A stretch of DNA of 64,000 nt from Pirellulales bacterium (GCA_035532215.1 DATKRK010000359.1:5198-69197); one strand, 5' to 3'; positions 1 through 64,000 are shown, counted from the first letter of the stretch. Translations and numbers: made by a program. The notes: a model not told the origin generated them from the sequence alone.

Positions 1-336
1 GGCGATGGCTTCAGCCCGGGGAAAGTGCTATTTAGCAATTTCAAGCTCGATCCGTTGTCCGAGCCAGGCGAAAACGTCTCTTCCGCGGTCCAGGGGGACG
101 CAGGAAGCCGTGCACGGCGATTGGAGACGAGAGGGTCGCGTACTGGCGGTAGTCGCCATTCCGCTGGCGTGCGTTGAGTCGCCCTTTGTTCCGCCCGACG
201 CGTATTAATTGACCGCCTCTGTGCTTGCCCGCCTGCGCGGAACTGGCATCGACCCGCGCAGGAACCAGGCGCGTGCGACTGGCAGACCCGCAATTAGTGA
301 TTTCAATGCGGCGGAGCCATATCGACGCTTCAGGCG

Positions 337-3030
337 TTAGCCCTTCTTCTTCGCCGCCTTTTTCTTGGCGGCCTTCTTCGGCGCGGCGGCTTTTTTGGGA
401 GCGGCTTTCTTGCGGCGGGCCTTTTTCGAGGGGCCCATCGCGGCGCGGTCGGCTAAGAGGCGAAGGACCAATTCGGGCGTCAACTCGTCGATGGAAGTTC
501 CCTTGGGCGCCGTGGCGTTGGTCTCGCCGTCGGTCACGTAGGCCCCGTAGCGGCCTTCGAGCAGTTGCACCGTTTGCTTGGTGACGGGCGATTCGCCGAA
601 CGTCTTGAGCGGCTCCTTGGGCGCCCCGAAGCCGCGGCGCATCTTCTTCGGCTGGGCCAATAACTCGACGGCTTGAGCCAGCGTGACGTCGAGCGGCGAC
701 AAATCGCTGGGCAGCGAGCGCGTCTCGGCGCCGCATTTGACGTAGGGCCCGAAGCGGCCGTTGTAAGCCGTGATCGGCTGCCCGGCCAACGCTGGGTTCG
801 CGTCCGGGTGCGGTCCCAACTCGCGCGGCAGCGTCAGCAGCTTCAAGGCGACTTCGAGCGTGATCTCTTCGGGCTGCATGCCCTTGAGCAGCGAAGCGTT
901 TTGCGGCTTTTCTTCGTCCTCGGGCGTGCCGCGCTGCACGTAGGGACCGAAGCGGCCGACCTTCAGATAAACGGGCTTCTGCGTGTCGGGGCAGATGCCC
1001 AGCGGCTCGTCGCCTTGCGAGGCCTGTTCGAGCATTTCGAGCGCCTTGGCGATCGTCAGTTCGTCGGGCGGGAAGCCGTCGGGAATGCTGGCCCGGCGTT
1101 CGCCTTGCTGCAAGAAGGGCCCGAATCGCCCGACGCGGACGAAGATCTCCTCGCCCGGTTGTCCGTTCGCCGAGGGCGCGCCCAACGAGATGCGGCTCAC
1201 GTCGCGGGCGTCGATTTCGTCGACCTTGTGCTTGAGCTGCTCCTTGAGCCCGGCTTGACCGTTGCCGAAATAAAAGTTCCGCAAGTAATCGACCCACTTG
1301 GCCTCGCCGCGGCTGATCGCGTCCAGATCGTCTTCCATCTGGGCCGTGAAGCTATAGTCGACCAACTTCGGCAGGTGAACTTGCAGCAGCTTGGCCACGG
1401 CGAAGGCGGTCCACGTCGGCACCAGGGCGTTGCCGCGCTTGAAGACGTAATCGCGAGCCAGGATCGTGTCGATAATGGCGGCGTACGTGCTCGGCCGGCC
1501 GATGCCCAATTCTTCGAGCGCCCGAGTCAACGTGGCTTCGTTGTAACGGCTGGGCGGCTGCGTCGAGTGGCTCTTGGCGTCCATCGCCCGGCAATCGAGC
1601 GCTTCGCCGACTTTGACGTCGGGCAGCACCGTCTCGCGTTCGGCCAGTTCGGCCTGCGGATCGTCGGAACCTTCGACATAGGCCCGCAAATAGCCGGGAA
1701 AGTCGATCGTTTTGCCGCCGACCTGAAACGCGGCTTCGCCGCCTTCGATGACGATCGAAATCCGCCGACCGCGCGAGTCAGCCATCTGGCTGGCGACGGT
1801 CCGCTTCCAGATCATGTCGTAAAGCTTGAACTCGTCGGCCGATAGCCCGGATCGCAACGACTCGGGGAAGGCGAACGGGTGGCCGGCCGGGCGGATCGCT
1901 TCGTGGGCCTCTTGGGCGTTTTTAACCTTCGTGCGATAGATTCGCGGCTCGGGCGGCAGGTATTCGCGGCCATATTGCGAGGCGACCAGATCGCGCGCCG
2001 CATCGATGGCCACGGTGGCCAGGTTCGTCGAATCGGTTCGCATGTAGGTGATGTGCCCGTTTTCATACAGGCTCTGCGCCGCCTGCATCGTGCGGCGGGC
2101 CGTAAAGCCCAGTTTGCGGTTGGCCTCTTGTTGCAGCGTGCTGGTCGTGAACGGCGGGTAGGGCTTCGACGTGTAGGGCTTGTCCTCCAACGAGGCCACG
2201 CGAAACTCGGCCTGCCGCAATTTGGCGGCCAATTCCTCCGCTTGCTGTCCGTTGAGCAACAGCAAGGTCGGATCTTTCAGTTTGCCAGTCGTCGAGTCGA
2301 AGTCCTTGGTAGCCGGAATCGAACGGCCCTGGTAGCTGACCAGGCCGGCCTCGAAGCCCTCGCCGGCTTGTTTGGCGAACGTGCCGAGCAAGTCCCAGAA
2401 CGTGGCCGAAACAAAGGCCATCCGCTCGCGCTCGCGATCGACGACCAGCCGCACCGCCACGCTTTGCACGCGGCCCGCCGACAGCTTGGGGCGAACTTTC
2501 CGCCACAACAAGGGAGAGACTTCGTAACCGTAAAGGCGGTCAAGGATTCGCCGCGTCTCCTGGGCTCGCACCAGGTCATCGTCGATCTCGCGCGGGTGCG
2601 CAAGCGCTTCTTGAATGGCCTCTTTGGTGATCTCGTGGAACACCAGCCGGCGGACGGGCACCTTGGGCCGCAGCAGCTCGCGCAGGTGCCAACTGATGGC
2701 TTCGCCTTCGCGGTCTTCGTCCGTCGCCAGATAGAGTTCTTTGGCGTCCTTCACCAGCCCGCGAAGCTTGCGAACCTGCTCCGTCTTGCCGGGGGGGACG
2801 ATGTAGACGGGGTTGAAGTTGTCGTTGACATTGACCCCCAGATAGGCCCATTCTTCCTTTTTGAATTCGGCCGGGATTTGCTTGGCGCCCTGCGGCAAGT
2901 CGCGGACGTGGCCGATGCTGGCCTCGATCACGAAATCGCGGCCGAGAAATCCGCCGATAGTGCGGGCCTTGGCGGGCGATTCGACGATCACCAATGATTT
3001 GCCCGTCGCGTTTGCTGCTCGTTTAGCCAT
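337..3030 (-). CDS. topA: DNA topoisomerase I (type IA)
   Basis: 897-aa ORF. The N-terminal Toprim block is 'LVIVESPAKARTIGGFL...HVRDLP'. It has four Cys-less C-terminal repeats (VGRFGPFLQQG, VGRFGPYVQRG, NGRFGPYVKCG, EGRYGAYVTDG) and a Lys/Ala-rich basic tail. Confidence 0.97.
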   Translation of the reverse strand: MAKRAANATGKSLVIVESPAKARTIGGFLGRDFVIEASIGHVRDLPQGAKQIPAEFKKEEWAYLGVNVNDNFNPVYIVPPGKTEQVRKLRGLVKDAKELYLATDEDREGEAISWHLRELLRPKVPVRRLVFHEITKEAIQEALAHPREIDDDLVRAQETRRILDRLYGYEVSPLLWRKVRPKLSAGRVQSVAVRLVVDRERERMAFVSATFWDLLGTFAKQAGEGFEAGLVSYQGRSIPATKDFDSTTGKLKDPTLLLLNGQQAEELAAKLRQAEFRVASLEDKPYTSKPYPPFTTSTLQQEANRKLGFTARRTMQAAQSLYENGHITYMRTDSTNLATVAIDAARDLVASQYGREYLPPEPRIYRTKVKNAQEAHEAIRPAGHPFAFPESLRSGLSADEFKLYDMIWKRTVASQMADSRGRRISIVIEGGEAAFQVGGKTIDFPGYLRAYVEGSDDPQAELAERETVLPDVKVGEALDCRAMDAKSHSTQPPSRYNEATLTRALEELGIGRPSTYAAIIDTILARDYVFKRGNALVPTWTAFAVAKLLQVHLPKLVDYSFTAQMEDDLDAISRGEAKWVDYLRNFYFGNGQAGLKEQLKHKVDEIDARDVSRISLGAPSANGQPGEEIFVRVGRFGPFLQQGERRASIPDGFPPDELTIAKALEMLEQASQGDEPLGICPDTQKPVYLKVGRFGPYVQRGTPEDEEKPQNASLLKGMQPEEITLEVALKLLTLPRELGPHPDANPALAGQPITAYNGRFGPYVKCGAETRSLPSDLSPLDVTLAQAVELLAQPKKMRRGFGAPKEPLKTFGESPVTKQTVQLLEGRYGAYVTDGETNATAPKGTSIDELTPELVLRLLADRAAMGPSKKARRKKAAPKKAAAPKKAAKKKAAKKKG

Positions 3031-3227
3031 GCTACTTGGTTGCCGAAAGGAGTGGTTTAGGGAAGCATACTTCCTGTTTGGGATTGCATTTACGTCGATC
3101 GCACTTACAATTCATCGCCGTTTACGGCTCCTTGCAAAGCTGCTGGCTTTCTCATTAGTATTTGTTATATCAGGCTGTCAAGGCTTGTTGCCCGCTGCGA
3201 GTCAGCCTCCGACCGAGATAGAATACG

Positions 3228-5708
3228 ATGGCATCACCATTTAAGCATTTTCGAAAACATCAAAAAGCCATGCTGGCCGTGATCGGCATTTTGTGCATGG
3301 TCGGTTTTACCGTCGGGCCGTCGACGCTCGACTGGCTCGATATGAGCCGGGCGGCGCAAGACCCGGTCGTTGCGGTCGCTCATGGCGAAAAAATCCGCCA
3401 ATCCGATATGGGCCACATGCGGCAGGCCCGTTATCTGGCCAACCGTTTCGTGCTGGGCTGCCTGCAGTTGGCCCTGAAAGAGCAATTCTTCTATTTGCGC
3501 TTCCAGTACGGCGACCGCCTGGAGCAATACTTCGGTCCGACCACCGACGAGAGCATCGTGCAAACGCGTTTGCTGGCCGAACGCGCCCAGGAACTGGGCA
3601 TGATCGTCAGCGACGACGCGGTCAATGAATTCCTGAGATCGCTGACGCAAGACAAAGTGCCGCGCGAGGGCTTCAAGTCGCTGGTCAGCGAACTGAACGC
3701 GACCCAGGCCCAGATTTTCAGCGCACTGCGGACCGAATTGGCCGCGCAGCGCCTCCGCGAAATGTCGCTGCCCAGTTCTCCAGCGACTCCCGCCCAACGC
3801 TGGGACTATTACCGCCGGCTGAAACAACGGGCCGTGGCCGAAGTGGCGGCCGTGCCCGTCGCCGAGTTCGCCGACGAGGTCGCCGATCCTTCCGCGGAAG
3901 AATTGGGCAAGTTCTTCGACGCTCACAAGGAGCAAGAGCCGCAGCCGCTGTCGCCGACGCCGGGCTTCAAGATTCCCAAGCAAGCGGCGTTTCAATACTT
4001 CGTCGCCGAGTACGACAAGTTCTTCGACGAAGCGGCCGTGACGCCGCAAGAGATCGAAAAATACTACGAAGAGAACAAGGACCAAAAGTACCTGTATTCG
4101 GCGTTCGATTTCCCCGAAACGAATCCGCCCGAGCCGAAGCAGCCCGAAACGGAAGCATCGCCGGCGGAAAAAAAGCAGGACGGGAAGCAATCCGCCCCCG
4201 AGGCGAACGACGGCGCCCAGCCGCCCGAAAAGAAGCCCGAGGCGGCAAAAGAGCCAGCCCCGTCGTCTGAAGAAAAACCAGCTGCTGAAGGAAAACCGGC
4301 TGCGGACGAAAAAACGCCGGCTTCCGACGAAAAAACGCCGGCCGAAGAAAAGAAAGCCAACGAACCGGAAGAGGGCGACCAGTCGTCCTCGCTTTCCGCC
4401 GCCTCGGACCTCGCCGTAGCGGCGTTGAGCGGTCGCCCGTCGCTTCGAATCGCCGGCTTGCTCGAATCGCTGCTGCTGGCCGACGAGTCGGACGTCGGCG
4501 CAAAAACGCCCGACGCCGAAGAGCTGCCGAACGCTGCGCAGGATGCGAAGGAATCGCCCAAAGACAAGACGGACGCGGAACAAGCCGACAAAACAGATGA
4601 CGGCGAAAAGCCCGGCGACCAGCCCGCGGAAGACGTCAAGAAAAAGCCCGCCGCCGCGACGAAAAAGGCGCCGGCCGGCCCGCCGCCGCTGATCTCCGAC
4701 GACTTGCTGCTGAATCGCGATATTCGCTCCGGCGAGAAGCCGAAGTACGCCCCGTTGTGGAAGGTGGAAGCTTCGATCCGCAAGGAGTTGGCGGGCCAAA
4801 AGGCCGTCGAGCGCATGAACCAGGCGTTCAGCGTCATTCAGGCGAAGATGAGCCGCTTCAACCGCGACCTCGATCCCGATGAAACCAACCCCAAGCTGCC
4901 CGACTTGAGCGGCGCGGCCGAGGCCCAGCAGTTGATCGAGCACACGACCGATTTGCAGCCCGCGCTGGCCTTTAAAGACAAATATCCGGCCCTGGCCGAC
5001 GCCACGCCCGACCAGCAAAGTCTGACGGAGCGGCCGCAACCATTGATCGACATCGGCTACGGCGCGATGGCGCCGCTGCGAAGCGTCGTGGTCAAGGACC
5101 TGGCCGGCAACCGCTACCTGGTCTGGAAGATCAAGGATAAGGACGCCTACGTACCGGAGTTGGAAAACGTCCGCGACGAGGTCGTCGCAAGCTGGAAACA
5201 GATTCAAGCCCGCGACTTGGCGCGCAAACGGGCCAAGGCGCTGGTCGACAAGGCGAGTGGATCGAAAAAGCCGCTGTCCGAAACCCTCGGCGTCGCCGAC
5301 GGCGTGAGCGTGACGACGACGCCGGCCTTCTCCTGGCTCACGCGCGGCGCCGCGGCGGGCATGTTCGACACGCAAACGCCGCCCAAACTGAGCGAGGTGG
5401 AAGGCGTTCGAAACGCAGGTTCCGAATTCATGCGGGAAGTCTTCAGCCTGGGCGTCGGCGACGTCGGCGAGGCGATGAACGAACCGCAGACGCTCTGCTA
5501 TGTCGTTCGCGTCGTCAGCCTGGAGCCGTCTCGCGAGGTGCTGCGCAACCTGTTTATCAGCGACCCTTACAGCCAGTACGAGTCCGCTTCGTTCGACGAC
5601 CAGCGCGGCGCCTACGACGCTTGGATCAAAGGCATCGAGCGCGAAGCGCATCTCGAATGGATACAGCCGCCCGACAAGCCGCAAGGCCCGTCGGCAGAGG
5701 AAGAGTGA
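3228..5708 (+). CDS. PpiD/SurA-N-like membrane-anchored periplasmic chaperone with a long acidic Pro/Lys/Glu-rich linker
   Basis: 826-aa ORF. The N-terminus 'FKHFRKHQKAMLAVIGILCMVGFTV' is a basic stretch plus a single TM, as in PpiD. The central ~200 aa are low-complexity (PEPKQPETEASPAEKKQ...). The ends have ordinary globular composition. Confidence 0.8.
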   Translation: MASPFKHFRKHQKAMLAVIGILCMVGFTVGPSTLDWLDMSRAAQDPVVAVAHGEKIRQSDMGHMRQARYLANRFVLGCLQLALKEQFFYLRFQYGDRLEQYFGPTTDESIVQTRLLAERAQELGMIVSDDAVNEFLRSLTQDKVPREGFKSLVSELNATQAQIFSALRTELAAQRLREMSLPSSPATPAQRWDYYRRLKQRAVAEVAAVPVAEFADEVADPSAEELGKFFDAHKEQEPQPLSPTPGFKIPKQAAFQYFVAEYDKFFDEAAVTPQEIEKYYEENKDQKYLYSAFDFPETNPPEPKQPETEASPAEKKQDGKQSAPEANDGAQPPEKKPEAAKEPAPSSEEKPAAEGKPAADEKTPASDEKTPAEEKKANEPEEGDQSSSLSAASDLAVAALSGRPSLRIAGLLESLLLADESDVGAKTPDAEELPNAAQDAKESPKDKTDAEQADKTDDGEKPGDQPAEDVKKKPAAATKKAPAGPPPLISDDLLLNRDIRSGEKPKYAPLWKVEASIRKELAGQKAVERMNQAFSVIQAKMSRFNRDLDPDETNPKLPDLSGAAEAQQLIEHTTDLQPALAFKDKYPALADATPDQQSLTERPQPLIDIGYGAMAPLRSVVVKDLAGNRYLVWKIKDKDAYVPELENVRDEVVASWKQIQARDLARKRAKALVDKASGSKKPLSETLGVADGVSVTTTPAFSWLTRGAAAGMFDTQTPPKLSEVEGVRNAGSEFMREVFSLGVGDVGEAMNEPQTLCYVVRVVSLEPSREVLRNLFISDPYSQYESASFDDQRGAYDAWIKGIEREAHLEWIQPPDKPQGPSAEEE

Positions 5709-5919
5709 TTCCGCCTCGCCCTACAGCTTTCTCCCGCCGCCGGTTTGTGATGCCAGCAGCTCCTTCACGCGGCCAAGCGGGGTTCGTTAATGCGGAAAGC
5801 TTGATTTTTCGTCAGGCCAATAGTCGGCCGCTGCCGATGCTGCGGTGCAAATTTTGGGGCAAAGTACGTTTGCCTGCATGATCGCCCGCGAGCCGCCGCT
5901 TGGCGTGGCGACAGAGACG

Positions 5920-7542
5920 TTAGTTGGCAGTCGGCGGATTCACGACGCCGGGGTTCGCGGGCTTTGCCGCTTGTTGTTGCTTCCAGGTTTGCAACGTCTG
6001 GCGGCAAGACTTGCGAATCCAATCATCGGACACGGCCTCTCCTTGCGGGGGCATCCGCTCCGCCGGCCAATCGAGCGCATACACGTCGCCGTCGATCATG
6101 AGCTCCGGCTTCGAGCGTCGCAACTCGGCAATCGCCCGCAGACAGCCGTCGGTCTCGTCGTGCGGTACGCCCCAGGTTTCCGAGAGCGCTGTTCGCAACT
6201 CGTCGGGCGATTCAAGCCAGGCCTCGTCAAAGCCTTGGATGTGCAACTTTTTCAAGCGTTTGAGCTTGAGCAACGCTTCGAATCCCGCCAGCGAAACACC
6301 TTCGCCGTCGATGACCAGTTCTTCCAGAGTTTCCAACGGCGCCAATTCCGCCAGCCCTGTTTCGTTGACGTTGGCGTCCATGAGACTGAGCGCTTTCAGC
6401 CGCGGCAGAACAACAAGATAACGCAGGTCTTCATCGAAGACTTCTGAAGATTGCAAATCGAGCGATTCCAGATGCTCGAGCGCCGGCAGTTCCGAGAGCA
6501 GGGCGGGTTCCGACGAGCGGAGAATTGAGTGGAGAGCGAGCGATTTCAAATGGGCGCCGTTCAGCAGGGCTAAATCTTGGCTGGCGATCAACCACACTTC
6601 CACGCGGAGATGGCCGAGATGAGGCAATGCAGCAACAGCCGCCAGCCACTCGTTGGAAGTCCCGTCTCCAGCAATCGGGCCGTAACTCCCCGGACCGACG
6701 CTCAATGCTCGCAGTCGTGGCATGCCGCCCAGCGCCTTGCCCGAGTCGCCAGTCAATTCACTAACGTCGATCCGCAGCGTTTCCAGCCCGTGCAATGCGT
6801 TCAGCGTTTCGGCCATTTCGGGGCTGAGGCGATCCGCCGTCAACGCAAGATATCGCAAGTCGGGCAATCGCCTTAGCTCGTCGAGCAGCCGTCGATCCTT
6901 CTCTTCGTCGGCGCTCACGCTCAGTTCCGCGCCGACGATCCGGCGGCAGAAGCGGTCGGCGCCAACGATTTCGAGCCAGCTTGGCCCCGAACGCTCGAAG
7001 CCGACGCGTCCGCTGTGGGCTTCGACGGCGGCGATAAGCGGATCTTGCACGTTCGCCCGGTTGCGGGCGGCAACGAACCAACCGCACAGCGCAGCCGCCA
7101 AGCCCGTTGCGGCCAACAAGGTGCGCAGGCTGAATCGCAAACGCGGCCGGTAGCGGCGCAGCAGCCATTCGCAAACGCCTGCCGGCGCAGCGAGCATGAC
7201 CAGCCAAATCGCCGCATTGCCCGCCAGCCGGCCGGCGTTATAGTTCGAGCCAGCGACGCCTGTGCCGTAAGGGCTCAAAGCAACGATGTACTGGCGCCAA
7301 AGGAGCGGCCAGCCATACGACATGTTCCAGTGGAAAGGGGTCGTTATCCAACTTCGCCGAGGTTCGCGAAGGTCAAAATCCAAATTGATGTAGGCGGGCG
7401 GGGGCGCTCGAATAACTTTTCGCGGGCGGCACTCCTCGCTCAAATTCGCCAGTACGAGCAGCGCCCCGGTCGCCGCCAGCACGACGAGCGTCAACACTCG
7501 CGGTCGATATCGCGAGAAGGCGGCGAAGAGGCGGCGCATCAT
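5920..7542 (-). CDS. membrane-anchored leucine-rich-repeat protein (paralog of 52684..54381)
   Basis: 540-aa ORF with three hydrophobic segments (N-terminal, 'AIWLVMLAAPAGV', 'RFSLRTLLAATGLAAALCGWFVA'). These are followed by repeated L-x-x-L-x-L units (LRYLALTADRL, LETLRIDVSEL, LESLDLQSSEV, LKALSLMDANV...). Confidence 0.85.
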   Translation of the reverse strand: MMRRLFAAFSRYRPRVLTLVVLAATGALLVLANLSEECRPRKVIRAPPPAYINLDFDLREPRRSWITTPFHWNMSYGWPLLWRQYIVALSPYGTGVAGSNYNAGRLAGNAAIWLVMLAAPAGVCEWLLRRYRPRLRFSLRTLLAATGLAAALCGWFVAARNRANVQDPLIAAVEAHSGRVGFERSGPSWLEIVGADRFCRRIVGAELSVSADEEKDRRLLDELRRLPDLRYLALTADRLSPEMAETLNALHGLETLRIDVSELTGDSGKALGGMPRLRALSVGPGSYGPIAGDGTSNEWLAAVAALPHLGHLRVEVWLIASQDLALLNGAHLKSLALHSILRSSEPALLSELPALEHLESLDLQSSEVFDEDLRYLVVLPRLKALSLMDANVNETGLAELAPLETLEELVIDGEGVSLAGFEALLKLKRLKKLHIQGFDEAWLESPDELRTALSETWGVPHDETDGCLRAIAELRRSKPELMIDGDVYALDWPAERMPPQGEAVSDDWIRKSCRQTLQTWKQQQAAKPANPGVVNPPTAN

Positions 7543-7614
7543 CGTGGAGTTCCCCTTTGCCGCCGTTGCCTCAATTCGAACTGCGTTCCTTTTTCTCGTC
7601 CGCTGGTCCCTTGT

Positions 7615-7798
7615 CTGCCGCCAGCTTTAGCTGGTGGTAGGCAGGCATCCCGAAAACCTTGTCTTCTCCCGCCGGCTTCAGCCGGCCTTCTCAACTTTGG
7701 GTCATTCTGGCGCCAGGCAATCGCGAAGCCCGGCTGAAGCCGGCTGGAAAAACAAATCAACTGCGCTCTCCAACCACCAGCTAAAGCGGGCGGCAGAC
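7615..7798. repeat. 184-bp nested inverted-repeat element
   Basis: The outer arms are 7615-7638 'tctgccgccagctttagctggtgg' and 7775-7798 (23/24 complementary). The inner arms are 7671-7688 and 7730-7748 ('ccggcttcagccgg' / 'ccggctgaagccgg'). Confidence 0.85.
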
Positions 7799-7859
7799 GG
7801 GAGAAACAACTCGATCAAGATTGAAGTCCGGCGCCGCCCTGCCGAGTTCGCCGCCGCCT

Positions 7860-8849
7860 TTACGCCGATTTCGGCTTGGCGATGTTCACGTACGCATGCA
7901 CGTGCGGCGAGCCGCGGAAGTGCCAGACGAACCCGGGGCCTTCGAGGCGCCAGATGTCCCACTCCTTGTCGTTGCCCAGGTCGCCGCTCTGGTAGAAGGC
8001 GGCGTGCAGCTTGTCGAGGCCGCCTTCGGCCTTGAGAATTGCGATCGCTTCGTCGACGTCGTCCTGCCGGTAGGGCGCCAGGATGACCTTCATCACGTCT
8101 TCGACAAGTTGCTTCTGATCGCTCGAAAGTTCGCCGACGGCGATGCCGGCAAACGACGCGCCGCCGCCTTGCACCGGCACCTGGTTCTCGAACGGCGCCT
8201 TGGCGAGCAGGGCCTTTTCGCGCTGCTTGCCGTCGAGCGCGGCGAACACCTCGTTGGCCTTCTTGGTCTGGTAGTAGAACACGTTGCCGGGCAGCCCGGC
8301 GTCGCCATCGCCAGCGCCGTGCCCGTAGATGATCGGCCCGCCAAAAGCCGCGTTCTCGACGCTGTCGCCGTCGGCGCGGATCGTCATGTGCCGGCCGGTC
8401 ATTTCGAATTCGAACTTGCCGCTGTCGGGCGTGCCGAACAGCGCGACGTGATACTGATCCAGGCCGCCGGCGTCGTCCTCCATCTGCTTCAAGAACCGCT
8501 CGTAGCCGTCGGGGCTGGTGACGCCACGAAAGATCTCGTCGATCGTGGCTTGCTGCTCCGTGGTGAACAACTCGGCGATCTTCGGCTTGGTGATCGCCCA
8601 GTTGGCGTTGATCGTCGATCGCAACTCGTGATCGAACGGGAAGCAGATCGTTTTGCGTTGTTCGTCGGTCAGCGATTCGTAAAGCCGCTTGGCCGCCGTC
8701 TCGGCGCCAGAGGAAGACTTGGGCGCCGCGTGCGCCGCCCAAGGCGCCACCCCCGCCGCCAGGGCCGCGCCGCCGACGGCTTTGACGAAGTCGCGCCGCG
8801 TCCACGTGCCGTCGCAATCCGGGCAGATCACTCGTTTGTCGCTGTTCAT
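7860..8849 (-). CDS. Tat-exported DUF3500-like protein
   Basis: 329-aa ORF with a twin-arginine motif 'TRRDFVKAVGGAALAAGVA'. The internal 'YHVALFGTPDSGKFEFEMTGRHMTI' and C-terminal 'WRLEGPGFVWHFRGSPHVHAYV' resemble the DUF3500 pattern. The family assignment is from memory. Confidence 0.8.
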   Translation of the reverse strand: MNSDKRVICPDCDGTWTRRDFVKAVGGAALAAGVAPWAAHAAPKSSSGAETAAKRLYESLTDEQRKTICFPFDHELRSTINANWAITKPKIAELFTTEQQATIDEIFRGVTSPDGYERFLKQMEDDAGGLDQYHVALFGTPDSGKFEFEMTGRHMTIRADGDSVENAAFGGPIIYGHGAGDGDAGLPGNVFYYQTKKANEVFAALDGKQREKALLAKAPFENQVPVQGGGASFAGIAVGELSSDQKQLVEDVMKVILAPYRQDDVDEAIAILKAEGGLDKLHAAFYQSGDLGNDKEWDIWRLEGPGFVWHFRGSPHVHAYVNIAKPKSA

Positions 8850-8989
8850 GGCCTCAAGCCTCCGAGGAAAGCTTCGATATGCTCCGCCGCCATCGGGCGA
8901 GCCTGCCGCTTAGTGTACCGCCCGCAAGCGAAAGATACAGCTTTTCGGACGGTTTCTCGCCCGCCGCGCAGAGCGGCTACAATAGCGCG

Positions 8990-10327
8990 ATGCTCAACCG
9001 ACGCCAATTTCGCCTGCGAACGCTGTTTTGGCTCACGGCCGCGGCGGCGGTCGGTTCAGCCGTAGGCCCCGCAACATTCCGATGGCTCGCAGCCGAACCC
9101 GAGCTTTTGATCGTGGAAGCCGGCGGGCGCGATCGTGGCTACGCGGCCGACGATTGGCCGCGGTGGCGCGGGCCTGAGGGCAACGCGGTTTCCTCCGAGA
9201 ATGATCTGCCGATTGAATGGAGCGCGACGCGAAATGTCGCCTGGAAAGCCGAGATCCTTGGTGAAGGTTCTTCGTCGCCGATCGTTTCGGGCGACTCGGT
9301 CATCGTCACGTCGAGCCTGGAGCACGGCTTTCGCCGCTTGACGCATTGCTTCGACCGCGCGAGCGGCGAAAAACGCTGGACCCGCGAGATCGAAGACGAC
9401 GACCCGGAAGTCGCCTCGTCAATGACCGGCCACGCCGCCGCCACTCCGGCCGCCGACGGCCGGCGCGTCGTCTGCGCCTTTGGCCGGGCCGGATTGGTCT
9501 GCTACGACTACGAAGGGCGGCAACTGTGGCGCGTGGCGCTGGGCCAGTTCGAGTCGGAACTTGGCCTGGCCAGTTCTCCAATCATCGACGGCGACCGCGT
9601 GTTTATGGTTTGCGATCACGACGGCGACCGCTTCACGTCGTTCGATTCTTACCTGCTGGCGGTCAAGCTGACCGACGGCAACACGCATTGGAAAGCTGAG
9701 CGCCGCGGCTTGTATCGCTCGTGGAGCACGCCGATCGTGGCGAACTCCGCCGGGCAGAAGATGCTCATCGTCAGCGCCCAGGATGAACTGCGGGCTTACG
9801 ACCCGCTGTCGGGCAAGCAGCTCTGGCAACTCCCCTGCACGACCGGTTGGGTCACGCCGAGCCCGGTCTACGCTGCCGGCACGATCTTCGCCGTCTCGGG
9901 CAAGAATGGTCCCGTCGTGGCCATCCGCCCCGCCGCCGGGGATGACGCTGCGGCCGAGATCGCCTGGAAGCTCGATGCCGCAGGGCCTTACGTCTGTTCG
10001 CCGATTGTCTATGGCGATTATCTGTATGTCCACGGCGAAGCTGGCGTGTTGACCTGCTATCACGCGGCCGATGGGCGGCAGATCTACCGCCAGCGATTGC
10101 CGGGCAAGTTCACCGCTTCGGCTGTGGCCGGCGCCGGAAAGCTGTATTTCACGAACGAGGAAGGCACGACTTACGTCGTGACGGCAGGCGCCGAATTCAA
10201 ACTGCTGGCCGCCAACCCCCTGAATGAATACATGCTGGCGTCGCCGGCGATTTCCGGCCGCCGACTCTTCCTGCGCACCGAACAACACTTATACTGTATC
10301 GCGCCGGGAACCGAGCGGTCACGGTGA
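8990..10327 (+). CDS. PQQ-like beta-propeller repeat protein (BamB-like fold), exported
   Basis: 'WPRWRGPEGNAVS...VAWKAEILGEGSSSPIVSGDSVIVTS' followed by repeated propeller blades. I moved the start to the ATG at 8990 ('MLNRRQFRLRTLFWLTAAAAVGSAV', signal/TM-like). The track ORF starts at 8879. Confidence 0.85.
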   Translation: MLNRRQFRLRTLFWLTAAAAVGSAVGPATFRWLAAEPELLIVEAGGRDRGYAADDWPRWRGPEGNAVSSENDLPIEWSATRNVAWKAEILGEGSSSPIVSGDSVIVTSSLEHGFRRLTHCFDRASGEKRWTREIEDDDPEVASSMTGHAAATPAADGRRVVCAFGRAGLVCYDYEGRQLWRVALGQFESELGLASSPIIDGDRVFMVCDHDGDRFTSFDSYLLAVKLTDGNTHWKAERRGLYRSWSTPIVANSAGQKMLIVSAQDELRAYDPLSGKQLWQLPCTTGWVTPSPVYAAGTIFAVSGKNGPVVAIRPAAGDDAAAEIAWKLDAAGPYVCSPIVYGDYLYVHGEAGVLTCYHAADGRQIYRQRLPGKFTASAVAGAGKLYFTNEEGTTYVVTAGAEFKLLAANPLNEYMLASPAISGRRLFLRTEQHLYCIAPGTERSR

Positions 10328-10371
10328 TGCCGCGTCAGACGAACCCAATTCTTCTCCGAAAGGACGCAATC

Positions 10372-11484
10372 ATGTCGCACTCGCTGCGTAGTCTCTGCGC
10401 CGCCCTCGCCGTCGTGCTGACGGCGGCCTCGCTGGCTCAGGCGGCCAGCCTGATCGAGGGTCTCGACAAGCAAGGCAAGCCCGATCTGAAATCGGCCGGG
10501 CCGCTGGCCTTCGGCCCCGACGGCGTGTTGTTCGTCGGCGATCCGCAAGGAGCGTCGATCTTCGCCATCGACACCGGCGACCGTAGCGAGAAATCGTCTC
10601 GCGGGCCGCTCAACGTGCAGAAGATCGACGAGCAGGCGGCGGCTCTGTTAGGCACGAAGGCCGACAACCTGCTCATCAACGACCTGGCGGTCAACCCGGC
10701 TTCGGGCGTCGCGTATCTCTCGATCTCGCGCGGCAAAGGGCCCGATGCCACGCCTGTGCTGTTGCGGGTCGACACGACCGGCAAGCTTTCGGAGCTGTCG
10801 CTCGACAGGGTGAAATACGCCCAGGCCCCGCTGCCCAACGCGCCCAACGCCAACGCCAAGGACCGCCGCGGCGCCAGCCAGCGGCAGGAATCGATCACCG
10901 ATTTGGCCTACATCGACGGCCGCGTGCTGGTGGCCGGTTTGTCGAACGAAGAATTCGCCTCGAACCTGCGTTCGATCCCCTATCCGTTCACCGAAACCGA
11001 CCAAGGCGCGAGCGTCGAAATCTATCACGGCGCCCACGGCAAGTTCGAAACACAGTCGCCCGTGCGGACCTTCGCCACCTACGACATCGGCGGCCAGGAC
11101 TATCTGCTGGCGGCTTACACCTGCACGCCGTTGGTGAAGATTCCGGTTTCCGCGTTGAAGCCCGGCGAGAAGATCAAGGGCACGACGATCGCCGAGTTGG
11201 GCAACCGCAACCGGCCGCTCGACATGGTCGTCTATCGGAAAGACGGCGCCGATTGGCTGCTGATGGCCAACAGCAGCCGCGGCGTGATGAAGATTCCGAC
11301 GGAAGGTTTCGAGAAGGCTCAAGGCATTTCCAAGCCGATCAAGGGCACCGCCGGCATCGGCTACCAGACGATCGAGAGCTTGAAGGGCGTGCAGCATCTG
11401 GACAAGTACGACAAGGATCGCGCTTTGCTCTTGGTGCGCAACGACGCCGGCCAGCTCAACCTGCAAACGGTCGAGCTGCCGTAG
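10372..11484 (+). CDS. exported hypothetical protein (beta-rich, unknown function)
   Basis: The ATG at 10372 is preceded by 'aaaggacgcaatc' and encodes the signal peptide 'MSHSLRSLCAALAVVLTAASLAQA'. Protein-like composition. No family recognised. Confidence 0.75.
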   Translation: MSHSLRSLCAALAVVLTAASLAQAASLIEGLDKQGKPDLKSAGPLAFGPDGVLFVGDPQGASIFAIDTGDRSEKSSRGPLNVQKIDEQAAALLGTKADNLLINDLAVNPASGVAYLSISRGKGPDATPVLLRVDTTGKLSELSLDRVKYAQAPLPNAPNANAKDRRGASQRQESITDLAYIDGRVLVAGLSNEEFASNLRSIPYPFTETDQGASVEIYHGAHGKFETQSPVRTFATYDIGGQDYLLAAYTCTPLVKIPVSALKPGEKIKGTTIAELGNRNRPLDMVVYRKDGADWLLMANSSRGVMKIPTEGFEKAQGISKPIKGTAGIGYQTIESLKGVQHLDKYDKDRALLLVRNDAGQLNLQTVELP

Positions 11485-11511
11485 GCGTTCGTCATCGCAA
11501 ACCGCCGTTTA

Positions 11512-11668
11512 ACAGTAGGGCAGACATTCTTGTCTGCCCTTGCCGAGCAAACAGTAGGGCAGGCATTCTTGTCTGCCCTTTGGCCCGCGGGGCGCGATGC
11601 CAACCGTTGGCGGTTCCGAGGCGGCAAACGTTTTCGCGACTGGGCAGGCAGGAATGCCTGCCCTACTG
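11512..11668. repeat. three copies of the palindromic unit 'cagtagggcag(a/g)cattcttgtctgccc'
   Basis: Direct copies lie at 11512-11541 and 11551-11580 (39-bp period, 1 mismatch). An inverted variant lies at 11642-11668. Each unit is itself a hairpin (gggcagaca..tgtctgccc). Confidence 0.9.
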
Positions 11669-11681
11669 GGAAGGTTGGGCG

Positions 11682-12842
11682 ATGAACTTGGCGAACGATT
11701 GGCGCGTTGTGCTGCTCGCGATCGGCTGCATCGCGGACGCTTGCGGAGCAACCGCGGCAGACCAAGCGCAGCCGGCGGTGATCCGTTTATCGACTTTGGG
11801 CGAGGGCCAGCGAGTCTTCGACGTCACAGGGCTTTCGAGCGAGGAGCGAACGGCGCTAGCCGACTTCCCCCAGGACGACGCTGCTTGGCAAGCGCGCTTC
11901 GCGGTCTATGCGCTGGCCGATCGGAAGGCCGGCGTCGAAGGACGCCCGGCGATGGTCGGCAGTTACGCGCTCGACGAAGGGCGTTTGCGATTTGCGCCCC
12001 GATACCGGCTCGATCCGGGCGTGATCTACCGGGCCGTCTATCGCCCGGCCGAACGGGAAGCTGCCCCGATCACCGCCGATTTCGAAATTCCCGCGCCGCG
12101 CGCCGCGAGGCCGACAAAACTCGCGGCCATCTATCCCTCGCGCGATCGGCTGCCCGAAAACCAATTGAAATTTTACCTGCATTTTTCCGCCCCCATGTCT
12201 CGCGGCGAGGCTTACGAGCACGTGCAATTGCTCGACGCCCAAGGCCGGCCGATCGAGCTGCCGTTTTTGGAGTTGGGCGAAGAGTTGTGGGATCGCGAAG
12301 CCAAGCGATTCACGCTGTTTTTCGACCCGGGGCGGATCAAACGCGGTTTGAAGCCGCGCGAAGAAGTCGGCCCGGCGATCGAAGAAGGCAAGAGCTACAC
12401 GCTGGTAATTGACGCCGGCTGGCGCGACGCCGCGGGCCGGCCCTTGGCGGCCGAAGTCCGCAAGACGTTCGCAGTCGGTCCGCCCGACGATACTCCGCTC
12501 GACGCCGCAAATTGGAAGCTCGACGCGCCGGCTGGCGGCCGCGAGCCGCTCGTGGTCGAGTTTCCCGAGCCGCTCGATCACGCCCTGCTCGGTCGTCTGC
12601 TGTACGTCGAGCGCGGCGGCGAGCCGGTTGCCGGCGAGATCGCCATCGACCAGCAGGAAACGCGCTGGCGGTTCACGCCGCGCGACGCCTGGCGGCCGGG
12701 CAGTTACGATCTCGTCGCCGGCAAGGAGCTTGAGGATCTGGCCGGCAACAGTCTCGCGCGGCCGTTCGAGATCGACGAGTTGAAACCCGTCACGCTCGAA
12801 GTGACGCCGGAATTCGTGCGGGTTCCGTTCGAAGTAAAATGA
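11682..12842 (+). CDS. exported hypothetical protein (possible Ig-like domains)
   Basis: I moved the start to the ATG at 11682 ('MNLANDWRVVLLAIGCIADACG'), because the upstream part of the track ORF runs through three palindromic repeats. Ordinary composition. No family recognised. Confidence 0.7.
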   Translation: MNLANDWRVVLLAIGCIADACGATAADQAQPAVIRLSTLGEGQRVFDVTGLSSEERTALADFPQDDAAWQARFAVYALADRKAGVEGRPAMVGSYALDEGRLRFAPRYRLDPGVIYRAVYRPAEREAAPITADFEIPAPRAARPTKLAAIYPSRDRLPENQLKFYLHFSAPMSRGEAYEHVQLLDAQGRPIELPFLELGEELWDREAKRFTLFFDPGRIKRGLKPREEVGPAIEEGKSYTLVIDAGWRDAAGRPLAAEVRKTFAVGPPDDTPLDAANWKLDAPAGGREPLVVEFPEPLDHALLGRLLYVERGGEPVAGEIAIDQQETRWRFTPRDAWRPGSYDLVAGKELEDLAGNSLARPFEIDELKPVTLEVTPEFVRVPFEVK

Positions 12843-12867
12843 CGGCGCTCCATGCATGACGTCGGAA

Positions 12868-13009
12868 GATCACGAAAACGCGAAAGTACGAAAGCACCGA
12901 AAGCACGAAAGAGAAGTCCGGAAACGAAAAATGAGCAAGCATCCTTCCCATGCTTTCGACTCACACTTGCTCCTTTCGCGTTTTCGCTCTTTCGTGCTTT
13001 CGCGATTCA
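12868..13009. repeat. ~140-bp element with 'gatcacgaaaacgcgaaag...cgaaagcacgaaag' arms (family also at 46129..46263)
   Basis: The left arm 12868-12913 and right arm 12971-13009 are inverted complements built from 'cgaaag' motifs. Confidence 0.85.
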
Positions 13010-13062
13010 TGCCTCGGCGTACTTTAGAACCAAGCATTGACGCAACTCTGGGAAACGACATC

Positions 13063-14019
13063 ATGCTGACTCGTTTGTTGATCGCCGTATTTGTCGCCCT
13101 CCTCGCTCTGCCGCAGCTCGCGCACGCCGCCGAAGCGGAGGCGAACAAGTGGCTCGCCGAGTCGAAGCGGCTGGCCTTTCTGGGCGACAGCATCACGGCG
13201 GCCGGCGCGTACGTGGCCAATTTCGACGCCTGGCTGGTTTCTCGGAAGCCGGCAAGCGCGCCGGAAGTCATCGACTGCGGACTGCCCAGCGAAACCGTAT
13301 CGGGCCTCAGCGAGGAAGGGCACGCCGGCGGGGCCTTTCCGCGGCCCGATTTGCACGAACGGCTCGATCGCGTGCTGAAGCTGACCAAGCCCGACCTGGT
13401 CATCGCCTGCTATGGCATCAACTGCGGCATCTACGAGCCGTTCGACGAAAAGCGGTTCGAGCGTTACCAGCAGGGCATCCTCAAGCTGAAACAGCGCGTC
13501 GAAGCGTCCGGCGCCCGCTTGGTTCTGGTGACGCCGCCTTATTACGACGACCAGCGCGCGCCGCGGCCATTCTCGTACAACGCCGTGCTCGATCGCTATA
13601 GCGACTGGCTGCTCGACCAGCGCAAGGCGGGCTGGCAGATGATCGATCTGCACGGCCCGATGACGCGCGAAGTCGAACGGCGCCGCACGGCCGATCCCGA
13701 GTTCACCTTTCAGCCCGACGGCGTTCACCCCAACGACGCCGGCCATTGGTTCATTGCCCAGCAACTGATTCGCTTCTTCGGAGACAAGGAGGCGGCCGAG
13801 GCGGCGACGCCCGAGGCGATGCTCGCCGCGCGCGGACTGCCCGAAGATTTGCTTAAAACCGTAAGGCAGCGCGTGAATGTGTTGCGAGACGCCTACGTCG
13901 CCGCGGCCGGACACAAGCGGCCCGGCGTGGCCCAGGGCTTGCCGGTGGCCGAGGCCGAAGTCCAAGCCGAAAAGCTTTCGGCTGAGATTCGAAAAATGAC
14001 GGCGGCGGCGAAACGTTGA
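13063..14019 (+). CDS. SGNH/GDSL-family hydrolase, exported
   Basis: Signal peptide 'MLTRLLIAVFVALLALPQLAHA'. Block I is 'FLGDSITAAG', and 'DGVHPNDAGH' is the block V D-x-x-H. The upstream part of the track ORF lies in a repeat element. Confidence 0.88.
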   Translation: MLTRLLIAVFVALLALPQLAHAAEAEANKWLAESKRLAFLGDSITAAGAYVANFDAWLVSRKPASAPEVIDCGLPSETVSGLSEEGHAGGAFPRPDLHERLDRVLKLTKPDLVIACYGINCGIYEPFDEKRFERYQQGILKLKQRVEASGARLVLVTPPYYDDQRAPRPFSYNAVLDRYSDWLLDQRKAGWQMIDLHGPMTREVERRRTADPEFTFQPDGVHPNDAGHWFIAQQLIRFFGDKEAAEAATPEAMLAARGLPEDLLKTVRQRVNVLRDAYVAAAGHKRPGVAQGLPVAEAEVQAEKLSAEIRKMTAAAKR

Positions 14020-14157
14020 CCGCGCGACAACCAGTAGATATCCGCAGAAACTATCGACAAACGCCAAGATTTCGCGCGCCGTTGCGAATACCTTGGCGAC
14101 CGATCGCAAAGGGGGTCATTCAGATCAAAGCAGGCCCCAGTCGAGAGGAGTAAAGCC

Positions 14158-14484
14158 ATGTGGGGTTGGAAAAGCGTCGAGCGGCTGATCGAGCCCAGCC
14201 TTTCTTTTAACCGGGCGAAAGAGGCGCTGTTGGCGCAGGGATTTCGGATCCACACTTCGAATCCGCATCACGCGGTGTTCAAGAGCGCTGGGACCGAGAA
14301 CCCCTGGACGACTCTGGCCCCGAATGGCGAAAATGTGCCGATCGAACTTGCTCTTGCCGAAACGCACGGCGGCCTGTATCTGCATCTGCGATACGAGACG
14401 TTCTGTCTTTTCGACACGGGCGATCTCAATCGTTTCGCCGACGACCTTGCGGCTGGCTTGGCGGCGCAAACGAGCGGGACGTAG
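14158..14484 (+). CDS. small hypothetical protein
   Basis: 108-aa ORF preceded by 'gagaggagtaaagcc' (SD-like). Mixed, protein-like composition. No family recognised. Confidence 0.55.
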   Translation: MWGWKSVERLIEPSLSFNRAKEALLAQGFRIHTSNPHHAVFKSAGTENPWTTLAPNGENVPIELALAETHGGLYLHLRYETFCLFDTGDLNRFADDLAAGLAAQTSGT

Positions 14485-14628
14485 GTCAGGCTTTCCAGCC
14501 TGACAGAAACCGGATCGGACGCACCATCCAAACCGCAATGGGGCGCCAACGCGCCCCCCATGCCTAGATCCGCGACGATATGCAACGCGGGTTGCCTGAA
14601 ACGTGTCAGGCTGGAAAGCCTGACCCAC
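14481..14628. repeat. inverted pair of the palindromic unit 'gtcaggctttccagcctgac'
   Basis: Units lie at 14481-14504 and 14603-14628, in the spacer between convergent genes. Confidence 0.85.
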
Positions 14629-14651
14629 GTGCCGCGGCCGCTGATTGCACT

Positions 14652-15608
14652 TTACTTGGCCCAGTCGCCCGGAATGACCTCATGCCCGGCGCGGGTGCCG
14701 AGCGCCTGGAAGATCAAGCTGTCGGCATAGTAGTCTCCGTTGGCCTGGTCATTCGCAATGCTGGGGTAGAACCGCACCGAGCCGTCGGCGAACGCGAAGT
14801 ACGAACCGTAGACGTGCATGCTGGAGAAATCGTCCATCCCCGCGCTTCCGTCACCGTCGATCAGGGCGTTGTTCAAATGAGCGTGCGACACCACGAGCGC
14901 CGAGGCAGGGTAAAACATGCCTGCGACGAGCGGCTGGCATGGGTTGAGAGCGCCTCGCACGAGCACCCCGCGGTTGATCGCGCCGGGCCAGATTCCCTGC
15001 GCGTTGGCCCAGGCCTTTTCCCCGACCAGGATGGTGGTCGACGTGCCGTCGACGATATCGGCCATCCGCGTCGCACTGTTGCGATAGAAGACGCCCGTTC
15101 CCGTTTTGTCGGAGACGGCGGATTCGTCGCTGCCGATGCACCCGACATAGCTCGTGACCCCGGAAAGGGCAATGACATTGCCGGACGCGTCGGGCACGGC
15201 ATAGGGAGTTTGCGGGGCGATATCCGAGGGGCAGACATAGGCCGAAATCGGGGTTTGAATTGCGCGGGCGTTCAAGGGATGCTCGATGGGCAGGCCGAAA
15301 TTGACCCCTTCATAGACCGCCCCTTGCTCCATGTAGGGCAGGATGAATGCCGCCCAGCCCCAGCCCATCGTGGTGTCGGTGGCGCCGTCGACATACGCAA
15401 CCGAAGCGCAATAGCCCGGCGGAAACGAGCGCATCGCGTCGTGGTAATTCTGCGCGGCCAGCGCGATCTGTTTGAGGTTGTTCGAGCATTGGCTGCGGCG
15501 GGCCGACTCGCGGGCCGCCTGGACGGCCGGCAGCAGCAAGGCCACCAGCAGGCCGATGATCGCAATCACCACCAGCAATTCGACGAGGGTAAAGGCGCGT
15601 CGAGACAT
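14652..15608 (-). CDS. DUF1559 protein with prepilin-type N-terminal methylation motif
   Basis: 'FTLVELLVVIAIIGLLVALLLPAVQAARE' at the N-terminus and 'HVYGSYFAFADG' (H-X9-DG) near the C-terminus. The start at 15608 is preceded by 'aggagaactctcg'. Confidence 0.92.
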   Translation of the reverse strand: MSRRAFTLVELLVVIAIIGLLVALLLPAVQAARESARRSQCSNNLKQIALAAQNYHDAMRSFPPGYCASVAYVDGATDTTMGWGWAAFILPYMEQGAVYEGVNFGLPIEHPLNARAIQTPISAYVCPSDIAPQTPYAVPDASGNVIALSGVTSYVGCIGSDESAVSDKTGTGVFYRNSATRMADIVDGTSTTILVGEKAWANAQGIWPGAINRGVLVRGALNPCQPLVAGMFYPASALVVSHAHLNNALIDGDGSAGMDDFSSMHVYGSYFAFADGSVRFYPSIANDQANGDYYADSLIFQALGTRAGHEVIPGDWAK

Positions 15609-15779
15609 CGAGAGTTCTCCTGAAAAAGGGGCCACGGGTCTTCGAGCGTGGCTGGCGGAGAGGCCCTTTCCGGGCAGGCTGGCGGGCTCGCTATAGCGTC
15701 GTTAATGAGACGCCGTATCAACAATACTTGTCATTCTGTCACCGCAATTTTCCCGCGTCAAGAGACTTTCGCAAAATTA

Positions 15780-15808
15780 TTGACATTGAGTCTCAATATC
15801 TTTATTTT
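15780..15808 (+). promoter_or_regulatory. putative sigma70-type promoter with an operator-like palindrome in the spacer, upstream of hemP
   Basis: TTGACA (15780-15785), a 17-nt spacer, then TATTTT (15803-15808). The perfect 6-1-6 palindrome ATTGAG-T-CTCAAT (15785-15797) lies inside, within an unusually AT-rich stretch. Confidence 0.4.
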
Positions 15809-15860
15809 CTCAGAAGGCAAATCGTTTCCCTTTTTCGCCGCACCACATTCAATCAAGCTC

Positions 15861-16052
15861 GTGAACTCACCCGCTGCACCATCCCCCGCCCAACCGAACG
15901 ACTCGCGCGCGACCGATCCTGGCGGACCGCCGCTGCGAACCGTGCAGTCGCAAGACTTGCTTCAGGGACAGGTCGAGGTGCTGATCGCGCATGGCGGCGA
16001 AACGTATCGCCTGCGGCTGACTCGCAGCGGCAAGCTGATTCTGCAGAAGTAA
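15861..16052 (+). CDS. hemP: hemin uptake protein HemP family
   Basis: The C-terminal 'VQSQDLLQGQVEVLIAHGGETYRLRLTRSGKLILQK' matches the HemP signature. The start is uncertain: the in-frame GTG at 15861 was chosen, and the track ORF begins at 15648. Confidence 0.7.
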   Translation: MNSPAAPSPAQPNDSRATDPGGPPLRTVQSQDLLQGQVEVLIAHGGETYRLRLTRSGKLILQK

Positions 16053-16143
16053 GCCAAAGTCGCAGGCGCACTCTGCGTGGGGTTGCTGGTCAGCCGGATT
16101 TTCGGCATCGCCGGCAAAGTAACATCAGCCGCCGCTCGATTCA

Positions 16144-16203
16144 CTAACCCGAAGCGTCAGCGAGGCGGAACGGCGCCACAGCCTCGCTGACGCTTCGGGT
16201 TAG
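16144..16203. repeat. hairpin repeat 'ctaacccgaagcgtcagcgagg' (diverged copy at 36204..36267)
   Basis: A 22-bp perfect stem (16144-16165 / 16182-16203) lies immediately downstream of hemP and could act as a terminator. Confidence 0.85.
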
Positions 16204-16231
16204 GCGTAAGTAGGGGTTCGTGCGGTTGATT

Positions 16232-16321
16232 CTGTAGGGAACGCCCTCCGCGGCGTTCCGGGAAGCGCGAATCGGCGCGATTCCCGGGTGTACGGCATGC
16301 CACGGAGGGCGTGCCCTACAG
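16232..16321. repeat. inverted repeat 'ctgtaggg(a/c)acgccctccg(c/t)gg'
   Basis: The arms at 16232-16259 and 16294-16321 are imperfectly complementary. Confidence 0.8.
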
Positions 16322-16541
16322 GCTTTGTCGCGAACGTCTACCTACGCCCCTTCGGGTTAGTGTCGTCTGATGCCGAATTGAAACGGCGCGCCGCGTGCAG
16401 TCTTCGTTTCGGCTGGTACAATACACCCTCGGGCGACAGCGGCGATTTCCGTCGCTCGCTGGCTGCTACGGTTCCTACCTCGACTTTCCCGCCTTAGAGT
16501 TAGCACGACATGCCCTTTGTTCGGCTTGCAGAGACGCGTGC

Positions 16542-17963
16542 ATGGTGAATCGCAAAACGGCGGACGCGGCTCTCCCGGCGGCGCCCGAGGAAACGACGCT
16601 CCAAGCATCTTCGACGGCCGCGACGCCGACGGAGTCGTCCCCGCGAAAGCCGGGCGCGCGGCCGCACGCCGCCCCGCCCGCCAAAGGCCGCTGGTGGCCG
16701 ACGCTGCTCATGCTGAGCTGTTTGAGCGCGGCCGTTTACTTTTCGTTGCCGTGGCTGCCCAAGCTGATCGCGCTCAGCGGCGCCGGCCGCGCCGGAGACA
16801 AAGTCGCCAAGCCGCGCGAGCGCGTCGTGCCAGTGGTGGCCGCCGCCGCGCGCCGCGCCGACATGGATTTGTATCTCAACGGCCTGGGCACGGTGACGGC
16901 TTTCAATACGGTCACGATCCGCAGCCGCGTCGAAGGCGAACTCATTCGCGTAGCCTTCACCGAAGGGCAGATGGTCAAACAGGGAGACTTGCTGGCCGAG
17001 ATCGATCCCCGGCCGTTCGAAGTGCAATTGTCGCAGGCCCAAGGCCAACTGATGAAGGACAAAGCCGCCTCCGAAGTGGCCCAACTCAATCTCGCGCGCT
17101 ACAATGAATTGCTGACCACGCGTTCGGTGACGCCCCAGCAGATCGACGAGCAAACGGCCTTGGTCGACCAGAGCGAGGGCGCCATCCAGATCGACCAGGC
17201 GCAAATCGACCATGTCAAGCTGCAGCTCACTTACTGCAAAATCGTCGCGCCGGTGAGCGGGCGGATCGGCTTGGGGCTGGTCGATCCGGGCAATATCGTG
17301 CGGGCCAACGAGCCGGGCGGCATCGCCGTGATCACGCAAGTGCAGCCGATCGCCGTGGTGTTCACCATTCCGCAGGACGAAATCTCGCGCGTGCAGGGGA
17401 AGCTGCACGCAGGCCGCACCTTGTCGGTCGAGACGTACGACCGCAACTTCAAGATCCGGCTGGCCACGGGCAAGCTGCACGCCATCGATAACCAGGTCGA
17501 CACCACGACCGGCACGTTGCGGCTCAAGGCCGTGTTCGACAACCAGGACGAGCTGCTGTTTCCCAATCAGTTCGTCAACGCGCGGCTGTTGGTCGACGTC
17601 AAGCGCGACGCCACGCTCGTGCCCGGCGCCGCCGTGCAGCGCGGCCCCGACTCGAACTTCGTCTACGTCGTCAAGGACGACGAGACGGTCGAGTTGCGCA
17701 AGGTCGAAATCGGCCCGGTGGAAGGCGCCGAAGTGGCCATCGAAAGCGGCCTGACGCCCGGCGAAGTCGTCGTCACCGACGGCGTCGACAAGCTGCAGCC
17801 GGGCGCCAAAGTCGCCTTGCGCGAGCGAAACGCCGATGGCGCCGCCACGGCCTCGATCTCGGAATCAGCGTCTCCCGCCGAAACCGAATCGCCGTCTGAC
17901 CGAACCGCCGTGCGCGGCGATGGCGCCAAAACAACGACCGCACAGGCGAATTCGCGACCATGA
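16542..17963 (+). CDS. mdtA: RND efflux periplasmic adaptor (MdtA-like)
   Basis: '[60 protein letters not shown]' closely parallels E. coli MdtA. I moved the start to the ATG at 16542. The stop overlaps the next gene's start by 4 bp. Confidence 0.93.
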
Positions 17964-20900
17964 GTCCCTCCCGGCCTTTCATTCTGCGGCCGGTCGCGAC
18001 GGTGCTGATAATGGTCGCCATTCTGTTGGCCGGGGCCGTGGCCTACCGGCAACTGCCCGTTTCTGCCTTGCCCCAGGTCGATTACCCCACGATCCAGGTC
18101 GTCACGTTCTATCCGGGCGCCAGTCCCGAGGTGATGGCCTCGTCGGTCACGGCGCCGCTGGAACGGCAATTCGGCCAGGTCCCCGGCCTCACGCAGATGA
18201 CCTCCAGCAGTTCCGAAGGCTGCTCGGTCATCACGCTCCGCTTTGCGCTCGAACTCGACATCGACGTCGCCGAGCAGCAGGTGCAGGCGGCGATCAACGC
18301 GGCGGGTACGTTTCTGCCGCCCGATCTACCCAACCCGCCGATCTACAGCAAAACGAACCCGGCCGACTCGCCGATTCTGACGCTGGCCCTGTCGAGCGAA
18401 ACGCTGCCGCTCTCGAAAGTGCAAGACCTGGCCGACACGCGGCTGGCGCAAAAAATCTCGCAGCTTTCGGGCGTGGGCATGGTCAGTCTCAGCGGCGGGC
18501 AAAAGCCGGCGATTCGCATCCAGGCCAATCCCACCTCGCTGTCGGCATTGGGCATGAACCTGGAAGATCTGCGGATGGCGCTCACGCAGGCCAGCGTGAA
18601 CCAGGCCAAGGGCAGCTTCGACGGCGACCGCCAGGCCTTCACCATCGGCGCCAACGACCAGGTGCTCACCAGCGAGCAGTATCGGCAATTGATCGTGGGC
18701 TACCGCAACGACGCCCCGATCAAGCTCTCGGACGTGGCCGACGTGATCGACGGCGCCGAGAACGAGCGGCAGGCCGCCTGGATGAACGATTCGCCGGCGG
18801 TGATTCTCAACATTCAGCGGCAGCCGGGCGCCAACATCATCGAGGTCGTCGATCGTATCAAGTCGCTGTTGCCGCAACTGCGGGCTTCGTTGCCGCCGGC
18901 GATTTCCGTCGAGATCTTGACCGACCGTACCGTAACGATTCGCGCTTCGGTCGAAGACGTGCAGTTCGAGTTGCTGCTCACCATCGGCCTGGTCGTGCTG
19001 GTGATGTTCTTGTTTCTGCGCAACGTGGCGGCCACCTTCATCCCCAGCGTGGCCGTGCCGCTGTCGCTGGTGGGCACGTTCGGCGTGATGTATCTGCTCG
19101 ACTACAGTTTGAACAACCTGACGCTGATGGCGCTGACCATCTCCACGGGCTTCGTCGTCGACGATGCGATCGTGATGATCGAAAACATCATGCGCTACGT
19201 CGAAGAAGGCGAGCCGCCCTTGGAAGCCGCGCTGAAGGGCTCGGCCCAGATCGGCTTCACGATCGTTTCGCTCAGCGTCTCGCTGATCGCGGTGCTGATC
19301 CCGCTGTTATTCATGGGCGACGTCGTCGGGCGGCTGTTCCGCGAATTCGCAGTGACCTTGAGCGTGACGATCCTGGTATCGGCCATCGTCTCGCTGACCT
19401 TGACGCCCATGATGTGCGCCAAGCTGTTGCACCACGACCCTGCCGCGGGGCACGGCTGGCTTTATCGCGGCTCGGAGTGGGCTTTCGAGGCGGTGATCTG
19501 GCTCTACGGCAAGACGCTGGGCTGGGTGCTGCGGTTTCAGACGCTGACGCTCTTGGTTGCCCTGGCCACGCTGGCCGCCACCGTCTACCTGTACTTCGTC
19601 GCGCCCAAGGGCTTCTTTCCGGTGCAGGACACGGGCGTCATCATGGGCATCTCCGAGGCGCCGCAGAGCGTTTCGTTCGCGGCCATGACCCGGCGTCAGC
19701 GGGCCTTGAATCGGGCGATCCTGACCGATCCCGCGGTCGAAAGCCTGTCGAGCTTCATCGGCATCGACGGCACGAACGTCACGGCCAACAGCGGGCGGAT
19801 TCAGATCAATCTCAAACCGCTGGAAGAACGCCGGATCACGGCCAGCGAAGTCATCCGCCGCTTGCAGCCCAAGCTGGCGGACGTGCCGGGCATCACGCTC
19901 TACATGCAGCCAGTGCAGGACCTGACGGTCGAGACGCGCGTCAGCCGCACGCAGTATCAATACAGCTTGGAAGACCCCGACGCCGACGAGTTGGGCGAGT
20001 GGGCGCCGAAGTTCGTGAACAAGCTCGCGTCGCTGCCCCAGCTTCGCGACGTCGCCAGCGACCAGCAGACTTCGGGCCTGGAAACGCGCGTCGTGATCGA
20101 TCGCGACACGGCCAGCCGACTGGGCGTCACGCCGCAGATGATCGACGACGCGTTGTACGATGCCTTCGGGCAGCGGCAGATTTCGATCCTGTTCACGCAG
20201 GTCAATCAGTACCGCGTGGTGCTGGAGGTCAAGCCCGACTTCAAGAACGAGCCTCGCGACCTGAGCCAGATTTATATTCGCCCGCCCGGCGGCGGCAAAA
20301 CGCCGCTGGCCGCGCTGGCCCGCATCGAGCAAACCACGGCGCCCTTGGCGGTGAACCGGCAGGGACAGTTTCCGGTGGTCACGGTGTCGTTCAATCTGGC
20401 GCCGGGCGTTTCGCTGGGCGAGGCGGTCGAAGCGATCTCGGCCGCCAAGCGCGAACTCGACATGCCGCCGAGCATCCAGGCCGGTTTTCAAGGCGCCGCC
20501 GAAGCGTTTCAAGGGTCGCTCAAGAATACGCCGCTGTTGATTCTAGCCGCATTGGTCACCGTGTATATCGTGCTGGGCGTATTGTACGAAAGCTACATTC
20601 ACCCAATCACGATTCTTTCCACGCTGCCTTCGGCCGGCGTCGGGGCGTTGGCGGCCTTGCTGTGGTACAAGAGCGACTTGGACGTGATCGCGCTGATCGG
20701 CATCATTCTGCTGATCGGCATCGTCAAGAAAAACGCGATCATGATGATCGACTTCGCGCTCGAAGCGCAGCGCACTGAAGGCAAGAGCCCGACCGACGCG
20801 ATTTACGAAGCCTGCCTGCTGCGCTTCCGCCCGATCATGATGACCACGCTGGCCGCGCTGTTGGGCGGCGTGCCGCTCGCGTTTGGCGGCGGCGTCGGCT

Positions 20901-21139
20901 CGGAACTGCGCAAGCCGCTGGGCGTCACGATCATCGGCGGCTTGATCTTCAGCCAGATGCTGACGCTGTACACCACGCCGGTGATTTACCTGTGGTTCGA
21001 TCGGCTGGGAAAACGATTTGGCCAAGGTAGCAGGCACACTCCGTGTGCCGTAGCCAACCCTGCGATTGAACTGCAGCGCAAGGCCGGCGACGGCACACGG
21101 AGTGTGCCTGCTACGATTCATCGCGACGGCCCGATATGA
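17960..21139 (+). CDS. mdtB: RND efflux permease (MdtB-like) with a repeat-encoded C-terminal extension
   Basis: 1059-aa ORF. It has typical AcrB/MdtB blocks ('[21 protein letters not shown]', '[16 protein letters not shown]'). The last ~30 aa are encoded by the palindromic repeat at 21027..21114. An ATGA overlap joins it to the next gene. Confidence 0.95.
21027..21114. repeat. palindromic repeat 'gtagcaggcacactccgtgtgccgt' embedded in the mdtB 3' end
   Basis: The arms at 21027-21051 and 21090-21114 are perfectly complementary over 25 nt. The whole unit lies inside the mdtB reading frame. Confidence 0.9.
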
Positions 21140-24100
21140 CCCTCTCCGAGCCGTTCATCCATCGCCCGGTGGGCACGACGCTGTTGACGGCGGCGATCAT
21201 GCTGGCCGGCGCGATCGCCTACTTTCTGCTGCCGGTGTCGCCGCTGCCACAGGTCGATTTTCCCACGATCGAAGTCACGGCCATGCTGCCCGGCGCCAAC
21301 CCCGAGACAATGGCTTCGGCGGTGGCCACGCCGCTGGAACGGCAGTTCGGGCGGATTGCTGGCATTACGGAGATGACCTCGACCAGCTACCTGGGCATGT
21401 CGCAGATCACGATTCAGTTCGAGTTGGATCGCGACATCGACGCCGCCGCTCGCGACGTGCAGGCCGCGATCAACGCCGCCCGCGGGCGCTTGCCGCCGAA
21501 CCTGCCGAGCAATCCGACCTATCGCAAGATGAACCCGGCCGACGTGGCGATCATGCTTTTGACGCTGACCAGCGACAGCCACCCCAAGGCCCGGATGTAC
21601 GACGCGGCGGCGACGATTTTGCAACAAAAGTTGTCGCAAATTCCCGGCGTAGGACAGGTGCGAATCGGCGGCGGCGCGGCGCCGGCCGTGCGCGTCGATC
21701 TCAATCCGACGATCTTGCATAACATGGGGATCGGCCTGGAAGACGTCCGCAACATGCTCGCGGCCGCCAACGCCAATCGGCCCAAGGGGCAAATCGCCGA
21801 CGACACGCGGGCCTGGTCGATCAGCACGACCGATCAGTTGCTCACGGCTAAAGAGTACCGGCCGCTGGTAGTGGCCTATCGCAACGGCGCCCCGGTGCGG
21901 CTGGCCGACGTGGCGGCGATCGACGATTCGGTGGAAGACCTGCGGGCCTTCGGCCAATACGACGGCAAGCCGGCGATCACGATCATCATCTACCGCCAGC
22001 CAGGCGCCAACATCATCGACGCGGTCGACCGCATCCGGGCCTTGTTGCCGCAGCTCGACGCCCAAATCCCCGCCCACATGGAGCTTGCGATCGCGCTCGA
22101 CCGCTCGGCCACGATCCGGGCCTCGGTGGAAGAAGTGCAATTCACGCTGATGATCTCGGTCGGGCTGGTGATTCTGGTGGTGTTCCTGTTTTTGCGCGAT
22201 TGGCGGGCCACGCTGATCCCCAGCATCGCTGTGCCGGTCTCGCTGGTGGGCACGTTCGGCGTGATGTACCTGGCCGGTTACAGCATCGACAACCTCTCGC
22301 TGATGGCCTTGACCGTGGCCACGGGCTTTGTCGTCGACGACGCGATCGTGGTCATCGAGAACATCTCGCGACACTTGGAAGCGGGCGAATCGCCGCTGGC
22401 CGCATCGATTGCGGGCGCCAAGGAGATCGGCTTCACGGTCGTCTCGATCAGCATCTCGCTGGTGGCCGTGTTCATTCCGCTGTTGTTGATGGACGGCATC
22501 ATCGGGCGGCTGTTTCGCGAGTTCGCCGTGACGCTTTCGGTGGCCGTCGGCGTGTCGCTGGTCGTCTCGCTGACGACCACGCCGATGATGTGCGCGTTGA
22601 TGCTCAAGTCGAAGGGCCAGACGCGGCACGGCCGGCTGTTCGGCTTCGGCGAGCGCGTGTTCGACCTCATGCTGGCCGTTTACGAAACGACGCTCGGCTG
22701 GGTGCTGCGGCGCCAGGCGCTGACGATGCTGGTGACGCTGGCCACGATCGGCTTTACGGTTTATCTGTACGTGATCGTGCCCAAGGGCTTCTTCCCGCAG
22801 CAAGACGCCAGCCGGCTGGTGGGCAATATCGTGGCCGATCAGGACACCTCGTTCCAGGCTATGCAGTCGATCATCCAGCGTTTCGCCGCAGCCGTCAGCG
22901 CCGACCCGGCGGTTACCGGAGTGACGGCCTATTCCGGCGGTTATAGCGGGGCGGCGAACGTGGCCCGGATGTTTGCCAGTTTGCAGCCGGTCGAAGAACG
23001 AGGTCTGAGCGCCGACGAGGTGATCGCCCGCATCCGCGGCAATCTTTCGCACATCGCAGGCGCCAATTTGTACTTGCAGCCCACGCAAGACTTGCGCGTC
23101 GGAGGGCGGTTGAGCAGCGCGCAATATCAATACACGCTCCGCGGAGACACGCTCGGCGAGCTGAACGAATGGAGCCCCAAGCTGCTCGGCGCCATGCGCG
23201 GCATTCCGGGCATGGTCGACGTCAACAGCGACCAGCAGAACAAGGGGCTGGAGGCCCGCTTGACGATCGACCGCCTAGCCGCGGCCAGGCTGGGCGTCAC
23301 GCTGGCAGACATCGATAACACGCTCTACGACGCTTTCGGCCAGCGGCAGGTATCGACCATCTACAAGCCGCTCAATCAGTACCGCGTGGTGATGGAAGTC
23401 GAACCGGCCTTCTGGCAGAATCCCGACGCCTTGCGACACATCTACGTGCGAGGGCCGACCGAGGCGCAGATTCCCTTGAGCGCGCTCTACCACTATTCTT
23501 CGGAAACGACCCCGCTGTCGGTGAACCACTCGGGGCAATTCCCCTCGGTGACGATCTCGTTCAATCTCGAACCGGGCACGTCGCTATCCGACGTCGTGCC
23601 GAAGATCGAAGACGCGGCGCTCAAGTTGGGGCTGCCCGAAACGATCCAGGGCAGCTTTCAAGGCACGGCCCAGGCGTTTCAAGATTCGCTGCGGAACCAG
23701 CCGCTACTGATTCTGGCGGCGCTGATCAGCGTGTACATCGTGCTGGGCGCGCTGTACGAAAGCTACATTCACCCGATCACGATCCTTTCCACGCTCCCTT
23801 CCGCCGGCGTCGGCGCGCTGGTGGCCTTGATGCTCTGCGGCGCCGAGTTGAACGTGATGGGCCTGATCGGCATCATCTTGTTGATCGGCATCGTCAAGAA
23901 AAACGCGATCATGATGATCGACTTCGCCCTGGAAGCCGAGCGCAAGCAGGGCAAGTCGCCCGAAGAGGCGATCTTCGAAGCCTGCCTGCTGCGTTTCCGC
24001 CCGATCACGATGACCACCATGGCCGCGCTGTTGGGCGGGCTGCCGCTGGCCTTGGGCACGGGCGCCGGATCGGAATTGCGCCGGCCGCTGGGCATTGCCA

Positions 24101-24225
24101 TCGTCGGCGGCTTGATCTTCAGCCAGATGCTGACGTTGTACACCACGCCGGTCGTCTACTTGTATCTCGACCGCTTTCGCCTCTGGTGCGCCTGGCGGCG
24201 GAACAGAGGGCCCTTGAACGCTTGA
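21136..24225 (+). CDS. mdtC: RND efflux permease (MdtC-like)
   Basis: 1029-aa ORF paralogous to the previous gene ('[21 protein letters not shown]', '[16 protein letters not shown]'). Confidence 0.95.
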
Positions 24226-24460
24226 GCGCCACGTGCTGGCCGAGGGTCAGGGCGTTCACGAGATGTACCTGCTGCCTGAACGTGCGGCCGGCGGGGTGGA
24301 CGCTGTTCGCGGCCGATTAAATCCAGCCTCAGAAATTTCCCCAGATGAAGACGCATCTGGCGAGCTGGAAGATTTCGCCGCTGCGATAATCTCCGCACTT
24401 CGAGCGTTTTTTCTCTCTCGCGCGTGTTCGCTGGCTCGCTCGCGCTCGGCGACAATCAGG

Positions 24461-24489
24461 TTGACCGTTTTTTTGGGAAACGATAGAAT
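24461..24489 (+). promoter_or_regulatory. putative strong sigma70-type promoter upstream of ispE-spoVG
   Basis: TTGACC (24461-24466), a 17-nt spacer, then TAGAAT (24484-24489). It lies about 145 nt upstream of the ispE ATG. Confidence 0.5.
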
Positions 24490-24633
24490 CCCCGATGAAC
24501 CATCAGGGTGTTTCATTCTGTTGGGTTCGCGGCATCATTCGAAGTTCGTCGGTTCCGACAACCCATATACGTTCAGTTTGGCGGGCAGATAACGGCCCGC
24601 TCCCAAGGCGGGGAAAGAGCAGCAGCGCGTAGG

Positions 24634-25566
24634 ATGCACGTTCGCTCGACCGCGACAGGACTCGAAGTCCTGGCTCCGGCAAAACTCAATTTGTTTTTAG
24701 AGGTGCTCGGCAAGCGCGACGACGGCTTTCATGAGATCGAAACTCTCATGGCGCCGATCGGCTTGTACGACACGCTTTATTTCCAGAACGATCCTTCCGG
24801 AAGGATTCAACTCGCCTGCGAGTCGGTCGACCCGCAGCGCTCGGCCGATCTCGGCGAGCCACTGCCTGAAACGATACTGCCTGAAACGATACTGCCCGAA
24901 GGACCGCAAAACATCGTGTTCCGCGCGATCGACTTAATCCGCCGTCGCTGCCAGATCGCCTCGGGCGCCCAGGTGCGTCTCGTGAAGCGGATTCCGATGG
25001 CGGCGGGTTTGGCGGGCGGGTCGAGCGACGCCGCGGCCGCACTGGTCGCCGCCAATCGCGTTTGGGGGCTGAACCTTCCGGCCAGCGAGCTGGCGCCGCT
25101 GGCGGCGGAACTGGGCAGCGACGTGCCATTCTTTTTGGAACCCGGCGCCGCGATCTGCCGCGGCCGGGGCGAACGGATCGAGCGCGTGGCGGGCCTGGGC
25201 TCGCTATCGTTCGTCGTCGTCAAGCCGCCCGCGGGCCTGTCGACGGCGGCGGTCTATCGGGCTTGCCGGCCGCCGGAGCGAGCGAAGTCGGCGGCGCCGC
25301 TGGTCGCGGCGCTTCGCGCGGGTCGCTTGCACGAGGCCGTCGGTTGGTTCCACAACGCTTTGCAAGCCGCCGCCGAACAACTCTCGCCGTGGATCGCGCG
25401 GCTGGCGCACGAGTTTACGCGGCTCGATTTTCTAGGGCATCGCATGAGCGGCAGCGGCACGAGTTATTTCGGCCTGGCGCGGCACTTCCGGCACGCGCGG
25501 CGCTTGGCCGCCTGTCTGCAAACCAGGGGCTTGGGGCGCGTCTACGTCGTTCGAGGTACGTGTTGA
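24634..25566 (+). CDS. ispE: 4-diphosphocytidyl-2-C-methyl-D-erythritol kinase
   Basis: '[26 protein letters not shown]' and the GHMP-kinase loop '[15 protein letters not shown]'. I moved the start to the ATG at 24634. Confidence 0.93.
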
Positions 25567-25589
25567 TCCAGCAGCGAAGGAGAACGGCT

Positions 25590-26264
25590 GTGGAAATCAC
25601 CGAGGTGCGCATTAAATTGATGGAGGATGCCGGAGAGCGGTTGCAAGGGTTCTGCTCGATCACCTTCGACGACTGCTTCGTAGTTCGCGACCTGAAAATC
25701 ATCGGCGGGGCCAGCGGGCCGTTCGTGGCCATGCCCAGTCGCAAGCTCACGGCGCATTGCCCGCAGTGCGGCTGCAAAAACCACCTCCGAGCGGCTTATT
25801 GCAACCAGTGCGGCGGCCGGCTGAAGGAAGACCGCGCCGGCAAGGACGACGACGGCCGCGCCAAGCTGTACGCCGACATCGCCCATCCGATCAATTCCGC
25901 CTGCCGCGAGATGATCCAGGAGCGAGTCATCCTGGCTTTTCGCGAAGAGCAGGAGCGCGCCAAGCTGCCGGGCTACATTTCCAGCTACGACGACTTCGAC
26001 GAGGAGGCGGCCCCTTCGCGATCTCCCGAGCGAGCGCCGAATCGCAGGCCGTGCGAGCCGAAACCGGCGGCCGCTCGCCAGCCGGGCGCCGAAAAAAGCG
26101 TGCTTGAGAAAAGCGGGCCTGAAAAGAGCGGCGAACGGCTCGAAAAGACCAAGGTGCAGCCCGCCGAAAGCGAGCCGCGCGCGCCGCATAAAGCCCCGGC
26201 TTCGCAACCGGCCAGCCATACTCCGCCGGAGCACAGCGGCGGCTTCGGCGCGGGGATTTGGTAA
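25590..26264 (+). CDS. spoVG: SpoVG-family protein with inserted CxxC..CxxC zinc ribbon and a long C-terminal tail
   Basis: The GTG at 25590 is preceded by 'gaaggaga'. '[37 protein letters not shown]...FVAMPSRK' and '[19 protein letters not shown]' are SpoVG blocks. '[22 protein letters not shown]' lies between them. Confidence 0.9.
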
Positions 26265-26277
26265 CGGGCGACCGATT

Positions 26278-27942
26278 TTAGCGGCCGACTTGTTCGACGG
26301 CCTCGGCGGCGGCGCGACGCACGGCCTCGTCGGGATCATCGGCGAGTTGCTCCAGCGCTGCTTTCGCTGAAGCCGCCTGAGAGCCGAGCTTGCCCAGGGC
26401 CAAGACCGCTTCGAGCCGGACCAGCGGTCGCGAATCTTCGAGCGCCTTCGTCAGTCCGGGGACGGCCGCCTTCACGATTTGCTGGTCGCCGGGCGTGATT
26501 TGCAACAGCGCCCAGAGCGTGACCATGCGCAACGTTTCGTCGTCGCCATTCAACTGCCCCCGCAGCGCACTCATGGCTCCCTTGGCCGCCGCGCCGGCCT
26601 TGCCCAGGGCGTAGGTCGCCGTGCGGCGCACGCGGTCGTTTTCGCTATTGAGCATCGCCGTGCACTTTTTGACGACGGCCGGGTCTTGCGGGCCGATGAG
26701 AGCGATCGCCACGAGCGCTTCGGCGTGAAAGTCGTCGGCGCTCGAACGTTCGGTCGAAGTCGCGTCGTCGAGCGCCGCCAACAAGGCGGGCAGCGCCGCC
26801 TTGGCCGGCGGTCCGATCCGCGCCAGGATCGCCGCGCTGGCGTCGCGGAAATTGGGATTCTTCAAGCCCTTCACGAGATCCGGCGTCGCGCTTGCGCCCA
26901 GCGCCGCGACCGCTTCGACGATGTTCCCTCGCACCGCCGGATCGTCGTCGGCCAGCGCGGCGAGAAGCGCCGGCCGCACGAGCTCCGGATCGGGCCTGAG
27001 TTCGACCAGGGCGCGGGCGGCGGCCTGGCGCACGTACTTGTCGTCCGATTTGAGCGACGCGACCAATTGCTCGGCGGCTTCTCGCATCAGCACTTTGCTG
27101 TCGGGCGAAATCTTGGCTAGGCCCCAAACGGCGATCGTCTTGAGCATCGGATCGTCGCTGCGGCGGGCCTGTTTGAGCGCCTCGGCGCCGGCGGGCGAAG
27201 CAATGTCTCCCAAGGCGTAGGCGGCCGCGTATTGCACGGCCGGTTGCTCGACTTTGAGGAACGGCGTGATCTCGGCGACCGCCGGAGCCGCGTCGGGGCC
27301 GATCTTGCCCAGCGTGATTAGCGCCTGCACCTGGATTTCGGTGCGGTCGTCCGACAAGACTTTGACCAGCGCCGGCACGGCGCTTTTGGCTTTAGCACCG
27401 GCCTCGCCCAGCGCCAGACAGGCCCAATAGCAGGCGCGCTCGTTTTTCAGAGCATTGGTCAGGCCCGCGATCGCCTTATCGCCGCCCAGTTCGGCGATCG
27501 TATCGATCACCAGCATCGCTCCCTGCGGATCGGCCTGTTCCAGAATCTTGACCATGATCGGCAGCATGACTTCTGCGCCCGGCTTCAACCGCCGCAACGA
27601 TCGAACGGCCATGCCGCGGACGCGCGCCTCGGAGTCGGTCAGCAACTTCGCCAAGGCGCCCACGGTCTCGGCGTCGACCTTTTCCAGCTTGCCCAAAGCC
27701 AAAGCGGCGTACGACCGCACGAAGGGATCGCGATCGCCGAGGGCTTTGGTAAGCTCCGCGGTCGCAATCGCGATTTTCTCGCCTTCGAGCCGGGAGATTC
27801 CGCGAGCCGCCTCGATCCGAGCCTGGGCGTCGTCGCTGGAAAGCGAACGCAGCAGCGATTCGACGCTGCGATCGGCGGCGACCGCGGCGTTGGCGGCGAT
27901 GGCCAAGAGCAACGGCATCAGCAACCTGGCGCTACGACTCAT
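26278..27942 (-). CDS. exported HEAT-repeat protein
   Basis: Signal peptide 'MSRSARLLMPLLLAIAANAAVA' followed by many repeats of the form 'D..VR..AA.ALG.IG' (HEAT/PBS-lyase type). Confidence 0.88.
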   Translation of the reverse strand: MSRSARLLMPLLLAIAANAAVAADRSVESLLRSLSSDDAQARIEAARGISRLEGEKIAIATAELTKALGDRDPFVRSYAALALGKLEKVDAETVGALAKLLTDSEARVRGMAVRSLRRLKPGAEVMLPIMVKILEQADPQGAMLVIDTIAELGGDKAIAGLTNALKNERACYWACLALGEAGAKAKSAVPALVKVLSDDRTEIQVQALITLGKIGPDAAPAVAEITPFLKVEQPAVQYAAAYALGDIASPAGAEALKQARRSDDPMLKTIAVWGLAKISPDSKVLMREAAEQLVASLKSDDKYVRQAAARALVELRPDPELVRPALLAALADDDPAVRGNIVEAVAALGASATPDLVKGLKNPNFRDASAAILARIGPPAKAALPALLAALDDATSTERSSADDFHAEALVAIALIGPQDPAVVKKCTAMLNSENDRVRRTATYALGKAGAAAKGAMSALRGQLNGDDETLRMVTLWALLQITPGDQQIVKAAVPGLTKALEDSRPLVRLEAVLALGKLGSQAASAKAALEQLADDPDEAVRRAAAEAVEQVGR

Positions 27943-28023
27943 GGACTCATCCTTAAAGCTTTGGCAGATTGAATTCAGTTGGAAGAAGGCGCGCCAAGAA
28001 AACCGTCGAGAACATTTCCGTCC

Positions 28024-28647
28024 CTAAAGCGAAGCGCCTTCGCGCGACAATCGCTCGACGAATCGCCGGGCCGTCATGTAATCGCCCGACGGGTATTCCC
28101 TCAGCCGTTTCTTCAGTTCGGCGGCGAGTTGTTTCGACGAATCGGCGATGGCGTTGGCCTGCTGGATCGAGATGTTTCCGCCTTCCTCGGCGCGCTCGGC
28201 GAACAACGCGTCGAGCTTCTGGCGCAAGGGCTCGTAATCCTCTTGGCGCAGCACGCTCGGCCAGGCGACCTGCCCGGTGACCGGATCGAGCTCCTCGTCG
28301 CTCAAGGGAACCGGCGGTGCGCTCTTGGCCAACGACGCCAATCGCTGGCTGCTGAGGCCCGGTTTGCGAGTGGAATCGACGTAAGACTGGTGCATTCGCT
28401 TTTTGGCGTAATACGTCTCGGTCAACTTGATCTGGTTGTCGAGATACGCGGAACGCGCTTGCTCCAAATTGATGGCCGCGGCCGAATTCATCCAGTTGGC
28501 GGCGCCCGCCGAATAGATGACGGCGGCCATGCCCATCGCGTAGCCTTCCGCGGGCGTACTGGCGAAATAACCGCCATACCACTGTGCGGATGCCGGCGCA
28601 GCACACGCCGCAACGAGCAAGACCAAGGAACCGGCGAAATACTTCAT
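28024..28647 (-). CDS. exported hypothetical protein
   Basis: I moved the start to 28647 ('MKYFAGSLVLLVAACAAPASA', a signal peptide). The body is helical/charged. No family recognised. Confidence 0.7.
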   Translation of the reverse strand: MKYFAGSLVLLVAACAAPASAQWYGGYFASTPAEGYAMGMAAVIYSAGAANWMNSAAAINLEQARSAYLDNQIKLTETYYAKKRMHQSYVDSTRKPGLSSQRLASLAKSAPPVPLSDEELDPVTGQVAWPSVLRQEDYEPLRQKLDALFAERAEEGGNISIQQANAIADSSKQLAAELKKRLREYPSGDYMTARRFVERLSREGASL

Positions 28648-28851
28648 GGCTGGGAGTCTCGACAACAAGCGGCGAATTTCGAATTGCACGCGGCCAAATC
28701 CAGACCGCTCTTCGCACAACGTCAGGGGCTCGGCAGGCCAGCGACGCTGGCGGAGGTGACTCAGATTGCAGAATCAAACCCTACTCTTATAGGCCGGACC
28801 GTGCAGGCAGGCAAGCAAAAACTTGGCGAGAATCGCGTAAAACGCGACGGC

Positions 28852-29664
28852 TCAGGAGAAATATCGCACGGCATTGCGAAAAACTCGCAAGCCGTCTCCC
28901 TCTTCGGCAAGCGGCCCGCGCGTCCAGCGAGGATGCTGCGTGGGATCGATATGCCGCTCGGGGTGCGGCATCAGCCCGCAGACGCGACCGGTCGCATCGC
29001 ACACGCCCGCCACGTCGGCCATCGCGCCGTTGGGGTTGTCGGGATACGGCACGCCGCCCTGCGAATGGCCGCCGTCGAGCGGCGCGTACTTCAGCGCGAG
29101 CTGGCCGGCGGCCTCTAACTCGGCCAACACCCGCTGGTCGCGGGCGACGAACCGGCCTTCGGCGTGAGCGACCGGCAGATACATCGATTCGATGCCCGCG
29201 AAGAATACGCACTTGTCGCTCGACACGCGCAAGCGAACCCAGCGATCTTCGAACTTGCCCGAAGCGTTGCCGGTAAGCGTGGCCGGAGGGCTCAAGTCTT
29301 GCGGGGGCGTGGAAGGTCGCCCGAGATCGGCCGCCGTCTCCAGCAAAATGCCCGATTTGGTCAGGATCTGAAAACCGTTGCAGATGCCCAGCACCAGCTT
29401 GCCGGCCGCCTTGAACTCGTGCAGCCAGTCGAACAGATGGTGGCGAATCTGGTTGCCCAGGATCCGGCCGGCGCCCAGATCGTCGCCGTAGCTGAAGCCG
29501 CCGGGCAGGCAGAGAATCTGGAACTCGCGGAGCAGGCCGGAGTTTTCCAGCAGGCGATTGATGTGCAGCCGCTCAGCGAGGGCGCCGGCGCACTGGAACG
29601 CAAAGGCGCTTTCGACGTCGCAGTTCGTTCCAGGGGCTCGCAGGATCAGGGCGCGAGGAGGCAT
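28852..29664 (-). CDS. purQ: phosphoribosylformylglycinamidine synthase, glutaminase subunit
   Basis: 'LILRAPGTNCDVE', the nucleophile block 'LVLGICNGFQIL' and 'PHPER' are PurQ/class-I amidotransferase motifs. Confidence 0.94.
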   Translation of the reverse strand: MPPRALILRAPGTNCDVESAFAFQCAGALAERLHINRLLENSGLLREFQILCLPGGFSYGDDLGAGRILGNQIRHHLFDWLHEFKAAGKLVLGICNGFQILTKSGILLETAADLGRPSTPPQDLSPPATLTGNASGKFEDRWVRLRVSSDKCVFFAGIESMYLPVAHAEGRFVARDQRVLAELEAAGQLALKYAPLDGGHSQGGVPYPDNPNGAMADVAGVCDATGRVCGLMPHPERHIDPTQHPRWTRGPLAEEGDGLRVFRNAVRYFS

Positions 29665-29713
29665 GAGAAAAACGAGAGATAAAGGATGTGGGATAAAAAG
29701 GACGAGCGAGCGA

Positions 29714-32632
29714 TTACCATTTCAGCGGAGCCTGCCAGGCGGACTTCAGGGCGGCGATATCGGCGGAGATCAAAGGCTGTCCGCCGTACAGCGTTTCCAG
29801 CTTGCCGTGGTCGACAACCTGGCCGATGCGGGCCCACGGCGCCTCGCCGCCGAGTTTCGCTTCGAAATCGGCGGCGTGCTCCGGCGAAACTTCGCACAGG
29901 AAACGCGTGTTCGATTCGCTGAACAGCAGCGCGGCGGGATGTTGCGCCCCGTCGCCGCATACGACTCGTTCGAGTTCGATCCTCGCGCCCAGCCCGCCGG
30001 CGAAGGCCATTTCTGCGGCCGCAACGGCCAGTCCGCCTTCGCTCAGGTCGTGGCAGGCCCGCACCAATCCGGCGTCGATCGCCGAGTGCAAAGCCGCAAA
30101 CGTGCGATTGGCCTGCGCGGCGTCGACTCGCGGCGCCTGCCCGCCTTCGAGGCCTTCGACCAGCGCGAAGTGCGAGCCGCCGAGTTCGTCGTGCGTGGCG
30201 CCGACTTGATAGAGCAGATTGCCCGGCTCTTTCAGGTCCATCGTGACCGAGCGCCGCACGTCGGCGACCTGGCCGATGGCGCTAATCAACAGCGAAGGCG
30301 GAATGGCGATCGTTTGCTTTTGGCCCTGCTCGTCGGCATAGCGAAATTCGTTGTTCAGACTGTCCTTGCCGCTGATGAAAGGCGTGCCCAGGGCGACCGC
30401 CACGTCGCGGCAAGCCAACGCCGCCCGCACCAGCGAACCGAGCGTTTCCGGTCGATCGGTGTCGCCCCAGCAGAAGTTGTCGAGGATCGCGATGCGTCGC
30501 GGATCGGCGCCGACGGCCACGCAATTGCGCACCGCTTCGTCGATGGCGCTGGCCGCCATGTCGTAAACGTCGAAATCGCCATAACGAGGATTCATGCCGC
30601 AGGCCAGCACGATGCCGCGGCGCGAACCGAGCACCGGGCGGACGACCGCGGCGTCGCTCGGTCCGTCGTTCGCGGCGCCGACCAGCGGCTTGACGACGCT
30701 GCCGCCTTGCACCTCGTGATCGTATTGGCGGATGACCCACTCTTTGCTGGCGACGTTGAGCGAACGTAGGATGCCGAACAACGTATCGGCGTAGTCTCGG
30801 CCTGGCGCCGGCGCCGCCAGCAGTTTGCCACCCGGAGGCTCGTAAACCGCTTCGCGCACGACAGGCGGGCGGCCGCCGTGCAGGAATTCCATCGCCAAAT
30901 CGGCGACTTCGCGGCCTTCGTACAACAGCCGCAGGCGGCCGGTGGGCGCGAAGCCGCCGATGATCGTGGCTTCCACGCCTTCGCTGGCACACAGCGCCTC
31001 GAATTCCTGCCACGTTTCGGGCGGCACGGAAAGGATCATCCGCTCCTGGGCTTCGGAAATCCACATTTCGGTGTACGAGAGGCCTGCGTACTTCAGCGGG
31101 ATTCGCTCGAGCCAGACCTCGGCGCCGATGTGCTCGCCCATCTCGCCGACGGCGCTGGAAAAGCCGCCGGCGCCGCAATCGGTGATGGCGTGATACAAGC
31201 CGCGGTCGCGAGCGGCGAGGATCACGTCCAACAGCATCTTCTCGGTGATCGCGTTGCCGATTTGCACCGCGCCGCCGGAAAGTTTTTCGCTTTCGCTGGT
31301 CAGTTCAGCCGAGCTGAACGTGGCGCCGTGAATGCCGTCGCGGCCGGTGCGGCCGCCGACCGCCACGATGTGATCGCCCGCCTGCGGCGCCTTGCGAGCG
31401 CGATCGACCGGCAGCAAGCCGGCCGTGCCGCAATAGACCAGCGGATTGCCGAGATAACGCGGGTCGAAGTAAATCGCCCCATTGACGGTCGGAATGCCCA
31501 TCCGGTTGCCGTAATCGCGCACGCCCGACACCACGCCCTTCATCACGCGCTTCGGGTGCAGCACGCCGGGCGGCAAGCGATCGGCCGGCGTGTCGGGCGG
31601 CGCGAAGCAAAACACGTCGGTATTGCAAACGGGCCGGGCGCCCAGGCCGGTGCCCAAGGGATCGCGAATCACGCCGCCGATGCCCGTGTTGGCGCCGCCG
31701 TAGGGCTCCAAGGCCGAGGGGTGGTTGTGCGTCTCGACTTTGAACACCAGGTGGAACTGGTCGTCGAAGCGGACCACCCCGGCGTTGTCTTCGAACACGC
31801 TGACGCACCAATCGTCGGGCCCCAATTGGCGGCGAATTTCCTGCGTGGCGGCGAAGATCGTTTCCTTGAGCAGGTTATTGAATTGCTGCTCGCCGCGTTC
31901 GTCGCGGTAGCGAATGCGGCCAGCCAGCGTCTTGTGGCTGCAATGCTCGCTCCAGGTTTGTGCGATCGTCTCCAGTTCGGCGTCGGTCGGGTCGCGGCCG
32001 AGCGAGCGAAAGTAATCGCGGATAGTCCGCATCTCGGCGAGCTTCAGATAGAGTTGGCCTTCGCGGCTGAGCCGTTCGAGCGCCGCGTCGTCCAAATCGC
32101 GAATCGGCGCCGAGAGCAGCTTGAACTCGTACGGCGCGCCGAACTCCAGCCGGTCGAGCTTGAGCGGCCCGACGACGACTTGCTCGATGGCGTCGTTCGC
32201 CAGCACCTTGCTGCACAGCGCCGGCAGCTTGTCTTCCGGCAGATTGCCCAGCCAGTATTTTCGCAGCGTGCGGACGGCCTCGGCTTGGAGATCGAAGTCG
32301 GCGATCGCGGCCACGGCGCTTTGAGCGACCGGATCCATCACGCCGGGCTTGGGCAAGACGTGAACCACGCGCGGCTGGCCGCTGGGCGGCTGTTCGAGCG
32401 CCGCATCGCCGGCCGGCGCCACGAGGAACCGCTCGACCACCTCGTCGGCCAATAGCTCGCGCGCCAGGCGTTCGACCTGCGGGCGATCGAAGCGGCCTTG
32501 AATCAAATATCCGCGCGCCACGGCGACCTTTAGGCCTGCGGCCAGTCCCAAATCGGCGGCATCGGCGGCGACTCGCAAGGCGTCGGGGTCAGGCTGTCCG
32601 GCGGCCGGGTAGATGTCAACTTCCCACAGCAT
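29714..32632 (-). CDS. purL: phosphoribosylformylglycinamidine synthase PurL fused to two N-terminal PurS-like modules
   Basis: 972 aa. The PurL core contains '[10 protein letters not shown]', '[21 protein letters not shown]' and '[17 protein letters not shown]'. Residues ~1-170 contain two PurS-like units; the second is '[18 protein letters not shown]...[12 protein letters not shown]'. Confidence 0.94.
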
Positions 32633-33461
32633 CTCGTTTGCGCTTTGCCTCTAAGAGGATCTCGGTCAGTTTCTTTCCGTCGCCGCGCTCCAGCGCACGG
32701 CGCAAGGCGCCGAGAGTCTTTTCGTACCGGGCCAGCGCCTTGAGCACGTGCGAGCGGTTGCTCTCGAAAATTTGCCGCCAGAGTTCGGCGTCGCCCGCGG
32801 CCACGCGCGTGGTGTCGAGCCAGCCGCTGGCGACCCAGGGCAAATCGGCCTCAAGCGTCGCGGCCGCCAGGGCCGAAGCGGCCAGGTGCGGCAGATGGCT
32901 GGCGCCCGCGAGAATCCGGTCGTGCGTGGCGGCCGGCATGCTCACGACGTTCGCCCCCAAGCTGGTCCAAAAGTCGGCCAGTCCGGCCAGGTCGGCAGGC
33001 CGAGTCGATTTCGTGGGCGTAATCACGACGGTCCGGCCGACAAACAGATCGGCCACGGCGGCCCCAGGCCCGTTCTTTTCGCTTCCGGCCAGGGGATGGC
33101 TGCCGACGAAATGCGCCTGGCCGTTCAGGTGGCCGTCCAGCGCGGCGATGATCTCGGCTTTCGTGCTGCCCGCGTCGGTAATCAAGCAATCGGCTTGCGC
33201 CGCGCTGGCGGCGGCCAATACGTCGTCGACGATCCGGCCGACGGGCGTGCATACCACGACCAATTCCGCATGGGCCGCGCCTTTGGCTAAATCGAGCGTA
33301 GTCGCCGTCACGGCGCCCATTCGCTTCGCCGTCCGCAGGCTGCCCGCGCGGCGGCCGATGCCGACGACATTTCGGGCCAAGCCGCGATCGCGCAGGGCCA
33401 AGCCGATCGAGCCGCCGATCAGGCCCACGCCGACAATGGCCACGGTGTCCCACTGCTTCAT
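32616..33461 (-). CDS. tyrA: prephenate/arogenate dehydrogenase
   Basis: Rossmann N-terminus '[17 protein letters not shown]', plus 'GSHPLAGSE' and '[13 protein letters not shown]', which are TyrA blocks. It overlaps the purL start by 17 bp. Confidence 0.92.
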
Positions 33462-34261
33462 CGATCGCCCGTCAGTACCTTTCCTGCGATGTCGCCGAAC
33501 CCTAAGCTCGCGGGTGCAGAAAGAGAAAGGGCGATTATAGCAAACCGGGGAAAGGTTGTCTGGGGGCCGCCGCGGCGAGTGGCGGCCTAAGAGTGTGTTG
33601 CCGGACTTCAGGGGCGCGCGGCTTGCTTTGCCGCCACACTAAGTCTTCTCCGTACGTCCAAGCGGCGAAGAAGGAACCGGGCACAGCGCAGCCAGCATAG
33701 ATTAGCATACGTGCGTTGAATGAGCACAATAGCGGCATTGGCATCGAACAGCTCCAGCGAGTCGCTCTCGCCTTTTCGCCCAGGATCTTTCCCAGGCGCG
33801 TCATCCGCCGACTTGTGATGTTGCGTACAGCTCTTTACCACGGTGGACAGCGATTGGCCATGATCGGGTGATTTCGGACAGCTTGGAACGCCATGCAGGG
33901 GGCTTCCATTGCCTGCAATCTGCAAGTCGTGGCCTTGCGAGCGGGCCGGGTCCATCTTCGCCCTTCAGGCGCCCCGACTCTCAGTTGGCGCATGGCTTTG
34001 CTCCAACGACGCCTCGTCTCGGTCGGTCCGCTTTGCTCCAAACGTCGCGTCGTAAAGTGCATGTGAGCGGCCGATTAGCTTGCTTTTTCGTTAACTCCAT
34101 GAAGGCCTCGCCTTGTGGTACGCCCCTTGCATAAACCTCACGAAAACTTCATGGCGGGAAGGGCCTACGTTTGGCGAATCGTCCATGGCTCGCGTTTCCG
34201 TCGCCTATCGTCAGGCCGAGTTAGGCCCGGAAGATTTCAACCGAGTTTTGCAAGCATCCCC

Positions 34262-34729
34262 ATGAGACCTAAAGGAAAACCTGCCGATTTAGAGGCCCGC
34301 CGCCTTGAGGCAATCGACCTATTGTCCACGGGCAAGAAGCCCGCTGAAGTCGCGAAAATCGTGGGCGCCTCGGCGTCTTCCGTGAAGCGTTGGAAAGACG
34401 CCCTGTCGCAAGGGGGCCGAGAAGCGTTGCGCGCCAAGCGACATCCCGGCCGGCGACCGCGCATGACCGCCGAGCAAAAATCGCAATTGCTGGCTTGGCT
34501 CGCCGCCGGACCTCGCACGGCGGGTTATCCGACCGAGGGATGGACTTCGCCTCAGGTCCGAGATCTGATTCAAAAGCGCTTCGGCATCGCGTTTCACGTG
34601 GGATATGTCTGGCAAATCTTGCGAGACATGGGCTGGAGTCGGCCGGCGAACGGCAAGCACGTCGCGTCCGCGGCGCCCATGAGTCTCTCGGCCGAGGCGG
34701 CTGGGACTTTCGAGAGCGATTGCGCTTGA
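34262..34729 (+). pseudogene. IS630-family transposase, N-terminal HTH/winged-helix part only (no DDE domain)
   Basis: 'LSTGKKPAEVAKIVGASASSVKRWKDA' (HTH) and 'RMTAEQKSQLLAWLAAGPRTAGYPTEGWTSPQVRDLIQKRFGIAFHVGYVWQILRDMGWS' are typical of the IS630 N-terminus. The ORF ends shortly after. No DDE-encoding sequence follows, because the next gene starts at 34924 on the other strand. Confidence 0.7.
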
Positions 34730-34789
34730 AGAATTGCGAGTGAAGACCAGACCGGCTGCGAAACGCCGCTTGGCGCCGCTGTGCGGTGG

Positions 34790-34837
34790 GGCGGCCTGCC
34801 AGGCCGTCATCGGCGATCGACGGCTTGGCAGGCCGCC
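34790..34837. repeat. hairpin 'ggcggcctgccaggccgtc' (half-site also at 45411..45432)
   Basis: The arms at 34790-34808 and 34819-34837 have one mismatch. The loop is 'atcggcgatc'. Confidence 0.8.
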
Positions 34838-34923
34838 TTACAAATTGTCGACCTAGAGAAGGCCGCGCGACAAGCTGTTTAATGTGTCGTTGGCGCTCGC
34901 GGGTAATCGACTTCGCCTGCCCG

Positions 34924-36066
34924 TCACTTCGCGCCGTTGCCGCCGGCGTCGTAGTCGTACATGCGATAGGTTTTGTATCGCTGGGCGCCCCCCTTTTCCA
35001 AGCCCAGCACGGCCATCGTGTTGTCTTCGGAGACCCAGGAAAACTCGGCCTCTTCGATGCCGATTTCGAGCGCCTTGGGCACCAGGCTGCGCATCAATAC
35101 CAGCCCCAAACCCCAGCGCTGATACTCGGGCACGACATTGATGCTTAGCACGCGAATCCGCTTCATTCCCTGGCGGTTTTTCAGCAAGTGAATGAAGCCG
35201 AAGGGAAACAACCGCCCGTTGATGTCGCGAATCCGCGGATTGTAATCGGGCAAGCCGATGATCGCTCCCACGCCCTGCCCGTCGACTTCGGCGATCAATG
35301 TCAACTCGGGCACTAGCAGGTGCTTGAGCGACTTGGCCAGCATTTTCAGTTCGGCCGCCGGCAGCGGCACGAAGCCCCACATGGCGATCAGCGAGCGATT
35401 GTAAAGATCGAGAAACAGCTCCACGTCCTGCTTGAAGCGGCGCGGGTTCAACGGACGGACGACGGCCTGGCAGCGTTCTTGAGCTTGCGAGGCCAGCGAG
35501 CCAAGCTGGCTTTCGACCTTCGGCAACTGGGCGCGGTAGCCGATGAAGGCCAGCAAGTCGTGCGTCTTGCGAAAGCCGTAATTTTCGAACAATTCGGCGT
35601 AGTACGGCGGGTTGTAGGTCATCATGAACGTCGGCGGGCTGTCGAAGCCTTCGATCAACAAGCCGCACTCGTAGTTCATCGAGGGATTCGCCGGCCCGCG
35701 AATTTGCGTGATCCCGCGCTGGCCCAGCCAATCGCGCGCCGCATCGAACAGTGCGTCGGCCACGCGCTGATCGTTGACCGCCTCGAAAAAGCCGAAAAAG
35801 CCGCGCTGCTCTTGAAACACGCGGTTGTGCTCGCGGTTCACGATCGCCGCAATCCGCCCGCAAACTTCCCCGTTGCACCAGGCCAGAAACGTCTGCACTG
35901 CGGCGTTGTCGTAAAACGGATGCCGCGTGTAGCCGAGCAATTCGCGCTGGTTGATCCGCAACGGCGGCATCCAGTTCGGGTCGTCGCGGTAAAGCGTCCA
36001 CGCCAGATCGATGAACTTGCGACGGTCAAACCAGGAAGTGACGGGTTTGACGATAAGTTCCGACAT
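34924..36066 (-). CDS. GNAT-family N-acetyltransferase-like protein (two-domain, unknown substrate)
   Basis: 380 aa from the ATG at 36066. 'NGEVCGRIAAIVN...QRGFFGFFE' and 'PEYQRWGLGLVLM' are acetyl-CoA-binding-like blocks. Confidence 0.8.
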   Translation of the reverse strand: MSELIVKPVTSWFDRRKFIDLAWTLYRDDPNWMPPLRINQRELLGYTRHPFYDNAAVQTFLAWCNGEVCGRIAAIVNREHNRVFQEQRGFFGFFEAVNDQRVADALFDAARDWLGQRGITQIRGPANPSMNYECGLLIEGFDSPPTFMMTYNPPYYAELFENYGFRKTHDLLAFIGYRAQLPKVESQLGSLASQAQERCQAVVRPLNPRRFKQDVELFLDLYNRSLIAMWGFVPLPAAELKMLAKSLKHLLVPELTLIAEVDGQGVGAIIGLPDYNPRIRDINGRLFPFGFIHLLKNRQGMKRIRVLSINVVPEYQRWGLGLVLMRSLVPKALEIGIEEAEFSWVSEDNTMAVLGLEKGGAQRYKTYRMYDYDAGGNGAK

Positions 36067-36203
36067 AGGGGCGCTCGCCGACCTCGCTGCATTTGACGCA
36101 GATTGCCGAGTTTGTCTTTTTTGCTTAGTTTGGTTCAAGGTTGACAGCATTGCAAGCCGTGCCGCGAACCTGGATTATTCGTTCGCCCAGGGAGTGCTCG
36201 ACA

Positions 36204-36267
36204 CTAAGGCGAAGCGTTAGCGAGGTGTAATGAGGTTGCCCTACCTCGCTTACGCTTCGAGTTTGGT
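36204..36267. repeat. diverged copy of the 'aagcg(t)tagcgagg' hairpin family
   Basis: 'ctaaggcgaagcgttagcgaggt' (36204-36226) pairs with 'acctcgcttacgcttcgagtttgg' (36243-36266). Confidence 0.7.
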
Positions 36268-36472
36268 ATCGGCCTGACGAACGATCCGGGCTAGACGGGC
36301 GGCCGCAATCGCGCCTCCATCGGTGGGGTGTCTCGGCCAAGCGATTTAGCTGACGCCAAAACCGCCGGCCGCGGAGGGAAACGGGGGTAACTTCTGGGAA
36401 GATGCCAATTCTAGTATCGGCGATTGGCGCCAACGGTTTGCAACGACAATTTCCAGCATCTTCGCTAAAAAC

Positions 36473-38263
36473 TCACAACAGGCTTTCCAGCTCTTCCACC
36501 AGCCGGCCGAAATGAGCCAGCGCGGTATCGACGGCGGCCGGTTTCTCCATGTCGACGCCGGCGTCGCGCAGCAAATCGAGCGGATCTTTCGAACAGCCGC
36601 CTTTGAGAAAGGTCAGGTAGTCGCTCAATTCGCGCTCTCCGCCCGAGACGACCCGTTCGGCCAGCGCGATCGCGGCCGACAGCCCGGTGGCGTATTTGTA
36701 GACGTAGAATGCCCGGTAGAAATGCGGAATGCGAAAGCATTCCAGGGAGAGCTGTTCGTCGAGCATGAAGTGCGGGCCGAAATAACGCTCGAGCAACTCG
36801 CGATAAACCTGCTTGAAGCGATCGAGCGTCAGCGGTTCGTCGCGCTCGGCCAGTTCGTGCGTCAGCTTTTCGAATTCGGCGAACATCGTCTGCCGCAAGA
36901 TCGTGGCCCGAATGGAATCGATCTCGCGATTGATCAGGAAGGCCCGCTCGCGCTTGTCCTTGGCCCGCGCCATCAGGCGTTTGCTCAGCAGTTGCTCGTT
37001 GAACGTGCTGGCCACCTCGGCCACGAAGATGGTGTAGTTGTAATACTGATACGGCTGGTTGCGGGCCGAGTAATACGAGTGCATCGAGTGGCCGGCTTCG
37101 TGCGCCAGCGTGAACACGTGATCGAGCACGGCGCTTTGGTAATTCATCAAGATGTATGGATCGCCGTCGAACGAGCCGCAACTGAAGGCGCCGCTCTGTT
37201 TGCCTTGGTTCTCGTAGCGGTCGCACCAGCGGCCTTTTAAACCGGCGGCCAGCGCACCGCAATACTCGTCGCCCAGCGGCGCCAGCGCGTCGACGACGAC
37301 CTGGCAGGCCTCGTTCCAGGAATGCCTGGTTTCCAGCTCGCTGAGAATCGGCACGTAGGTGTCGTAGTGATGAATCTCCTTGAGCTTCATCTTCCGCCGG
37401 CGGAGTTCGTAGTAGCGATAGAGCGCCGGCAGATGACGATGCACGGAACCGATCAGATTGTCGTAGACCGAGGCGGGCGCCTGATCGGGGAACAGCGCCG
37501 CCTCTCGCGAGCCGCCGAAGCCGCGGGCCCGGGCGTAAAACACGTCGCGCTGGATCGAGCCGGCGAGCGTGGCGGCCAGCGTGTTTTCGTGCGCGGCGAA
37601 CTGCCGATAATATTGCTCGAACGCCGTTTTTCGCACCTTGCGATTGGGCGAGTGCAACAAAGCCGAAAACGAGGCATGGCTGAGTTCGACCTGCCGCCCC
37701 TGATCGTCTTCGATCGCGCCGAACTTCAGATCGGCGTTGTTCAATTGCCGGAAGATTTGCCCCGCCGAGGCGGCCACCTCGCTCTGCATCGCCAGCAGTT
37801 TTTCTTCGCGCTCGCTAAGCGTGTGCGGCCGGTCGCGCAGCAAACGTTCCAGCGACAGGCGATACGGCGCCAATTCCTTCGCCGCCATGAATTTCTTCAT
37901 CTTGGCGGGCGAAATCGCGAGAATCTCGGGCCGGATGAAGCTCGCCGCCTGGGCGGCCCGGCTCGAGGCATTGCGGTGCATGCCGAGCATCCGCTGAGCG
38001 GCGCCGCTACTCGTATCTTCCGCTGACCGCAGAAACGCATAGGTTCCGACGCGTTCGCCCGCCCGATCGAAGTCGTTGTCGAATTTCAGACACGCGGCCA
38101 GCGTTTTCGACGATTCGCCCAGCTTGCCGCGAAATTTCTCGAAGCCGCCGATCCGTTTCTCCCAGTTCTTGAACGCGGCCTCCCAGGCCTCGTCGTTTTC
38201 GCACAGGCTGGCGAGGTCCCAGGTATCGGCGGTTTTGACTTGACTGCGTTTGGGGAGGTGCAT
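36473..38263 (-). CDS. pepF: oligoendopeptidase F (M3B family)
   Basis: 596 aa with the zinc motif 'TLAHEAGHSMH' and overall PepF-like order. Confidence 0.93.
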   Translation of the reverse strand: MHLPKRSQVKTADTWDLASLCENDEAWEAAFKNWEKRIGGFEKFRGKLGESSKTLAACLKFDNDFDRAGERVGTYAFLRSAEDTSSGAAQRMLGMHRNASSRAAQAASFIRPEILAISPAKMKKFMAAKELAPYRLSLERLLRDRPHTLSEREEKLLAMQSEVAASAGQIFRQLNNADLKFGAIEDDQGRQVELSHASFSALLHSPNRKVRKTAFEQYYRQFAAHENTLAATLAGSIQRDVFYARARGFGGSREAALFPDQAPASVYDNLIGSVHRHLPALYRYYELRRRKMKLKEIHHYDTYVPILSELETRHSWNEACQVVVDALAPLGDEYCGALAAGLKGRWCDRYENQGKQSGAFSCGSFDGDPYILMNYQSAVLDHVFTLAHEAGHSMHSYYSARNQPYQYYNYTIFVAEVASTFNEQLLSKRLMARAKDKRERAFLINREIDSIRATILRQTMFAEFEKLTHELAERDEPLTLDRFKQVYRELLERYFGPHFMLDEQLSLECFRIPHFYRAFYVYKYATGLSAAIALAERVVSGGERELSDYLTFLKGGCSKDPLDLLRDAGVDMEKPAAVDTALAHFGRLVEELESLL

Positions 38264-38271
38264 GGCGGCTG

Positions 38272-38479
38272 GGGAGTAGACGGAAGGTAGTAGGTAGTAG
38301 GCGGTAGGTAGTAGGCGGTAGGCTGGGAAAAAATCCCCTCTCCCAAGGTGAGAGGGGGTTTAGGATAAGGCAGAACCGGCGTTCCGCCAAGCGGCTGGCA
38401 ACCGTAGCGATCCGTCTACCCGGCTGCAACCTCGGCAGGCATTCCCCCTCCTACCGTCTACTTCCTACCGCCTACCTCC
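38272..38479. repeat. 'gtaggcggtagg' tandem/inverted repeats around a 'cccctctc...gagagggg' hairpin
   Basis: The left cluster (38272-38323) holds tandem 'gtagtaggcggtagg'. The right cluster (38447-38479) is its complement ('cctaccgcctacc'). The central 8-bp hairpin is at 38335-38357. Confidence 0.8.
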
Positions 38480-39505
38480 TCACCAGCGCCATACCGCGGT
38501 GCCCCAGGCAAGGCCGGCGCCGAAGCCGCTGAGCAGCAGCCGGTCGCCCGGATGAATGCGGCCTTGGTCGAAGGCGTGGTCCAACGCCAAAGGGATGCTG
38601 CCGGCCGACGTGTTGCCGTAGCGATCGAGATCGACCATCACGCGGTTGCGGGGAATGCCCAGCACGTCGGTGGCGGTGTGGATGATGCGCAGGTTCGCCT
38701 GGTGCAACACGGCCAAGTCGATGTCGGTCGGTTTCATGCCGGCCGCGGCGAGCACGTCGGTGATCGATTCGTCGAGCAGCCGCACCGCCCAACGGAACAC
38801 AAACTGCCCGTCCATCTGCAGATATTGCAGGCCCTTGTCGAGCAAGCGGGCTTCGATCGGCTGCCGCGAACCGCCCATCGGCCGGCAAAGCAACGGAGCC
38901 CCCGAACCGTCGGCGCCGAGCGTGTAGGAAACGAGTCCCTGTTCGGCCTCGCCGCGGGCCAACAGTACCGCTCCGGCGCCATCGCCGAATAGCGGATAGG
39001 TGCGCTGATCTTGCGGATTCAAAATCCGCGAGTTGCAATCGGCGCCAATGACGAGCGCCAATTGGCTGCAGCCGGTCGAGACGAACTGCGCGGCCGTGAT
39101 CAGCGCATACATGAACCCCGCGCAGGCCGCCTGCATATCGACCGCTGGCGCCCGGATGCCGAGTTGGTCTTGCACCAGGCAGGCCGTGGCCGGAAACGGC
39201 ATGTCGGGCGTGAAGGTGCCGACCAGCACCAGGTCGACGTCCGCGGGCGTCACGCCGGCCCGCTCGATGGCCTTCCTTGCGGCGCGAACGGCCAGGTCGC
39301 TCGTGGCAATCTCGGGCGGAGCTTGCCGGCGCTCGCGGATGCCCGTTCGCTGCACGACCCAACCGGCATCGAAACCGAGCCGAGCCTGCAAGTCTTCGTT
39401 GGTGACGACCGCTTCGGGCACATAACTGCCCGTGGCGACGATCTGCACGCCGGTCAGACGCCGCATCGGCGCCGTGCTGTAGATGTTCTGTTTGCCTTGG
39501 CTCAT
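38480..39505 (-). CDS. fabH: 3-oxoacyl-ACP synthase III
   Basis: 'GSYVPEAVVTNEDL', the active-site block 'ACAGFMYAL', 'HQANLRII' and 'GNTSAGSIPLAL'. Confidence 0.95.
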   Translation of the reverse strand: MSQGKQNIYSTAPMRRLTGVQIVATGSYVPEAVVTNEDLQARLGFDAGWVVQRTGIRERRQAPPEIATSDLAVRAARKAIERAGVTPADVDLVLVGTFTPDMPFPATACLVQDQLGIRAPAVDMQAACAGFMYALITAAQFVSTGCSQLALVIGADCNSRILNPQDQRTYPLFGDGAGAVLLARGEAEQGLVSYTLGADGSGAPLLCRPMGGSRQPIEARLLDKGLQYLQMDGQFVFRWAVRLLDESITDVLAAAGMKPTDIDLAVLHQANLRIIHTATDVLGIPRNRVMVDLDRYGNTSAGSIPLALDHAFDQGRIHPGDRLLLSGFGAGLAWGTAVWRW

Positions 39506-39534
39506 CCAGATTCACTCAGCCGCGGCGCTTTTAT

Positions 39535-40656
39535 TCAACGCGCGGCAGGAGGCGTTTCGATCCAGCGCCGCTCACTATACGATTCTAGCACGGCGTCGGC
39601 GATTTGCTGGGCATTCAGCCCGTCATAAAAGCTTGGCACGGCGTCGCGGCCCTCGACGATGGCCGAAACGAACTCCCAAACCAGGTCGTAGCGAAACACG
39701 GTCGCGGGCTTGCCTTCGCGGGGATTCCGCGGGCTGTCGGCCGGCTTGAGGAATTCCTCGGGCACGTTCTCGGGCGCCAGGTCATGACCGGTGCGGCCGA
39801 CGAGAATCGTATTCGGTTCGTGCAGCCGATAGACGGCCGACCCCTCTGAGCCGTTGATCTCCGCCCACTCGTGACCGAAGCCATCGCGATGATAGCCCTT
39901 GGCCAGCGTCGTCCCTTCCCAGACGCCGGTGGCGCCGCATTCGAACTCGCCGATCAAGCTCGACCAATCGTCGACGTTCGACGCTTCGCACGTCTTGCCG
40001 TCCACCGTTTTGGTGCGCGGGGCGAACCGGGCTACGGCCCCGCAGACCTGCTTCAGCGGGCCGAGCAGGTCGATGGCGAAATCGAGCCGGTGGATGGTCA
40101 TGTCGAACAAGTCGCCAGCCCCGGCCAGATGCTGGTATTGGCGCCAGCCCCAACTCGTCTCGGGCCAATCCAGAAATCGTTGCGAGCGGAAGTGTCGCGG
40201 TTCGCCCAGCGCGCCGGTCGAGATCAGCCGCTTCATGTAACGCATCGACGGGGCGAAGCGATAGGTAAAGGCCGTCATGTGCACGACGCCCTGGTCGCGC
40301 GCCGCCTCATACATTTCGCGAACCTCGCCGGCGTTCAGTCCCAGCGGCTTTTCGCACATCACGTGCTTTCCGCCGCGGGCGGCCGCCAGGGCGATCGGCT
40401 TGTGCGTAAAATTAGGCGTGGCGATGATCACGGCGTCGACGTCGGGATCGGCGCACAGGGCTTCGGCGTCGGTGGTGATTTTGTCGACGCCCCAGTCGCT
40501 GCGGCGCTTTTCGAGCAGCTTGGGATCGGCGTCGCAAACGGCAACCAATTCAGCCCGCGGATCGATCCGGATGCCGGGTACGTGGTGGTAATCGCTGACG
40601 GCGCCGGCGCCGATCATGGCAATCCGCACCGGAGGTTGTGAACGTTGAATGCCCAT
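39535..40656 (-). CDS. Gfo/Idh/MocA-family oxidoreductase
   Basis: I moved the start to 40656. 'VRIAMIGAGAVSDYH' is the Rossmann block, and 'GKHVMCEKPL' is the family signature. Confidence 0.9.
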   Translation of the reverse strand: MGIQRSQPPVRIAMIGAGAVSDYHHVPGIRIDPRAELVAVCDADPKLLEKRRSDWGVDKITTDAEALCADPDVDAVIIATPNFTHKPIALAAARGGKHVMCEKPLGLNAGEVREMYEAARDQGVVHMTAFTYRFAPSMRYMKRLISTGALGEPRHFRSQRFLDWPETSWGWRQYQHLAGAGDLFDMTIHRLDFAIDLLGPLKQVCGAVARFAPRTKTVDGKTCEASNVDDWSSLIGEFECGATGVWEGTTLAKGYHRDGFGHEWAEINGSEGSAVYRLHEPNTILVGRTGHDLAPENVPEEFLKPADSPRNPREGKPATVFRYDLVWEFVSAIVEGRDAVPSFYDGLNAQQIADAVLESYSERRWIETPPAAR

Positions 40657-40786
40657 AGTTTTTGCGTGAGGCCAGGCTTCGTCCAGTTGCAACCCAAAGC
40701 GTATGATGTTTGCGGTGAGATCACAAGGCCGCGGGCGGACGAATCGGCCCGACTGACGATAACGTAACGAGAGATTTGACGGTCGC

Positions 40787-41554
40787 ATGTGCCTGTTGGC
40801 CATCCATTTCCGTAGCTTTGCCGAGGCGCCGCTGGCAGCGGCCGCCAACCGGGAAGAATTCTTCAACCGGGCCTCGCTGCCGCCCCAATTAATTACAGCG
40901 GCCGCTCCCGGCGCGCCGCGCGTGTTGTGCGGCGTCGACGCCTTGGCCGGCGGAACCTGGCTAGGGGTCAACGAGCGGGGGCTGTTCGTGGCGGTCACGA
41001 ATCGACCCAAGACGAGCGTGCCGCTGGCGCCGCGATCGCGGGGCCAGTTGTGTCTCGACCTGCTCGCCTGCCGCAGCGCCGAGGAAGCCAGCCGCCGCGC
41101 CGTCGACGAACTTTCGACCGGCCGCTATGCAGGCGCGAATTACGTCTGCGTCGATTCGGCCTCGGGCAACGTGATCCACGCCGGCGACCAGATCGAACGC
41201 ATCTCGCTCGAACCGGGCCTGCACTTGCTCGCCAACGGCGACCTCGACGATCCGGGCGACTCGCGGTTGAACTTGGCGCGAGAGCTGTTCACTGCCCGCC
41301 CGTCCGGTACGGCTGTGGAATTCCTGGCCGCGGCCCAACAGGTTTGCGGGCACTACCTGCCGGGCGCCGGCCCAGGCCGGCCATCGATCGTGCTGCGCGC
41401 GGCCGATCGGGGAACCGTTTCGTCGACGCTCGTGTCGCTCGCCGCGGCCCCGGCGCTGGCCGTTTATCGATACGCCGCCGGCCCACCCGATCGAACGCCG
41501 TTCGAAGATTTTTCACCGCTGCTGCGTTCGCTTTGTGACGTTTCTGCGAAATAG
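40787..41554 (+). CDS. NRDE/TANGO2-family protein
   Basis: It starts 'MCLLAI' (N-terminal Cys). 'ANREEFFNR' (a variant of the NRDE motif) and 'TWLGVNERGLFVAVTN' follow. Confidence 0.85.
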   Translation: MCLLAIHFRSFAEAPLAAAANREEFFNRASLPPQLITAAAPGAPRVLCGVDALAGGTWLGVNERGLFVAVTNRPKTSVPLAPRSRGQLCLDLLACRSAEEASRRAVDELSTGRYAGANYVCVDSASGNVIHAGDQIERISLEPGLHLLANGDLDDPGDSRLNLARELFTARPSGTAVEFLAAAQQVCGHYLPGAGPGRPSIVLRAADRGTVSSTLVSLAAAPALAVYRYAAGPPDRTPFEDFSPLLRSLCDVSAK

Positions 41555-41685
41555 ACGAAACGCGGCGCCGTTCAAAATGCCTCAAATCGAAGCGGCTCCA
41601 ACAGTGGGGGCGTTTTGACCTATCCTTATCGGGTCGAGTGCGTCGCTTCGCCCCGCTTTGGTCTGGCCGCCGACGCTGGACTAAG

Positions 41686-41826
41686 CAGGGAGGGCCGGGC
41701 GCCCTCGCCCGGCGGCGACGCAGGGAGGGCCGGGCGCCCTCGCCCGGCGGCGACGATTCTCCGGGCGGGGGCGCCCGGTGCTACATCGGTCGCGCCCGGA
41801 GCTACATCGGGGCGCCCGGAGCTACG
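41686..41826. repeat. two tandem arrays: 35 bp x2 and 21 bp x~2.7
   Basis: 41686-41720 and 41721-41755 are identical ('cagggagggccgggcgccctcgcccggcggcgacg') and contain the palindrome 'ccgggcgccc..gcccgg'. At 41771-41826, 'gcgcccgg(t/a)gctacatcgg' is repeated. Confidence 0.9.
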
Positions 41827-41875
41827 TTCATTGAATCATTCTGTCGCGACGGACTCGCCCTTGCCGAGGCGCCTG

Positions 41876-43045
41876 ATGGCTTCCGCTCTTGAACTTGCTC
41901 CCTCGCCAAACACGCCGTCGGCGCCGCACTCGCCCAACGAGCGCTTCGTCACGCGGACAACGGTCGCCGAATTCGCCGCCTGGGAAGCGGCTTGGGAATT
42001 GCTCGCCGCGGCCTCGCCCAGTCCGATGCAGTCGTTCGCTTGGATCGAAGCCGCAGCGGCGACGACCGGCGCCGCCGGCAGATTGCGTTTGATCGGCCTG
42101 CAGGCGGGCGAACACTTGACCGCGGTGGCGCCGTTGGTGCAATTCCCCGGCGGCTGGGTTCGCCCGTGGGAATTGCTCAACCTGGCCAAGCTCTACGAGC
42201 CGGCCGATCTGGTCGCGGCCGACGCCGCGGCGCTCGAAGCGCTGGCCGGCGAATTGGCTCGCCGCGGCTTGCCGCTCTGCTTCGGCCGCTTGCCCGCCGT
42301 TTCGCCGACGATCGAAGCGATCCGCCGGGCGTACCGCCGCGGCTGGGTCGTCTGTCGGCCGCAGGCCAGCACGCCCTACATTCCGCTCGACGAGAGTTGG
42401 TCGGCGCCCGAAAGCAAAATTTCTTCGCGGCGCCGTTCCGACTTTCGCCGCTCGCAGCGGCACGCGGCCGAACTCGGGGAAACGTCGGCGGAGATTCTCT
42501 CGCCCGCCGCGGAAGACGTCGATCGGCTGCTCGATCTCGCCTTCGAGGTGGAAAGCCGCTCTTGGAAAGGCGAGCAGGGCACGGCGCTGGCTCGCGATGC
42601 CGCGCGCGGCGCCTTTTATTGCCGCTATGCACGGCAGGCCGCGAGCCGCGGCCAACTGCGGGTCGGCTTTCTGCGGATCGGCGAACTGGCGGCGGCTATG
42701 CAAATCAGCGTGGTTGCGTCCGAATCGCTGTGGGTGCTCAAAGTCGGCTACGATCCGCAATTTCAAAAGGCCAGCCCCGGCATTTTGTTGATGGTCGAAC
42801 AAATCAAGCACGCCGTCGCCGAAGGACTGGCCAGCTACGAACTGCTGGGCACGGTCGAGCCGTGGATTCAGGTCTGGACCGAGCACGAACGGAAGTGCGT
42901 TTCGCTGCGCGCCTACCCGGCGAACTTCCGCGGCCTGACCGCGCTGGCGAGCGACGCCGCTCGCAAGGCGATTCGAAATTGGAGCAACCGCACGTCATGC
43001 AAAGCCTCGCCAGCTACCTGCGCCGGACCGCCTCGAACTACTTGA
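41876..43045 (+). CDS. CelD/BioF2-like GNAT acetyltransferase (FemAB-like fold)
   Basis: 'QSFAWIEAAA', 'KVGYDPQFQKASPGILLMVEQIKHAVAEGLASYELLG'. I moved the start to the ATG at 41876 because the upstream part of the track ORF is tandem/palindromic repeat sequence. Confidence 0.78.
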   Translation: MASALELAPSPNTPSAPHSPNERFVTRTTVAEFAAWEAAWELLAAASPSPMQSFAWIEAAAATTGAAGRLRLIGLQAGEHLTAVAPLVQFPGGWVRPWELLNLAKLYEPADLVAADAAALEALAGELARRGLPLCFGRLPAVSPTIEAIRRAYRRGWVVCRPQASTPYIPLDESWSAPESKISSRRRSDFRRSQRHAAELGETSAEILSPAAEDVDRLLDLAFEVESRSWKGEQGTALARDAARGAFYCRYARQAASRGQLRVGFLRIGELAAAMQISVVASESLWVLKVGYDPQFQKASPGILLMVEQIKHAVAEGLASYELLGTVEPWIQVWTEHERKCVSLRAYPANFRGLTALASDAARKAIRNWSNRTSCKASPATCAGPPRTT

Positions 43046-43854
43046 GCCCCTTGGCGGCCCGCGCCGCCCGCGCGTATATCGCCGGGCCGGAACTCGAAGA
43101 CGCGCTTCGGGTCTCGCAACAACTCGCCGCGCGCGGTTTCACGGCCACGCTTGGCTTTTGGGACGGCCCGGACGACACGCCCCGCGGCGTGGCCGACTAT
43201 TATTTGGCTGCTCTCGACGCGATTGAGGCCTCGAGGCTCGACGCCTACTTGTCGATCAAGCTGCCGGGCTTGCGCGGCTCGCAGACGCTCGTCGACGAAG
43301 TCTTGGCTCGCGCGAGAGAACATCGCATCCAAATCCATTTCGACTCGCACGGGCCGGAAACCGCCGACGAAGCGTGGCAGGCGATCGTTCGCGCCTCGGC
43401 CGACCGCGAGTTGGCGCTGAGCGTCTCCGTGCCCGGCCGCTGGCGACGCAGCTTGGACGACGCAGAGGCGGCCATTGCTTACGGCGTGGCGGTGCGGGTG
43501 GTCAAAGGCCAATGGCCCGATTCCGAGTATCCAGACCTCGACATGCGCGAAGGTTTTTTGAGCGTCATCGATCGCCTCGCCGGCCGCGCTCGGCACGTCG
43601 CCGTCGCCAGCCACGACGCACCGCTGGCCGCCGAATCGGTGCGGCGGCTGCGAGCGGCGAACACCTCGAACGAACTGGAACTGCTCTACGGCCTGCCCGA
43701 GCGGCGCTCGCTACGTCAGGTGGAGCAAGACCGGACGCCGGTGCGGTTCTATGTGCCCTACGGCAAAGCCTACCTCCCCTACGCCCTGGGCCAGGCCCGG
43801 CGAAATCCGCGTTTGATCTGGTGGATGCTGCGAGACACAGTGTTGAGAAGGTGA
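42997..43854 (+). CDS. proline-dehydrogenase-family (PutA TIM-barrel-like) protein
   Basis: 285 aa. 'YLSIKLPGL', 'VRVVKGQW' and 'FYVPYGKAYLPYALGQARRNP' resemble Pro_dh blocks. 'ggag' lies upstream of the ATG. The gene overlaps the previous CDS by 49 bp. Confidence 0.75.
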   Translation: MQSLASYLRRTASNYLSPLAARAARAYIAGPELEDALRVSQQLAARGFTATLGFWDGPDDTPRGVADYYLAALDAIEASRLDAYLSIKLPGLRGSQTLVDEVLARAREHRIQIHFDSHGPETADEAWQAIVRASADRELALSVSVPGRWRRSLDDAEAAIAYGVAVRVVKGQWPDSEYPDLDMREGFLSVIDRLAGRARHVAVASHDAPLAAESVRRLRAANTSNELELLYGLPERRSLRQVEQDRTPVRFYVPYGKAYLPYALGQARRNPRLIWWMLRDTVLRR

Positions 43855-43897
43855 AAGGGGGCAGCGCCTCGCGCTCCTTCGAAGTCGTTTTGACGAT

Positions 43898-43972
43898 CGG
43901 GTGGCTGGCGGCAGAGCGAAGCGATGCCCCGGCAAACTGGGGCTTCGCCAAGGCTCAGCCGCCAGCCACCCG
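43898..43972. repeat. long hairpin downstream of the Pro_dh-family gene
   Basis: 'cgggtggctggcggc' (43898-43912) pairs with 'gccgccagccacccg' (43958-43972). An inner small hairpin lies at 43927-43942. Confidence 0.75.
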
Positions 43973-44021
43973 GCCGTTTAGTAGATTTGATGACGTGCTG
44001 GCATAACAAGGAGAGCATCGC

Positions 44022-44756
44022 ATGCGACACGATGGACGCCGGCAGGATGAACTGCGGCCGCTGAAGATCAAACGCCGCTATACGCGGGCGGCGCCGGGCA
44101 GCGTGCTGATCTCAGCGGGCCGCACGACCGTGCTCTGTACGGCCAGCGTCGAAGAGCAGGCGCCGCCCTGGATGAAAGGTCAAGGCCGCGGCTGGGTCAC
44201 GGCCGAATACAACATGCTGCCCGGCAGCACCAGCCCGCGAAAGCCCCGCGAGCGCGGCGGCAAGGTCGACGGCCGCACGACCGAAATCCAGCGGCTGATC
44301 GGCCGCAGCCTGCGGGCCGTGGTCGATCTCGAAGCCCTCGGCGAACGGGCGATCACCGTCGATTGCGACGTGCTCGAAGCCGACGGCGGCACGCGCACCG
44401 CCAGCATCACCGGCGCCTTCGTGGCGCTAGCCGACGCGATCCACTCGATGAAAGGGCTGCTCGGCGATCGCCAGCCGCTCAAAGACAGCGTGGCCGCCGT
44501 CAGCGTCGGCCTGGTCGACGGCAAGGCCTTGCTCGATCTCGACTATCACGAAGACTTCGCCGCCTCGGTCGACATGAACGTCGTGATGACCGGCGCCGGG
44601 CAATTCGTCGAAGTGCAAGGCACGGGCGAAGAGGCAACCTTCAGCGAGCAGGAACTCACGGCGCTGGTGAAACTCGCCCGCGGCGGCATCCGCAAGCTCC
44701 AGCAATTCCAGCAGGCCTCGCTCGGCAAGCAATGGGCTTGGCCGGCGAAAGGGTAA
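44022..44756 (+). CDS. rph: ribonuclease PH
   Basis: '[44 protein letters not shown]' and '[19 protein letters not shown]'. The RBS is 'aaggagagc'. Confidence 0.96.
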
Positions 44757-44759
44757 CCT

Positions 44760-44780
44760 CCCTCTCCCTTTGGGAGAGGG
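44760..44780. repeat. hairpin 'ccctctccc-ttt-gggagaggg' downstream of rph
   Basis: A 9-bp perfect stem is followed by 'ccggggtgagggc'. There is no T-tract. Confidence 0.75.
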
Positions 44781-44851
44781 CCGGGGTGAGGGCAAGACGC
44801 GCCCGCAGCCACCTTCACCCTCTGCTCGAGCGATTCACGCGCGGCGGAGCA

Positions 44852-45358
44852 TCATAACCTACGCTCGGGCTGGTGCGGGCCTCCCTCCCCCAGCTCCAAA
44901 AAATACGCCTGATCGCAACGCGCCGACAAATGCTCCGGCTCGAACGGCCGGAAGCCGAACGACTCGTAAAGCTTAACCGCCGCGACCAGCGTCGCCGCGG
45001 TTTCCAGCTCGATCCGCCGAAAGCCAAGTTTCCTGGCCCGGTCGAGGGCCTGTTCCAGCAGCCGCTTGCCGAGCCCTTGTCCGCGGCAAGCCGATGCCAG
45101 GTACATCTTGCGCAATTCGCACCGCTTATCGTCGATCGGCGAAATTCCGACGCTGCCGATGATCTGGCCGTCCCGATCGACCAGCACGTCGAACGAACCG
45201 CGGCGGCGGTGGTAGTTGGCCTCCAGGTCGTCCAAATCGGCGTCGGTCGACGCCGGGTCGGGGGCCAAGCCGTGGTCGCAAAGGATCGTGAACACCAGGC
45301 GGCGCACCGCCGGGGCGTCGCCGTTGGTCGCGGGCCGGATTCGGAAGGTTTCTTCCAT
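44852..45358 (-). CDS. GNAT-family N-acetyltransferase
   Basis: 168 aa with 'LRKMYLASACRGQGLGKRLLEQAL' (the Q/R-x-x-G-x-G/A acetyl-CoA motif). Confidence 0.88.
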   Translation of the reverse strand: MEETFRIRPATNGDAPAVRRLVFTILCDHGLAPDPASTDADLDDLEANYHRRRGSFDVLVDRDGQIIGSVGISPIDDKRCELRKMYLASACRGQGLGKRLLEQALDRARKLGFRRIELETAATLVAAVKLYESFGFRPFEPEHLSARCDQAYFLELGEGGPHQPERRL

Positions 45359-45565
45359 CGCAGCAGCAAATTATAGCATGCCCGCGGCGACGACAGAGTA
45401 AACAAGTCGTGGGGCGGCCTTCCCAGGCCGTCGCAGTCTTTCATGGTTCAGCAACCGGGCCGAACCGGCGAGCGGCGTCGGGTGTCAAAATTATACGATG
45501 GGGGCGCCTCTCCTGATTCGGCGCGCCCTGCGGCGCCTGCGATCCGCTGGCCGCAAGTAAAAGCG

Positions 45566-45594
45566 CTGACAGGACTTTCCGGGGCGTGTAGAAT
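45566..45594 (+). promoter_or_regulatory. putative sigma70-type promoter upstream of rsfS
   Basis: CTGACA (45566-45571), a 17-nt spacer, then TAGAAT (45589-45594). It lies about 40 nt upstream of the rsfS GTG. Confidence 0.4.
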
Positions 45595-45633
45595 GATTGC
45601 GGGCGCGCAATTCCTTGACATGAAAGGAACCTC

Positions 45634-46059
45634 GTGGCCATTTCCAGCATTGGTCAGCAATCGTCTGCGTCACAATCCGGTCGTTCTCTCGAACTCGCGC
45701 TGGCCGCAGCGCGGACCGCCGCCGAAAACCGCGGACGCGACATCGTGGTGCTTGACATGCGCGAAGTGACCCCCGTGTTCGACTATTTCGTCCTGGCTAC
45801 CGGCAGCAGTCGCCGCCAGTTGCACGCCATGAGCGAGGAGATCGATCACAAACTGGAAGACGAAATGGGCGACCATCGCCTGGGGCTGGAAGGCTACCAG
45901 CACAGCCGCTGGATTCTGCTCGATTACGGCGACGTGGTCGTGCATCTGTTCGAGCCCGAGGCCCGCGAGTATTACGGCCTGGAAGACCTCTGGTGCGAGG
46001 CTCGCCGCGTGCCGGTCGAGCTGCCGCCCGGCGCCGAAGGGCTGCACGTGGCGCCGTAA
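45634..46059 (+). CDS. rsfS: ribosome silencing factor
   Basis: The GTG start is preceded by 'aaaggaacctc'. 'DIVVLDMREVTPVFDYFVLATGSSRRQLHAMSEEI' and 'WILLDYGDVVVHLF' are RsfS/Iojap blocks. Confidence 0.92.
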   Translation: MAISSIGQQSSASQSGRSLELALAAARTAAENRGRDIVVLDMREVTPVFDYFVLATGSSRRQLHAMSEEIDHKLEDEMGDHRLGLEGYQHSRWILLDYGDVVVHLFEPEAREYYGLEDLWCEARRVPVELPPGAEGLHVAP

Positions 46060-46128
46060 CGGCGATTGGCTCTGTCTGGCAAACGTTGCGCGGCAGTAGC
46101 TCGAGCAATTGCCCCGATCGACGTCAGG

Positions 46129-46263
46129 AGATCACGAAAACGCGAAAGAGCGAAAGCACGAAAGGGAGTTCCCCTCGCGGGCGAAGCTGGCGGCAAGTAT
46201 CTCAATCTATTTGACTTAACTCTGCTTTTTTCGCGTTTTCGTCATTTCGCGTTTTCGTGATCT
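46129..46263. repeat. second copy of the 'gatcacgaaaacgcgaaag' element
   Basis: The left arm is at 46129-46167 and the right arm at 46226-46263 ('ttttcgcgttttcgtcatttcgcgttttcgtgatc'). It has the same motif and size as 12868..13009. Confidence 0.85.
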
Positions 46264-46414
46264 GCATTCCGTTCGGAAATCCTCGTTTTGTCTTGCCGTT
46301 GCGTGGCGTCGCCCCTCTGTCCCTTTTGCGTTCGGCGCTTTATCTTCGCAGTGAACCGGATCGGCCATTGCCGATCTTGTAAGAAACGCCGCAACGTCGA
46401 AGGTCCCCACCTGC

Positions 46415-48409
46415 ATGAATATTCTTGCCGCATTGCGCAGCCGATTTAGCTCGGCGCTCACGCCCTTGGCCCAGAAAGCCGGTCTCTCCGAGGAGGAAAT
46501 CGCCGAACTAGCCGCGATGGTCCGCCCGAGCCAGGATCCGAAATTCGGCGATTACCAGGCCAACTTCGCCATGCCGCTGGGCAAAAAGCTCGGCCGGGCG
46601 CCGCGCGACGTGGCGACCGAGTTGCTCGCCCGGCTGAAGCTCGACGACCTGTGCCAGCCGCCCGAGATTGCCGGGCCGGGTTTTGTCAACTTGCGGCTCA
46701 AAGACGAGCGATTGACCGAGTTGCTGGTTGCCGCCGTCGTCGACGAGCGCCTCGGCGTCGAGCCGGCCGCGAAGCCGAAGACCTACGTCGTCGACTTTTC
46801 GGCCCCCAACGTGGCCAAGCCGATGCACGTCGGCCATATCCGCTCGACGGTGATCGGCGACAGCCTCTATCGTACGCTCAAGTTCGCCGGCCATCGCGTG
46901 ATTGGCGACAATCACATCGGTGATTGGGGCACGCAGTTCGGCATGATCATCTACGGCTTCCGTCATTTCCGCGACGAGGCCGCTTACCGCGCCAGCCCGG
47001 TCGACGAACTGGCCCGGTTGTACCGGCTGGTCAATCAACTGGTCGAATATCACGCAGGTCGCGAGAAGCTAGCTCAGCTTTTGGAAAAAGTCGTCGGCGA
47101 CGAAGCGGCCCTCGAACGCCAGTCGTCGCAGGCCGCCGCTGGCGACCCGCAGGCCGAAAAGAAAGCCGCCAAGGCGCTCAAAAAGCTCGAAGCCGATGTG
47201 TCGCAATCGCGCCGGGAATTGAAAGAGCTGCAGGCCAAGCAGGCGGCGATCGAAGGCGATCCGCAACTGTCGAAGCTGGCCGCGGAGCATCGTGAGATTG
47301 GCGCCGAGGTGCTCGCCGAGACGGCCAAGCTGCACTCGGGCGACGAAGAAAACCTGCGGTTGTGGCGCGAGTTCATGCCGCCCTGCCTGGAGGCGATCGA
47401 GCAGGTCTATCGCCGGCTGAACGTTAAGTTCGACGTGGCCCTCGGCGAAAGCTTTTATCACGACCGGCTGGCCGCCGTGGTCAACGACCTCGTCAAGCGC
47501 GGCATCGCCCGCGAAAGCGACGGCGCGGTGTGCGTGTTTTTCGAGGACAGCGACGTACCGATGATCGTGCAGAAGCGCGACGGCGCCTTTTTATACGCCA
47601 CGACCGATCTGGCCACGATCCAGTACCGCATGGAAACCTGGTCGCCCGACGCGATCCTGTACGTGGTCGACCATCGCCAGAGCGACCATTTCAAAATGCT
47701 CTTCGCCGCCGCGCGAAAGTGGGGCTGCGATCAGATCGAGTTTCAACACATCAGCTTCGGCACGGTGCTGGGTAAGGACAAAAAGCCGTACAAGACCCGC
47801 TCGGGCGACACGGTCGGCCTGATGGGGCTGCTCGACGAAGCAGTGACCCGAGCGGGCCAAGTCGTGGCTGAAAATGACGATGCGAAACCCGACGGGGCAG
47901 AGCTTTCGCCCGAGACTCGCTGTGAGATCGCGGAACGGGTCGGCATCGCCGCCTTGAAATACGCCGATTTGTCGCAAAACCGCACCAGCGATTATGAGTT
48001 CAGCTACGACAAGATGCTGGCCATGAACGGCAACACGGCCACGTACATGCAATACGCCTACGCCCGCGTGCGCAGCATCTTTCGCAAAGGTGCGGTCGAC
48101 GTCGACGCGTTGCGCGCCAGCGGCGCGGCAATCACGCTCGGCGCCCCGGCCGAACGCGGGCTGGCCTTGGCGGTCCAGCGTTTCTCCGAAGCCTTGGAAT
48201 TCACACTGGCCGACTATCGCCCCAACCAGCTCACCAGCTACCTGTTCGACCTAGCCAACGCCTATTCGACGTTTTTCGAGCAATGCCCGGTGCTGAAGGC
48301 CGACACGCCCGCGCTTCGCAACAGCCGGCTGTTGCTCTGCGACCTGACCGCCCGCACGCTGAAACAAGGGCTGGCGCTGTTGGGCATCGAGGTGGTCGAG
48401 AAGATGTAG
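46415..48409 (+). CDS. argS: arginine--tRNA ligase
   Basis: 664 aa. 'SAPNVAKPMHVGHIRS' (HIGH), 'IGDWGTQFGM', 'GKDKKPYKTRSGDTV' and 'YMQYAYARVRSI'. It also contains an extra charged helical segment. Confidence 0.96.
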   Translation: MNILAALRSRFSSALTPLAQKAGLSEEEIAELAAMVRPSQDPKFGDYQANFAMPLGKKLGRAPRDVATELLARLKLDDLCQPPEIAGPGFVNLRLKDERLTELLVAAVVDERLGVEPAAKPKTYVVDFSAPNVAKPMHVGHIRSTVIGDSLYRTLKFAGHRVIGDNHIGDWGTQFGMIIYGFRHFRDEAAYRASPVDELARLYRLVNQLVEYHAGREKLAQLLEKVVGDEAALERQSSQAAAGDPQAEKKAAKALKKLEADVSQSRRELKELQAKQAAIEGDPQLSKLAAEHREIGAEVLAETAKLHSGDEENLRLWREFMPPCLEAIEQVYRRLNVKFDVALGESFYHDRLAAVVNDLVKRGIARESDGAVCVFFEDSDVPMIVQKRDGAFLYATTDLATIQYRMETWSPDAILYVVDHRQSDHFKMLFAAARKWGCDQIEFQHISFGTVLGKDKKPYKTRSGDTVGLMGLLDEAVTRAGQVVAENDDAKPDGAELSPETRCEIAERVGIAALKYADLSQNRTSDYEFSYDKMLAMNGNTATYMQYAYARVRSIFRKGAVDVDALRASGAAITLGAPAERGLALAVQRFSEALEFTLADYRPNQLTSYLFDLANAYSTFFEQCPVLKADTPALRNSRLLLCDLTARTLKQGLALLGIEVVEKM

Positions 48410-48432
48410 GGCTCCTGTAAGGGGGTGTCGCG

Positions 48433-49038
48433 ATGGCAAGCGAATTGGCAAAGACGATCGAGAACTGGTTCGCGGCCAACGGCGACGGCGAGTTTGTCGT
48501 CGGCGAAGACGCGGGTCCGTATTCCGTCATCCCGCCTGGAAGGGAAAGTGCGCGAATCATTTTCTCGACCAAGGCGTCGCTGATTGCGATGGCGATCGAG
48601 CGCTGCCCTCGCCGCGGCGAACTTGGCATGGTCGCACGCCAAGGACTGCCCAACGAGGCAGATCTCCGCTGGCTGCGCGGCACGATGGGCGCCAGCGAAC
48701 TGTGGTTTCTGGGAGACATGGATCCGCCCGACCTGATGATCTTCGCATGGCTTCGTCATCATTTGCCCGAGAAGCAGATCTTGCATCTTGGCGTCAGCGA
48801 CGCCTATCTCGCCGCGCTTCAGTTGAGTTTATCCGAGTCGTTCGTCGTACGATGCTCGAACTCCGAACGCAGCACCATGGAGACGCTGGCCGCTGTGTTT
48901 CCCGACTTCCGCGAAGTTACTGGGCCGAAGTGCGCTTCGCTACTGGAGCAAGGAAGCAAGATTGAGGTTGAGGCAGTCGTAAGCGCCGCCGGCTCTGCCG
49001 CGCCGATCTTGCTGCCCGTGTTCAGTCGGCTCCGGTAG
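48433..49038 (+). CDS. hypothetical protein with Spo11/TopoVI-A/JetD-like Toprim motif order
   Basis: 201-aa ORF 23 bp after argS. 'LWFLGDMDPPDLMIFAWL', 'LHLGVSDAYL' and the terminal 'KIEVEAV' occur in the order seen in TopoVI-A-type Toprim domains. No other domain was recognised. Confidence 0.6.
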   Translation: MASELAKTIENWFAANGDGEFVVGEDAGPYSVIPPGRESARIIFSTKASLIAMAIERCPRRGELGMVARQGLPNEADLRWLRGTMGASELWFLGDMDPPDLMIFAWLRHHLPEKQILHLGVSDAYLAALQLSLSESFVVRCSNSERSTMETLAAVFPDFREVTGPKCASLLEQGSKIEVEAVVSAAGSAAPILLPVFSRLR

Positions 49039-49139
49039 GATAGCTGGCAGCGGATCGAAATCATGCGGCGGCCAACGGACGCGACAAGCTTTTTAACAGA
49101 ATCTGTGAGTTGTTTTGGCCGCAACGGCGATGTTTGAGC

Positions 49140-49366
49140 GCGTTTTTTCAGGCATTGCCGGGCAAATAAATGACGCAGCACTGGATGGATGAAATCATTC
49201 TTGATAAGCAACGACAATTGGCGCCGGCGCATTCGCGCTCTGCTTTCGAGGGCAACCAGCTTCGGGCGGCAAAGGGCTGCCCATGCCCTTGTGCGCCGCG
49301 AGGGCCAGGGGCTTTTACTGTTCACCGACGCCCCATTTATTTGCCCGGCAATGCCTGGAAAAACGC
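49140..49366. mobile_element. MITE-like element with 33-bp terminal inverted repeats
   Basis: 'gcgttttttcaggcattgccgggcaaataaatg' (49140-49172) is complementary to 49334-49366 with one mismatch. The ~160-bp interior is non-coding-looking, and the local sequence is AT-richer. Confidence 0.55.
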
Positions 49367-49434
49367 AACGTCAACCCCTCTTACCCACGCAAAATCAACC
49401 CTAGATTCTGCGGAGAAGCCGCTCTTTTATCGCC

Positions 49435-50124
49435 GTGACTCAAGATCCTGAAGAATCACAGAAGGTCGACGTACGGAGGCCGTCCCCGCGGCCGCCAAAT
49501 GGCGCCGGGCGCGTTCACGCCCCAGTGCGCCGCAGCTACGATGAACTGGCGGCGAGCTACGACACGCGCTGGCGGCATTATATCGAGGCCACTTCGGCCT
49601 TGGCGATCGAAGCGATCGCCCCCGAGGCTGACGGTCGCGCGCTGAACATCGCCTGTGGCACGGGCGAACTCGAGCGGCGGCTGCACGAACTGCGGCCGCA
49701 GCTCCGGCTGACGGGGACCGATTTGAGCCCGAATATGCTGCGCCGCGCCGCCGCGAAAGAGCTTGGCGCTGAATGGCTGGCCGCGGTGGCGGCGCATCTG
49801 CCGCTGGCTGACGCTGCGTTCGATTACGTGCTGTGCGTCAACGCCTTTCATTACTTTCGCCTGCCGAGCGACTCGCTGGCCGAAATGCGGCGCGTGCTGC
49901 GGCCCGGCGGTACGCTGGTGCTGGTCGATTGGTGCGACGATTACCTCTCGTGCAAACTGTGCAGCGTCTGGCTGCGGCTGACCGACCGCGCGTTTTACCG
50001 CAACTATTCGCTCGCTGGCTGCCGGGCACAACTCGAACAAGCCGGCTTTCGCATCGACTCCGCAGAGCGGCGCCGCATCAATTGGCTCTGGGGGCTGATG
50101 CGATTCGTCTGCCGCGTTCCGTAG
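49435..50124 (+). CDS. class I SAM-dependent methyltransferase
   Basis: 'ALNIACGTGEL' (motif I), 'FDYVLCVNAFHYF' and 'LRPGGTLVLVDW'. GTG start as given in the track. Confidence 0.85.
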   Translation: MTQDPEESQKVDVRRPSPRPPNGAGRVHAPVRRSYDELAASYDTRWRHYIEATSALAIEAIAPEADGRALNIACGTGELERRLHELRPQLRLTGTDLSPNMLRRAAAKELGAEWLAAVAAHLPLADAAFDYVLCVNAFHYFRLPSDSLAEMRRVLRPGGTLVLVDWCDDYLSCKLCSVWLRLTDRAFYRNYSLAGCRAQLEQAGFRIDSAERRRINWLWGLMRFVCRVP

Positions 50125-50177
50125 TAGAAGCGGCATCCCTGCCGCTTTCGAATACGCGGCAGGGATGCCGCGTCTAC
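50124..50177. repeat. 22-bp-stem hairpin 'gtaga(a/c)gcggcatccctgccgc'
   Basis: The stem is 50124-50145 / 50156-50177 with one mismatch. It lies immediately after the methyltransferase stop. A near-identical copy is at 54389..54442. Confidence 0.9.
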
Positions 50178-50214
50178 GGACGGACTGCCCCCGGGGCCGC
50201 TGCCTGCTCCTGGA

Positions 50215-52149
50215 TTACGAACGCCCCAACTCGCCTTGAGCGCGCTCGAGCACCTTGGCGAATGGCGCTTGCGCCATCGCCCCGAACAACGCGTTGCCGC
50301 CGAGCCGCGCGGCGCTCAGCCGCGGCGAGGATAGCCCGCAAAGAAAGCGGGCCAGCGCCCGAGGCTCGCCCAACACGTCGCGTTTTTCACGCGCCAAGGC
50401 CAACGCCCGCGGCCAGACGCCCTCGTCGAGCGAAACTTCTTCGCGCGGCAACAGCGTCAGGCGTTGCCGGCCGCCCGTGCACCAGGTGCAATGACCGCAC
50501 GGTTCGGCCAGCCGCTCGCCGAAATATTCGGCCAGCATCGCCGTCTGGCAGCCGTCTTTTCCGGCGAGTTCGAGCACCTGCTGGAGCCGGGCGAGTTCGC
50601 GCTGTTCGCGCTTGACGAGACGCTGGTGGAGATCGTCGGCCAGCGCGTCCAAGTCGCCGGGCGGCTGCAAGGACCGATAGGTCTGCCGCACGCCTTCGGC
50701 CCGCAACTCGATCAAACGCTGCTCGGACAGATAGTCGAACGCCCGCACGATCCGATCGCGCGGCTGGCCGAGGGCCCGGGCGGCTTGTTCCAGGTCGATG
50801 TGGAACCAGGTCTTCGCCTTGCGGGTTTGCCGCAGCACCTGGGCCAGAAACTCGCGCCGCTCGCCTTCGAAGCGGGCCAGGATTTCCTGCGACGACTTGA
50901 GCGGCTGAAAGCTGTACCGCGAATAGAACGGCGTGCCGGCTTGCAAATGCCCGGCGAGTTCCAGGTAGGTGAGCAGCGTTTGCACGACGAGTTGTCGAAT
51001 GTCGTGCCGGCCGGCGCATTCGTAGGTCGAAAGGTCGAAGTCGGCTCCCGTGCGAAACACGTCGCCCAGCAATCCGCGGACGCTCGCGCGACTGGGCGTG
51101 TCGCCGTGGGCGAAGTTTTCCAGGACGCCGAGATCGTCGGGGCAGACGAACATTTCGCACGTCGATTTCCGCCCGTCGCGGCCCGCCCGGCCAATCTCCT
51201 GCGAGTAGTTCTCCAGGCTCTTGGGCAGGTTGTAGTGGTAGACATAGCGGATGTCGGCCTTGTCGACGCCCATGCCGAAGGCGATCGTGGCCACCACGAC
51301 GCCGCGGTCGCCATGCATGAACCAGTCTTGCGCTTCGGCCCGTGCGTCGGCTTCCATGCCGGCATGGTAGGCCCGCGCCGGCAGTCCGGCGGCGGCGAGC
51401 CGCTCGGCGACCGTCTCGGCAGTCTTTTGCAGCGTGACGTAGACGATCGCCGGACCCGGCGGCGAATCGCTGAGCCTGCGAACGAGCAATGCGTCGCGCT
51501 CGCCGGCCGTGATGGGCGTGGCGACGAGCGACAGGTTGGGGCGATAAAAGCCGGTCCGCACGGCGTGTGCCGGCTCGATGGCGAACTCGCGGCAAATATC
51601 GGCCAGCACCTGCGGCGTGGCGGTGGCCGTCAGGGCCAGCACGCGCTCGGCTCGGCACTGCCGGGCGAAGCGGGCCAGCTTCAGATAGTCGGGCCGGAAG
51701 CTATGCCCCCATTCCGAAATGCAGTGCGCCTCGTCGACCGCGAACAGCGAGATCTTCGTGCGGCTCATCGACTCGCGAAACCGTTCGTTGTTGAACCGCT
51801 CGGGCGCCACGTAGAGCAACCGCAGTCGCGCCTCGCGCACGGCCCGCACCACGGCCGCCGTTTCCTCGGCGGTCAAGGTCGAATCGAGCCGTTCGGCCGC
51901 CACGCCGCGGCGCTTCAGGCCGTCGATCTGGTCTTTCATCAGCGCGATCAGCGGCGACACGACGAGCGTCAAGCCGTCGAGCAGTTGGGCCGGCAATTGG
52001 TAGCACAGCGACTTGCCGCCGCCTGTGGGAAACACGGCCGCGGCCGAATGGCCCGCCAGCAAGCTGGCGACGACCTCGGCTTGACCGGGGCGAAACTCGT
52101 CGAAGCCGAATTGCTGCCGCAGCAACTGCCGCGCTGAAGAGAGGTCCAT
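50215..52149 (-). CDS. recQ: RecQ-family ATP-dependent DNA helicase
   Basis: I moved the start to 52149 ('MDLSSARQLLRQQFGFDEFRPGQAEV'). 'FPTGGGKSLCYQLPA', 'VDEAHCISEWGHSFRPDY' and 'LALTATAT' are helicase blocks. A C-terminal 'CGHCTWC' is also present. Confidence 0.93.
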   Translation of the reverse strand: MDLSSARQLLRQQFGFDEFRPGQAEVVASLLAGHSAAAVFPTGGGKSLCYQLPAQLLDGLTLVVSPLIALMKDQIDGLKRRGVAAERLDSTLTAEETAAVVRAVREARLRLLYVAPERFNNERFRESMSRTKISLFAVDEAHCISEWGHSFRPDYLKLARFARQCRAERVLALTATATPQVLADICREFAIEPAHAVRTGFYRPNLSLVATPITAGERDALLVRRLSDSPPGPAIVYVTLQKTAETVAERLAAAGLPARAYHAGMEADARAEAQDWFMHGDRGVVVATIAFGMGVDKADIRYVYHYNLPKSLENYSQEIGRAGRDGRKSTCEMFVCPDDLGVLENFAHGDTPSRASVRGLLGDVFRTGADFDLSTYECAGRHDIRQLVVQTLLTYLELAGHLQAGTPFYSRYSFQPLKSSQEILARFEGERREFLAQVLRQTRKAKTWFHIDLEQAARALGQPRDRIVRAFDYLSEQRLIELRAEGVRQTYRSLQPPGDLDALADDLHQRLVKREQRELARLQQVLELAGKDGCQTAMLAEYFGERLAEPCGHCTWCTGGRQRLTLLPREEVSLDEGVWPRALALAREKRDVLGEPRALARFLCGLSSPRLSAARLGGNALFGAMAQAPFAKVLERAQGELGRS

Positions 52150-52261
52150 AAGATCATTCCTGCTCCCTATGACCGGAGAAGAGATACTTGGGTTATAGCC
52201 GCCGCGTCGGCTGCTTGCCATGATCGGCCAGCGCGGCGAAGATAGCAAGCCGGCGGACGAT

Positions 52262-52469
52262 GTCCGGTACGTCGGCGCCTCGATCAAGCGCCGGCATCTG
52301 CAGAAGAAAAGCGGCGTGAAGCCGGGCGACGTCGCCGACAAGCGACACATCGAGGCGGGCCCCAGACGGTCTGGAGGCATATTACCGCCAAAAGGGTTTT
52401 GCCGACGCGAGAGTGACGGTCGGCGAAGCAGGCGGAATCGTGACTTTTCAAGTCGACGAAGGCCGTTAG
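52262..52469 (+). pseudogene. single POTRA-like domain fragment interrupted by a frameshift
   Basis: One frame reads 'VRYVGASIKRRHLQKKSGVKPGDVADKRHIEAG'. The next frame, from 52371, reads 'LEAYYRQKGFADARVTVGEAGGIVTFQVDEGR*'. Together they follow the POTRA pattern (G..f....le.d...L...Y...Gf.da.V........V.f.V.EG). No beta-barrel part follows. Confidence 0.45.
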
Positions 52470-52683
52470 GCCGCCGACCTGCCGCCGCTTGTTTCAATAA
52501 CGCCCGTGTCGACGACACGCAGTTTGCAAGGCCGGCGCATACGCCGCTCTTGCTGGCATCGCCAAGCGGCAACGCCTATAGTGACGTACGGAACGGGGGG
52601 ACCGCGACGAACACGGATTCGCCGACTCTAGAGGCCCATGAGGCAATCGCCCCCGCCGCACGCCGCGTTTGGGGGAGCGAACG

Positions 52684-54381
52684 ATGATGCGTCGGATGTT
52701 TGCCGTCTTGGCGAGATTGCGCCCGCGCGTCGTGACGCTCTTGCTCTTGGCTTCGATCGCCGCGTCGATCACAGTTGCTAATTTGTCCGGAGAATGCGGG
52801 GAGCGGAAGGTTGTCCCCGGACCCGAGCTGCCTGCCGATTTTTGGAGCAACAAGAACTTCGTAGGGACGCCTCCGAAGCTGATTTCGAAATTGGACTTCG
52901 ACGTTCGGGAACCGACGGCCGAGGATCAGAGCAGCAGCAATGCCATGTATTGCATGTCGTATGGTTGGCCGCTGCTCTGGCGCCAGTACCTCTTTCTCGG
53001 GATCGGTTACCCAGCAGCGTGCGTGGTGGGCGAGGCCTATAGCTCCCGCCGGCTGGTCGCCAATCTGGCGATCTGGCTGTTCATGCTGGCCACGCCGGCC
53101 GCGGTTTGCGAATGGCTGCTGCGCCGCTACCGGCCGCGGTTGCGGTTCAGCCTGCGCACGCTGCTGGCGGGGATGGGGCTCGTGGCCGCGCTGTGCGGCT
53201 GGTTTGCCTCGGCCCGCAATCGGGCGAACGTGCAGAACCCGCTCATCGAGGCCATCGGCGCTCGTGGTGGCCGCGTGTGGATCGAACGCTGGGGACCGAA
53301 ATGGCTCGACCTCGTCGGGTCCGATCGGCTCCGGAGACGCATCGTAGGCGTCGAAATAAATGCCGTCGGCGGCGACTTTCGAGAACGCCAACGGCTGCTT
53401 GGCAAGTTCAATCGATTGCCCGATCTGCAATATTTTTCGTTGAAAGCGAAGCTCCTGACTCCCGAGATGGCCGGCCCCTTGAGCGAACTGCATCGAGTCG
53501 AGACGCTGCAGATCGAACTCGGCGCAGTGACACGCTCGTCGGGCCTGGTGCTAGCCGATGTGCTTGGCGGCTTGCGGCGCTTGCGCGTGCTAAGCGTCGA
53601 CTGTGGCTCATCGGGATTAGATGTCGAAGTTGGATCGCACGAATGCCTGGCGGCCATTAGTAACATGCCACAGCTCGAACATGTCCATCTGCAAGGTTGG
53701 ACGATCGCCAGAGAGGATCTCGCCCTGCTGGCCGCATTAACGAAGCTGAAATCGCTGACGTTGAATCGCGTTAACATCGCATCTAAAGAATCTCCACCAG
53801 ACCCACCCTTGCTCGCGCGTCTGCCGGCGCTGCCGCAGTTGGAATCGCTCGACCTTGAGGGTTCGTACGTCTATGACGAGGATCTCCGCTATCTCGGTGT
53901 CCTGCCGCGTTTGAAATCGCTTGGGCTTCAGTACACTGAGGTCACCGGCGCGGGGCTGGCGGAATTGGCGCGGTTGGAATCGCTCGAAGAGCTGACGCTC
54001 GACGAACAGGCCGAGTCGGCCGCGGGCTTCAAGTCGTTGCTTAATCTCAAACGCCTCAAGTTTTTGCACATGGAACTCTTCGACAAGGAATCCTGGGAAT
54101 CGCGAGATTCACTCCGCGAACTGCTCGCAGATCTGCTGCCGGCGGTCGAAATCGACGATTGTATTCTGGCGCTGGAAGCTTTGCGAACTGCCAAGCCAGA
54201 CCTGGTCATCGACGACGCCTTTCCGCTCGAATGGCCCGCGGAAAGCTTGGCGCCGAAATGCGAAACGCTTCCCGAAGCATCGATGGCCGCCGCCGCTCGT
54301 CAGGCGGTGCGGGTCTGGAAGGAGCAACAAGCCGCCGCGGCAACGCCGCCAGGCGCCGTTAATCCGCCCGCGTCCAACTAG
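52684..54381 (+). CDS. membrane-anchored leucine-rich-repeat protein (paralog of 5920..7542)
   Basis: It shares its architecture and many identical blocks with the gene at 5920..7542 (MMRR.FA, MSYGWPLLWRQY, CEWLLRRYRPRLRFSLRTLLA, ARNRANVQ.PLI, YDEDLRYL.VLPRLK). The start at 52684 was chosen to match the paralog. Confidence 0.85.
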   Translation: MMRRMFAVLARLRPRVVTLLLLASIAASITVANLSGECGERKVVPGPELPADFWSNKNFVGTPPKLISKLDFDVREPTAEDQSSSNAMYCMSYGWPLLWRQYLFLGIGYPAACVVGEAYSSRRLVANLAIWLFMLATPAAVCEWLLRRYRPRLRFSLRTLLAGMGLVAALCGWFASARNRANVQNPLIEAIGARGGRVWIERWGPKWLDLVGSDRLRRRIVGVEINAVGGDFRERQRLLGKFNRLPDLQYFSLKAKLLTPEMAGPLSELHRVETLQIELGAVTRSSGLVLADVLGGLRRLRVLSVDCGSSGLDVEVGSHECLAAISNMPQLEHVHLQGWTIAREDLALLAALTKLKSLTLNRVNIASKESPPDPPLLARLPALPQLESLDLEGSYVYDEDLRYLGVLPRLKSLGLQYTEVTGAGLAELARLESLEELTLDEQAESAAGFKSLLNLKRLKFLHMELFDKESWESRDSLRELLADLLPAVEIDDCILALEALRTAKPDLVIDDAFPLEWPAESLAPKCETLPEASMAAAARQAVRVWKEQQAAAATPPGAVNPPASN

Positions 54382-54388
54382 CGCCAAA

Positions 54389-54442
54389 GTAGACGCGGCA
54401 TCCCTGCCGCTTTCGAACACGCGGCAGGGATGCCGCGTCTAC
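54389..54442. repeat. 22-bp-stem hairpin, second copy
   Basis: The perfect stem is 54389-54410 / 54421-54442 with loop 'tttcgaacac'. It starts 8 bp after the LRR gene stop. Confidence 0.9.
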
Positions 54443-54683
54443 GGTGAAAAACGCGGCAGGGCGCGGCGAGCCGTCGCCCGCGGTTGCCAATATCGCCGCG
54501 CCGGGCCAAACGATCGGGCCTAGCGGCCTCAGCAGTGGCGCCCTAGAATCGCCGTTCGCAGAAAGCTTCTTTCCCAGCCGTATCCAATCCATCGCCCGCA
54601 ATGAAAAGAGCGGGGAACAGGCCGACGAGCTGCAGGGCGAGGTGCAAAAAGCCCGGCGCCGGCCGAGTCGCATTTTTTTGAGC

Positions 54684-55580
54684 ATGTCTGAACCCACCGG
54701 CCTCGATTTCTGGCGCGATCTGGTCTCGCCGATGGGGCAAGCGGGCCGCCGCGTGCTCGGGCGCGTGCTGGTGTTCGGCGTCTTGGCTTGGCTGGTGTGG
54801 TGGATCGAAGAGGCGACCCACACTTCTCTCGCCGTCGATCTGGCGCCCTACGAAATCGCGGGAGCGGCGCTCAGCCTGTTGCTCGTGCTGCGGACCAATG
54901 CGGGCTACGATCGCTGGTGGGAAGCGCGCAAGCTTTGGGGGGCAATCGTCAATCAAGCTCGCGACCTGGTGGTGGTTTCGCTGGCCAACGGGCCCCAGGA
55001 TCGCCCATGGCGCGAGGAGATTGCCCGCTGGACGGCGGCCTTTGCCCATGCGGTCCGCCGCAGCCTGCGCGGCGAACGAGAGGCGCCCGAGCTGGCGGCG
55101 CTGTTGGGCGCCGAAGAAGCCGCGCGCGTCGCCGCAGCCGAGCACATGCCAGGCTACGTCTCGGCGCGGATCGCGGCGCAGCTCGCCGCCGCGCTCGGCC
55201 GGGAGCAAATCTCCGGATTCGCCTTTTTGCAGGCCGACCGGGACCGGGCCTTGCTGCTGGATCACGTCGGCGGTTGCGAGCGGATCCTGAAGACGCCGCT
55301 GCCTCGGGCCTACGCCGTCAAAATTCGGCAGCTCGTGTTCGTGTTTCTAGTGACATTGCCTTTTGCGTTGATTACCCGCGTCGGCTGGCTGACGCCCCTG
55401 GTGACGATCCTGACGGCCTATCCGCTGTTGGCGCTGGACGAGATCGGCGTCGAGTTGCAACGGCCCTTCTCGACCGCCAGCCTGAACCACTTGCCGCTCG
55501 ATGAGTTGTGCGCTACGATCGAGCGAAACCTTTTGGCGCTACTCGAATTCGAGCCGAGACCGGACGCAAGCGATGCGTAA
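54684..55580 (+). CDS. bestrophin-family (YneE/UPF0187) ion channel
   Basis: 'LLVLRTNAGYDRWWEARKLWGAIVNQARDL' is the bestrophin/UPF0187 signature, and TM segments are present. I moved the start to the ATG at 54684. Confidence 0.85.
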   Translation: MSEPTGLDFWRDLVSPMGQAGRRVLGRVLVFGVLAWLVWWIEEATHTSLAVDLAPYEIAGAALSLLLVLRTNAGYDRWWEARKLWGAIVNQARDLVVVSLANGPQDRPWREEIARWTAAFAHAVRRSLRGEREAPELAALLGAEEAARVAAAEHMPGYVSARIAAQLAAALGREQISGFAFLQADRDRALLLDHVGGCERILKTPLPRAYAVKIRQLVFVFLVTLPFALITRVGWLTPLVTILTAYPLLALDEIGVELQRPFSTASLNHLPLDELCATIERNLLALLEFEPRPDASDA

Positions 55581-56238
55581 GCTGATCCAAGGCATTGTGG
55601 AATTTCGCGAGAAGCGGCTGCCGCAATACGCCGAGCGGTTTCGCGAACTTTCTTCCGGGCAAACGCCCGACGCGCTGTTCATCACCTGCTCCGACAGCCG
55701 CGTCGTGCCCGAATTGCTGGCGTCGACCGATCCGGGCGATCTGTTCGTCGTGCGAAACGTGGGCAACATGGCGCCGCCGGCCACGGTCGAAGGCAGCTCG
55801 ACCGGCGACGTGTCGGAAGCCAGCGCGATCGAATATGCGGTGTCGGTGCTCGACGTTGAGGACATCATCGTCTGCGGCCACTCCGAGTGCGGCGCGATGC
55901 AGGCGGCGCTCGGCGTCGCGCCCGTTCCCGATGCTCCTAATCTGAAGAAATGGCTGCATTACTGCACCTCCGCCGTGTTCCGGCTTAGCCAGGAAGGCCC
56001 GCTCGACCCGACGCTCAGCGCGCACAACCAGCTTTCGCAGATCAACGTGCTGGTACAGCTCGAGCACTTGATGTCGTACTCGATCGTTCGCGACCGCGTG
56101 CAGAGCGGCCAGTTGCACCTCGGCGGCTGGTGGTTCGACATCGCCACGGGCGAAATGCAGGCTTACAACCGGGAAACCCGCTTGTTCGAGTTAATCGACC
56201 GCCAGGCGGCCGAGCGATTGCTTCAGCGGCGCGGCTGA
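55573..56238 (+). CDS. beta-class carbonic anhydrase
   Basis: 'FITCSDSRVVPE' (C-x-D-x-R) and 'VCGHSECGAM' (H-x-x-C) zinc ligands. The start ATG overlaps the bestrophin stop (ATGCGTAA). Confidence 0.93.
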   Translation: MRKLIQGIVEFREKRLPQYAERFRELSSGQTPDALFITCSDSRVVPELLASTDPGDLFVVRNVGNMAPPATVEGSSTGDVSEASAIEYAVSVLDVEDIIVCGHSECGAMQAALGVAPVPDAPNLKKWLHYCTSAVFRLSQEGPLDPTLSAHNQLSQINVLVQLEHLMSYSIVRDRVQSGQLHLGGWWFDIATGEMQAYNRETRLFELIDRQAAERLLQRRG

Positions 56239-56331
56239 CGCGGCGTCTGAATTGCCAAACGCGTGAATTGCGGACGCCGGACGACGGGCGCCTCCCTGAG
56301 CGAGCCTGCTAGCATCTCCTCGAAACCTGGC

Positions 56332-57684
56332 ATGGCGTCGGACGCCGGTTTTCTCTATGATCTCGCGGCCAAAATCAGGCGCGACTCGTCAAGGAGGACG
56401 ACCGTGGATTCGCTCAAGACCCTATTTCTCGCCGCGTTGATGTCGGCAGCAGCCTATGGCGTGTACGTCACGGTCACCGCCAAGCCGGCCGCCGCGCCCC
56501 CCAAAGAGGCCCCGAATGATTGGGGCAACCCGCAAGTCGAATTGCCGGCCGAAGGCATGGCGGATTCGGCGAACGATTCGGACGCTTCGGCGCTCGCCTC
56601 GTCATCCGTGGATTCCGTGAGCGGGCAATCGCCGACGCCGCCGATCGGCGAGTCGCCGCCTCCGTTCGACGTATCCAGCGCCTCGACCCCCACGCCGCCT
56701 CGCTACCCAACCACCGATCCCGCCGACGCCGCAATGCCTTCCGCCGCCGACGCCTCGCTGGCCGGTCCGGCCCGCTATCCTTCGACCGATCCGCGTGAGG
56801 CGACCGATCCAGGCAATTCGTCGGCCGGCCCCGAGCCATTCCCCAGCCAACCGCCCGCGGCCCAGGAGGGGCAAGCGGATAACCGCTACGGCGAGGCGCC
56901 AGCTTCGCCGATGGCCGTTCCAGCCGGTTACGAATCGCCGCAGTCGAACTCCGGGGCCGGCGCGCGGGAGGAATTCGTCGCGGCGTGGGACGCGGCGATC
57001 GCGCTGTTGGATCAGAATAAGCTGGCCGAAGCCCACCTGGCCTTGAGCGAATGGTACGGAAGTCCCGTGCTGACGCCGGACGACGAGGCTCAACTGGTCG
57101 ATCTGCTCGACCGGCTGGCGGGCACCGTGATCTATTCGCGGCAGCACCAGCTCGAACGTCCGCACGAAGTGCAGCCCGGCGAGACGTTGGAGCAGATCGC
57201 CGGCTTGTACGAAGTGCCCTGGGAGTTGCTGGCCAACATCAACGGCATCCGCGACCCCCAGCGGCTGCGCACGGGCCAAGAACTCAAAGTGATTCGCGGC
57301 CCGTTCAACGCCCTGGTCGAACTCGAAAAGTTTCGCCTGACGCTGTTCGTGCAAGGCCGCTACGCCGGCCGATTCAAGATCGGCATCGGCAAAGACGAGA
57401 CCACGCCCTTAGGCGACTTCGAAATCTTGCAAAAGATCGTCAATCCAACTTACTACGGCAAGCCGGTTATCGACCAGGACGACCCCAACAATCCGCTGGG
57501 CGATTATGCCCTCGACCTTGGCAACAAAATCCTGATTCACGGCACGAACGACCCGCAAAGCATCGGCCGCGCCGAATCGAAGGGTTGCATCCGTCTCGAC
57601 AACCGCGACATTAAGGACGTGTTCGAGATTCTCTCGGTCCAAACCGACCGTTCGGCCGGTTCGAAGGTCACTATCCGCCGCTAA
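56332..57684 (+). CDS. LysM domain / L,D-transpeptidase (YkuD) protein with Pro/Ser/Ala-rich linker
   Basis: TM segment 'LFLAALMSAAAYGVYVTV', LysM 'HEVQPGETLEQIAGLYEVPWELLANINGI...LRTGQELKV', and YkuD catalytic 'LIHGTNDPQSIGRAESKGCIRL'. Confidence 0.9.
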   Translation: MASDAGFLYDLAAKIRRDSSRRTTVDSLKTLFLAALMSAAAYGVYVTVTAKPAAAPPKEAPNDWGNPQVELPAEGMADSANDSDASALASSSVDSVSGQSPTPPIGESPPPFDVSSASTPTPPRYPTTDPADAAMPSAADASLAGPARYPSTDPREATDPGNSSAGPEPFPSQPPAAQEGQADNRYGEAPASPMAVPAGYESPQSNSGAGAREEFVAAWDAAIALLDQNKLAEAHLALSEWYGSPVLTPDDEAQLVDLLDRLAGTVIYSRQHQLERPHEVQPGETLEQIAGLYEVPWELLANINGIRDPQRLRTGQELKVIRGPFNALVELEKFRLTLFVQGRYAGRFKIGIGKDETTPLGDFEILQKIVNPTYYGKPVIDQDDPNNPLGDYALDLGNKILIHGTNDPQSIGRAESKGCIRLDNRDIKDVFEILSVQTDRSAGSKVTIRR

Positions 57685-57721
57685 CTACGTGCAGGAATGC
57701 GTTGGCGCCGAGGCCGCAACC

Positions 57722-57777
57722 AAAGTCGCTTTTCGCTCCGCGAAAAGACGTTTTTTCGCGGAGCGAAAAGCGACTTT
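57722..57777. repeat. 25-bp perfect hairpin 'aaagtcgcttttcgctccgcgaaaa'
   Basis: The stem is 57722-57746 / 57753-57777 with a 6-nt loop. It lies between the L,D-transpeptidase gene and pyrE. Confidence 0.9.
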
Positions 57778-57899
57778 CGGAAACGATGCGGACCCGTTCC
57801 TGCGCCGCCCGAATCGCCGGCTCCCTAGCCGCTCGGCCCCCGGAGTGGTATAGAAAGGGTCGTTCCGCCCTGTTCTTTCCTCGGGCTCTAGATGCGACC

Positions 57900-58454
57900 G
57901 TGTACGATAAGCAAGCTCTGATGGCGCTGGTGCGCGACAAGGCCCTCAAGTTCGGCGATTTCACGCTGGCCTCGGGCAAAAAGGCCAAATACTACCTCGA
58001 CGGCAAGCAGGTCACGCTCGACGCCGCCGGCTCGCGGCTGGTCGGCGAGGGGATTCTCGATCTGCTCGGCGACGACTTGCCGCAGGCCGTCGGCGGCATG
58101 TCGATCGGCGCCGATCCGATCACCGCCGCCGTGGTCACGATCGCCGGAGTCCGCGGGCTGACGCTCTCGGGCTTCATGGTTCGCAAGGAGCCTAAAAGTC
58201 ACGGCACCGAGCGTTATATCGAAGGCCCCGTGAAACCGGGCGATCGCGTGGCGATCGTCGAAGACGTCGTCACCACCGGCGGCTCTTCGCTGCAAGCCGT
58301 CGACCGCTGCGAGCAGTTCGGCCTGACTGTGACGCGCGTGATCGCGATCATCGATCGCATGGAAGGCGGCGCCCAGGCGTTCGGCCAGCGCGGCTACCCG
58401 TTTGCCAGCCTGCTAACAATCCGCGATTTTGGCATCGAACCGCCCGTAAGCTGA
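57900..58454 (+). CDS. pyrE: orotate phosphoribosyltransferase
   Basis: '[19 protein letters not shown]' and the PRPP loop '[13 protein letters not shown]'. The start is uncertain: GTG at 57900 or ATG at 57921. Confidence 0.92.
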
Positions 58455-58477
58455 GCCGCCTTTTACCCGAGCCGCAG

Positions 58478-59428
58478 ATGGCGATCGTCAACCGCGTCCG
58501 TGTCATCGATTCGCACACCGGCGGCGAGCCGACTCGCGTGGTCGTCTCGGGCGGTCCCGACTTGGGCGCCGGAAGCATGGCCGAACGTCTCGCCATCTTT
58601 CGCCAGCGGCACGACGCATTTCGTTCGGCGGTGGCCAACGAGCCGCGCGGCTCGGACGTCATGGTCGGCGCCTTGCTCTGCGAGCCGGTCGATCCGACCA
58701 ACGCCGCCGGCGTGATCTACTTCAACAACGTGGGCTATCTCGGCATGTGCGGGCACGGCACGATCGGTCTGGCCGTGACGCTCGGCCATTTGGGCCGCAT
58801 CGGCGCCGGGCGGCATCGACTGGAAACGCCCGTCGGCGTCGTGGCCTTCGACTACGACGGCCGGAATACGGTCGAGATCGAGAACGTCGCCAGCTATCGA
58901 CATGCGGCCGGCGTGCCAGTCGAAGTCGAAGGCGTCGGACCGATCACGGGCGACGTGGCCTGGGGCGGCAACTGGTTTTTCCTAATCGGCGAGCACGGCC
59001 AGCAATTGGAATTGACGAACGTCGAGCGACTCACCGAGTTTACTTGGCGCATTCGCCAGGCGCTCGTTCGCGAGGGGGTAACGGGCGCCGCGGGCGAGGA
59101 AATCGATCACATCGAACTCTTCGGCCCGCCGCGCGATCCGGCGGTCCACTGCCGCAACTTCGTGCTCTGTCCTGGCAAGGCTTACGACCGCTCGCCGTGC
59201 GGCACCGGCACGAGCGCCAAGCTCGCCTGTCTGGCGGCCGAAGGCAAGCTGGCCGAAGGCGAACCGTGGATTCAAGAGAGCATTCTCGGCAGCACGTTCG
59301 TCGGCCGCTACCGCCGCGACGGCGAGCGGATCATTCCCATGATTCGCGGCACGGCCTTCGTCAACGCCGAAGCCACGCTGTTGTTCGATGATCAGGATCC
59401 ATTGCGATTCGGGATCCGAGCCATGTAG
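58478..59428 (+). CDS. proline-racemase-family enzyme, Cys/Cys type (4-hydroxyproline 2-epimerase or proline racemase)
   Basis: '[14 protein letters not shown]', '[12 protein letters not shown]' and '[11 protein letters not shown]'. Both catalytic Cys residues are present. Confidence 0.9.
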
Positions 59429-59449
59429 ACCATGCGTCCCGGCCGGTGA

Positions 59450-59547
59450 CTAAGGGAGGGCCGGGCGCCCCCGCCCGGCGCGCTACGCATCGTCCTTCCA
59501 GGGCGGCCGACGCTTCATCAAAACCGGGCGAGGGCGCCCGGTCCTCC
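59450..59547. repeat. 'gagggccgggcgccc(c/t)cgcccgg' family copy (relatives at 41686..41755)
   Basis: 'ctaagggagggccgggcgcccccgcccggcg' starts at 59450. The inverted partner 'ccgggcgagggcgcccggtcctcc' is at 59524-59547. Confidence 0.8.
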
Positions 59548-59564
59548 ACGCAGAAAAAGCCCGC

Positions 59565-60815
59565 ATGAAATCGCCTCAGCACATCTTGATTATCGGCGGC
59601 GGGGTGATTGGAGCGGCGTGCGCTCACTACCTGCTCAAGGCCGGCTGCCAGGTGACGCTCGTCGAACAAGGCGAGTTCGGCAAGGGCTGCTCGCACGGCA
59701 ATTGCGGCTTCGTCTGCCCGAGCCACGTGCTGCCGCTGGCCGGGCCGGGCGCCGTGGGCCGAACGCTCAAGGCGATGCTCGGGCGCGATTCGCCGCTGTC
59801 GATCAAGCCGCGGCTCGACGCCGCGCTCTGGAATTGGCTCTTTCATTTCGCACTGCGCTCGAACCAACGCGACATGCTCGCCGCCGCCGGCGGCATCCAG
59901 GCGCTGTTGAATTCGTCGCGGCGATTGTACGACGAGCTGTTCGCCGAAGAGCCGCTCGAGGCCGAGTGGGAAACGCGCGGCTTGCTGTTCGTGTTTCTTT
60001 CCTCCGCCGCGATGGAGCACTATGCCGAAACCGATCGGCTGATGGCGAACAATTTCGGCCTGGCCGCCGTGAGGTACGACGGCGACGACGTGGCGAAGCT
60101 CGAACCCGCACTCAAGCCGGGCCTGGCCGGCGGCTGGCATTATGAAAACGACGGCCACCTTCGCGCCGACCGGCTGATGGCTTCCTGGCGCAGGCTGCTC
60201 GCCGAGCGCGGCGCCACGATCCACGAACATTGCGAATTTCGCCGCTTCGTGCGCCGCGGCGAGCGGGCCGTGGCCGCCGAATGCTCGCTCGGCACGCTGG
60301 AAGCCGATCAATTCGTCGTCGCTGCCGGGGCCTGGACCCCGCGGTTGAAGCTCGATCTCGGCTGCCGGATTCCGATCCAGCCGGGCAAAGGCTATTCTAT
60401 CACCATGCCGCGGCCGGCCCGGGCGCCGGCGATTCCGTTGATGTTCGAGGAGCACCGCGTGGCAGTCACGCCGATGCAGTCGGGCTACCGGCTCGGCTCG
60501 ATCATGGAGTTCGCCGGCTACGACGACTCGCTCAAGCCCGAGAAGCTCGAACTGCTGCGCCGCGGCGCGAGCCATTATCTCCTTGAGCCGACCGCCGAGC
60601 CGATCGTCGAACGCTGGTTCGGCTGGCGGCCGATGACCTACGACAGCCTGCCGATCATCGGACGCAGCCCCGCACTCGCGAACGTGGCGCTCGCCGCCGG
60701 GCACAACATGCTCGGCATTTCCATGGCGCCCGCCACCGGCAAGCTGGTCGCCGAATTGCTCGGCGATTTGCCGCCGCACGTCGATCCCGCGCCGTATTCG
60801 CCGGCGCGATTTTGA
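59565..60815 (+). CDS. FAD-dependent D-amino-acid-dehydrogenase-like oxidoreductase
   Basis: 'ILIIGGGVIGAACAHYLLKAGCQVTLVE' (dinucleotide fold) and a DadA/DAO-like C-terminal 'AAGHNMLGISMAPATG'. Confidence 0.88.
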   Translation: MKSPQHILIIGGGVIGAACAHYLLKAGCQVTLVEQGEFGKGCSHGNCGFVCPSHVLPLAGPGAVGRTLKAMLGRDSPLSIKPRLDAALWNWLFHFALRSNQRDMLAAAGGIQALLNSSRRLYDELFAEEPLEAEWETRGLLFVFLSSAAMEHYAETDRLMANNFGLAAVRYDGDDVAKLEPALKPGLAGGWHYENDGHLRADRLMASWRRLLAERGATIHEHCEFRRFVRRGERAVAAECSLGTLEADQFVVAAGAWTPRLKLDLGCRIPIQPGKGYSITMPRPARAPAIPLMFEEHRVAVTPMQSGYRLGSIMEFAGYDDSLKPEKLELLRRGASHYLLEPTAEPIVERWFGWRPMTYDSLPIIGRSPALANVALAAGHNMLGISMAPATGKLVAELLGDLPPHVDPAPYSPARF

Positions 60816-61050
60816 GTAGCCCGAGTGGCCTGAGCATTGCCGCGGCTACTCGCTATGAGACGCGACAGTTGTTATCTGCTGATTTTCCTTCAAACCGGGC
60901 AAGCTGGGCGATTGGCGCCGCGCCGTCGCCAAAATCCTGCAATCCTCCTCTCGCGTCGAATGGCGAACCTGTTAGACTCTGGCTCGTCTCGGCGTACTAG
61001 CGGCACGGCGTCGCTTCCACTCAACCGGCTTCTCTCGCGGACGGCATATC

Positions 61051-62037
61051 GTGATCACTCAAGAGTTGGCGCCCCGGGCTGCGGCCCCGCAGCGCGCTGT
61101 CGCGCGAGCGGCATTTCCGCCGAATACTCCTTCACTTTCGACTGCCGTCGATCGCGGCAAGTTGCGATGGGATTACGTTGTGCCGCTGGCTTCGATGCAC
61201 CTCTTGGCGCTGCTGGCGTTGGCGCCTTGGTGTTTCAGTTGGACCGGCGTGATCGCCTTTGCGCTGGGCGTCAGCGTGTTCGGCCAACTCGGCATGCCGA
61301 TCGGCTATCATCGCCTGCTCTCGCACCGCAGCTTTCGCACGCCGAAGTGGCTGGAACGCTCCTTCGTGACGATCGCCTTGTGCTGCGGGCAGAACACGCC
61401 CGCCCGCTGGGTTTGCTGGCACCGCATGCACCATCAGCACTCCGACCGCCGCGACGACCCGCACAGTCCGCTGGTGACTTTCTTCTGGTCGCACGTCGGC
61501 TGGCTGCTGTTCGACAACCGTTCGACGCACAACGCCGAATCGTATTACAAATACGCCCGCGACATTCTCGACGATCCGTATTACATGTATCTCGAAAAAC
61601 ACCGCTTGGCGGCCGGACTAATCTACCTGGCCCATGCAGCGTTGTTTCTCTTGACTGGACTGGCGGTCGGCTGGGCGACGACCGGCTGGTGGCTGGCCGG
61701 CGTGCAGTTCGGGCTGAGCCTACTGGTCTGGGGCGTGATTCTGCGAACCGTCTACGTCTGGCACATCACCTGGGCCGTCAACTCGCTCGGCCACTTGTTC
61801 GGGTATCGTAACTATGAAACCGCCGAAGAAAGCCGCAACAACTGGTTCGTGGCGCTCATCACCGGCGGCGAAGGCTGGCACAACAATCACCACCACGACC
61901 CGGCCAGCGCCAGCGTGCAACATCGCTGGTGGGAAATCGACTTGAATTACTACGTCATCAAGCTCTTGGAGCGCTGCGGCCTGGCCACGCAGGTCGTGCC
62001 GCCGGCTCACGTGCGCCGCACGGCCCGCAGAGCGTGA
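61051..62037 (+). CDS. acyl-CoA/acyl-lipid delta-9-type fatty acid desaturase
   Basis: Three His boxes: 'HRLLSH', 'HRMHHQHSD' and 'WHNNHHHD'. GTG start as given in the track. Confidence 0.92.
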   Translation: MITQELAPRAAAPQRAVARAAFPPNTPSLSTAVDRGKLRWDYVVPLASMHLLALLALAPWCFSWTGVIAFALGVSVFGQLGMPIGYHRLLSHRSFRTPKWLERSFVTIALCCGQNTPARWVCWHRMHHQHSDRRDDPHSPLVTFFWSHVGWLLFDNRSTHNAESYYKYARDILDDPYYMYLEKHRLAAGLIYLAHAALFLLTGLAVGWATTGWWLAGVQFGLSLLVWGVILRTVYVWHITWAVNSLGHLFGYRNYETAEESRNNWFVALITGGEGWHNNHHHDPASASVQHRWWEIDLNYYVIKLLERCGLATQVVPPAHVRRTARRA

Positions 62038-62047
62038 GTCGCAACAG

Positions 62048-62194
62048 GTCGTGCTGGAAATCAAGGCGGTCGAATTGTTGGCGCCGATTCACGTACCGCA
62101 CTGGATAACTTGCCTCAAGCTCAGCGGCATGCGCGTCGGACTGCGAATGAATGACGGCATCAATCGCCTCGTTCCGTCGTTCTCCTTGCTCTAA
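62048..62194 (+). pseudogene. C-terminal remnant of a GxxExxY-family gene
   Basis: It translates to 'VVLEIKAVELLAPIHVPHWITCLKLSGMRVGLRMNDGINRLV'. This aligns by eye with the C-terminus of the intact copy at 63539..63916 ('VVLEIKAVESLAPIHEAQLMTYLKLSGLRAGLLMN...DGIKRIV'). The N-terminal two-thirds are missing. The same 'ttctccgtgcctccg' flank follows. Confidence 0.75.
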
Positions 62195-62350
62195 TCCGCC
62201 ACTTCTTCTCCGTGCCTCCGCGGCGAGCCTCGGCTTTTTGTGCTCGGCGCCCCTATTGCCCGCGGCGATTGGTTCGTAAAATTGCCGCGTCGATCTGATA
62301 TCAGGCGCCCAAAGGAGCGGCGCCGTCCAAAGTGCGAAAGGAACGAGGCA

Positions 62351-62842
62351 ATGAACGCACGCGAAGCGATCCGGGCTGCCATCGAAATGGCCAATTTCAT
62401 CGCGTCGGGATATCTCGAAGATCTCAGCGACAGCGATCTGTTGGTGCGGCCCGTGCCGGGCGCCAATCATATCGCCTGGCAGCTCGGGCACCTGATCTGC
62501 TCCACGCAGCGCATGTTCGACGCGGCGTTTCCCGGCACGCTGGCGCCGCTGCCGACCGGCTTCCTGGAAAAGTATACGAAGGAAACGGCCGCCAGCGATG
62601 ATCCGGCCGCGTTTCGTAAAAAGGACGAATATCTGAAGATCATGGGCGCCCAGCGCGAGGCGGCGCTCGCCAAGCTGGCCGGCCTGTCGGACGCCGATCT
62701 CGATCAGCCGGCCCCCGAGGAATACAAGGACTACTTGAAGAACCTCGGCGACCTGTTCGGCATCCAGGGCAGCCACCTGCTGATGCACGCCGGCCAATGG
62801 GCCGTCATTCGCCGCAAATTGGGGCGCAAACCGCTGTTCTAA
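62351..62842 (+). CDS. DinB-family protein
   Basis: I moved the start to the ATG at 62351 (upstream 'aaaggaacgaggca'). 'ANHIAWQLGHLI' and 'HLLMHAGQ' are His-containing DinB-fold helices. Confidence 0.85.
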   Translation: MNAREAIRAAIEMANFIASGYLEDLSDSDLLVRPVPGANHIAWQLGHLICSTQRMFDAAFPGTLAPLPTGFLEKYTKETAASDDPAAFRKKDEYLKIMGAQREAALAKLAGLSDADLDQPAPEEYKDYLKNLGDLFGIQGSHLLMHAGQWAVIRRKLGRKPLF

Positions 62843-62857
62843 GGCGGGGCGTTTTTT
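62825..62857 (+). terminator. weak candidate intrinsic terminator overlapping the DinB-family stop codon
   Basis: An interrupted stem (CGC-aaa-CCGC / GCGG-g-GCG) is followed by TTTTTT (62852-62857). Confidence 0.3.
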
Positions 62858-62941
62858 CATCCCTCGTCCTTGCCAACCGCCCCTTGTTGGCCCCTTGCTC
62901 GGCGGCTACCATGTGGGTTTCTCTGGTGTTGGGAGTCGGAC

Positions 62942-63442
62942 ATGCGTCATGTGCTTTCGGCGGTGGTGCAGAACGTCCCGGGAGTGCTGGCGCATATCTC
63001 GGGGATGTTGGCGTCGCGCGGCTACAATATCGACAGCCTGGCGGTCGGCGAGACCGAGGATCCGCAGCTCTCGCGAATGACGTTCGTCGTCGTCGGCGAC
63101 GACAGCGTGCTGGAGCAGGTCCGCAAGCAACTGGAGAAGATCGTCACGGTCGTCAAGGTGCTCGACATCAGCTCGCAAGACTTCGTCGAGCGCGACTTGA
63201 TGCTGATCAAGGTCTCGGCCGCTTCGGGCGCCAGCCGCAGCCAGATCAAGGAACTGGTCGAAGTGTTCCGCGGCCGGATCGTCGACGTTTGTCCTGAAGA
63301 TTTGATGATTGAAATCTCGGGCCCCGAGCGCAAAATCGAGGCCTTTATCGAACTGATGCGGCCCTTCGGCATCAAGGAACTGGTGCGGACGGGCCGAATT
63401 GCCATGGTCCGCGGCGCCTTGGCCGCGACTGCCGCCGAGTAG
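62942..63442 (+). CDS. ilvN: acetolactate synthase small (regulatory) subunit
   Basis: 'RHVLSAVVQNVPGVLAHISGMLASRGYNIDSLAVGETEDPQLSRMTFVV' (ACT domain) and the C-terminal 'FGIKELVRTGRIAMVRG'. Confidence 0.94.
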   Translation: MRHVLSAVVQNVPGVLAHISGMLASRGYNIDSLAVGETEDPQLSRMTFVVVGDDSVLEQVRKQLEKIVTVVKVLDISSQDFVERDLMLIKVSAASGASRSQIKELVEVFRGRIVDVCPEDLMIEISGPERKIEAFIELMRPFGIKELVRTGRIAMVRGALAATAAE

Positions 63443-63489
63443 CGACTCGTCCAGGGCCTCGCAAAAAGCGCCGCCGGCGCGGAGGGAAC

Positions 63490-63957
63490 TCACCACGGAG
63501 ACACGGAGGGCACGGAGAGGATTTTCTGAAAGGGGCGGATGATGTTGCTTTATGAAGAGTTGACGGGCGAAATTGTGGGCGCGGCGATCGAAGTGCATCG
63601 CGCGCTCGGGCCGGGATTGTTGGAATCGGCTTATGAAGAATGCCTGTGCCGCGAATTCGAATTGAGACGCGTTCGATTTCAGCGGCAGATTGCTTTGCCG
63701 GTAAGCTATCGTGGCCTGCAACTCGATTGCGGCTATCGAATGGATTTGGTTGTCGAGGAAAAAGTCGTATTGGAGATCAAGGCGGTAGAATCGCTTGCAC
63801 CGATTCACGAAGCGCAACTGATGACCTACCTCAAGCTCAGCGGCCTGCGCGCCGGCTTGTTAATGAACTTCAACGTTGTATTGATGAAAGACGGCATCAA
63901 GCGTATCGTTCTTTGATATTCTACTCTTCTCCGTGTGCTCCGTGCCTCCGTGGTGAA
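63490..63957. repeat. inverted 'caccacggag(a/g)cacggag' repeats bracketing the GxxExxY gene
   Basis: The left arm is at 63490-63520 and the right arm (complement) at 63924-63957. A related half-site at 62202-62227 follows the GxxExxY remnant. Confidence 0.85.
63539..63916 (+). CDS. GxxExxY-family protein (PD-(D/E)XK-like)
   Basis: 125 aa. 'GEIVGAAIEVHRALGPGLLESAYEECL' contains G-x-x-E-x-x-Y, and 'DLVVEEKVVLEIKAV' is nuclease-core-like. Inverted 'cacggag' repeats flank the gene. Confidence 0.9.
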   Translation: MMLLYEELTGEIVGAAIEVHRALGPGLLESAYEECLCREFELRRVRFQRQIALPVSYRGLQLDCGYRMDLVVEEKVVLEIKAVESLAPIHEAQLMTYLKLSGLRAGLLMNFNVVLMKDGIKRIVL

Positions 63958-64000
63958 CCTCGTCCACTTTTGTGATTGAAACAATTCAATGAACGCTCGC

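Follow-up and report, generated by a model that had tools for sequence, protein, structure and literature searches.

The 3'-terminal coding end of mdtB, a gene for an efflux permease of the RND type in a Pirellulales bacterium, contains an 88-nt palindrome that is read in frame, and the explanation that we hold to be probable is a recent insertion of a REPIN-type doublet which is most likely carried there as a tolerated, near-neutral passenger. Not long ago in the ancestry of this Pirellulales lineage, a GTAG-tagged doublet of a family that is widespread in the Planctomycetota would have entered mdtB close to the 3' end of its coding sequence; the GTAG tag, together with the general literature on REP elements, suggests mobilisation by a RAYT-type transposase, and the element is presumably neutral in its host. 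The perfect, consensus-identical arms of the palindrome fit a recent insertion, and selection keeping the hairpin would also fit them. All positions given below refer to the window, i.e., the whole stretch of 64,000 nucleotides (64 kb) that was analysed.

Comparison with NCBIfam identifies three consecutive genes of the window as MdtA/MuxA-, MdtB/MuxB- and MdtC-type, respectively:
16542–17963, + strand: mdtA/muxA-type periplasmic adaptor gene, which overlaps mdtB by ATGA (NCBIfam)
17960–21139, + strand: mdtB/muxB-type RND permease gene, 1059 aa (NCBIfam)
21136–24225, + strand: mdtC-type RND permease gene, 1029 aa (NCBIfam)
21136–21139, + strand: ATGA stop/start overlap of mdtB and mdtC, ancestral, also in the orthologous loci L002, L004 and L005

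The mdtB product scores 1563 bits against the equivalog model NF007798, just under its cutoff of 1584, and 1329.5 bits against the subfamily model NF033617, above its cutoff of 1250; the mdtA-like and mdtC-like neighbours fit an operon of the mdtABC/muxABC type. The MdtB profile match stops at residue 1020 of 1059, and the tail that follows the last transmembrane helix is presumably cytoplasmic, as the standard 12-helix RND topology would have it. Within this reading frame lies the palindrome, with the following parts:
21027–21114, no strand assigned: REPIN-type doublet of 88 nt, one long hairpin (repeat search, RNA folding)
21027–21051, + strand: left REP, giving SRHTPCAV in the mdtB frame; its sequence is that of the commonest family variant
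21090–21114, − strand: right REP, an identical 25-mer, giving GTRSVPAT in the mdtB frame (inverted-repeat match)
21052–21089, no strand assigned: spacer of the doublet, 38 nt, partly self-complementary (compared with the fetched loci of other genomes)

The two arms are perfect inverted repeats of 25 nt, and their coordinates, as well as the peptides that they contribute to the frame (...GSRHTPCAV...GTRSVPAT...), reproduce those of a preliminary description of this DNA made from the sequence alone. Pairing across the 88 nt reaches arms of 38 nt with 89% complementarity and a 12-nt loop between them. The 25-mer occurs at two sites only in the 64-kb window and has no match in 100 shuffles of the window, and a second copy of the 88-nt element is not found within the window either; it is counted as a repeat on the strength of copies in other genomes. 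The spacer has no match in any locus fetched from those genomes. Each arm has the structure GTAG-CA-GGCACAC-TCC-GTGTGCC-GT, with a 7-bp stem of its own that folds at −11.3 kcal/mol in a single arm, a 3-nt loop, and the GTAG unpaired at the 5' end. By this architecture, each arm is to be classed as a GTAG-tagged REP, and the two inverted REPs with their spacer as a REPIN-type doublet. Folded alone, the 88 nt reach −69.6 kcal/mol, the ensemble pairing of the arms exceeding 98%, and the RNA of 21000–21160, the segment whose folding had been proposed at the outset, reaches −88.9 kcal/mol (z = −8.9). No Rfam family matches the element at gathering thresholds, and its identification with a known RNA family was rejected, the sub-threshold matches being of the generic long-hairpin kind, to eukaryotic miRNA precursors and on both strands. 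A role as terminator or promoter was rejected as well, there being neither a terminator-like U-tract at the element nor a promoter-like site nearby.

The family to which the arms belong was surveyed by scanning one genome per bacterial and archaeal species with the pattern GTAGNNGGCACACNNNGTGTGCC, which returned at least 171 matches at no fewer than 119 loci, as compared with a chance expectation of about 17 matches by our own estimate under uniform composition. The five positions that this pattern leaves unspecified are strongly non-random among the matches listed, 149 of 171 having TA or CA as the linker and 128 of 171 having TCC as the loop, and the exact 23-mer of the window is the commonest variant (61 of the 171 matches listed). 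The family consensus consists of an A-rich 5' flank followed by GTAG-YA-GGCACAC-TCC-GTGTGCC-GT, in which the trailing G is found at 98% and the trailing T at 86%, and both arms in the window equal this consensus, GTAG tag and trailing GT included. Facing (+,−) pairs at 51–229 nt number 28 as against 3 diverging pairs among the matches listed, from which it follows that the doublet architecture at mdtB is typical of the family. The loci, again among the matches listed, fall mainly into the Planctomycetota (94, including Pirellulales, Gemmataceae, Planctomycetaceae, Kuenenia and Tepidisphaeraceae) and the Poribacteria (22), with 3 elsewhere; several genomes contribute multiple loci, and one locus, L064, holds 8 copies in 8 kb.

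Coding sequence is seldom a home for these repeats. The 171 listed sites yielded 12 candidate long open frames with a REP at the 3' end, 10 of which were checked with Pfam; a single one of these 10 is a confirmed gene, by what is a crude test given that the loci carry no gene annotation, and the remaining long frames over family members mostly lack a Pfam domain and look like spurious GC-rich frames. In Poribacteria, a REP of this family supplies the stop codon of a Pfam-confirmed Type ISP restriction enzyme together with the 8 residues before it, VVGTLRVP. All in all, the family appears to be overwhelmingly extragenic and to behave like selfish DNA. Much the same distribution is seen locally: when the perfect 7-bp hairpins of the window are ranked by their 5' tags, GTAG comes out top and is the most enriched, and at least five types of GTAG-tagged palindrome are present, every one of them intergenic except the mdtB element. 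The others are:
11515–11666, no strand assigned: GTAG-tagged palindrome of a different sequence type, intergenic, in the context of a REP-rich genome
14474–14635, no strand assigned: GTAG-tagged palindrome, likewise of a different type, lying between two convergent genes and covering the final 11 nt of the ORF called upstream
16234–16319, no strand assigned: GTAG...CTAC palindrome upstream of mdtA, in the intergenic region of a divergent gene pair
50124–50177, no strand assigned: GTAG-tagged doublet, third type (GCGGCA-TCCC-TGCCGC), lying where two convergent ORFs end
54389–54442, no strand assigned: second copy of the doublet type at 50124, intergenic

The history of the mdtB element can be read from its orthologues. 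The four closest ones (94, 93, 91 and 85% identity; 1030–1038 aa) are all free of the palindrome, which, together with the match of both arms to the GTAG-tagged REP consensus, bears out the early suspicion of a REP-like insertion. The window and these four proteins have ...LGKRFG, or something near it, in common and then diverge, and the tail in the window differs from that of the 94% orthologue also outside the insertion. REP-encodable peptides are found in none of 119 other MdtB orthologues; the possibility, raised in the preliminary description, that orthologues lacking the repeat family share the same tail is thereby contradicted, for no orthologue carries it. When the 40-residue tail was searched with HMMER against 1.8 billion protein representatives, a search in which single 8-residue arms are too short to reach significance, no other real protein with the doublet was recovered, and the 4 hits proved to be 3 unrelated tandem-repeat proteins and 1 short ORF running through four tandem REPs. 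The flanks of the element are colinear on both sides with the orthologous mdtB-mdtC junctions. By these comparisons, the element is a lineage-specific gain, carried by one lineage only.

The place where it landed seems to ask little of its sequence. Counted from TPVIY, the tails of 118 orthologues measure 19–71 residues, with a median of 32; that of the window measures 54 and is exceeded by 5 of the 118, and the orthologue tails are essentially without sequence conservation. Such hypervariability in both length and sequence argues that the C-terminal tail of MdtB is under very weak constraint and that the insertion site is permissive. The doublet would hence have entered a C-terminal tail segment past the last transmembrane helix in which extra residues can be tolerated. 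Previous estimates of the tails past the conserved block, about 40 residues for MdtB and about 14 for MdtC, were slightly low (44 and 16, respectively); the estimate that the repeat adds roughly 30 residues without a stop agrees with the reconstructed net gain of exactly 30 codons, although the MdtC baseline from which it had been derived is a poorer reference than orthologous MdtB.

Stop codons close two of the three forward frames of the 88-nt element, one of them at the TAG within the REP's own GTAG tag, and mdtB uses the third, which is open. If 88 nt are removed in silico, the mdtB frame runs for more than 170 codons across mdtC, whereas the removal of either 90 or 87 nt gives an MdtB of 1029–1030 aa with the same ATGA end and the tail ...LGKRFGQIHRDGPI, whose length is approximately that of the 93% orthologue. 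The corresponding feature is:
21026–21115, + strand: putative net insertion, 90 nt = 30 codons, whose removal restores an MdtB of 1029 aa

The net gain would thus amount to 90 nt, made up of the palindrome and two flanking bases, with reconstructed boundaries; as no empty-site allele was recovered, we infer both these boundaries and the 90-nt figure. A metagenome scan with the window-specific right flank gave 0 matches to such an allele, and in the 90%-identity cluster of MdtB there are only one further filled allele and an unrelated fragment of 44 aa, with no empty site. The hairpin ends 22 nt before the mdtB stop codon and 21 nt before the mdtC ATG, close to the 20 nt first estimated, and the ORF does end, as had been described, in the ATGA overlap with mdtC, which is kept in three of the four closest orthologues and is therefore ancestral. 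A net gain of 90 nt, read in the sole open forward frame of the element, would lengthen MdtB by 30 residues and keep this ancestral end; frame-shifting insertions would wreck the MdtB terminus and send out-of-frame ribosomes over the mdtC start, and they would be purged. Since insertions of the latter kind would be lost, the open frame and the kept overlap are better regarded as the mark of a survivorship filter than as a designed function. The preliminary description had stressed that the frame stayed open and translational coupling was preserved; the ATGA is indeed kept, but as an indication of function the observation loses its force before such a filter. Survival would have needed a tolerant protein site, the one open frame of the element, and a total length that keeps the stop/start overlap.

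Two explanations would dispense with the insertion altogether. According to one of them, the real MdtB is unextended, either the palindrome being a chimera of the assembly or an earlier stop being masked by a sequencing error; the thought is prompted by the source, a metagenome-assembled genome (Pirellulales), and by the fact that repeats are classic misassembly sites, but we regard it as highly improbable. The same 1059-aa protein is encoded on contigs from several assemblies and sources, and locus L125, assembled from another sample, matches the window at 99.86% identity across 7.2 kb and has an identical element; over the stretch compared, L001 shows 2 differences from the window and L125 shows 6, none of which lies from 20486 onward. 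Independent assemblies thus agree upstream of 21027, where an earlier stop had been conjectured to hide, and neither the colinearity of the flanks with the orthologous junctions nor an open frame that ends exactly at the ancestral ATGA is what a chimera or an error would be expected to leave. The other explanation has the palindrome born locally, by duplication and inversion within a fast-evolving tail, instead of through the insertion of a mobile element. The hypervariability of the tail and the divergence from the nearest orthologue in the sequence around the element lend it some colour, yet over their 25 nt both arms match exactly a repeat family with at least 119 loci, spread over other genera, other families and a second phylum, and this identity, which extends to the GTAG tag and the trailing GT, effectively refutes a local origin and leaves its probability close to nil.

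More attention is due to the idea that the hairpin was co-opted as a post-transcriptional regulator that tunes MdtC relative to MdtB, whether by slowing ribosomes before re-initiation at the ATGA, by blocking 3'-to-5' decay of the mRNA segment that covers mdtA and mdtB, or by acting as an RNase III site. The E. coli MdtBC pump has been reported as a B2C trimer, for which an unequal output of the two permeases would make sense, and the malE-malF REPs, in work attributed to Newbury and co-workers in 1987, reportedly mediate differential mRNA stability within an operon. A very stable structure does stand 21 nt upstream of the mdtC ATG, its arms are perfectly preserved, and a predicted lower helix of 21016–23 with 21128–35 (p about 0.5–0.6) would take in the 8 nt just before the mdtC AUG; moreover, E. 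coli REPs are stated to stabilise upstream mRNA and to affect translation (PMC12306157, in the passage citing Liang 2015). We nonetheless consider regulation of this kind unlikely. Partition-function folding of 20940–21260 provided the mean unpaired probability at the mdtC start: for positions −20 to −1 this is 0.53 with the element and 0.61 without the 90 nt, with 0.20–0.45 at orthologue junctions (n = 3), and from the ATG to +14 it is 0.62 and 0.59, respectively, with 0.43–0.52 at orthologue junctions (n = 3). The mean predicted accessibility of the mdtC start is accordingly unaltered by the element and equals or exceeds that of orthologues lacking it, and the suggestion, made in the preliminary description, that the hairpin modulates the MdtB:MdtC ratio finds no support here. 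The occlusion of the mdtC start by the hairpin, as a separate candidate, was rejected on the basis of this folding: the hairpin is autonomous and sequesters nothing.

Position and distribution speak against regulation too. The translational effect of REPs in E. coli is given as requiring a REP less than 16 nt downstream of the stop codon (PMC12306157, where it refers to Liang et al. 2015), whereas the mdtB element sits inside the ORF with its end 22 nt short of the stop, where each translating ribosome would melt it. Orthologues at 85–94% identity function without the element, which is confined to one lineage; the hairpin is devoid of a terminator-like tail; and the REP family, overwhelmingly extragenic and selfish-DNA-like, gives little reason to expect a regulatory part. 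Kinetic effects, be it pausing, exonuclease protection after processing, or RNase III cleavage of the 25-bp perfect duplex, are conceivable, but nothing in the data calls for them. Under an insertion tolerated as a passenger, the mRNA would simply contain a very stable, autonomous hairpin, unwound by each translating ribosome, and the mdtC start would be as accessible as before.

A variant of the regulatory idea takes its departure from two features just upstream of and within the palindrome:
21007–21013, + strand: in-frame X XXY YYZ heptamer, G GGA AAA, of speculative relevance (heptamer scan of mdtABC)
21028–21030, + strand: TAG in the REP's GTAG tag, the first −1-frame stop after the heptamer (KTIWPR*), six codons on

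The heptamer lies 13 nt upstream of the stem, and the 2564 codons of mdtABC contain no second in-frame motif of the X XXY YYZ form. Together with the hairpin it might form a cassette for −1 programmed frameshifting, in which ribosomes would stop at the REP TAG with a short tail ...LGKTIWPR and leave the ATGA unreached, MdtC being lowered relative to MdtB. Apart from the uniqueness of the heptamer in the operon, it may be said in favour of such a cassette that four orthologues lack the heptamer and that the −1 frame closes after 6 codons with a short, orthologue-like tail; the predicted lower helix would bring structure to within 2–6 nt of the heptamer. The chance of an in-frame heptamer no more than 7 codons upstream of the hairpin is about 1.6%, and the probability, from codon usage, of L-G-K in this spelling is about 1% (GGA accounts for 9 of 183 Gly codons); these two figures describe one event and are not to be multiplied, so that the coincidence next to the hairpin stands at some 1–2%. 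On the other hand, the heptamer was noticed after the fact and in a single lineage, and it is not conserved among L002–L005, in which different codons spell these residues and no heptamer occurs close to the 3' end. Programmed frameshifting is rare in ordinary cellular genes. According to PMC4066793, a stimulatory structure generally begins 5–8 nt past the slippery site, and for E. coli the motif G_GG.A_AA.A is listed among the inefficient ones; the main stem at mdtB starts 13 nt downstream instead of the usual 5–8 nt, the heptamer is the very one so listed, and the lower helix that might close the gap is weak (p about 0.5–0.6) and encloses an internal loop of 3 x 13 nt. A frameshift cassette is for these reasons very improbable, and we would treat as a long shot the broader notion that the REPIN and the heptamer make up a makeshift −1 frameshift or pausing device, i.e., a selfish repeat domesticated as a stoichiometry control. 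Were it true, ribosomes stopping at the REP TAG would skip re-initiation at mdtC, and MdtB would exceed MdtC, as a B2C pump would need.

With regard to the transposase that may have moved the element, searches by tblastn with E. coli RayT, which gave weak matches only, and by motif found no RAYT gene in the window or in the 119 family loci listed, with the exception of one ORF. This RAYT-like ORF, at 2425–2952 of locus L025, matches NF047646 with E = 3.5e-22 and 78.8 bits (cutoff 80) and returned nothing in Pfam or PDB sequence searches. It belongs to a family of at least 1339 proteins of about 177 aa, to which several sources give the name RayT and many of which come from Planctomycetota; one member was found in the same two ENA samples as the contig of the window. 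Around the L025 gene, and likewise at 17 loci encoding three related RAYT proteins, the flanking repeats are of another kind, double hairpins without a GTAG tag, and they are absent from the 64-kb window. As its flanking repeats differ, this RAYT lineage was rejected as the partner of the GGCACAC REP type, and among the loci sampled no RAYT gene is flanked by that type.

Most described REP types seem to be specific to a species or a genus, and in this the GGCACAC family differs from them, as it is almost unchanged across a whole phylum and into the Poribacteria. GTAG- and CGTC-tagged REP superfamilies have been defined and are present in the PVC group, Planctomycetes included (Di Nocera, De Gregorio & Rocco 2013, PMC3733652). 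The elements studied here resemble those GTAG REPs and dimers, as well as REPINs (Bertels & Rainey 2011, PMC3116915), in their GC-rich stem-loop with an unpaired 5' GTAG, in the frequent inverse pairing of units into a larger hairpin, and in the mostly intergenic distribution of the family; the motif GGCACAC-TCC-GTGTGCC itself was found neither in the text or the searched supplements of PMC3733652 nor in any open-access full text. More than half of the intragenic GTAG REPs in that survey are dimers or grouped repeats encoding 20–30 residues, about 10% lie at ORF ends, and those at C-termini were judged unlikely to affect function (PMC3733652). REP-decorated proteins are on record for Opitutus terrae, Thauera and others, with cases at the very C-terminus in Opitutus terrae (PMC3733652, Additional file 3), and mdtB resembles them in that a REP dimer is translated in frame within a known protein. 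It is set apart from them by the host, an RND permease (no efflux or RND gene is in the list of REP-carrying proteins in PMC3733652), and by an insertion point just before a 4-nt stop/start overlap. Because the insertion adjoins this overlap, the frame also had to hold for the downstream gene.

Other systems offer partial parallels. The Rickettsia palindromic elements, attributed to Ogata and co-workers in 2000 and also mentioned in PMC3733652, are said to be selfish palindromes that lie in frame in genes and are tolerated at permissive places, and the mdtB element shares with them the condition of a selfish palindromic repeat in frame at a permissive protein site; RPE-1, however, is longer, the elements are of a different family (of the CGTC type for RPE-4/6), and they occupy many genes of one genome, whereas here there is a single intragenic copy plus the one REP-derived C-terminus of the Poribacteria gene. 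The malE-malF REPs are similar inasmuch as a hairpin between two cistrons could protect the upstream segment from 3' exonucleases, but they are intercistronic and untranslated, while the hairpin in mdtB is translated and would be melted by every ribosome. With the stop-proximal REPs of E. coli, as described by Liang, Rudd & Deutscher (2015) according to PMC12306157, mdtB has in common a hairpin near the end of an ORF in the mRNA; the geometry described there is reversed, in that the mdtB hairpin lies upstream of the stop and terminating ribosomes are already past it.

The phenomenon as such is thus known, and what is new is an instance of it in a new host gene and phylum, with a stop/start overlap respected; the mdtB element illustrates cleanly, in a natural setting, how a selfish palindromic repeat may enter coding sequence and survive there, though it is an ordinary case that opens no long-standing question. 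It carries a practical consequence for annotation, inasmuch as an unusual extension at the C-terminus of a planctomycete protein may be a translated REP and not a new domain. For the biology of mobile elements, the more interesting by-product is arguably the 23-nt REP itself, which is nearly unchanged across the Planctomycetota and the Poribacteria.

The REP 23-mer carried by the window at 21027-21051, GTAG-YA-GGCACAC-TCC-GTGTGCC, is near-invariant across many families of Planctomycetota as well as in Poribacteria, and by their labels the loci recovered in the scan of genome contigs (L006-L124) include at least 94 from Planctomycetota and at least 22 from Poribacteria; among the matches listed, a further locus is labelled Verrucomicrobiales, another Alcaligenaceae and a third unclassified bacterium. 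Because REP types are as a rule species- or genus-specific, the near-identity of a single 23-mer throughout a phylum and further would be out of the ordinary. The 23-mer was found in the text of no open-access paper.

Tandem arrays of this REP, all in the same orientation, occur at the loci L028, L043, L064 and L083; the units follow one another at a constant interval of about 40-48 nt, and the spacer between them is conserved, four copies recurring at a 40 nt period in L083 and three at a 48 nt period in L064, while in L028 pairs are spaced about 41 nt and also about 80 nt apart. Capture at a gene end is not confined to mdtB: on the Poribacteria chromosome OY282383.1, a REP of the same family supplies the last eight residues (VVGTLRVP) and the stop codon of a Pfam-confirmed Type ISP restriction-modification enzyme (L103:2790-5930, minus strand), a second example of a GGCACAC-type REP captured at the 3' end of a gene.

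The mdtABC operon has a single slippery heptamer of the form X XXY YYZ in frame, G GGA AAA (window 21007-21013), and it precedes the REPIN hairpin in mdtB by 13 nt. The heptamer is spelled with the rare Gly codon GGA and is absent in the four orthologues compared; the -1 frame after it ends at a TAG (21028-21030) within the GTAG of the REP. In the database protein P0004 (1461 aa, 73% identity to MdtB), the MdtB tail runs directly into an MdtC-like N-terminus (...GRLVNFSASFIERPVATTLL...). At the overlap junction this entry appears either to fuse MdtB with MdtC or to reflect a gene call with a frameshift. The 93%-identical orthologue P0003 is followed not by mdtC but by an EamA-family gene (L003:9093-10009), and either this close relative is without a paired permease at the locus or P0003 is a separate paralogue.

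The RAYT-like proteins of about 177 aa form a large family (at least 1339 matches at E <= 1e-10, many in Planctomycetota), to which belong the genes at L127-L143 and the one in L025 (2425-2952, minus strand). Pfam did not detect most members, and the L025 protein scores 78.8 bits, slightly below the NCBIfam RAYT cutoff of 80. The genes are bordered by double-hairpin repeats of non-GTAG type, GGACGC-GGA-GCGTCC and CGTTCCCACGC-AGAG-CGTGGGAACG, whose downstream units vary in number by assembly, L127 and L129 having one fewer than L128, L130 and L133.

Within the 64 kb window there are at least four further types of GTAG-tagged palindrome, every one intergenic:

11515-11666, palindrome
14474-14635, palindrome overlapping the last 11 nt of the upstream called ORF
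16234-16319, palindrome
50124-50177, palindrome of the same type as the next
54389-54442, palindrome of the same type as the preceding

Five more long inverted repeats in the window fall outside the GTAG-hairpin type:

7613-7798, long inverted repeat
16144-16203, palindrome with perfect 23-nt arms, upstream of mdtA
38290-38475, GTAGG-rich inverted tandem-repeat region
46129-46263, long inverted repeat
57722-57777, palindrome with 28-nt arms and no spacer
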